DNA of 32,963 nucleotides from an uncultured Candidatus Sumerlaeota bacterium (GTDB lineage: Bacteria > CAYMEV01). The DNA lies in NCBI GenBank assembly GCA_964389675.1, contig CAYMEV010000031.1, positions 1 through 32,963 on the forward strand. Direction: 5' to 3'. Under the pieces are notes generated by a model. The model saw nothing but the letters and a program-made list of their open reading frames with translations. It did no database searches and was not told the DNA's origin. The position numbers and the translations under genes are program-made. The first letter of the stretch is position 1. Every line of letters begins with the position of its first letter. This document shows positions 1 to 32,963 of the stretch, piece by piece.

Positions 1-72
1 CAAGATAACTTAGGATTCAGGCTAAAAAATTTACAGAAAAATTTTGACATAACCTACTGGGAGGTTTAATAT

Positions 73-780
73 ATGAAAAAAATTATTATAATGCTGGTCT
101 TTTTAATTATATGCTTTACAGCTTTAAGTGCTGAAAAACGGCAAATAAGATTTGTCAGCCTTGAATACCCGCCATATGTGTTTGATAAAGGCGGGAAGGT
201 GCATGGTATTGCATATGAAATAGTAAGGAGCATCTGCAATGAACTTGATTATGAGTTTTGTGTTGAGATTCATGACTGGGATAAAAGCCTTGAGCTTTTT
301 CATGAAGGGAAGGCTGATGCCATATTTACTATTTACAGGACCGAAGACAGGGAGAAATTTGCTGCTTTTATGAACAGCCCGATTATTAACCAAAAAAGTA
401 CATTTATTGCTCATGCAGACAGCAATAATGTTTATGAACCCGGCATGGATAGCCTTTCTGACCTGAAATTAGGGATCATTCGAGGGTTCAGCTATGGTTC
501 AATATTTGACAGTGCATTGAAGGAAGGCAAATTTAAGAATATTATATACTCACAGGATCTACATGATAATATTCAAAATTTACTGGAAGGAAAGTGTGAT
601 ATAATTGTCAGTGATCTACAGGCAGCTCTGTACTGGCTGAATAAAATGGGCAAAAAGGATGAAGTTCGTGTATTGAAGCCATATATACAGATCATTCCAA
701 GCTATGTTGCTTTTCGCAGGACAGCTGAACATGAGGAGATCCTGAAGAAGTTCAATGAAACATTTGATAAAATAAACTAG
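73..780 (+). CDS. Extracytoplasmic solute-binding protein, family 3 (polar amino acid-binding type)
   Basis: N-terminal signal peptide. Family-typical motifs EYPPY, G(K)ADA, REKFAAF and LKLGIIRGFSYG. GGGAGG RBS at 59-64. No permease or ATPase genes downstream. Confidence 0.85.
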   Translation: MKKIIIMLVFLIICFTALSAEKRQIRFVSLEYPPYVFDKGGKVHGIAYEIVRSICNELDYEFCVEIHDWDKSLELFHEGKADAIFTIYRTEDREKFAAFMNSPIINQKSTFIAHADSNNVYEPGMDSLSDLKLGIIRGFSYGSIFDSALKEGKFKNIIYSQDLHDNIQNLLEGKCDIIVSDLQAALYWLNKMGKKDEVRVLKPYIQIIPSYVAFRRTAEHEEILKKFNETFDKIN

Positions 781-913
781 GATTTTATTTTTCTAAGATC
801 TGAAAATGGATATCACATGATTTTCATGCATTTTCTATCAGATTTACTGATTTATAATGCAGGTTTTAAAAATCCAGCAGATATACTATATTTGCTGACA
901 GGGGGTAAATAAT

Positions 914-1978
914 ATGAGGCATAAAATTATATTTTTTTTAATTTTAACGGTTTTGTCTGCTTTAAGCATAAACAGCCAGGTAGTATTGACAAGGAACAGC
1001 AGCAGAGCATCATACAGGGCTTTAATTGCGCCTAAACCAGGAGAGAAGTACTTTTTGCATGCCCAGAGGATTGATGTGAGCAATACTCGTTCCATTAGTG
1101 TCGGGTTTTGTATCCATTATGTAGAGAATGATACAAACAGCAGACGGAACAGCACATTCTATGTTCCTAATGCTGACAGGACTCAAAGATGGGAGTTTCA
1201 GGTCAGGGATGAAATCACTGTATATGAAATTGAAGCAATGCAGCTGACAGATGAGGGTCACCACTGGAAGGTATGGATTGAAAAAGAAGTAAATCCACAG
1301 TCCGAAAATACATATACAAATATTAATAGATCATCTTCTTCTGCAGATTATGATGAGACAATGAAATACCTTGAGAATATCAAAGCAGAGCTTATGGGAG
1401 CCAGCTCCGCTGATCTTGATATGTTCTGGATAGCAGGGCATAAAAAGACCATAAACGGCAATTCAATCACAAGGATATCGGGCGGTGATAAGCCTGGTGA
1501 AATCACCAATATATCCTATCAGACACTTGAACAGAAAATTGACGGTTTAAGAAAAAGGGCCGAAAAGGAAAAGCTTGACCGTTCAGTAATAAGATCAAGG
1601 CTTGACTTCTACAGAGAGTATGCAGAGGGGGGGGTAATAAAGCTCTATATCAGGAGAGGGGTGCAGGATACAGCCAGAATAGAGAATTACACCGTTATTC
1701 TTGAAAATATCTCCGGGGACGAAATCTACCGTAAAAGGGTCTCCACCAGGGAACCCAGGAATAACCCTGTTCCTGATAAGGTAAAGGGAGGGTACCATAA
1801 TATAAACCTTTACTGGATACCTGACAGGTTCCTTACCAGAGAGACAAGGATTGTAGAAAGGGACGGCAAATGGGTTCAGGAATACCTTGAAGGGGAGGAG
1901 AAGTTCTATATTCTTGTAATTGATGAAACCAGCAAAAAAAGATATAAATTTGAAGTTATCCTTAGCCAGGAAAGCTGA
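914..1978 (+). CDS. Hypothetical secreted protein
   Basis: 354-aa ORF with a GGGGG RBS-like sequence upstream and a signal peptide (MRHKIIFFLILTVLSALSINS). No family recognised. Confidence 0.75.
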   Translation: MRHKIIFFLILTVLSALSINSQVVLTRNSSRASYRALIAPKPGEKYFLHAQRIDVSNTRSISVGFCIHYVENDTNSRRNSTFYVPNADRTQRWEFQVRDEITVYEIEAMQLTDEGHHWKVWIEKEVNPQSENTYTNINRSSSSADYDETMKYLENIKAELMGASSADLDMFWIAGHKKTINGNSITRISGGDKPGEITNISYQTLEQKIDGLRKRAEKEKLDRSVIRSRLDFYREYAEGGVIKLYIRRGVQDTARIENYTVILENISGDEIYRKRVSTREPRNNPVPDKVKGGYHNINLYWIPDRFLTRETRIVERDGKWVQEYLEGEEKFYILVIDETSKKRYKFEVILSQES

Positions 1979-2001
1979 TGAAAATTATGGTAATAAAATA
2001 A

Positions 2002-2997
2002 ATGCATTCATCCGGGAGGGTTTCCTCAATAAGGTTGTTATGCATTCTTTTCATGTTAAGTGCCTTTTCTTCCATTATTTCTGAAGGCGGAACCTTCAGC
2101 TTTACCCTTGAGAATGATATGTTCTACCGCACAGACAGGCACTATACCCACGGTGTGCGTTTCTCATACATTCCTGGAGAGGATGCCGGCCCGCCCGGAT
2201 GGGCTGTAGAACTGGCAAAGATATTGCCATGGATGCCTGAAGAAGGGAATTACCATCACGGCTATGCATTTGGCCAGAGTATCTTTACACCCGCTGACCT
2301 TTCAGCAGACAAACCTTCACCTCATGACCGCCCGTATGCAGGCTTTTTGTATGGGGCAATAGGCCTTGGTATTGAATCGGACCATCAGCTGGACCAGTTT
2401 GTATTAGTCTTGGGGATGATAGGGCCCTCATCTTTGGCGGGAAGGACTCAAAGCTATGTCCATGACCTTTTTGACTGGAGGGATCCGGAAGGATGGGATG
2501 CACAGCTTAAGGATGAAATAGGAGTTATGATGGTATACCAGAGGACATGGAGGAGACTTGAAACAACAACACTGCTGGGTAACAGCATAGATCTTTCCCG
2601 TCATTTTGGCTTCTCTCTGGGCAATGTCTTTACATACGGTAATGCCGGCGTGACAATGAGATATGGCAGAGACCTGCCTGATGACTATGGCCCTCCTCGT
2701 ATACAGCCCGGGCAGACAGGTTCCTCAGCCTTTTCACCGCTTTTTGATTTCAGCTGGTACTTTTTTATAAGCATTGAGGGCAGGGCAGTTGCCAGGAATA
2801 TTTTCCTCGACGGCAATACTTTCAGAAACAGCCACAGCGTCAAGAAAGAGCTTCTTGTCGCTGATCTGCAGTTTGGCCTGGTCATTGACTGGGCAAGGAT
2901 CCGTATAAGCTATGCTCATATTATCCGCTCAAAGGAGTTCAGAAACCAGGAGTTAAGGGATGAATACGGTGCATTTACAATATATTACAAGTTTTAG
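2002..2997 (+). CDS. Lipid A deacylase LpxR / DUF2219 family outer-membrane beta-barrel protein
   Basis: Motifs ENDMF..TDRHYTHG, GQSIFTP, DRPYAG, GWDAQL and RNIFLDGNTF. Signal peptide and a C-terminal aromatic residue (YYKF) typical of outer-membrane barrels. Confidence 0.85.
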   Translation: MHSSGRVSSIRLLCILFMLSAFSSIISEGGTFSFTLENDMFYRTDRHYTHGVRFSYIPGEDAGPPGWAVELAKILPWMPEEGNYHHGYAFGQSIFTPADLSADKPSPHDRPYAGFLYGAIGLGIESDHQLDQFVLVLGMIGPSSLAGRTQSYVHDLFDWRDPEGWDAQLKDEIGVMMVYQRTWRRLETTTLLGNSIDLSRHFGFSLGNVFTYGNAGVTMRYGRDLPDDYGPPRIQPGQTGSSAFSPLFDFSWYFFISIEGRAVARNIFLDGNTFRNSHSVKKELLVADLQFGLVIDWARIRISYAHIIRSKEFRNQELRDEYGAFTIYYKF

Positions 2998-3107
2998 CAT
3001 GGGTTTATAAGGCAGAATATACACATTCACCCTATATATAAAATAGACTGGAAGAAATAAATTTTTTAGGTTTTCTATCTTTTTTTTTGATATAATATGA
3101 TCAAATT

Positions 3108-3836
3108 ATGAGTATGCAGGAAAAGCTAAAATCAAAAATACATGAATTTCTTGTTCTGCTTATTTCAATCTCCGGGTATGTACCTCAGAATGCAACATTT
3201 TACAGGACTGTCTTTATGGCCTTGTCCATAAGCTTCTATCTTTTATTAAATTTTAGATATCCATTTAACTTCATTTATGCACTGATCTATTTTCTGTCAG
3301 CTGAAATTTTCTATTTTGGGTTCCTCTGGTTTGTTCTAAGGGAAAAAGGACTTAAAGGCCGGTTAATAAAAAGATGGGATGAAAAGAAGGCTTATCTGAT
3401 TTATGAAGGGATACTGGGATTTCTGTTTTTTCATAATGCTGCAAGCATAGGGTTTTTATCTTCTGCAACCAGGCTCAGGCCTTTTGATATTACTGATAAT
3501 TATTTTCTGCTTATTGCTGCAGTTACTATGTTTGTATCCGGTCTTGGAATTAAGCTTTTATGCACAAAGATCCTTTCCGTTGATATCTATTACTGGAAGG
3601 ATATGTTTGTAGGAAGAAAAATAATAGATTTCAAAAGAGAGGGCCCTTACAAATATTTCAGCAATCCCATGTATGGCGTGGGACAGCTGCAGGCTTATGC
3701 TGTTGCAGTCTGGTACTGCTCAATGACAGGCCTGCTTGCAGCAATGATAAACCAGATAATGATATTTATTTTTTATTTTCATATTGAAAGGAAATTTATC
3801 AGGAAAATTTATACCAATACATTTGAAGACATATAA
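3108..3836 (+). CDS. PEMT/ICMT-like integral membrane (phospholipid) methyltransferase
   Basis: Several hydrophobic helices, GPYKYFSNPMY motif, and a C-terminal ERKFI.KIY segment typical of the PEMT family. Confidence 0.75.
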   Translation: MSMQEKLKSKIHEFLVLLISISGYVPQNATFYRTVFMALSISFYLLLNFRYPFNFIYALIYFLSAEIFYFGFLWFVLREKGLKGRLIKRWDEKKAYLIYEGILGFLFFHNAASIGFLSSATRLRPFDITDNYFLLIAAVTMFVSGLGIKLLCTKILSVDIYYWKDMFVGRKIIDFKREGPYKYFSNPMYGVGQLQAYAVAVWYCSMTGLLAAMINQIMIFIFYFHIERKFIRKIYTNTFEDI

Positions 3837-3872
3837 TAAATATAACATGGCAGGAATCTTATTCAATTTTGT

Positions 3873-3900
3873 TTGACAGAAAGACCAGGCTTATTACAAT
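3873..3900 (+). promoter_or_regulatory. Putative sigma70 promoter for the sulfotransferase gene
   Basis: TTGACA (3873-3878), 16-nt spacer, TACAAT (3895-3900), ending 12 nt before the ATG at 3913. No SD sequence, so a very short leader. Confidence 0.55.
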
Positions 3901-3912
3901 CTTTTTCAGAAC

Positions 3913-4830
3913 ATGAAGTACATCAATATAAATTATATCTTAACAAAGCTTAATCAGCTGAATCTTTTTATTGAGCTGAACCCTCCTCTTTATCCTGCAG
4001 GGATTATTGCAGGCTATACAAGGAGCGGAACATCCTATATCGGCAAAACAATAGCGGATATATTAGGTGCAAGATATGTTTATGAGCCATTGTGCCCCGG
4101 CAGGACAAAAAGGATATCATTTTTCATGGAACGTGAATCGTATTCAGCCTTTAAGAATAAAAAATACTTTGATGCCATAAAATTTATAATCTCTCCTGAA
4201 TACAGGTCATTTTCAAGAGATCATGGAGGCAGGCTGATATATAATAAAGGGATCAGGATCATGAAACTGGTCAGGGCAAATGCCTATCTCAGATTATTTA
4301 CCGACATAATCCCGGATTGCAGGATCCTGTTCCTTATAAGGAACCCCCTCGGGTGTGTAGCATCAAGAGCTGGCATGGACTGGGAAGTTCCAGAACAGGG
4401 CCATCTTTATGATGAGTTGAGCCCATTGCTGGATCAGGGGCAGAGAGGATTGCTTATGAGCATTGATCAGTATCATGATAAAATGGCATTAAGCTGGGTG
4501 ATTGATAATATCATGGCATTAAGAAACCTGAATGACCCATCATTTAAATTCGTTTTTTATGAAGACCTTATTTCTTCCAGAGATGAATTTTTGGGAGCAA
4601 TATGCTTTATTAAAAAGGATTATAAGGCAGATAAAAGCTTTGGAATCCACTACAGGCCCCTTTTATCCACCATTAAAAAAAGGGAGCAGTATCATAAAAC
4701 ATTGGGAAAGGACAGGGTTGACAGTATTATCAAAATTATTGATGCATTCGGCTTATCCTGCCTTTATGATTTTGAAACAGGCCTCCCTGATAAGAACGGG
4801 CTTGAGGTATTAAGGCAAAAAACAGGATAA
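3913..4830 (+). CDS. PAPS-dependent sulfotransferase family protein
   Basis: 5'-PSB loop GYTRSGTSY, YEP motif, 3'-PB motif LIRNPLGCVAS, and VFYEDL. Confidence 0.8.
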   Translation: MKYININYILTKLNQLNLFIELNPPLYPAGIIAGYTRSGTSYIGKTIADILGARYVYEPLCPGRTKRISFFMERESYSAFKNKKYFDAIKFIISPEYRSFSRDHGGRLIYNKGIRIMKLVRANAYLRLFTDIIPDCRILFLIRNPLGCVASRAGMDWEVPEQGHLYDELSPLLDQGQRGLLMSIDQYHDKMALSWVIDNIMALRNLNDPSFKFVFYEDLISSRDEFLGAICFIKKDYKADKSFGIHYRPLLSTIKKREQYHKTLGKDRVDSIIKIIDAFGLSCLYDFETGLPDKNGLEVLRQKTG

Positions 4831-4962
4831 AAACAGATATGAAAATAAAACCATAATTGCAAAATACGCTATCATCAGATACAATCCAGCTATAGTTTTT
4901 ACTGATCAGAATTTATTTTGCGGTTATTCGAATTCCTGATTCTTTTGAGTGGAGGCAATATT

Positions 4963-6813
4963 GTGAAAAAAAGAATATTAATTTCCATATGCCTGCTTTT
5001 TACAGCAGTCTGCCTTGCGGATAATCTGGAAATAGATACTGAAGAGCTTTCTATATTCTTCGATGGTGTAATAAATGAGCAGCTTATAGCCTATGAGATT
5101 CCAGGTGCAGTAGTATCAGTTGTTAAAGATGGGAAACCTGTCTTTCAAAAAGGGTACGGTTTTGCTGACTTAGAAGGTAATATACCTGCTTCAGCGGATA
5201 AAACACTTTTTAGAATAGGGTCTATTTCAAAGCTTTTTGTATGGACAGCAGTTATGCAGATGTCAGAGAATGGAATGCTTGATATCCACAAAGATATCAA
5301 CCTCTACCTTGATGAATTCAAGATCCCTCAGACATTCAAGGAGCCCATTACCATGGCGCACCTTATGACGCATACTCCTGGCTTTGAAGAGCAGGAGCTC
5401 GGTGTATTCGTGAAAAACAAAAAGGATATCGCACCACTTGGAAAATACCTTGCTCACTATATTCCTGTAAGGGTAAGGCCGCCAGGATTACTTTCCTCAT
5501 ACTCCAATTATGGTACAGCGCTTTCAGCATATATTGTGGAAAAGCTCTCAGGAATGGCTTTTTATGAATATGCAGAAGCAAATATATTCCAGCCCCTCTC
5601 AATGGCCAGCAGCACATATCTTCAGCCTCCTTCAGAGGTCTGTGGAAAAATGGCGAAGGGTTATATTATAGCAGATGGATATGCAGTGCCAAATGACTTT
5701 GAATGGATACAGGCTTATCCAGCCGGGTCTGTGAGTTCAACTGCATCTGATATGGCAAATTTCATGATAGCCTGTTTGAATTTCGGCAGGTTTGGAGAAG
5801 AGAGGATAATGGAAGAAGCCACAGCAATGGAGATGCAGAGCAGGCATTTTGCCCATGATGAAGAGATAAATGGCTGGACATGGGGCTTTATGGAATTAAA
5901 AACCGGGAACCACAGGATCTTATGGCATGGTGGTGATACATACCTTTTTCATTCAGCAGTGTATCTCATACAGGACTATAATACAGGTATTTTTGTATCA
6001 TATAATTGCCCTGCAGGGGCAAAAGCAAGAATAGACCTGATAAAGGCGTTTATGGCAAGGTATCTGCCCCAGCCGGAAGCTGCAGCACCTGATAAGATGG
6101 ATGGCCCCGGGCATGCAGGGGAGTTATCAGGTTCATACCTTGATATACGTACAAATTACTCCACACCTGAGAAGCTTATGACAATTTTAAACCCGGTTGC
6201 TGTGGAGATGATTGATGAACATACCCTGGTTTTCAGTAATAACAGATGGATTGAGATAAAACCGCTGGTATTCAGGAATTATACCAGCGAAGAGCTTATG
6301 GTCTTTAAGAAGAACATGGATGGGAAGTACTGCATGTTCAGGGGGAATAATCCTACCACGGCATATACAAAGATACCATTTATCTACTCTCCGCGGGTGC
6401 AGAAGTCTATTATTGCAGCATGTTTTATCATTTTTATTTCTGTGGTATTGCTCTGGCCGCTGAGCCTGGCTTTCTGCAATGCAGAAAAAGCACAAATGAA
6501 GTCATTCGGGAGGCTGACAGGGATAATATTATGGATCATCTGCCTGTTAAATTCATTTTTTATTTACAGAATGTACAGGCTTATCTCTGACGGGGGCTTC
6601 AGTTTCGGCCTCCCTCATGGAATAAACACTCTTCTGATTTTACCTTATATTAATGTTCCTTTGACCTTTATACTGATTATTCTATTGGTTCTGGCATGGT
6701 ATAAATCACTCTGGAATCCTTTTTTAAGGATATGCTTCAGTACAGCTGCATTCTTCTGCATGGTATCAGTATGGCTGATGAGTTATTGGAATCTGCTGTT
6801 TTTCCGCTTTTGA
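4963..6813 (+). CDS. Beta-lactamase-family (class C / D-peptidase-like) serine hydrolase with C-terminal transmembrane helices
   Basis: FRIGSISK (SxxK), LMTHTPG, YSNYG (YxN) and WHGG motifs, plus about 4 C-terminal hydrophobic helices. Start moved from TTG 4918 to GTG 4963, which follows GGAGG (4951-4955) and begins a signal peptide. Confidence 0.88.
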   Translation: MKKRILISICLLFTAVCLADNLEIDTEELSIFFDGVINEQLIAYEIPGAVVSVVKDGKPVFQKGYGFADLEGNIPASADKTLFRIGSISKLFVWTAVMQMSENGMLDIHKDINLYLDEFKIPQTFKEPITMAHLMTHTPGFEEQELGVFVKNKKDIAPLGKYLAHYIPVRVRPPGLLSSYSNYGTALSAYIVEKLSGMAFYEYAEANIFQPLSMASSTYLQPPSEVCGKMAKGYIIADGYAVPNDFEWIQAYPAGSVSSTASDMANFMIACLNFGRFGEERIMEEATAMEMQSRHFAHDEEINGWTWGFMELKTGNHRILWHGGDTYLFHSAVYLIQDYNTGIFVSYNCPAGAKARIDLIKAFMARYLPQPEAAAPDKMDGPGHAGELSGSYLDIRTNYSTPEKLMTILNPVAVEMIDEHTLVFSNNRWIEIKPLVFRNYTSEELMVFKKNMDGKYCMFRGNNPTTAYTKIPFIYSPRVQKSIIAACFIIFISVVLLWPLSLAFCNAEKAQMKSFGRLTGIILWIICLLNSFFIYRMYRLISDGGFSFGLPHGINTLLILPYINVPLTFILIILLVLAWYKSLWNPFLRICFSTAAFFCMVSVWLMSYWNLLFFRF

Positions 6814-6896
6814 GCCTGACAGATTTTTTTTGAAATAATTATTTAAGAGCAGCCTTCGGCTATATCTTTTTATTGCCTGAGATGCTGCAATAATTT

Positions 6897-7439
6897 TCAG
6901 CAGTACTTGTCAGGCCTTAATTTGAATAAATGGGGTGAGATAAATCTCAGATAGTGGTTGACCTTGTCAATATCCTGCTGGTTAAAATCTGGGCCTGCCT
7001 TCTCAAAGGATACAGCGCGCCTGTTTATCCACATTGCCCCAAATGGTACATCATTAAATACCAGCGGCACAGCGATGAATTTTTGGATCGGCAGTATTTC
7101 CTTTTCAGCATCCTTGAGGCGCTCATACATTGCCAGGCGTTCAGTCTCCCTGGTATCATTGTTCAGGATAGGTTTATTCTGTTCTATTACCCTTTTGGTT
7201 ATCCTGCTTTTATGTATGGGGAAGGAATTGCCCTTTCCGAACATCCTTATAGGAAGGACAAAATGGACCTGGTCATCCCTGTCCTTCAGCATTATTGATA
7301 TTTCATATTCCTTACAGCCTACAGCGCTTACCAGAAAGTCCCTTACGATAAAAAGGACCTTTTTAAATTTCTCGTTTGGTTCGTCCAATGCCTGGTCATT
7401 GATCTCCTGCAGTCGTTTTACAAGCAATTTTAATGACAT
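6897..7439 (-). CDS. Stand-alone GAF domain protein
   Basis: GAF hallmarks ITKRVIEQNKPILNND, FIAVPLVFNDVPFGAMWINR and PDFNQQD. GAAGGGG RBS upstream. Confidence 0.75.
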   Translation of the reverse strand: MSLKLLVKRLQEINDQALDEPNEKFKKVLFIVRDFLVSAVGCKEYEISIMLKDRDDQVHFVLPIRMFGKGNSFPIHKSRITKRVIEQNKPILNNDTRETERLAMYERLKDAEKEILPIQKFIAVPLVFNDVPFGAMWINRRAVSFEKAGPDFNQQDIDKVNHYLRFISPHLFKLRPDKYC

Positions 7440-7575
7440 TAAATCTACCCCTTCATATTATTCTTAATATTATTTTAGTTGCTGTTTTTAATTTTGCAAC
7501 AAATTTACTTAATTACAAAATTATTCTTTTAGGGATTTAATTGCCCGATATATTTCCAGCAGCTTTAAGGATTGC

Positions 7576-10500
7576 TCATACAGGCATACAATAACAGAAT
7601 TTAATTCTCTGCTTATGCAAATAGCACGGATATCTTTCTGATAATTCCTTATAAAGGGTATAGCATTTAATCCTAAACCTCCAGGCTGAGGTAAGGCGGT
7701 AAAGGTAATAATTGCAGGCTGCTTCAGTTTCCTTGTTATCAGTATATACGGACAGAGAAATAAGGTTTCTTACAGCATAATCTTTATCTCTTTTAGTATT
7801 GGATATATAAAATACCATTTTCACCCTTTCAGAAAGATCATTCTTTCTCTTTAAATCAATCATCGAGATTAATTTTTCTGAAATTCTAAGTGCCTGATTC
7901 CATCTGCCGGTGTTAAAAAGTATTTCGCTAATTGCACTGCCGGTTTTTGCAGTAAGATACTCAGCTTTTTCAAGATCCCTGCATTTCACAAAGGCCAGAT
8001 CGAGTAATTCCAGAGCTTTGGTCCAGGATCCCTGGCCTGCCATTATCATGCCTTTTGTATACAAAATGGATATATAATCCCTGGTATTTTGATTTTTTTC
8101 CGCGATTTCCATGGCTTTGTCTGCATATTCAAGAGCCGGGCGAAATCTGCCCAGATCATGATTGTTTTCAGCCAACAGACTGTAAGCCTTATAGTCCATT
8201 GCATGATAGCTGCACTCTTCTGCTGCAGCAAGCGTTGAACTTAGCTGTTTTATGGCCAGTGTGAATTTGCCCATCATCTGATAGATTAGGCTTACAGAAA
8301 TTTCTGCATTTATCAGGTCAATGTAGTTGGATTTCTGCCTCCCCAGATTAATGCCGGCCTTAAAATAGTATATTGCCTGCTGAAGTTGGCCCATGTCTTT
8401 ATAACATCCTGCAATTTTGAAATAAAGTTCTGTAAGGTAATAGAAATCATTGCTTTTTCCTATCTCATCAAACTGATCAAAATATAAGGACAGGGCCCTC
8501 CTGTTTTGCCCTTGATACTGGTAGATCGATGCAATCTTTATTACTATCCCTATCAAATGATTCCTTATATTAAGCTTTTTGAATATCTGGTATGCCTTCT
8601 TAAGACAGGCCAAAGCCTGGTCCATTTCGCTCAGGTTAACGAGAGGAATGCTTAAATTAATATTTGCTAATCCTGCAAAATATATATCATCAGTTTCAAG
8701 GGCTATTCCAAGCTGTTTCTTGAAATGATCCACAGCACTGCTGTATTGCCCTTCGGTTGTGTACATTCTTCCTGCTATCTGCATGGCATGCCCGAGGGAC
8801 CTTTTGTCCCCGAGCTTCTTTGCGAGGCCTATCTTTTTTCTGAGAAATTCATGTGCGCTGTTAGAATTGCCTTCATTATGACAGGCCTGAGCCATATTTC
8901 CGTATGCAACGGAAAGAATGGCATTCAGCCTGTGCTTTTCTGCCAGGCTTATTGTCTTTTTTGCATAGGAAAGAAATTTCTTGTTGTTATTCTGGTTACC
9001 ATAGATGCTGGTGATATTCTGCAGGGCTGATGCATAAAGCACTGGATTTTTATCTTTATCCACATGCCTGATGATGTGATTGAGCAGTTTTAATGCTTCC
9101 TTATCCTTATGCTGAAATATGTAGGACAGGGATAATGCTCTTCTATTCTCCATAAGGTATAATGGTTCATCATATTTTTTGAAGATTTCCTGTGCTTCAT
9201 TCAGCATTTGCTCTCCTGACTTAAATTCTGAGCTTTTTATCAGCAGAATTGCAAATTCATTCTTTATAACCGCCTCTTCAAACGGGTTACCAATCTTTTT
9301 TGCAAGTTTTAATGCAGATTGAAAGTATTTATTGGATTCTGCTGATCTTCCTGTTACAAAATATATTTTTGCCAGCTGGAAACAGGTTTCTTTTAGCAAA
9401 TACACATCTTCTGTAAGATTCAGAATACGTGAAAAATGATTTATGGAGTCTGCATTTTTATAATTTTCCTTTTCATAATTTGCTGCTTTTAAGAGATAGT
9501 TGATCGCTTTTTCTGTGTTTTCTGCTTTCTCAAAATGATCTGCCAGCTTTCCATAATGCTCTGAAAGATCGCTTTTGTACAGCTCCTCTGTCACTGTTCC
9601 AGCAAGGTTATGCAGGTTCCTGAGCGTTTCCTTAAGCTGCATCCCGTAGACTGAATCACGGATCAGTGCATGTTTGAAAATATAGCTTAAATCTGTTAAT
9701 TCTTCCCATATCTGTTCATCATATCCCATCTTAAGGTATTCATGAAATTCTTCATCTTTCCTTGTAATATCAGTAAGAAAAAGCAGCCTCCTTAGAATAT
9801 TTAATGCAAATTCCCTTCCAATTACGGAAGCTGTTTTTATAATATTTTTCAGCCTGATGGATAATCTGTCAATCCTGGCTATTATAATCTGGCTTATGCT
9901 GGCAGGAATATCTGTTGACCGGCTTCTTAAACAAAGCTTCTCATCTATTATATTCTCTTCCTTCATATAGAGTGTTATCTGGTCTGCAAAGAAGGGATTG
10001 CCCCCGCTCTTCCTGAATATAAAATCCTCTGTATCCTCAGGGATTTCGGATTTATCTGCTTTAAGCCTGTCAGCAATAAGATCGGAAAAAGCCTCACGGC
10101 TGAAAGGGTTTATTTCCACCCTTTTAGCCACTTCTGAAGTATCAGCAAAAATCGTATAACTGGTCCCATCATCATTTGGCCTGCATGCTGCAAGCAGTAT
10201 GAAGGGGTAATCTTCGACATTAATAATTAATGCTTTTAGCAGTTCTTTGCTGTCGGAATCTATCCAGTGTACATCATCCAGTATTATTACAAGCGGTTTT
10301 CTCATGCAATGAGCCTTGATGAATGTTTTAACCGATTGTATAGTGTTTTCATACCGGCCTTTTGGGTCAAGTTGCGAAAAAAGCGAGCCTTTACGCTCCA
10401 GTCCGACAAAAGCCCCTATTATGCTCTCACCGCGGATTAATTCATCCTTTAGCTCTTCATCCTCTGCTTTATTAATAATGCTGCTGTAAATGTTTTTAAA

Positions 10501-12006
10501 TCTTGCATAATTCCTGTTATATTTATCGGATTCAGCCTGTTCAAAATAGTCCTTAAGAAAAGACACAAATGGATTAAAAGCACTCCTGAGAATCTGGTCG
10601 CAATGAAGGTAGAAAAAACTGCATTTTTCAGTACCGATGCTTTCTATGAAATTGGATATAAAACGTGATTTTCCCACGCCTGCTTCGCCTTCTATATAAA
10701 CAATACCCCCGAATTTATTTTTGAAAATGGGGGATACAAGGTTTTCCAGATCATTTTTTTCCCTGGCCCTGCGAATATATCTGCCTGCATAGCTGACATG
10801 TTTTTTTACCCGGGTTTTTGATTCGAGCGACCAGAGGGAGATCGCGTCTGAGAAACCTTTCAGCCTTGCATTGCCTGCAGGGCTAAAGCTGTATAAAGGT
10901 GAAGCTGATTCAGTTATGCCTGGACTGCATAATATCTGGTCCCATTCAGCTTTCATCATCAATCTTGCCGCAAGATTAACAGCATTCCCCATAACTCCAT
11001 AGCATGCACGAATGCTGCTGCCCTTAATTCCTGCATATACCACTCCGCTGTTAATGCCGATCCTGCACTGGGAAGAGATTTTACCCTTCAGGGCCAATGC
11101 AAAATCAAGAGCTCTTGTCATAAGGTGCTCATATGTCTGAGGAACTCCAAATATGATAAGAGTATTGGTTCCTTTATCACCGCTGTCAATGCCTTCAAAA
11201 TAACCCTTGTAAATATCTGCATGTTCAATCACGATTTTTATGATCGATTCCAGTTCAGAAGATGATCCGGGGTCCTGATATGAAATGAATACAGCTGTGA
11301 TTTTCCGGAATTCGCCCTCCGGAGGCGTCTCCAGTATCTTTTCGGGTATAAAGGCCTTTAATATTCCATAATCAATATCAGCAGTCTTTTTCAGCCTTTT
11401 ATTAAATTGCTTTCTGCATGAAACAACCCTGAAGAAGCTTTCATCTAACCTTCTGAATACTATTTCCCTTTTATCTGCCTGTGACATTAAACCACTGTCA
11501 AAAACTATATCCATTTTATTGCAGCGATGTTCAGAATAAGAGCATTTGTCAACAGCTTCTCCCCTGAAATAATATGCTTTATGGCTGTCAGTGCCTGTAA
11601 TGCCCCATTCTACCGCACCATATGAAAGTCCGATCTTTACGGATATATCAAATATCCCGAAACGGGATTCCTGTCTGCCGTGCTTCCTAAATATATCTCT
11701 TATACATATTGCACAGTCAATGATCTCTGAAGCGTTTGCAATATCCCTGAATACTGCTGTAAAAGCATCTCCTGCAAATGCAGTAATAAATCCCTCTGAA
11801 ATATGGACTGCTTCTATTACAGGCCTGAAAATATTATTAATGATTACCGCAAGTACTTCAGCCCCCTCTTTACCTTCCTGCATCAGGCGCTCTGTCATGG
11901 ATGTAAATCCGGATATATCAATAAACATTGTATATGCCTTGAATTGACCATTAAAACTGTTGTTGGAAAATTGTTCTGCAATAAAATGAGGTATGAAATT
12001 ATGCAT
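7576..12006 (-). CDS. Soluble-adenylyl-cyclase-like class III cyclase (two domains) - STAND ATPase - TPR protein (SWACOS family)
   Basis: C1: FIDISGFT and FAGDA (both metal-binding Asp). C2: DKG and VNLAARLM. Walker A GEAGVGKS, Walker B IILDDVHWID, GGNPFF, IIARIDRL and YIFKHALIRD. Twelve 40-aa TPR-like units. Confidence 0.92.
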   Translation of the reverse strand: MHNFIPHFIAEQFSNNSFNGQFKAYTMFIDISGFTSMTERLMQEGKEGAEVLAVIINNIFRPVIEAVHISEGFITAFAGDAFTAVFRDIANASEIIDCAICIRDIFRKHGRQESRFGIFDISVKIGLSYGAVEWGITGTDSHKAYYFRGEAVDKCSYSEHRCNKMDIVFDSGLMSQADKREIVFRRLDESFFRVVSCRKQFNKRLKKTADIDYGILKAFIPEKILETPPEGEFRKITAVFISYQDPGSSSELESIIKIVIEHADIYKGYFEGIDSGDKGTNTLIIFGVPQTYEHLMTRALDFALALKGKISSQCRIGINSGVVYAGIKGSSIRACYGVMGNAVNLAARLMMKAEWDQILCSPGITESASPLYSFSPAGNARLKGFSDAISLWSLESKTRVKKHVSYAGRYIRRAREKNDLENLVSPIFKNKFGGIVYIEGEAGVGKSRFISNFIESIGTEKCSFFYLHCDQILRSAFNPFVSFLKDYFEQAESDKYNRNYARFKNIYSSIINKAEDEELKDELIRGESIIGAFVGLERKGSLFSQLDPKGRYENTIQSVKTFIKAHCMRKPLVIILDDVHWIDSDSKELLKALIINVEDYPFILLAACRPNDDGTSYTIFADTSEVAKRVEINPFSREAFSDLIADRLKADKSEIPEDTEDFIFRKSGGNPFFADQITLYMKEENIIDEKLCLRSRSTDIPASISQIIIARIDRLSIRLKNIIKTASVIGREFALNILRRLLFLTDITRKDEEFHEYLKMGYDEQIWEELTDLSYIFKHALIRDSVYGMQLKETLRNLHNLAGTVTEELYKSDLSEHYGKLADHFEKAENTEKAINYLLKAANYEKENYKNADSINHFSRILNLTEDVYLLKETCFQLAKIYFVTGRSAESNKYFQSALKLAKKIGNPFEEAVIKNEFAILLIKSSEFKSGEQMLNEAQEIFKKYDEPLYLMENRRALSLSYIFQHKDKEALKLLNHIIRHVDKDKNPVLYASALQNITSIYGNQNNNKKFLSYAKKTISLAEKHRLNAILSVAYGNMAQACHNEGNSNSAHEFLRKKIGLAKKLGDKRSLGHAMQIAGRMYTTEGQYSSAVDHFKKQLGIALETDDIYFAGLANINLSIPLVNLSEMDQALACLKKAYQIFKKLNIRNHLIGIVIKIASIYQYQGQNRRALSLYFDQFDEIGKSNDFYYLTELYFKIAGCYKDMGQLQQAIYYFKAGINLGRQKSNYIDLINAEISVSLIYQMMGKFTLAIKQLSSTLAAAEECSYHAMDYKAYSLLAENNHDLGRFRPALEYADKAMEIAEKNQNTRDYISILYTKGMIMAGQGSWTKALELLDLAFVKCRDLEKAEYLTAKTGSAISEILFNTGRWNQALRISEKLISMIDLKRKNDLSERVKMVFYISNTKRDKDYAVRNLISLSVYTDNKETEAACNYYLYRLTSAWRFRIKCYTLYKELSERYPCYLHKQRIKFCYCMPV
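7957..9396 (-). repeat. 12 x 120-nt (40-aa) TPR-like units, highly diverged
   Basis: Protein from LKETCFQL to EKAEY spans exactly 1440 nt and parses into twelve 40-aa helical-repeat units. Confidence 0.7.
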
Positions 12007-12185
12007 GAGGCTAATCAGTCAATTTATCTATATTAAATATATTCATAATCGTTTCAGGATAATAATGAATAAGCTATTTGGGTTAATCAACATGACCTTT
12101 ATTATTATAATTCCTTTTTTGCATTATTTTAAGATAAAAAAATAAGCTGTAATCCTGTCATTTTTTAGCAAACAGGCCTGAATGA

Positions 12186-12214
12186 TTGAAAAAAATTGAA
12201 GATTGTGATAATAT
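12186..12214 (+). promoter_or_regulatory. Putative sigma70 promoter for cNMP-PilT in the divergent intergenic region
   Basis: TTGAAA (12186-12191), 17-nt spacer, TG-extended TAATAT (12209-12214). The region is AT-rich, so chance matches are possible. Confidence 0.35.
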
Positions 12215-12304
12215 TTCTTCAGCAGAAATATTTTGATTGCAAAATATGATAATAATAGTTAATTTTAATAAAAAAATTCTATTTTCAATTTAGGAGGATA
12301 TTCA

Positions 12305-14095
12305 ATGAAATTAATCCCATTGGAAGGCAGTTTGTATGATAAGGCTTTAAATACCCTAAAAGATGCTGATCTGTTCAGCAGGCTTAAACCCGACCATATT
12401 AAACAGGTTATGAAATATGCCGGGCTTATCAGCTATGAAGACCAGGATATTATTATCCAGACTGGTGATGCCGCTGACTGCTTCTATATTTTAATTGAAG
12501 GCCAGGCCAGGGTTTTTATTGAGCTGGACAAAAAGGGTCTGAAGATGGAGGTAGGCAGCCATAAAAAGGCTGATATTATTGGAGAAATTGGATTGCTCCT
12601 GAACAAGAAACGCTCAGCCACAGTAATTGCATGCCAGGGTGCATTAGCTCTCCGCTTTGATAAAAAGGTATTGCCTCATGCCATTGAAAAGATTCCTGGT
12701 TTTCAGTCGGTTCTGAACGAGGTGCTGGCCTACAGGCTGTACAATCTGTCAGGCAGGTTTCCCAGAAATACTGTTGAGACTGAACCTGCAAGCCCGGACA
12801 AAGAGGCATTGTCCTTCCTCCCCATAAACTTCATCATAAGGCACCGGGCCCTGCCTTTGAAATCAGAGGGGGATACAATGACCATCGGATTCGTTGATTA
12901 TCCAAATCCTGCAGTTATCAGCAGTATTGAAAAATTCATTCCAGGTATGGAGATAAAGAGTGTCAAAGTGCCGATTGATTTCTTCGATGAGCAGTTAAAG
13001 GGTCTTCTGGCAAAGGATAAAAAGGAAAAAAAGGCAAAAGGCAGGACATATCAGTTAAACGAGCTTCTTGAGAGAATGGTTGAAGAAGGAGCATCAGACC
13101 TCCATCTATCTGCTGATCAAGAACCATGCTGGAGAATAGATGGCAGGATAGTACAGATCAAAGACAGCAGGCCATTTTCTGAAAAGGAAGCCTGGAACCT
13201 GTTTGAACCGCTTCTTAACAGCCGTCAGAAATCGGATTTTGAGAGAGATTACAGCCTCGATTTTGCCCATTCAATTAATAATGCCCGCTTCAGGATAAAT
13301 CTTTATCATGACTATAATGGAGTTAATGCAGCGATAAGAATGATACCTTCAAATGTATTGTCCTTTGAACAGCTCGGATTGCCGAATATGCTTACAAAGT
13401 TATGTGATAACCCGAATGGCATAGTCCTTGTTACCGGCCCCACAGGATGCGGCAAAACAACCACACTGGCATGCCTTATTAACCATATTAACGAAAACTA
13501 TGATAATCACATAATAACCCTTGAGGACCCTATTGAATATCTCCATAAAAGCAAGAAATGCCTTATCAATCAGCGGGAATTAAATACACATATCAGGTCT
13601 TTCAAGGATGGATTAAGATTTGCATTACGTGAAGACCCGGATGTTATCCTTGTAGGTGAAATGCGTGACTATGAAACTATATCACTCGCACTTGAGGCAA
13701 GTAATACCGGCCATCTGGTATTTGCTACACTTCATACTCCAACAGCAGTATCTACAATTGAACGAATTATCCAGGTTTTTCCTAGCGAACAGCAGAATAA
13801 GATACGCTCACTCCTTGCAGATAATATAAGGGGTATATTATGTCAGGCAATGTGCAGGAAGATAAGAGGCGGAAGAATACCTGCACTGGAAGTACTGATA
13901 GTTAACCCTGCTATTGCAAATATGATCAGAGAAAGCAAGCTGACACAGATCCCTTCAGCTATGCAGACTTCCAAAGCTCAGGGAAATGTGCTTCTGAATG
14001 AATATCTGGCAAATCTGGTAAGCAAGCATAAGATTACACCTGATGAAGCCTTAAAACATGCAATAGATAAGCAGGATCTAAAGAAAAGGATTTAA
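12305..14095 (+). CDS. pilT: PilT/PilU-family type IV pilus ATPase with N-terminal cNMP-binding domain and a T2SSE_N-like domain
   Basis: cNMP domain: GDAADCFYILIEG and GEIGLL...RSAT. PilB-N-like segment FLPINFIIRHRALPL...IGFVD. ATPase: GASDLHL, GPTGCGKTTT, ITLEDPIEY, ALREDPDVILVGEMRD, TGHLVFATLHT and AIANMIRE (PilT AIRNLIRE-like). AGGAGG RBS. Confidence 0.9.
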   Translation: MKLIPLEGSLYDKALNTLKDADLFSRLKPDHIKQVMKYAGLISYEDQDIIIQTGDAADCFYILIEGQARVFIELDKKGLKMEVGSHKKADIIGEIGLLLNKKRSATVIACQGALALRFDKKVLPHAIEKIPGFQSVLNEVLAYRLYNLSGRFPRNTVETEPASPDKEALSFLPINFIIRHRALPLKSEGDTMTIGFVDYPNPAVISSIEKFIPGMEIKSVKVPIDFFDEQLKGLLAKDKKEKKAKGRTYQLNELLERMVEEGASDLHLSADQEPCWRIDGRIVQIKDSRPFSEKEAWNLFEPLLNSRQKSDFERDYSLDFAHSINNARFRINLYHDYNGVNAAIRMIPSNVLSFEQLGLPNMLTKLCDNPNGIVLVTGPTGCGKTTTLACLINHINENYDNHIITLEDPIEYLHKSKKCLINQRELNTHIRSFKDGLRFALREDPDVILVGEMRDYETISLALEASNTGHLVFATLHTPTAVSTIERIIQVFPSEQQNKIRSLLADNIRGILCQAMCRKIRGGRIPALEVLIVNPAIANMIRESKLTQIPSAMQTSKAQGNVLLNEYLANLVSKHKITPDEALKHAIDKQDLKKRI

Positions 14096-14288
14096 TTTTT
14101 TAATCAGGGCAGATAAATAATATTTTTTCTGAAGGCTTTTTACAGCCCTGGATGGTAGTATGGATAAGCCTGATAATTTTTATACCGGAGATTACTGAAC
14201 GGATTCGTGCTTCATCTTCCGCATATATTCTGTATACCGCAATTTAATAGCTGTTTCTGCGGAGGGGGAAAAATCTGCACCATGCTGT

Positions 14289-14317
14289 TTGATTTTAAGG
14301 ATTAATTAATATAAGAT
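14289..14317 (+). promoter_or_regulatory. Putative sigma70 promoter for the C69 peptidase gene
   Basis: TTGATT (14289-14294), 17-nt spacer, TAAGAT (14312-14317), upstream of the AGGAGG RBS. Confidence 0.35.
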
Positions 14318-14356
14318 ATAAAATATTGATTATAGAAATTATCAGGAGGAAATTAT

Positions 14357-16090
14357 ATGAAAAAGGCTATTCTTTGTCTTATTATCCTATCCGTCTGCTT
14401 TTCTTTGAGTTCATTCTGCTGTACAACATTGCTGGTCACAAAGGGGGCATCAGAAGACGGTTCTGTTTTTGTCGCACACTCGGATGACAGTGAGCTTTTT
14501 GACCAGAGGCTTGTATATGTTCCTGCAGCAGACCATAAACCCGGATCTATGCGCCCGGTCTATTATGATGCTGCGTCTCTGGGGGACAAGCCTGAATATC
14601 ATTCATATAACCTGCGCCGATACGTAGGAAATGAGCGTGGTCCGACATATATGAATGATGATTATCCTCAGAGCATACCTCTGGGTTATATACCGCAGGT
14701 TGAGCATACATATGCATATTATGACGGATCATATGCAATCATGAACGAGCATCAGCTTATGTTCGGCGAATGCACTGACGGTACCAAAATACAGCCTGAT
14801 CCTGTCCCCGGAAAGCTGATCTTTTACAGTGCTGAACTCAGCAGGGTTGCTGCCGAGCGCTGTACAAAAGCGCGTGAAGCTGTTGAACTTATCGGGCACC
14901 TTCTTGAAACCTACGGCTACTATGGTACTGGAGAGACCCTCCCGATTGCTGATCCAAAAGAGGGCTGGGTAATTGAAATGGCTCCCAGTCCTGAGGGTAC
15001 CGGAGGCCTGTGGGTCGCTAAAAAGGTCCCGGATGGTGAAGTATTTGTTGCGGCAAATGAGCTGAGGATTCGTGAAGTAGATACTGATGACCCTGATATG
15101 CTTTATTGCAAAGACCTTCATGATATAGCAAGAAAGCACGGATGGTGGAAACCGGAAGATGGTAAACTTGACTGGCTAAAAACCGTAAGTGAGGGGGAAT
15201 ACAGCCATCCCTATTATTCACTGAGAAGGGTGTGGCGCCTGCAGTCAAGATTAGCTCCTTCAAGGAATTTATCCCCATGGGTGGAGAACGGTTTTACAAG
15301 GGAATATCCTTTTTCAATAAAACCTGATAAGAAACTTGGAGTCCGGGATGTGATGAATCTCTACAGGGATTATTACCAGGGAACTGAGTTCGACCTGTCA
15401 AAGGGTATAACGGCCGGCCCATTCGGCTGTCCTTACAGATATCCCGGGCCAATGGATTCTTCAGGTGACACGGGGGATCCAAATGCAAAACTGAAAGGGG
15501 CATGGGAGCGACCTATATCAATCTTCAGATGCGGTTTCAGCTATGTGTGCCAGGCCAGGGACTGGCTTCCAGACCCTGTAGGGGGAATTGTCTGGTTTGG
15601 CCCGGATGAGCCCATGAGCACATGCTATGTGCCATTTTATTCAGGAGTAACGAGAATTGCCAAACCGTATTATACCTGCGATACAAGTGTTTTCAGCCAG
15701 GATAGCGCCTGGTGGGCCTTCAACTTTGTGGCGAACTGGGCCGGTTTGAAATACAGCTATATTATTAAGGATATTCAGAAAATGCAGGATGAGATAGAAA
15801 CTGCACTGATAGACAGTATTGGTATTATGGACATGAAAGCAGCGGAATTATATAAATCGGACCCCGAGAAAGCAATTGAAATGATCACAGAATATTGTGA
15901 AAAACAGGCTAATGAAACGGTAAGGGAATGGTGGAGCTTTGCCTGGCTGCTTGTTGCGAAGTATGCTGACGGCTATGTAAATACTCCCGGGGCGATGGCA
16001 AAAGAAGTAGGCTATCCGGATGACTGGTATCAGAAATCCAGCTGGCCACAAGGCCCGGTAAGCTATCAAAAACCTGAAGACAGACAGTAA
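14357..16090 (+). CDS. Secreted C69-family dipeptidase (Ntn hydrolase)
   Basis: Signal peptide followed by CTTLLV..GAS.DGS..VAHSDD (N-terminal nucleophile Cys), MNEHQL..GECT, AREAV, RRVWR and SAWWAFNFV. AGGAGG RBS. Confidence 0.9.
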   Translation: MKKAILCLIILSVCFSLSSFCCTTLLVTKGASEDGSVFVAHSDDSELFDQRLVYVPAADHKPGSMRPVYYDAASLGDKPEYHSYNLRRYVGNERGPTYMNDDYPQSIPLGYIPQVEHTYAYYDGSYAIMNEHQLMFGECTDGTKIQPDPVPGKLIFYSAELSRVAAERCTKAREAVELIGHLLETYGYYGTGETLPIADPKEGWVIEMAPSPEGTGGLWVAKKVPDGEVFVAANELRIREVDTDDPDMLYCKDLHDIARKHGWWKPEDGKLDWLKTVSEGEYSHPYYSLRRVWRLQSRLAPSRNLSPWVENGFTREYPFSIKPDKKLGVRDVMNLYRDYYQGTEFDLSKGITAGPFGCPYRYPGPMDSSGDTGDPNAKLKGAWERPISIFRCGFSYVCQARDWLPDPVGGIVWFGPDEPMSTCYVPFYSGVTRIAKPYYTCDTSVFSQDSAWWAFNFVANWAGLKYSYIIKDIQKMQDEIETALIDSIGIMDMKAAELYKSDPEKAIEMITEYCEKQANETVREWWSFAWLLVAKYADGYVNTPGAMAKEVGYPDDWYQKSSWPQGPVSYQKPEDRQ

Positions 16091-16164
16091 ATAAACCTGA
16101 TAAAGTGTATCAGGCCCAGGCTCAGAAAAGAGGGCCGAAATAGAATAAAAGCGGGGTGTGCAGT

Positions 16165-18447
16165 ATGAAAGCTTATAAATTACCCATACTGATCAATGTT
16201 TGTATTATTATCTGTTTCCTGTTAAGCTCATACAGCTGTGAAAAAGACAAAAATACAGAAATTATTGGTCTTACAGAGATCGACAGCTTGGAAAATGCTG
16301 AAGGATATTTTGCAGGATTCTATTCACCTGTAAGGTTTGAAGTTGATCCAGGCATAGAGCAGTATACACTGCCATTTAAGGGAGAGGATATTCAGAATTA
16401 TAAAGATATTACGACAAAACTGCTGATATTGCCTGAAGCTGAAAAGCTGATTAAAAATAATGGTTTTGTGGTGGTTCCATGGGGTAAAACAGATGATATG
16501 GTCAAGGCATACAGGGACCTGAAAAAGAGGGAAATACCTGTATTTGTGACCAGCGACACACTTATGCACCTCTATCATATCCAGTTTGATGAAACACTCA
16601 AAGGTATTGAAGAAAAGGAATTCTACCGGGACCTCATAAGCATAACAAAAAAAATGCTTGATATCTCCGTTAAGCAGTATGAGAAATTAAGCGGCGACTT
16701 AAGAAAAGCTGCAGAGAAAAATATAGCCTATTTTTCAATTGTCCTGAAACTCCTGTTACCTGAAGGGCAGATACCCGTCAATCTGCATGAAATAGTTGAA
16801 AGTGAGCTGGAATTAATAAATGCCCATGAAGGTTTCAGTGAGTCGCCCCTGTTCAATTACCGCGAGGATTATTCTCAGTATGTTCCCCGCGGGCATTATA
16901 CAAGGAGCGAGGAATTGGAAAGATACTTCATGGCAATGATGTATTACGGGAGAATGGTATTTCTTCTTAAGGGCCATAGGCAGTATGGGCCCATCTCTCC
17001 GCCTGCAGAAGCTTTGATATCCCCTGAAGAATCAAAGCTTCAGACACTGCAGGCCATGCTGATATCAATAAATATACAGGATTCCCTGGAAAGTGGCAGA
17101 ACCATAGCTGAAGCATGGAACCGCATATATCTTGTTACTGCCTTCTACTCAGGATTCTCAGATGATCTTTCCCTTTATGATTATCGTGGAACCATCAGGG
17201 AGGTCTTTGGAGAAACTCTTTCCTGGAAGGATCTTCTGGATGAGGACAAACTTTTCAAACTCAAAAAAAAGTTTGCATTATTGCCAAGCCCAAGGATCTA
17301 TGGTGGGACAGGCGAGTCAGGAGTGATAATCGGCCCTGGAGATTCCTTTAAGCCGGAACATCTTGATGAGATACTGGAAAATACAAAGGGCATGAGATTC
17401 ATGGGACAGAGATTTGTTCCGGATTCCTACATGTTCAGTCATCTGGTATCTCCTGCAGCAGGCGACTTTACAGGAGAAAACGCACCCTTTACGATGGTCG
17501 AGATCCCAGGAGGAAAGATAAGGGGTTTTCCAAGGGGGCTTGATATAATGAGCATTCTGGGATCAAAAAAGGCTGAAGAAATATTGAGAGAAGAAGGTGA
17601 TAAGGCATATACATACTATGATAAACAGTATGAAAAGCTGGAGAGCGAATTCGCGAAATTTGATGAAAACAGCTGGAACCGCAATCTGTACTGGAGCTGG
17701 CTTTATGCTTTAAGAATTCTTGTCAATTATGATTTTTCAGGAAACCACCAGGCTTTTATGAAGACCAGCGCATGGATTGATAAGGAATTAAACCTTTCTC
17801 TGGCTTCCTGGTCGAGCCTGAGGCATGATACGATACTCTATGCCAAACAGAGCTATACACCTACACTGGGTACCACATCCGCAAAGCCTTTTCCTCCCCC
17901 TCCCAAACCTGTAGTAGGGTATGTGGAGCCTGTCCCGGAACTGTATGCTCACCTTCTTGCTATGACAAAAATGACAAACCATGGATTAAAAGAGCTGGAT
18001 GTCCTGGATGAAGAATCAGAATACAGGCTCAGCCAGCTCGAGATTATCCTTGAAAAACTCCTTGATATATCTGTAAGGGAGCTTAATAATGAAGAATTAG
18101 CTGAGAAGGATTATGATTTCATAAGGAATTTCGGTGAAAACCTTGAAAACACTGTTGCATCCGTTGATACAGAAGGCATTAAAACTACGATCATAGCAGA
18201 TGTACATACTGATCAGAACACACAGAAGGTCCTTGAAGAGGGAACAGGTTATGTAAATCTTATAATTGCAGCCTATGAACTGCCTGACGGGAGGATATTG
18301 CTGGGTGCAGGGCCGGTATTATCCTACTATGAGTTCAAGCACCCTCTTTCAGACAGGCTTACAGATCAGAAATGGCAGGAAATGCTGGCATCCGAAAGAG
18401 AGCCATCGCCTCCGGAATGGACAGGCAGTTTTTATATATCCGATTGA
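16165..18447 (+). CDS. DUF3160 domain-containing protein, probable lipoprotein
   Basis: Motifs FVTSD..MHLYH, EDYSQYVPRGHYT, GQRFVPDS, LASW..LRHDTILYAKQSY, GYVEP, ADVHT and RLTD..W. Hydrophobic leader ending SYSC. ATG 16165 preferred over GTG 16156 because GGGGTG lies at RBS spacing. Confidence 0.85.
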   Translation: MKAYKLPILINVCIIICFLLSSYSCEKDKNTEIIGLTEIDSLENAEGYFAGFYSPVRFEVDPGIEQYTLPFKGEDIQNYKDITTKLLILPEAEKLIKNNGFVVVPWGKTDDMVKAYRDLKKREIPVFVTSDTLMHLYHIQFDETLKGIEEKEFYRDLISITKKMLDISVKQYEKLSGDLRKAAEKNIAYFSIVLKLLLPEGQIPVNLHEIVESELELINAHEGFSESPLFNYREDYSQYVPRGHYTRSEELERYFMAMMYYGRMVFLLKGHRQYGPISPPAEALISPEESKLQTLQAMLISINIQDSLESGRTIAEAWNRIYLVTAFYSGFSDDLSLYDYRGTIREVFGETLSWKDLLDEDKLFKLKKKFALLPSPRIYGGTGESGVIIGPGDSFKPEHLDEILENTKGMRFMGQRFVPDSYMFSHLVSPAAGDFTGENAPFTMVEIPGGKIRGFPRGLDIMSILGSKKAEEILREEGDKAYTYYDKQYEKLESEFAKFDENSWNRNLYWSWLYALRILVNYDFSGNHQAFMKTSAWIDKELNLSLASWSSLRHDTILYAKQSYTPTLGTTSAKPFPPPPKPVVGYVEPVPELYAHLLAMTKMTNHGLKELDVLDEESEYRLSQLEIILEKLLDISVRELNNEELAEKDYDFIRNFGENLENTVASVDTEGIKTTIIADVHTDQNTQKVLEEGTGYVNLIIAAYELPDGRILLGAGPVLSYYEFKHPLSDRLTDQKWQEMLASEREPSPPEWTGSFYISD

Positions 18448-18521
18448 AGTAAGATTGAAAGCGCTTTATTATGCATCCTTATTAGGATTCTCCCTTCAGT
18501 TCAGCATATAAAGCCATGCAT

Positions 18522-18550
18522 TTGACATAAATGATATGCTATGGTATAAT
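18522..18550 (+). promoter_or_regulatory. Consensus sigma70 promoter for the GNAT-racemase operon
   Basis: Perfect TTGACA (18522-18527), 17-nt spacer, TATAAT (18545-18550) with an extended -10 TG. Confidence 0.8.
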
Positions 18551-18733
18551 ACATAAAGAATCTGGTTAGACATGGATGTATTGCTTTATTAATCTGGAGC
18601 TGTTGAAAGACCTGATTACAGAGATTATATAAGATTGCCTTTGTAAAAGCCAAATAAAAAGCACAGCCGCACAATTGATTTAAGCCTGTACTGGATTTAA
18701 TTTAACCGGGTAAAAAAGAATTAGGAGGAATGT

Positions 18734-19183
18734 ATGGATAAGATAAGAATATTCACAGATAAAGAGAGGCCTGATACTGAGATGAAGGAAGAAATAATAA
18801 ATTTTCTTTTCAGGCATCTGGAAGAATATGGAGATGCAAAAAAGGATATAGAAAGAGCTGTTAAATATGCAATGAAAGAAATTGACTCCTTTGGAGGGTT
18901 TATTCTGATTGCCAGGGAGGAGGAAGATATCATAGGTGCAGTAGTAGTCAACAGGACAGGAATGAAGGGTTATATTCCAGAGAATATCCTGGTGTATATT
19001 GCTACACACAAAGATTGCAGAGGCAAAGGTGTAGGCAGGAAGCTCATGAAAAAGGCCATAGACACGGCTGAAGGCAGCCTGGCGCTTCATGTCGAAGCCG
19101 ATAATCCTGCAAGGTTTCTATATGAGAAGGTTGGGTTTGATACCAAATACCTTGAGATGAGATATATTAAAAGCGGTGAGTAA
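18734..19183 (+). CDS. GNAT family N-acetyltransferase
   Basis: Acetyl-CoA motif A YIATH..CRGKGVGRKLM and motif B LHVEADNPARFLYEKVGF. AGGAGG RBS. Confidence 0.92.
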   Translation: MDKIRIFTDKERPDTEMKEEIINFLFRHLEEYGDAKKDIERAVKYAMKEIDSFGGFILIAREEEDIIGAVVVNRTGMKGYIPENILVYIATHKDCRGKGVGRKLMKKAIDTAEGSLALHVEADNPARFLYEKVGFDTKYLEMRYIKSGE

Positions 19184-20256
19184 TGGCATATATTATACTA
19201 AATACAAAAAAATTAAGAGCAAACTATGACTATCTGGAAGGCCTGTTCAGCAAAAGAGGGATAAAATGGGCTGTTGTGTCGAAACTGCTCTGCGGAAACA
19301 GGGATTACTTATCAGAGCTTCTAAGCTTTGGCATCAGGCAGGTATGCGATTCCAGGGTTTCTAATCTGAAGACGATAAAATCAATTAACCCTGATATTGA
19401 AACCATTTACATAAAACCCCCGGCAAAACGGGCACTGAAGGGCGTTGTGAAATATGCGGATATTAGCATGAATACGGAGATAAAAACAATTCAGCTCCTG
19501 TCTGAGGAAGCCCAGTCGCAGAAAAAGATCCACAAGATTATTATCATGATAGAGCTCGGAGAATTACGGGAGGGTGTCATGGGAGACGACTTCATAAAGT
19601 TTTATGCAGAGGTCTTTAAGCTCAAGAATATTGAAGTTACAGGGATAGGCACAAACCTGTCATGCCTCTATGGCGTGCTTCCAAATTCTGACAAGCTTAT
19701 TCAGCTGAGCCTTTATGCACAGCTTGTTGAAGCAAAATTTAACAGGAAGATCAAATATGTATCAGGGGGATCTTCAGTCACGATACCTTTGATCTTCCAG
19801 AAAATGCTTCCCAGGGGCATAAACCATTTCAGGGTAGGTGAGACGCTTTTCCTCGGAACAGATGTTTATAACAATACTAAATTTAAGGGGATGCAAACTG
19901 ATGTATTCCAGTTTTATGCTGAAATTATCGAGCTTACCGAAAAGCCGGTCCAACCCATAGGTGAAATTGGCACCAATGTTGAAGGGCAGAGCTATGAGGC
20001 GGATGAGAAACTCATAGGCAGGAAGACATACAGGGCAATTATAGATGTAGGGCTTCTGGATGTGGAACAGGAACATATGGCCCCGGCTGACAAAGATATT
20101 GAAATAGTTGGCGCGAGCTCTGATATGATAGTAGTTGACCTGAAAAACAACAGGAAAAAATACAGGGTCGGAGACCTTCTTGAATTCAAGCTGGATTATA
20201 TGGGCACCCTTAAGATACTTAATTCAAAGTATGTGGATAAAAGAGTAAAAAAATAA
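19183..20256 (+). CDS. PLP-dependent alanine/ornithine racemase family enzyme (fold type III)
   Basis: AVVSKLLCG (PLP Lys), DSRVSNL, MIELGELREG, GTNLSC, SGGSS, HFRVGE and GASSDM. Start overlaps the GNAT stop (TAATG). Confidence 0.88.
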   Translation: MAYIILNTKKLRANYDYLEGLFSKRGIKWAVVSKLLCGNRDYLSELLSFGIRQVCDSRVSNLKTIKSINPDIETIYIKPPAKRALKGVVKYADISMNTEIKTIQLLSEEAQSQKKIHKIIIMIELGELREGVMGDDFIKFYAEVFKLKNIEVTGIGTNLSCLYGVLPNSDKLIQLSLYAQLVEAKFNRKIKYVSGGSSVTIPLIFQKMLPRGINHFRVGETLFLGTDVYNNTKFKGMQTDVFQFYAEIIELTEKPVQPIGEIGTNVEGQSYEADEKLIGRKTYRAIIDVGLLDVEQEHMAPADKDIEIVGASSDMIVVDLKNNRKKYRVGDLLEFKLDYMGTLKILNSKYVDKRVKK

Positions 20257-20289
20257 TTTGGATCTATATAAACAGAAAACCGGGAATGG

Positions 20290-23200
20290 CTATTCAGCCT
20301 TTAACTGCTGTATCCTTTTTTTGTACCTGTATTTCGGATTGCCTTTATATGCTGATTCATAGAGATTTATTGCGGATGTCCTCCAGGATTCATCCTTATC
20401 AGCCATATAGATCTCATAGTATATGTCTGCTTTCAATTCTTCCGTGATATCTCCAGAAGCCATTTCAAGAAGGTTTCTAACTGAGGACTCCTTTGAATGT
20501 TTTATTCTGATAAGATGTTCCTGAAAGCTTGTTTTTTGAATATATTCCCTGTTTTTAATCTTTTCTGCCAGACGCTTTGCCTCCAGGATTATTTTCAGGG
20601 CATCTTCTGTCTGTTCTTTTATCCTGAGTATTTCGGATTTCAAAAAAATGCTTTCAATAAAAGCATAACTGATTATTCCCATTTCCCGGCTAAGCCTGAT
20701 AGACTGATTAAGATATTCTAAGGCTGTATCATATTCTTTCTTTTCAAAATGAACCATGCCCATGGACCCGAGGCTGACTGTTAACCCGTTCTTATCCCCG
20801 CAACCGGAACATATATCCCTGTCTGCTTCAAAGCAATGCAGGGCCTCTTCATATTTACCCATGCTGAGATAGACTGTCCCTTTGTTGTTCAGGGCAATGC
20901 TCAAGCCCATCCTGTCCCCGATCTCTTCTGATAGTTTTTCAAGTTTGTCATAACATTTCAGCGCAGGGGAATATTTCCCTGTATCCTTATATATGTTCCC
21001 CATATTATTTTCTGAAATGGCAATTCCCCTCTTTATCCCCAGCTCTTCTGATATTTTCCGGTGCATTCTATGGCATTCCAGTGCTTTTTCATACTCCCTC
21101 ATTTCATAATAGACAAGCCCCATATTGCCTACAGCCTTGCCCATCCCCATCCTGTCCCCGATCTCTTCTGAGATGCTGTATTTGATCTCATAGCACTCAA
21201 GCGCCTTTGAAAAATCTCCCCTGTCCATGTAAATAAAACCCATATTGCCGGTTGCAAAAGCATAGCCTGATCTGTGGCCAATATCCCTGTAAATATCCCT
21301 CTGGGATTCATAGCATTCCAGCGCTCTTGTATAATCTCCAAGGGAATGATAGGCATTGCCCATATTCCCCATAGCATATCCTATGCCCTTCTTATACCCC
21401 AGCTCAGAAAACAGTCTATGCTGCTCTATGTAGCTTTTAAGGGCAGTATCATACCTGCCTTCATGATAGTGAATATTTGCTATATTGCCTGTAATTGTAG
21501 CTATGGCCTTTTTATCCCTTATCTTTTCCATTATCCTTCTTTCAGACTCATAGCATTCCAGAGCCTCAGGGTAATTATCCATATTATAATAAACATTTCC
21601 CATTGTGCCCAATGAAATGGCTGATGACCTGATATCCCCTATCCCTTCTGATATTGACCTGCTGAGTTTGAAGTATTTTAAGGCATCCTCATAACGGCCT
21701 GTACTGGAGCAGACATTTCCCATAGCGCTGAGAGCCTTTGCATGCTCATATTTATCCCCGGTTTGCCTTGCAATAATTTCCTGCTTTTCAAAGCATTCCA
21801 TCGCTTTCGGGTACTGGCCTAAATGAAAATACAGCAATCCAATTGACCCTGTGGATTTTGAAAGGCCCTCCCTGTAATCGATCTCTTCAGATATGCTTCC
21901 TGATCTTTCAAGATAATTCAGGGCATTTTCAATATTTCCGAGGTTCTGTTCTATTACGCCATATTTTCTGTATGAATCGGCCAGTATCCTCTTATTGTCA
22001 GTTTCCCTCAGGATATCGATGCATTCCCTGTAGATATCCCTGGATCTTTCCCATTCTCCTGTCAGTTCATATATATCGCCTATTTTTAGTTTTGTTCCGG
22101 CAATTTTTGCCCTGTCATCCAGATAATTGACAAGTTTCCAGAGCATGACGAGTGCTTTGTCATTCTTGTATTCCTCTTTTAGGTAATTGCCTGCCTTTTC
22201 AAGATACTCAATTGTCTTATCCCTAACCTCAGCCCTTTCAAAATGGTATGCCAGATCCATATAGAGGTCCTTATAATGTTCTTCATTACTGGATAATATC
22301 CTTTCGAATGAAAGGGCTGCGGTATGATGCAGTATCCTTACCCTTTCAACCAGCTGCATATCATATGCGGTTCTGCATATAAGGGAATGTGTGAATATAT
22401 ATCTGATCTCATCAAGGTTTGACCAGATGTTTTCCCTTTTTCCCTCGGATAAATAATTTTCTATATTTGATGTGAGCAATTTCTTTATGGAACTGATATC
22501 AAATTTATGTTCATATATTGTCCTGCAGCATTCTATAAGCTTATCAAGATTGATTATAGTATCATGCAGTATACTGCTGCTGAACTCCATTCCAAAGACA
22601 GATGCTATCTTTGCAAGCTCTCTTATCTCACTGCTTAGTCTGTCTATCCGTGCTATTAATATCTGGTTTATCCGGGCAGGTATCTTCTCCGTTTCGCTGT
22701 CCATTATGAAGATCCCTTTTTCAAGCCTTATACTGGATGTCTCCAGAAGATAGAGACAGAACTGCTCAATAAAAAACGGGTTATTTGATGTCCTTTCCTT
22801 TATAAAGGCTGCCAGCTTCTGATCAGGGGAAAATCCCAGCTTTTCAATAATTATTCCTGATGCTGATTCATCAGGCAGATCCTTCAGTATTATTCTTTTT
22901 ACAGGTACTTGAACCTCCTTTTCAAGATCAATTGCAGAACCGTCGTCGTTGAATCTTGCAGTACACACTATTGCAGCAGGGAAATTAATGATATTTGCGG
23001 CAAGATGCTTTATTGCATGGACTGAATCATTATCGATATGCTGGATATCCTCAAGATATATGATCAGCGGGCTTTTGATGCTCAGAGCCTTGAAGAATGA
23101 TTTCAGTGAATAAATGGTATTTTCATATATGCTCTTTGCATCAGGAGCATTAAGTAGATTAATCTCTTTTTCAGGCAGAAGCATTGCCTTGATAAAAGCC

Positions 23201-24777
23201 TTGGCTTCGGCTAACTCATTCAGAATATCTTCTGAATCCTTAAGTGAGTTTCTAAGGCTGATGAAGATATTTTCAAAGGCTCTGTCCTTCTCATTATTTG
23301 GCTGGTTTTCATTTTGCATGAAATATTCCTTAAGGTAGTGGATAAATGGATTGAATGGCTTTGATACAATGCTGTCACACTGCATAGTGCAGATTCTTAC
23401 AGGTTTTTTTATTTTTTGCAGTGTTTCATATACCAGCCTTGATTTTCCGATTCCGGCTTCTCCGTATACATATATAATTCCGGCGAAGCGCTTTTCAAAT
23501 ATCACAGAAATATGTTTTTTCAGATCCTTTATTTCATCATCCCTGCCGTGAAAAGTGCCACTGAGGGCTTTCTTTCCGGCAAAAGCCGGGCTGCCAAGTC
23601 TATATAATATTTGTGCCTGGGATTTTCCTTTGAGTGTGAATTTGCCAATCATTGATGTTTCGAAGCTTCTTTCCGCAGTATCCAGTATGTTTTCTGCTAT
23701 CCAGATCTCACCCCATTCTGCCTTTATGGCAATCCTTGCTGAAAGGTTCACAGCATCTCCCAGAACATCATAGGATGATCTCAGGGAATTGCCTATACAG
23801 CCTGCAAACAGCCTGCCGAAGGTTATTCCTGCCCTTATTCCCTTTCCGTAATTTGATTTTATCTCATGAATGCAATTCAGTGCCCTTTGTATATTCCTTT
23901 CATATGATACAGGAATACCAAAGTTTATTAATATATTTCCTCCCTTATCCGCAAAACTTATCCTGCTGAAATAACCTCCCCATTTATCAGTTATTTCTGT
24001 TACTCCGGTGATAAATCTATTCAGGCTTTTATAGTCCTTATCCTCATGCCTGAAGGATAGGAATATGCTTACTATGTCCCGCAATTCGTCAACAGGATTG
24101 GAATCTGCAATTATCCCTACATTAAAAGCCTTAATGATCTCATTATCAATCTTTGGTATTTTATCCAGATTTGATATGGCCTTTTTCCTTGGCCTGTTTC
24201 TCCACTCCAAAACTCTGTAATAATCTCCGGAAACAGGGTTCAGTTTGCCTGAATTGCCATTTTTTGCGATGAAGGAGCGGTCAATTATTATATCCATTAG
24301 CCTGGAGTGTTTTTCTGAATTGCAGGCGCTTTCAACTGCTTTGCCCCTGAAATAATAGGATTTTTTCATTCCTCCGGTAATACCCCATTCAATATTACCG
24401 CAGGAAATTCCTATCTTGATGGATATCTTAAAATCTCCGAATTTTGTGGTCTTTCTGCCCTCCTTTTCAATTATATTAATAATATCAAGTGCAGATAAAA
24501 GAGCATCCTCTGTATTTCCGGGGAAGATTGCCAGTATGGCATCCCCGATAAAGTTGGCAATGAATCCTCGCCTGCTGTAAATAGATTCTATACAAGGAGT
24601 AAAAACCTCATTGATCATGCCTGACAGGATTTCCGCACCCTCTTTGCCTTGAGTTGAGAGCTTTTCCGTCATTGCTGTAAAACCTGATATATCTGCAAAT
24701 ATCACAGATGCTTCCAGTATGCCGTTATATTTGCCTTCCTTATATTTCTTCTCAATAAAATGTGGTATAATGTTCAT
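20290..24777 (-). CDS. Second soluble-adenylyl-cyclase-like class III cyclase - STAND ATPase - TPR protein (SWACOS family)
   Basis: FADISGFTAMTE, FIGDA, DKGG, YDVLGDAVNLSAR. Walker A GEAGIGKS, Walker B IYLEDIQHID, NNPFF, IARIDRL and YIFTHSL. Twelve 40-aa TPRs. Clear paralog of 7576..12006. Confidence 0.93.
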   Translation of the reverse strand: MNIIPHFIEKKYKEGKYNGILEASVIFADISGFTAMTEKLSTQGKEGAEILSGMINEVFTPCIESIYSRRGFIANFIGDAILAIFPGNTEDALLSALDIINIIEKEGRKTTKFGDFKISIKIGISCGNIEWGITGGMKKSYYFRGKAVESACNSEKHSRLMDIIIDRSFIAKNGNSGKLNPVSGDYYRVLEWRNRPRKKAISNLDKIPKIDNEIIKAFNVGIIADSNPVDELRDIVSIFLSFRHEDKDYKSLNRFITGVTEITDKWGGYFSRISFADKGGNILINFGIPVSYERNIQRALNCIHEIKSNYGKGIRAGITFGRLFAGCIGNSLRSSYDVLGDAVNLSARIAIKAEWGEIWIAENILDTAERSFETSMIGKFTLKGKSQAQILYRLGSPAFAGKKALSGTFHGRDDEIKDLKKHISVIFEKRFAGIIYVYGEAGIGKSRLVYETLQKIKKPVRICTMQCDSIVSKPFNPFIHYLKEYFMQNENQPNNEKDRAFENIFISLRNSLKDSEDILNELAEAKAFIKAMLLPEKEINLLNAPDAKSIYENTIYSLKSFFKALSIKSPLIIYLEDIQHIDNDSVHAIKHLAANIINFPAAIVCTARFNDDGSAIDLEKEVQVPVKRIILKDLPDESASGIIIEKLGFSPDQKLAAFIKERTSNNPFFIEQFCLYLLETSSIRLEKGIFIMDSETEKIPARINQILIARIDRLSSEIRELAKIASVFGMEFSSSILHDTIINLDKLIECCRTIYEHKFDISSIKKLLTSNIENYLSEGKRENIWSNLDEIRYIFTHSLICRTAYDMQLVERVRILHHTAALSFERILSSNEEHYKDLYMDLAYHFERAEVRDKTIEYLEKAGNYLKEEYKNDKALVMLWKLVNYLDDRAKIAGTKLKIGDIYELTGEWERSRDIYRECIDILRETDNKRILADSYRKYGVIEQNLGNIENALNYLERSGSISEEIDYREGLSKSTGSIGLLYFHLGQYPKAMECFEKQEIIARQTGDKYEHAKALSAMGNVCSSTGRYEDALKYFKLSRSISEGIGDIRSSAISLGTMGNVYYNMDNYPEALECYESERRIMEKIRDKKAIATITGNIANIHYHEGRYDTALKSYIEQHRLFSELGYKKGIGYAMGNMGNAYHSLGDYTRALECYESQRDIYRDIGHRSGYAFATGNMGFIYMDRGDFSKALECYEIKYSISEEIGDRMGMGKAVGNMGLVYYEMREYEKALECHRMHRKISEELGIKRGIAISENNMGNIYKDTGKYSPALKCYDKLEKLSEEIGDRMGLSIALNNKGTVYLSMGKYEEALHCFEADRDICSGCGDKNGLTVSLGSMGMVHFEKKEYDTALEYLNQSIRLSREMGIISYAFIESIFLKSEILRIKEQTEDALKIILEAKRLAEKIKNREYIQKTSFQEHLIRIKHSKESSVRNLLEMASGDITEELKADIYYEIYMADKDESWRTSAINLYESAYKGNPKYRYKKRIQQLKAE
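20665..22104 (-). repeat. 12 x 120-nt (40-aa) TPR units
   Basis: GNMG..Y...G.Y.KALECY consensus. (T/A)AGCATTCCA on the + strand recurs at multiples of 120 nt (21311, 21551, 21791). Exact 26-nt duplicate at 20906-20931 and 21146-21171. Confidence 0.9.
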
Positions 24778-24851
24778 TTCGCTATCTCGTATAAGGATTA
24801 CCAGGGAAGGGGTCAGAAAACATATATCTAATGTTAAGAAAGGATGCTACG

Positions 24852-27800
24852 CTATTTTCCCCCAGTTTTTAATATGCCAATCCTTTTTGAATATCTGTAT
24901 TTTGGTATCTTTCTGTAAAGATACCTGTAGGTACTTAATGCCTGTTTTCTGTGCTCTTCCTTCCTGCCCAGCAGATACATTTCATAATACAGGTCTGCCT
25001 TGATCTGCCTGCTTAATCTATTATCAAGCATCTTAAGCATCCCTTGAAGTGCTTTTTCTTTGTCTTCTCCGGCAGTTATGAGATGTTTCTGTATTTCTGT
25101 CCTTAAGATAAATTCAGTGCTGAAAGCATCTTTTGCAATTTTCTCTGCCTCATAATTGAACAATTCTGCCTTATCAATATTCCCCAAATGCAGGCAGATC
25201 TGCGATTTCCTCAAGAGGGATTCTATAGCAGGGCGGTTAAGCTGTTTTATTTCCCTGCTTATTCTGATCGATTTGTCAAAGCAGATCAATGCCTTTTCAT
25301 AATCTGCCATATCATAGTAGATGTTCCCCATGTTCCAGTTTGCTATTGCGACCCCTGTCCTGAAATTGAGGCTTCCTGATATGCTTTCCTTTTCTTCGAA
25401 GCATCTCAGTGCCCTTTTATAAAAGCCCTGGTCATAGAGAAGGTTTCCGATATTTCCCACAGCAATCCCTATTCCACCTTTATGGCCTATTTCTTCCGAT
25501 ATCTTTTTGAATATCCTGTAGCATTCCATTGCTTTTGGGTAATTGCCCTTTTCATGGAATGCAGATCCCATATTGCCTGTTGCCCTGCCATATCCAAGCT
25601 TATCACCGATCTCATGTGCTATATCTCTGTATATGCTGTAGTGCTCTATTGCCTTACTGAATCTGCCGAGAACATTGTAGGCATTACCCATGTTTCCGGA
25701 TGCATTTGCCAGTTCCTGTCTGTCATTCAGCTCTTCGGATATCTTTTTCTTGATCCTGTAATATTTTAGGGCCTTATGGTGCTTCTCAAGACGGAAATAT
25801 GCATTCCCTATGTTTCCGATATCTATTCCGAGCCCCCTTTTATCACCTATTTCTTCTGAAATTTTCCTGCTTGTTTTATAGCATTCCAGTGCTTTTGAGT
25901 ATCTGCCCAATGACAGGTATACATTTCCCATATTTCCTGTTGCAATGGCGATGCCATGTTTATTTAGCATTTCCTCCGATATTTTTAGCCTCTGCTTATA
26001 ATTTTCAATAGCCTTCTCATAATTTCCAAGACGGTAATATGCATTGCCTATATTCCCCGTAGCCCTGGCGATTGCTTCTTTATCTCCGCATTCTTCGGCC
26101 TTTTCCCTGCTCTTTCCATAGCATTCCAGGGCTTTATGATAATCTCCAAGCACAAGGTAAATATTCCCCATATTATTGAGCGCTTTTGCTATGCCTGGTG
26201 TATCCTTATATTCATTAAAAATATCCATGCCCTGTTCATAATAACAGAGTGCTTCCTTCAGTTCCCCCCTTGATTGCCTCAGCCAGCCATAACCAATGCA
26301 TGATTCAGCCAGTAAACTGTAGCTTTCAATTTCTGAAGATAATTTTATGCATTCCTTGTATATTTCCTCTGATTTTGACAGTTTTCCAGTCAGGTCTAAT
26401 ATCTCTGCAATTTTTATTTTTAATTCAAGCTCTTTTTCTTTATTTAGTTCTGGATTTTCTCTTTGAAGCTTAAGGGCTCTCTCATAATGCCTTATGGCTT
26501 TATCGTTAAAATATGATTTTTTTGCACTGTCTCCGCACTTTTCATAATAATATACAGCTTTCTTTATATTGCCTGCTTCTGAATAATGATATGCTATCTC
26601 TTCATCCCATTCAGGGGATGCTATTGACTCGAGCGCCTGTGCAATAAAAAAGCTGATTTCAGCTTTGTTCTCTATGCTTTTCCTTATCTCATCCTTCAGG
26701 GTGGTGCTGCTGTATGAGTAATAGACTGAATTACCTGTATAACCTGCCTGAATTATTTCCAGGTATTCCAGTTCCAAGAGCACCGCGGCAGTATCAACAT
26801 CTGCTATCCGGCCAATGAACATTTTTAGCATTTCAATGCTGATATCCACCCTTATAAGGGATAATATTTTCAGGATTTTTCTCTTGTTTTCATCAGAGAA
26901 GAGTATCTTCAGCCTGCTTCTCATAATATCCAGTATGTTTTGCGGTATGCATATCTTATTGACTGGCTTTGTTAATTGCCACAGCTTTTTGTTCTTTATG
27001 ATTATGTTCTTTTCAATGAGAGATTTGATAAGCTCTTCAAGGAACTGGGGGTTGCCTCCTACCTTTTCCTTTATCGATGAGACTGATTCCCTGATACTTC
27101 TGTCTATGAACATGGTGCCGAATACATTCTCAATATATTCATTTACACCTTTTGTGTCCAGCGGGTAAAGGTCGTACTTTAATACCCCTTCCCTGGCAAG
27201 GATGTCAGCAATGCCTGAGCTGGCATCCAGCCTGTTCTCATTGATATTGGCATATAACTGGATTTTCCGTTCACTGCCGTCCTGCAGGTTTAATCTGTGC
27301 AGGATATTTTTCAGAATATATCCTGATCCCTCATCGATCCATTGAAGGTCATTGAAATATAGAAGGACATTCCTTTTAGCATTCCTGGCAAAATCAATAA
27401 TATATTCTGTGATATTCTGGACAATTATATCGTGCAGCAATTTTGGATCGGCAGTAATTTCAGAGGTTATATGCGGGAGCAACCTTGAATTTCCAGGAAG
27501 GATAATTGCTAAATGATTTGCGTAGATCTTCAATAGTGCATTATTCGAGAATGTTATAAGCTGTGATACTATTTCACATATACTCTTATATTTTCTTATC
27601 TCTCCTTCAAAGCAATTTGATTCAAAAAAAAGAATATTATTCAGCCTGCAGTATTTTTTGAATTCCTGGAATAGCCTTGTTTTTCCTATACCGGCAGGCC
27701 CGCTGAAGACCAGCATGCTTCTGCTGCCTTCCGAAAGCAGGTTCTTCTTGAGTGCATTTAATTCTGAAATCCTGTTGGCAAATGAATTTCCAAGGACATA

Positions 27801-28643
27801 GCTTTCTTTAGTCCTGCTTGTTTCGTATTCATAATCACAGCCTGTTTTTTCATTGATATCCGAGATTACTTCAGAGCATGCAGAGTATCTGTCGCTGATC
27901 CTGTATGAAGTCATTCTGCTGATAATTGAACGAAGTGCTTCATTCTTTATATTCTGAAGCCTTTTTTCATGGAATTCCAGGAAATCATCACTGCTTTCAA
28001 GCAATTTGACAATCGTTTTGAAACTCTTGTGGTTCTGGTCATAGAACCTGACTCCTGATACCATCTCATAAAGTACTATCCCGGCAGAGAATATATCCAT
28101 TGCAGGGCTGATTTTCCCATGCAGTGTCTCGGGCGCAAAATAGGGCAGAGTCCCCCTTATGTGATCTTCACGCTGGACTGAACCAGAAAGCCCAAAATCC
28201 AGAAGTTTCACAATATCTTTTATAATAATTATATTTTTAGGCTTTAAATCCCTGTAGATAATATTCCTGCTGTGTATATATTCAAGTGCCCTTAGTATCT
28301 GTACAATAATATCAATTTTTTCTTTTCGCCCGGCTTTATAATCGGAAAGCAGCTTTCCTTCAAGGTGTTCCAGAACAATATACAGGACATCTTCATCCTC
28401 CCCGAATTCATAGACCCTTGTGAGATTCGGGTGCTTAAGCCTGGTAAGGATCTCATATTCGTTTCTGATGCTGTCCTTGCCTATATCCTTTAGCCTTTCT
28501 ATGATATCGCTTCTGATTGTTTTAAGGGCAAAAAGCATATTATCCTTCAGTGTGTCCTCGACCAGGTATACAAGTCCGACTCCACCCTCACCCAGCTTTC
28601 TAATGACCCTGTATCGGTTATTTATATAGATTATTTCAGCCAT
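24852..28643 (-). CDS. Hanks-type Ser/Thr kinase - STAND ATPase - TPR protein (SWACOS family)
   Basis: Kinase: LGEGGVGLVY, ALK, YRDLKPKN, DFG, GTLPYFAPE and DIFSAG. Walker A GPAGIGKT, Walker B variant LLYFNDLQWID, GGNPQF. Ten 40-aa TPRs. Confidence 0.93.
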   Translation of the reverse strand: MAEIIYINNRYRVIRKLGEGGVGLVYLVEDTLKDNMLFALKTIRSDIIERLKDIGKDSIRNEYEILTRLKHPNLTRVYEFGEDEDVLYIVLEHLEGKLLSDYKAGRKEKIDIIVQILRALEYIHSRNIIYRDLKPKNIIIIKDIVKLLDFGLSGSVQREDHIRGTLPYFAPETLHGKISPAMDIFSAGIVLYEMVSGVRFYDQNHKSFKTIVKLLESSDDFLEFHEKRLQNIKNEALRSIISRMTSYRISDRYSACSEVISDINEKTGCDYEYETSRTKESYVLGNSFANRISELNALKKNLLSEGSRSMLVFSGPAGIGKTRLFQEFKKYCRLNNILFFESNCFEGEIRKYKSICEIVSQLITFSNNALLKIYANHLAIILPGNSRLLPHITSEITADPKLLHDIIVQNITEYIIDFARNAKRNVLLYFNDLQWIDEGSGYILKNILHRLNLQDGSERKIQLYANINENRLDASSGIADILAREGVLKYDLYPLDTKGVNEYIENVFGTMFIDRSIRESVSSIKEKVGGNPQFLEELIKSLIEKNIIIKNKKLWQLTKPVNKICIPQNILDIMRSRLKILFSDENKRKILKILSLIRVDISIEMLKMFIGRIADVDTAAVLLELEYLEIIQAGYTGNSVYYSYSSTTLKDEIRKSIENKAEISFFIAQALESIASPEWDEEIAYHYSEAGNIKKAVYYYEKCGDSAKKSYFNDKAIRHYERALKLQRENPELNKEKELELKIKIAEILDLTGKLSKSEEIYKECIKLSSEIESYSLLAESCIGYGWLRQSRGELKEALCYYEQGMDIFNEYKDTPGIAKALNNMGNIYLVLGDYHKALECYGKSREKAEECGDKEAIARATGNIGNAYYRLGNYEKAIENYKQRLKISEEMLNKHGIAIATGNMGNVYLSLGRYSKALECYKTSRKISEEIGDKRGLGIDIGNIGNAYFRLEKHHKALKYYRIKKKISEELNDRQELANASGNMGNAYNVLGRFSKAIEHYSIYRDIAHEIGDKLGYGRATGNMGSAFHEKGNYPKAMECYRIFKKISEEIGHKGGIGIAVGNIGNLLYDQGFYKRALRCFEEKESISGSLNFRTGVAIANWNMGNIYYDMADYEKALICFDKSIRISREIKQLNRPAIESLLRKSQICLHLGNIDKAELFNYEAEKIAKDAFSTEFILRTEIQKHLITAGEDKEKALQGMLKMLDNRLSRQIKADLYYEMYLLGRKEEHRKQALSTYRYLYRKIPKYRYSKRIGILKTGGK
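25233..26432 (-). repeat. 10 x 120-nt (40-aa) TPR units
   Basis: ELELKIK to QLNR spans exactly 1200 nt, with repeated GN(M/I)GN.Y..LG.Y.KALECY units. Confidence 0.9.
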
Positions 28644-28764
28644 TTCTGATATTATTAACCTGAAATGGATTTTATACTAAAGCAATATAGCTGTCCAAAT
28701 TAAAAAATAATTTATCAAAAATAACATTAATTTTATGCTCAATAGCAGGAAAGGGAGGTTGATC

Positions 28765-29736
28765 ATGGATAAAATCCTTCTTGAGAACATTGGAATTACG
28801 CATTCATTCCTTAATAATCTGTATTCAGGATTCCAGGGAAGATTTGTATTTCTGAACATTCTGAGACAGCTTAATTCCACTCAGTTTAACCCTGAAAAAG
28901 CTGATATGACAAAAGCTATCCTTGATAAACTCGGCAGGTGGGCGCAGGAAATATGGAAGAATAATCCGATCATCCATAAACCCGGCACAGGGCCCCTCAC
29001 TGCAGAAGCAGAAGAAACGTTTAAAATAGCAGAGATATGCAAACAGGACCTGCTGAATATGTCTAAAGGGATGAAAGCGATATTTGCAGAAAAGGACTTT
29101 TCAAAAGATCCTGAAAATGTAAAATACCTGGTATCCTGCCTGGGCTGTCAGAGCTATGCGAGGGACCATTTTATCAAAGGGCTGGTGTACTATTGTGATC
29201 ATTTTAAGTTTGAACAGGAAGCAGACCGTTACAGGCAGCATCTGATATCCACCCAGAATGGCATTAATCTGACATATTACTATCTGGAGAAGGTCGGGGA
29301 TGATAGTTTTAATAAGGACTCTGGGTTTTATTTAAAGCTTTTATTAAATACCATAAGATTACCCCAGATATTTGCTGCACAGGTTCAGGATATCAATATG
29401 TGTTTTGGAAGGTATAGAGGAAATATTGATTACATCCTTTTCGGTATTTCGGACAGCGAAGCTGAAAGATGGTCAAAAGCCGGAATTGAGCCTTCTATGG
29501 CATGCTACTGGCATGCGAATGATTTTAATCCGGAAGAAGCGCAGAAATGGATCAAAGAAGGTTTCTCTTCTCCTGGATATGCCGGTGACTGGAAGCTTAG
29601 AAATATTGAATTGAAAGATGCTATAAAATGGCATGATGCTGGCTATTCACCTGAAAAAGCACATATTAACCTGCTTATGGGCACTCCCGACCCTGAGATA
29701 GCTAAGCAATGGGATGAAATCAGCAGAAAACAGTAA
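28765..29736 (+). CDS. Hypothetical protein with C-terminal Trp-periodic 13/14-aa repeats
   Basis: Long ORF. ATG 28765 follows GGGAGG (28753-28758), preferred over ATG 28735. The C-terminus has A..W...G..P-like repeats. Confidence 0.8.
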   Translation: MDKILLENIGITHSFLNNLYSGFQGRFVFLNILRQLNSTQFNPEKADMTKAILDKLGRWAQEIWKNNPIIHKPGTGPLTAEAEETFKIAEICKQDLLNMSKGMKAIFAEKDFSKDPENVKYLVSCLGCQSYARDHFIKGLVYYCDHFKFEQEADRYRQHLISTQNGINLTYYYLEKVGDDSFNKDSGFYLKLLLNTIRLPQIFAAQVQDINMCFGRYRGNIDYILFGISDSEAERWSKAGIEPSMACYWHANDFNPEEAQKWIKEGFSSPGYAGDWKLRNIELKDAIKWHDAGYSPEKAHINLLMGTPDPEIAKQWDEISRKQ

Positions 29737-29827
29737 GGATATACTATTAAAATTGAAAGGCATAAACAAAATAATTTCTAATATTCTTGACCTCTATTCT
29801 GCAGAGTGCGAGAGTTTGATGTTGTTC

Positions 29828-29855
29828 TTGATTATTATCATGCTTTTTTTATAAT
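29828..29855 (+). promoter_or_regulatory. Putative sigma70 promoter for the nucleosidase gene
   Basis: TTGATT (29828-29833), 16-nt spacer, TATAAT (29850-29855). Confidence 0.4.
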
Positions 29856-29894
29856 CACGGACACCAGTACCTGTAAGAAAAGCAGGAGGAGCAG

Positions 29895-30566
29895 TTGAGC
29901 AGATTAATTGTATTCCCCATAAAAAAAGAAAGGGATTATTTTCAGGGCTTTCTGGCTGATGAAGGCATAGCCTCAAGAATAATGCCCTGCAGAAGGACCG
30001 GGCATATATTATTCCTGCCGGATCTTGATGCATTTCTTGCTCTTGGCGGCCATGGCAAAACTCAATTTAGCCTGCAAACTCAGTATTTTGTGAATACCTT
30101 GAATGATATATCAGAGATATTCTGTATCGGTTCAGCAGGAGCGCTTCATCCATCCCTGAAGATACGGGATGTCGTAATTGGGACAAAAACGGTCGAGCAT
30201 GATTATATAGAAGGATTTTCAAAAAATGCTTCCTTGCCGTCTTTTGAAAGAAGCATTGTACCAAGGAGAAAAATTAACAATAAAACAGGGCTCTCATTTT
30301 GCATCCATGAAGGCATAATTGCCAGCGGGGATGAGGATATTGTATCAATTGAAAGGGCTGAACAGCTCCTTGAGAAAACTGGTGCAGTTGCCGTTGCATG
30401 GGAAGGGGCAGGGGGCGCAAGAGCTGCCCTGTTCAGCCGGCTGGGATTTGCGGAGATAAGGGGGATAACAGATAATGCAAGGCATGATGTCCCTGACAGC
30501 TTCAGTAAAAACCTTCAGGGGGCAATGCAGAATACTGCCCAGGTATTTTTGGATATTTTTACATAG
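29895..30566 (+). CDS. MTA/SAH nucleosidase-like protein (PNP_UDP_1 superfamily), divergent
   Basis: GGHGK, GSAGAL...IRDVVIG...EHD, IASGD, AVAWEG and IRGITDNA. TTG start after AGGAGG. Confidence 0.82.
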   Translation: MSRLIVFPIKKERDYFQGFLADEGIASRIMPCRRTGHILFLPDLDAFLALGGHGKTQFSLQTQYFVNTLNDISEIFCIGSAGALHPSLKIRDVVIGTKTVEHDYIEGFSKNASLPSFERSIVPRRKINNKTGLSFCIHEGIIASGDEDIVSIERAEQLLEKTGAVAVAWEGAGGARAALFSRLGFAEIRGITDNARHDVPDSFSKNLQGAMQNTAQVFLDIFT

Positions 30567-30606
30567 AAGATTTCTCAAGTTATCCTTAAATATGGATAAA
30601 TATTAT

Positions 30607-32963
30607 TCAGGAAATATTTTCCAGTTCGTCAATTATAATCTTATACTGGAATTTAGGTATTTTAGAATAAAGAGCCTTGTATAATCCGGCTGCAGATTTC
30701 CTGCATTCATCCATGCCGTCTATCTTATACAGGGTATAATAGACCTGCGCCCTCTCAGAATCGTCAATTTTGTCCGAAAGCATCATTAAAAGCGATTTTA
30801 CAGCTGTTGTTCTGTCATTATATGACATAACCATATGATTCAGAAGTTCGGATCTGAAAATGAATTCACGATTTTTGAGGGTATGGGCTGTCTTCGTAGC
30901 CTCCCTGCTGTATTTCAGAGCTTCATCTATATTATTGGAAAGCAGGAGTCCTCTGGTTTTATCAATAAGGGATTCAAAGTATAATGTATTCTGTATCTTC
31001 ATCCCTTTGAGTATCTTTATGGCATTTTCAAGCTGTTTCAATGCCATATCAGGCCTGCCAAGGTCAAGATAGAGTTTTCCTGCATATGCTGATGCCATCG
31101 CTTCTTCTTCTTTGTTCCCTGTTTCTTTTGCAATATTATGAAGCAGGTTGTAGCATTCCAGAGCCTTGTCAAATTCACCGAGAGAATAATAAACCAGTCC
31201 GATATTAGCTTCAGCGATACCTGTCCCCTTTGTGTAGCCGGTCTCCAGGCATATTTTCCTGTCGATCTCATAGCATTCCAGGGCCTTTGCATACTGGCCT
31301 GTGGAATTATAGACAACGCCCATATTACATGATGTTCTTCCTATTTGAATCTTATCCCCGATCTCCTCGAATATTTTCATTGCCTGCTCATAATGGTCTA
31401 ATGCTTCCTGATACTTATTTAAGGATACATAGATATTTCCTATATTTCCTGAGACTTTTCCAAGCCCCCTCTTGTCTTCAATTTCCTTGCTTATCTCTTT
31501 CTGAAGTTCAAGATATTCAAGAGACCTATCATATTGCCCGAGTGCATAATATACCCCTGCGATATTTCCAAGAACACTTCCAATGTCCTTTTTTTCACCA
31601 TAGGATTCAAATAAATCCCTGGAAATCTCATAATACTCAAGTGCTTTGGCATATTCGCCAATATCAAAATAGGTAAGGCCTATATAACCTGCTGAAGAAG
31701 CCATTATCCTGTTATCAGCCGTGCTTCCAGCGAGTCTCATTGATTCTTCAAGGTAGGAGAGTGCGTCTGCATAGCATCCCCTTGTCCTCTTCCTGTTCCC
31801 TAAAAGCATGTATGATTGTGTCAGGAGCTGTTTATTGCCAGCCTCAGCTGACCTTTCCGCGCATTCTCTGTAAATTTGCTCTGATTTTTGCCATTCTCCC
31901 AGTATGTCAAGTATCTTCCCTGTTTTTATTCTGATTTCTATGGCCCTTTGGGGGGATTGCACTGAGCTTAAAGCAGTTTTGTAATATTCTATTGCCTTAT
32001 TGTTGAAATAATTATTGCCTGCAATATCAGCGCATTTTTCATAATAATATGAGGCTTTTTCATTATTGCCGCCGGACAGAAAATGGTAGGCTACCTCTTC
32101 AATATATTCATCATCACTTGTTTCCAGTGCTTCTGCGAGGAATAAGCTCATTTCCCTTTTATTTTTTATACTTTTTCTTATCTGCTCCTTCATGATATTG
32201 CTGGTGAAAGAGTAGTAAACTGTATTCTTTTTCTCTATTGACTGAAGGATCTCATGATTTTCCAGCTCCAGGAGCACTTTTGCCGAATCTGAGAAAGCAG
32301 TTTTTTCGATTATATATCTTAATGATGCTATATCTACCTCAGTTCTGAGCAGGGACAGCAATCCAAGGATTTTTTTCTTGTTTTCATCTGACAAGATCCT
32401 TTCAAGCCTCTTTTTAATGATCTCATTAATATTAAATGGGACATCAACTTCATCAATCGATTTTAGCAGTTTCCAGTATGTTTTGTCTTTAATTATTATT
32501 CCCTTGTCAATAAGAGACCTTAAAAGCTCTTCCAGAAAAAGGGGATTGCCTCCATACTTCTTTCTGATATCCGGTACAGCTTCCTTAATGGAGATATCAA
32601 TGAAATTTTTTCCAAATATTTTTTCAATATATTCATATACACCACTTTCATCAAGGGGATACAATGAATATCTTAGCGCATTCCCATTGTCCATTATTTT
32701 GCTGAGGTCTCTGCCATTAAGCTTATTCTCATTTATTACAGCACAAATGCATATTTTAGTTTTTGGATCTGTATTGAGCCTGTGCAGGAGGTTTCCTAAT
32801 ATCATTTCAGAACCTTCGTCAATCCAGTGCAGATCATTGAAGTATAAAATTATGGGAATGTCCCTGCTGAACTGAAGAAGGTAATCTGTAATATTACCGA
32901 TTATCAATTTCTGAATTATTTCAGGTTTATCAGATATTGCATGCTTCTGGTATTTTGAAAGAC
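30607..32963 (-). CDS. 5'-partial STAND ATPase - TPR protein, close paralog of the kinase-STAND at 24852..28643
   Basis: The frame stays open from 32907 to the window edge (...KHAISDKPEIIQKLIIGNITDY). Shares LYFNDL.WIDEGS, LYPLD..GV.EYIE, GGNP.FLEEL and SDENK.KIL..LSL.R with the kinase copy. Eight 40-aa TPRs. The N-terminal effector is outside the window. Confidence 0.88.
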   Translation of the reverse strand, partial: LSKYQKHAISDKPEIIQKLIIGNITDYLLQFSRDIPIILYFNDLHWIDEGSEMILGNLLHRLNTDPKTKICICAVINENKLNGRDLSKIMDNGNALRYSLYPLDESGVYEYIEKIFGKNFIDISIKEAVPDIRKKYGGNPLFLEELLRSLIDKGIIIKDKTYWKLLKSIDEVDVPFNINEIIKKRLERILSDENKKKILGLLSLLRTEVDIASLRYIIEKTAFSDSAKVLLELENHEILQSIEKKNTVYYSFTSNIMKEQIRKSIKNKREMSLFLAEALETSDDEYIEEVAYHFLSGGNNEKASYYYEKCADIAGNNYFNNKAIEYYKTALSSVQSPQRAIEIRIKTGKILDILGEWQKSEQIYRECAERSAEAGNKQLLTQSYMLLGNRKRTRGCYADALSYLEESMRLAGSTADNRIMASSAGYIGLTYFDIGEYAKALEYYEISRDLFESYGEKKDIGSVLGNIAGVYYALGQYDRSLEYLELQKEISKEIEDKRGLGKVSGNIGNIYVSLNKYQEALDHYEQAMKIFEEIGDKIQIGRTSCNMGVVYNSTGQYAKALECYEIDRKICLETGYTKGTGIAEANIGLVYYSLGEFDKALECYNLLHNIAKETGNKEEEAMASAYAGKLYLDLGRPDMALKQLENAIKILKGMKIQNTLYFESLIDKTRGLLLSNNIDEALKYSREATKTAHTLKNREFIFRSELLNHMVMSYNDRTTAVKSLLMMLSDKIDDSERAQVYYTLYKIDGMDECRKSAAGLYKALYSKIPKFQYKIIIDELENIS
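30985..31944 (-). repeat. 8 x 120-nt (40-aa) TPR units
   Basis: AIEIRIK to IQNT spans exactly 960 nt. TAGCATTCCAG occurs at 31151 and 31271. Confidence 0.88.

What the first reader, a model, noticed from the sequence alone, without database searches (positions are those of the whole stretch)
6897..14095. Candidate local cyclic-nucleotide circuit: NLR-like STAND cyclase + GAF protein divergent from a cNMP-binding PilT
Seen: a cyclase-STAND-TPR gene and a PilT ATPase with an N-terminal cNMP-binding domain are head-to-head across a 298-bp intergenic region, and a stand-alone GAF gene follows the cyclase on the same strand. Established: STAND-TPR proteins are ligand-triggered switches, class III cyclases make cNMPs, CNB and some GAF domains bind cNMPs, PilT retracts type IV pili, and pili are common phage receptors. 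Inference: the TPR sensor activates the cyclase and the cNMP acts directly on the retraction motor, with GAF as a second receptor or buffer. Possible outputs are motility, predation or phage avoidance. I know of no characterised system with this wiring. However, STAND cyclases are plainly expanded in this genome, so the adjacency could be chance.
Basis: partly seen in the sequence, partly recalled or inferred. Interest (0 to 1): 0.8.

Follow-up and report, generated by a model that had tools for sequence, protein, structure and literature searches.

The report
Cyclic-nucleotide-gated pilus motor beside sensor cyclase
A rare pilus-retraction motor carrying a cyclic-nucleotide sensor sits head-to-head with one of 26 copies of a sensor cyclase that resembles human soluble adenylyl cyclase; related motors elsewhere also sit near cyclases, but this exact pairing is missing from the sister species.

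Summary
Three genes are present.
- 6897-7439(-): a 180-aa GAF-fold protein.
- 7576-12006(-): a 1476-aa protein with two cyclase domains, a STAND ATPase and TPR repeats.
- 12305-14095(+), 298 bp away and divergent: a 596-aa protein with a cNMP-binding (CNB) domain, a GspE/PilB-type N1 domain and a PilT ATPase.

New findings:
- The cyclase core resembles human soluble adenylyl cyclase ADCY10, with both catalytic domains aligned (E 4e-32). It is one of 26 paralogues. It alone has Gly where the substrate-specifying Lys/Arg sits.
- CNB-PilT is a rare family. Its cNMP phosphate-binding cassette is conserved across 29 representatives.
- Class III cyclase genes lie next to or within 4 kb of CNB-PilT genes in 3 of the 5 other loci examined. 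One is a Nitrospinia cluster that also holds a GAF-fused PilB and a lone CNB protein.
- In this genome, 2 of 5 CNB genes lie within 2.2 kb of a cyclase paralogue (random placement P about 0.007).

Against: in the sister species the PilT orthologue (74% identical) has an RNA-binding-protein gene upstream. No protein above 42% identity to this cyclase turned up in the one word-limited database search. The GAF ligand is unknown.

Verdict: cNMP gating of the motor is likely. A dedicated local circuit with this cyclase is plausible but unproven (about 0.45).

The parts
6897..7439 (-). P0001, a 180-aa stand-alone GAF-fold protein; ligand unknown
   Evidence: GAF_2 scores 27.9 bits, below the 28.6 cut-off. 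The AF2 model has pLDDT 83.9. Foldseek matches GAF domains at E 6.8e-8. Orthologues of 65% and 62% identity exist. A 38% paralogue lies at G000:C13.
7440..7575 (.). 136-bp spacer between the cyclase stop and the GAF start
   Evidence: One promoter-like match on the minus strand (7499-7472) and no terminator-like site in the spacer. Co-transcription is undecided.
7576..12006 (-). P0002, a 1476-aa soluble-adenylyl-cyclase-like protein: tandem cyclase domains, STAND NTPase and TPR array
   Evidence: Pfam and NCBIfam; alignment to ADCY10; paralogue analysis.
11461..11961 (-). Cyclase domain 1 (residues 16-182), C1-like; carries both metal-binding Asp (D30, D80)
   Evidence: It aligns to ADCY10 residues 33-202. 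D30 and D80 are present in 26 of 26 paralogues.
10825..11316 (-). Cyclase domain 2 (residues 231-394), C2-like; keeps the Asn and Arg of the transition-state pair but has Gly272 at the substrate Lys position and Gly337 at the Thr405 position
   Evidence: It aligns to ADCY10 residues 287-462. At the Lys position the paralogues have R19, K3, H2, Q1 and G1, the Gly being this gene only.
10207..10773 (-). STAND NTPase (AAA_16, residues 412-600), with Walker A at 440 and Walker B at 572
   Evidence: AAA_16 scores 67.6 bits against a 32.6 cut-off.
8002..9636 (-). TPR sensor array (about residues 791-1335)
   Evidence: TPR_12 scores 109 bits in 4 stretches; TPR_MalT scores 65 bits. PDB matches are to TPR proteins only.
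12007..12304 (.). 298-bp AT-rich divergent intergenic region with an AGGAGG ribosome-binding site before the PilT start
   Evidence: Sequence read. Only weak promoter-like and inverted-repeat matches were found.
12305..14095 (+). P0003, a 596-aa CNB-N1-PilT fusion ATPase
12428..12679 (+). Cyclic-nucleotide-binding domain (residues 42-125) with the phosphate-binding cassette G93-E94...R103-S104-A105
   Evidence: cNMP_binding scores 55.9 bits. The AF2 model of residues 1-200 matches PKA, PKG and CRP CNB domains at E about 1e-10. G93 is invariant, and E94, R103 and A105 are at least 90% conserved in 29 representatives.
12773..12979 (+). GspE/PilB-type N1 domain (Pfam MshEN/T2SSE_N, residues 157-225)
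   Evidence: 30.7 bits against a 23.1 cut-off. The recalled c-di-GMP-binding motif of MshE is not found. Model confidence here is low, pLDDT 47-70.
13055..14077 (+). PilT/PilU-type hexameric ATPase core (residues 251-591): Walker A at 378, Asp box at 406, Walker B at 444, His box at 468
   Evidence: TIGR01420 scores 428 bits against a 319 cut-off.

Best explanation
P0003 is an accessory, PilT-type type IV pilus ATPase. Its activity, or its docking to the pilus platform, is gated directly by a 3',5'-cyclic nucleotide bound to its N-terminal CNB domain.

The divergent neighbour P0002 is a bacterial relative of soluble adenylyl cyclase. It is a pseudo-heterodimeric class III cyclase held in check by a STAND NTPase and a TPR sensor. 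When the TPR array meets its unknown ligand, the STAND module should oligomerise and the cyclase should make a cyclic nucleotide.

The most likely reading is that this product reaches the neighbouring motor and changes pilus retraction. That would make the pair a short sensor-to-motor pathway with no transcription step. The GAF protein is a small-ligand-binding protein of unknown ligand, and its membership in the circuit is the weakest link.

Shown here: the domains, the conserved cNMP cassette, the catalytic metal and transition-state residues, and the recurrence of cyclase genes near CNB-PilT genes.

Inferred: ligand binding, its effect on the ATPase, that P0002 rather than another of the roughly 31 cyclases is the source, and which nucleotide is made.
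For: 1. The CNB domain is canonical. Pfam scores 55.9 bits and the fold matches PKA, PKG and CRP CNB domains. In 29 family representatives that are 24-46% identical, G93 is invariant and E94, G96, R103 and A105 are at least 90% conserved. G93, E94 and R103 are invariant in 12 of 12 closer members.

2. The architecture is a real and rare family.
- 12 of the 14 other hits in a search of 5.8 billion proteins carry CNB plus T2SSE.
- 29 of the best 150 representatives are single-stretch matches of 560-670 aa.
- 10 of 10 of those sampled carry CNB plus T2SSE.
- 0 of 399 other genomes in a broad sample have it.

3. Cyclase linkage recurs in other loci.
- In L043 (a Nitrospinia MAG), the CNB-PilT gene is head-to-head, 309 bp apart, with an operon of GAF-GAF-N1-PilB (941 aa), a lone CNB protein (168 aa) and a class III cyclase (332 aa).
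- In L045 and L046, a 411-aa cyclase gene converges on CNB-PilT with a 6-bp gap.
- The window's cyclase is of an unrelated type, so linkage to a cyclase arose at least twice.
- G041 has 15 cyclase-domain matches in 5.6 Mb, so a cyclase within 5 kb is expected at about 3% of loci.

4. Within this genome, 2 of 5 CNB genes lie within 2.2 kb of a cyclase paralogue. Random placement gives P = 0.007 for at least 2 of 5 at 2.2 kb and 0.027 at 5 kb.

5. P0002 keeps the residues needed for catalysis (both metal Asp, plus Asn and Arg) and intact Walker A and B motifs.

6. The organism has a canonical pilB-pilT-pilC cluster on contig C12, so there are pili to regulate.
Against: 1. The pairing is not conserved in the only other genome of the phylum.
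- In G001 the PilT orthologue (74% identical) has an RRM RNA-binding-protein gene upstream, and the contig ends 196 bp beyond that gene.
- Downstream lies an S15 peptidase. Neither P0002 nor P0001 gives a tblastn hit on that contig.

2. P0002 has no orthologue in what was searched. The best hit in G001 is 39% identical, the same level as the in-genome paralogues. The best hit among the candidates scored from 5.8 billion proteins is 41-42% identical. That search takes its words from the first 500 residues and lists 120 of 615 hits. PilT and GAF do have orthologues, at 74% and 65%.

3. With 26 paralogues, some adjacency is expected by chance: P is 0.019 for this tight a spacing among 5 CNB genes. 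The 2.2-kb threshold was chosen after seeing the data.

4. P0002 alone among the 26 paralogues has Gly at the substrate-specifying Lys/Arg position. Its product, or even its activity, is therefore uncertain.

5. The L047/L050 clade has no cyclase in about 7 kb upstream or 9 kb downstream.

6. The L043 and L045 cyclases are 31% identical to each other, and their PilT N-termini look roughly 60% identical by eye (not computed). Those loci therefore count as one deep lineage, not several independent cases.

7. The neighbours of the 26 paralogues are heterogeneous, and no GAF partner recurs.
Confidence: 0.45

Rival explanations
1. The adjacency is chance. P0003 is cNMP-gated, but it reads a cell-wide cNMP pool fed by any of about 31 cyclases. 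P0002 is simply the nearest member of a large, fast-turning-over family, and the GAF gene is unrelated.
For: - The genome holds 26 paralogues plus about 5 other cyclase genes in 3.57 Mb.
- The neighbours of the paralogues are heterogeneous.
- The pairing is absent in G001.
- No orthologue of P0002 above 42% identity was found.
- G001 paralogues match G000 paralogues at only 49-57% identity, against 72-74% for neighbouring genes. The family therefore turns over quickly.
Against: - 2 of 5 CNB genes lie within 2.2 kb of a paralogue (P about 0.007).
- Cyclase genes lie next to or near CNB-PilT in L043, L045 and L046, and they are of a different cyclase type.
Confidence: 0.4
2. The locus is an anti-phage system built on Pycsar or Avs logic. 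The TPR-STAND module senses a phage protein, the cyclase makes a signal nucleotide, and the CNB effector (here PilT) retracts pili so that phage cannot adsorb.
For: - Domain 1 of P0002 matches Pycsar cyclase models (PDLC00734, 40.2 bits).
- The CNB domain of P0003 matches the CNB part of Pycsar TIR effectors (37.9 bits).
- STAND-TPR proteins include phage sensors (abstracts and listing; passages).
- The unusual Gly/Gly specificity pair leaves the product open.
Against: - The PADLOC scores are low and are explained by generic class III cyclase and CNB homology. ADCY10 is a far better match (115 bits).
- The effector is an ATPase, not a killing domain.
- The genes are divergent, not in one operon.
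- The flanking genes are housekeeping types (beta-lactamase-like, C69 peptidase, DUF3160), not defence genes.
- 26 paralogues per genome is unlike known Pycsar systems.
- 'cyclase' does not occur in the main text of the STAND phage-sensor preprint searched.
Confidence: 0.05
3. P0002 is a catalytically altered or inactive paralogue, a pseudo-cyclase or scaffold, and does not signal through a cNMP at all. Any link to PilT would then be through shared transcription control of the divergent promoter region.
For: - Gly272 replaces the Lys/Arg found in the other 25 paralogues, and Gly337 sits at the second specificity position.
- No close orthologue was found.
Against: - Both metal Asp, the Asn and Arg pair, and Walker A and B are intact, and the reading frame is full length.
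- A Glu-Gly specificity pair is, from recall, compatible with guanylyl cyclase activity in the cyanobacterial enzyme Cya2.
Confidence: 0.1

Closest known systems
Soluble adenylyl cyclase (ADCY10/sAC) and its bacterial relatives
   Same: - Two class III catalytic domains lie in tandem at the N-terminus, and both align to human ADCY10 C1 and C2 (E 4e-32).
- C1 supplies the two metal Asp and C2 supplies the Asn and Arg.
- A long C-terminal regulatory region follows. That mammalian full-length sAC carries a P-loop/TPR-like region is recalled, not tested. The passages read from PMC11006738 give only the 187-kDa full-length form, the C1 and C2 domains, an autoinhibitory segment, and bicarbonate activation of a Chloroflexus enzyme.
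   Different: - The bicarbonate-binding residues are absent. K95 corresponds to Ala76 and R176 to Ser156, and neither is Lys or Arg in any of the 26 paralogues.
- The substrate Lys334 is Arg in 19 paralogues and Gly in P0002.
- There are 26 copies per genome.
c-di-GMP-gated pilus ATPases (MshE, PilB with the MshEN domain)
   Same: A nucleotide second messenger binds an N-terminal extension of a type IV pilus or T2SS ATPase and acts after translation. P0003 also has a Pfam MshEN/T2SSE_N domain.
   Different: - The sensor here is a CNB domain for 3',5'-cNMPs.
- The ATPase is of the PilT (retraction) type, not an extension ATPase.
- The recalled c-di-GMP motif of MshE is not present.
Pseudomonas aeruginosa Pil-Chp / CyaB / Vfr circuit
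   Same: It links type IV pili, PilT and cAMP (title and start of the abstract of PMC10187167, in the listing).
   Different: There, cAMP acts through the transcription factor Vfr, and pili act upstream of the cyclase. Here the nucleotide sensor is fused to the motor itself.
Pycsar (PycC cyclase plus CNB-fused effector)
   Same: A class III-type cyclase gene lies next to a gene whose product carries a CNB domain fused to an output domain. PADLOC gives weak matches.
   Different: - The output is a PilT ATPase, not a TIR or membrane-disrupting domain.
- The genes are divergent.
- The cyclase is sAC-like, with STAND and TPR.
- There is no defence-gene neighbourhood.
STAND-TPR switches (MalT, AfsR, Avs)
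   Same: AAA_16 with Walker A and B is followed by a MalT-like TPR array. The expected mechanism is ligand-induced oligomerisation (abstracts listed).
   Different: The effector is a tandem cyclase. The ligand is unknown.

Membership tests
PilT/PilU type IVa pilus ATPase (TIGR01420) | Score above the curated cut-off over the full model | tested here: met
   428.1 bits against a 319.1 cut-off, model positions 2-343 of 343.
PilT/PilU type IVa pilus ATPase (TIGR01420) | Walker A, Asp box, Walker B and His box of the secretion-ATPase superfamily | tested here: met
   The motifs are at residues 378, 406, 444 and 468. The PilT-specific AIRNLIRE motif (recalled) reads AIANMIRE at residue 536.
PilT/PilU type IVa pilus ATPase (TIGR01420) | Drives pilus retraction | not testable with these tools
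   This is one of 6 genes above the cut-off in the genome. The canonical pilB-pilT-pilC cluster lies on contig C12.
Cyclic-nucleotide-binding domain (PF00027) | Pfam score above the gathering threshold, and the beta-barrel fold | tested here: met
   55.9 bits against 27.5. The model matches PKA, PKG and CRP CNB domains, with TM up to 0.83 normalised by target length.
Cyclic-nucleotide-binding domain (PF00027) | Phosphate-binding cassette: Gly-Glu ... Arg-Ser/Thr-Ala | tested here: met
   G93-E94 and R103-S104-A105 are present. G93 is invariant, and E94, R103 and A105 are at least 90% conserved in 29 representatives.
Cyclic-nucleotide-binding domain (PF00027) | Binds cAMP or cGMP | not testable with these tools
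   Needs ITC or DSF.
Class III cyclase, soluble-adenylyl-cyclase type | Tandem C1 and C2 domains, both aligning to ADCY10 | tested here: met
   E 4.2e-32. Domain 1 covers residues 16-182 and domain 2 covers 231-394.
Class III cyclase, soluble-adenylyl-cyclase type | Two metal-binding Asp in C1, and the Asn and Arg transition-state pair in C2 | tested here: met
   D30 and D80 are present in 26 of 26 paralogues. Asn and Arg are seen in the alignment block around residues 342-348.
Class III cyclase, soluble-adenylyl-cyclase type | Substrate-specifying Lys (ADCY10 K334) for ATP | tested here: not met
   Gly272 in P0002. The other 25 paralogues have Arg (19), Lys (3), His (2) or Gln (1).
Class III cyclase, soluble-adenylyl-cyclase type | Bicarbonate site (K95, R176) | tested here: not met
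   Ala76 and Ser156. No paralogue has Lys or Arg at either position.
STAND NTPase | AAA_16/NOD module with Walker A and B, followed by a repeat sensor | tested here: met
   AAA_16 scores 67.6 bits. Walker A is at residue 440 and Walker B at 572. TPR_MalT scores 65 bits.
GAF domain | Pfam score above the gathering threshold | tested here: not met
   GAF_2 scores 27.9 bits against 28.6.
GAF domain | GAF fold | tested here: met
   The model has pLDDT 83.9. There are 159 PDB matches at E no more than 0.001, led by GAF domains.
GAF domain | cNMP-binding subtype | tested here: inconclusive
   cAMP- and cGMP-bound GAFs are among the top hits, but at 14-18% identity and mixed with non-cNMP GAFs.
Pycsar | PycC cyclase and a CNB effector with a TIR or membrane killing domain, in one operon | tested here: not met
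   PycC models score no more than 40.2 bits. The effector is PilT and the genes are divergent.
MshEN c-di-GMP receptor | 24-residue c-di-GMP-binding motif (pattern recalled from memory) | tested here: not met
   Neither a strict nor a loose pattern match was found in P0003. The Pfam domain itself is present.

The most novel reading that the evidence does not exclude
CNB-N1-PilT proteins are a previously uncharacterised class of type IV pilus motors. A 3',5'-cyclic nucleotide switches them directly, and they tend to be encoded beside their own cyclase.

In the Nitrospinia cluster both motors would be nucleotide-gated: a GAF-GAF-PilB for extension and a CNB-PilT for retraction, next to a cyclase and a lone CNB protein. 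In the window, the input comes from an sAC-like STAND-TPR sensor whose unusual Glu-Gly/Gly specificity residues could mean a product other than cAMP.
Probability: 0.45. Interest if true: 0.7.

Novelty: new variant of a known kind. Interest (0 to 1): 0.55.

Why it matters
Second-messenger control of type IV pili is known in two forms: c-di-GMP acting directly on extension ATPases, and cAMP acting through transcription factors. A motor that carries its own cAMP/cGMP sensor would add a fast, transcription-free route from a cyclic mononucleotide to pilus retraction. That would bear on motility, surface sensing, DNA uptake and adsorption of pilus-dependent phage.

The locus also shows that the domain plan of human soluble adenylyl cyclase (two catalytic domains plus a STAND and repeat regulator) is hugely expanded, to 26 copies, in a deep bacterial lineage known from only two genomes. 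That offers many natural variants for studying how the regulatory region controls the catalytic core.

The claim is testable with ordinary biochemistry on three soluble proteins.

Tried and rejected
No earlier notes were seen.
- No RNA holder is listed for the stretch.
- Contigs of runs X2, X3 and X4 are 158-1010 nt long, too short to bridge the gene junctions. Parts without cover say nothing. A loose end in X3 at 12272 lies in AT-rich spacer and was taken as noise.
- Literature. Three searches for a CNB-fused PilT or cAMP-binding PilT found no such report. They were 'PilT' + 'cyclic nucleotide-binding domain' + 'retraction ATPase' (0 papers), 'PilT' + 'cNMP-binding' (2 papers, unrelated passages), and 'type IV pil' + 'cAMP' + 'PilT' + 'binds cAMP' (5 papers hold the terms, 4 listed, all Pseudomonas and acting through Vfr by their titles and abstracts). 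Searches for bacterial sAC with STAND and TPR gave nothing specific. Supplements were not requested.
- The 298-bp spacer gave only weak promoter-like matches and imperfect AT-rich inverted repeats, with no full CRP-type palindrome seen.
- There are no tRNA genes in the window, L031 or L044.
- Widening the sample gave little. In 120 Nitrospinota genomes only G041 had a full match. G135 holds a 25%-identical CNB-ATPase on a 3.3-kb contig with no usable context. In a broad sample, 0 of 399 other genomes had a match.
- The 42,563-nt contig that probably carries both the PilT orthologue P0005 and the GAF orthologue P0018 could not be reached. The listing of cluster members gave no accession. The look-up of encoding contigs is stated to be closed and was not called.
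- The C-terminal 1076 residues of P0002 match only TPR proteins in the PDB.
- L042 (Actinomycetota) and L049, L051, L052 and L053 match only the CNB part, so they were not counted as fusions.


Full report
**Observation**

P0001 (6897-7439, minus strand, 180 aa) scores 27.9 bits on Pfam GAF_2, just under the 28.6 cut-off. An AlphaFold2 model built on five sequences (mean pLDDT 83.9) is clearly a GAF fold. There are 159 PDB matches at E no more than 0.001. They are led by PtsP and chemoreceptor GAFs, and the top ten include cAMP-bound Lcd1 and cGMP-bound PDE6 GAFs, all at 14-18% identity.

P0002 (7576-12006, minus strand, 1476 aa) has two cyclase-homology stretches, an AAA_16 STAND module and MalT-like TPR repeats.

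P0003 (12305-14095, plus strand, 596 aa) has a cNMP-binding domain (55.9 bits), a Pfam MshEN/T2SSE_N domain (30.7 bits) and a PilT/PilU core (TIGR01420, 428 bits against a cut-off of 319).

The head-to-head spacer is 298 bp. Logan contigs of run X1 cover both junctions without differences, but X1 may be the source sample. In the independent run X4, one 204-nt contig reaches only from the cyclase start into the spacer.

**What the cyclase is**

The first 400 residues find human soluble adenylyl cyclase ADCY10 as the best solved relative. Both catalytic domains align in order (E 4.2e-32).

I mapped the printed alignment and compared 26 in-genome paralogues.
- The two metal-binding Asp of C1 (D30, D80) are present in 26 of 26.
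- The Asn and Arg of C2 are present.
- The bicarbonate-binding Lys95 and Arg176 of ADCY10 are not conserved in any paralogue.
- The substrate-specifying Lys334 position is Arg in 19, Lys in 3, His in 2 and Gln in 1. It is Gly only in P0002, where a Glu precedes it.
- The second specificity position (Thr405) is Gly in P0002.

The enzyme therefore looks able to catalyse, but its nucleotide preference cannot be read from sequence. The STAND module has Walker A and B motifs. The C-terminal part matches only TPR proteins in the PDB.

Relatives with the same plan are common in uncultured lineages labelled Cloacimonadota, Delongbacteria and Marinimicrobia. There are 615 hits at E no more than 1e-100 among 7999 scored candidates. 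None of the best 120 listed is more than 42% identical to P0002.

**What the motor is**

P0003 belongs to a rare fusion family.
- A word-based search of 5.8 billion proteins with residues 1-250 gave 14 other proteins. Twelve carry CNB plus T2SSE, and two are partial.
- A profile search of 1.84 billion representatives with the N-terminal 200 residues gave 191 hits at E no more than 1e-30. Among the best 150, 29 (P0003 included) are single full-length matches in proteins of 560-670 aa.
- Ten of ten of these sampled carry CNB plus T2SSE, and eight of the ten also carry MshEN.
- Across those 29, which are 24-46% identical to P0003, the phosphate-binding cassette is the best-conserved part of the N-terminus. 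G93 is invariant, and E94, G96, R103 and A105 are at least 90% conserved.
- The modelled N-terminus matches PKA, PKG and CRP cNMP-binding domains.
- The fusion was found in 0 of 399 other genomes of a broad sample. In 120 Nitrospinota genomes, one held a full match and one held a distant 25%-identical relative.

The genome has a canonical pilB-pilT-pilC cluster elsewhere, and six genes score above the PilT cut-off. P0003 is therefore an accessory motor.

**Is the adjacency meaningful? Evidence for**

- In L043, from a Nitrospinia MAG, the CNB-PilT gene is head-to-head (309 bp) with an operon. The operon encodes a GAF-GAF-N1-PilB extension ATPase (941 aa), a lone cNMP-binding protein (168 aa) and a class III cyclase (332 aa). 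A response-regulator-GAF-kinase gene lies beyond.
- In L045 and L046, a 411-aa membrane-anchored cyclase gene converges on CNB-PilT with a 6-bp gap. The two cyclases are 82% identical to each other.
- A home-made cyclase profile recovered the held-out L043 cyclase at E 1.9e-21. It found no further cyclase in the 13 loci scanned.

Within this genome there are five cNMP-binding genes: a histidine kinase, a CRP-like regulator, a double-CNB protein, P0003 and a 531-aa protein. The 531-aa protein lies in an operon divergent from another cyclase paralogue, 2191 bp away. Random placement gives at least 2 of 5 within 2.2 kb with P = 0.007, and with P = 0.027 at 5 kb. The threshold was chosen after seeing the data.

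**Evidence against**

The phylum holds only this genome and G001 among the genomes available.
- In G001 the PilT orthologue is 74% identical. Its upstream neighbour is a 96-aa RRM RNA-binding-protein gene, and its downstream neighbour is an S15 peptidase. The 6.4-kb contig ends 196 bp beyond the RRM gene.
- In G000, the orthologue of that peptidase lies beside a different cyclase paralogue on contig C23.
- P0002 has no orthologue in G001. Its best hit there is 39% identical, like the in-genome paralogues at 36-46%.
- The family as a whole turns over quickly. Three G001 paralogues match their best G000 counterparts at 49-57% identity.
- The L047/L050 clade has no cyclase in the flanks available. 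Its cassette reads R-G-H-T rather than R-S/T-A-T.
- The L043 and L045 cyclases are homologous (31% identical), and the PilT N-termini of those loci look roughly 60% identical by eye (not computed). Together they count as one deep lineage. Linkage to a cyclase is therefore seen in two lineages with two unrelated cyclase types, not in many.

**The GAF gene**

It has orthologues of 65% (P0018) and 62% (P0019) identity. P0018 and the PilT orthologue P0005 both list 42,563 nt as the length of their longest contig. They probably share a contig in the sister species, but I could not read it.

No GAF-like partner recurs next to the other 25 paralogues. The only in-genome paralogue of P0001 sits in an unrelated operon. 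The GAF protein may be tied to PilT, to the cyclase or to neither.

**Defence reading**

PADLOC gives only weak matches to Pycsar cyclases (40.2 bits) and to the CNB part of Pycsar TIR effectors (37.9 bits). Generic domain homology explains these. The flanking genes are not defence genes.

**Verdict**

The anatomy is confirmed and better defined: an sAC-like STAND-TPR cyclase, a GAF-fold protein, and a member of a rare, conserved CNB-N1-PilT family. Direct cNMP gating of this motor is the best-supported mechanism. That P0002 is its dedicated source is plausible (confidence about 0.45), but it rests on neighbourhood statistics from few loci and is contradicted by the sister species. No report of such a motor turned up in three searches of the held library.

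Noticed in passing
L043:2944-11860 (Nitrospinia MAG, G041 contig C105): This is a compact cluster: a response-regulator-GAF-Ser/Thr kinase, a class III cyclase (332 aa), a lone CNB protein (168 aa), a GAF-GAF-N1-PilB (941 aa), and a divergent CNB-N1-PilT (619 aa). Both pilus motors appear to carry nucleotide-type sensor domains.
   Followed up: partly
G000:C1:212301-222600 (L059): This is a second CNB-cyclase pairing in the same genome. A 531-aa CNB protein sits in an operon with a ParA/MinD-like ATPase, an ECF-S/HAMP membrane protein, DUF362 and a ferredoxin-like protein. The operon is divergent (261 bp) from another sAC-like STAND-TPR cyclase.
   Followed up: partly
whole genome G000 and G001: The phylum-level group holds only these two genomes among those available. 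G000 carries 26 sAC-like tandem-cyclase STAND-TPR genes in 3.57 Mb. Most have Arg in place of the substrate Lys, and none keeps the bicarbonate-site residues.
   Followed up: partly
window:20290-28643 and 30607-32907: The window also holds a second sAC-like paralogue (1495 aa), a Ser/Thr-kinase-STAND-TPR protein (1263 aa) directly upstream of it on the same strand, and a TPR protein. The kinase domain matches PADLOC kinase models (mad6, PD-T4-6). That probably reflects generic kinase homology.
   Followed up: no
G000:C1:70653-74119 (L060): A CNB-fused histidine kinase (394 aa) is divergent from a CheA-like kinase gene. This is another possible point where cNMP signalling meets motility control.
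   Followed up: no
L045:1-1700 and 4873-7004: The two ends of this metagenome contig are inverted copies of each other (a response-regulator gene plus the start of the cyclase gene, 100% identical). This looks like an assembly artefact. Only one copy was counted.
   Followed up: partly
G000:C23:12348-22030 versus G001:C178: The S15 peptidase and membrane-transporter genes that flank PilT in G001 flank a different cyclase paralogue in G000. A rearrangement has therefore swapped PilT and a cyclase gene at this position between the two species.
   Followed up: partly
window:6800-14200, runs X2-X4: Near-identical fragments (99% or more) of this stretch occur in sediment and soil metagenomes of three other studies. 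The species therefore recurs, mostly in marine sediment.
   Followed up: no
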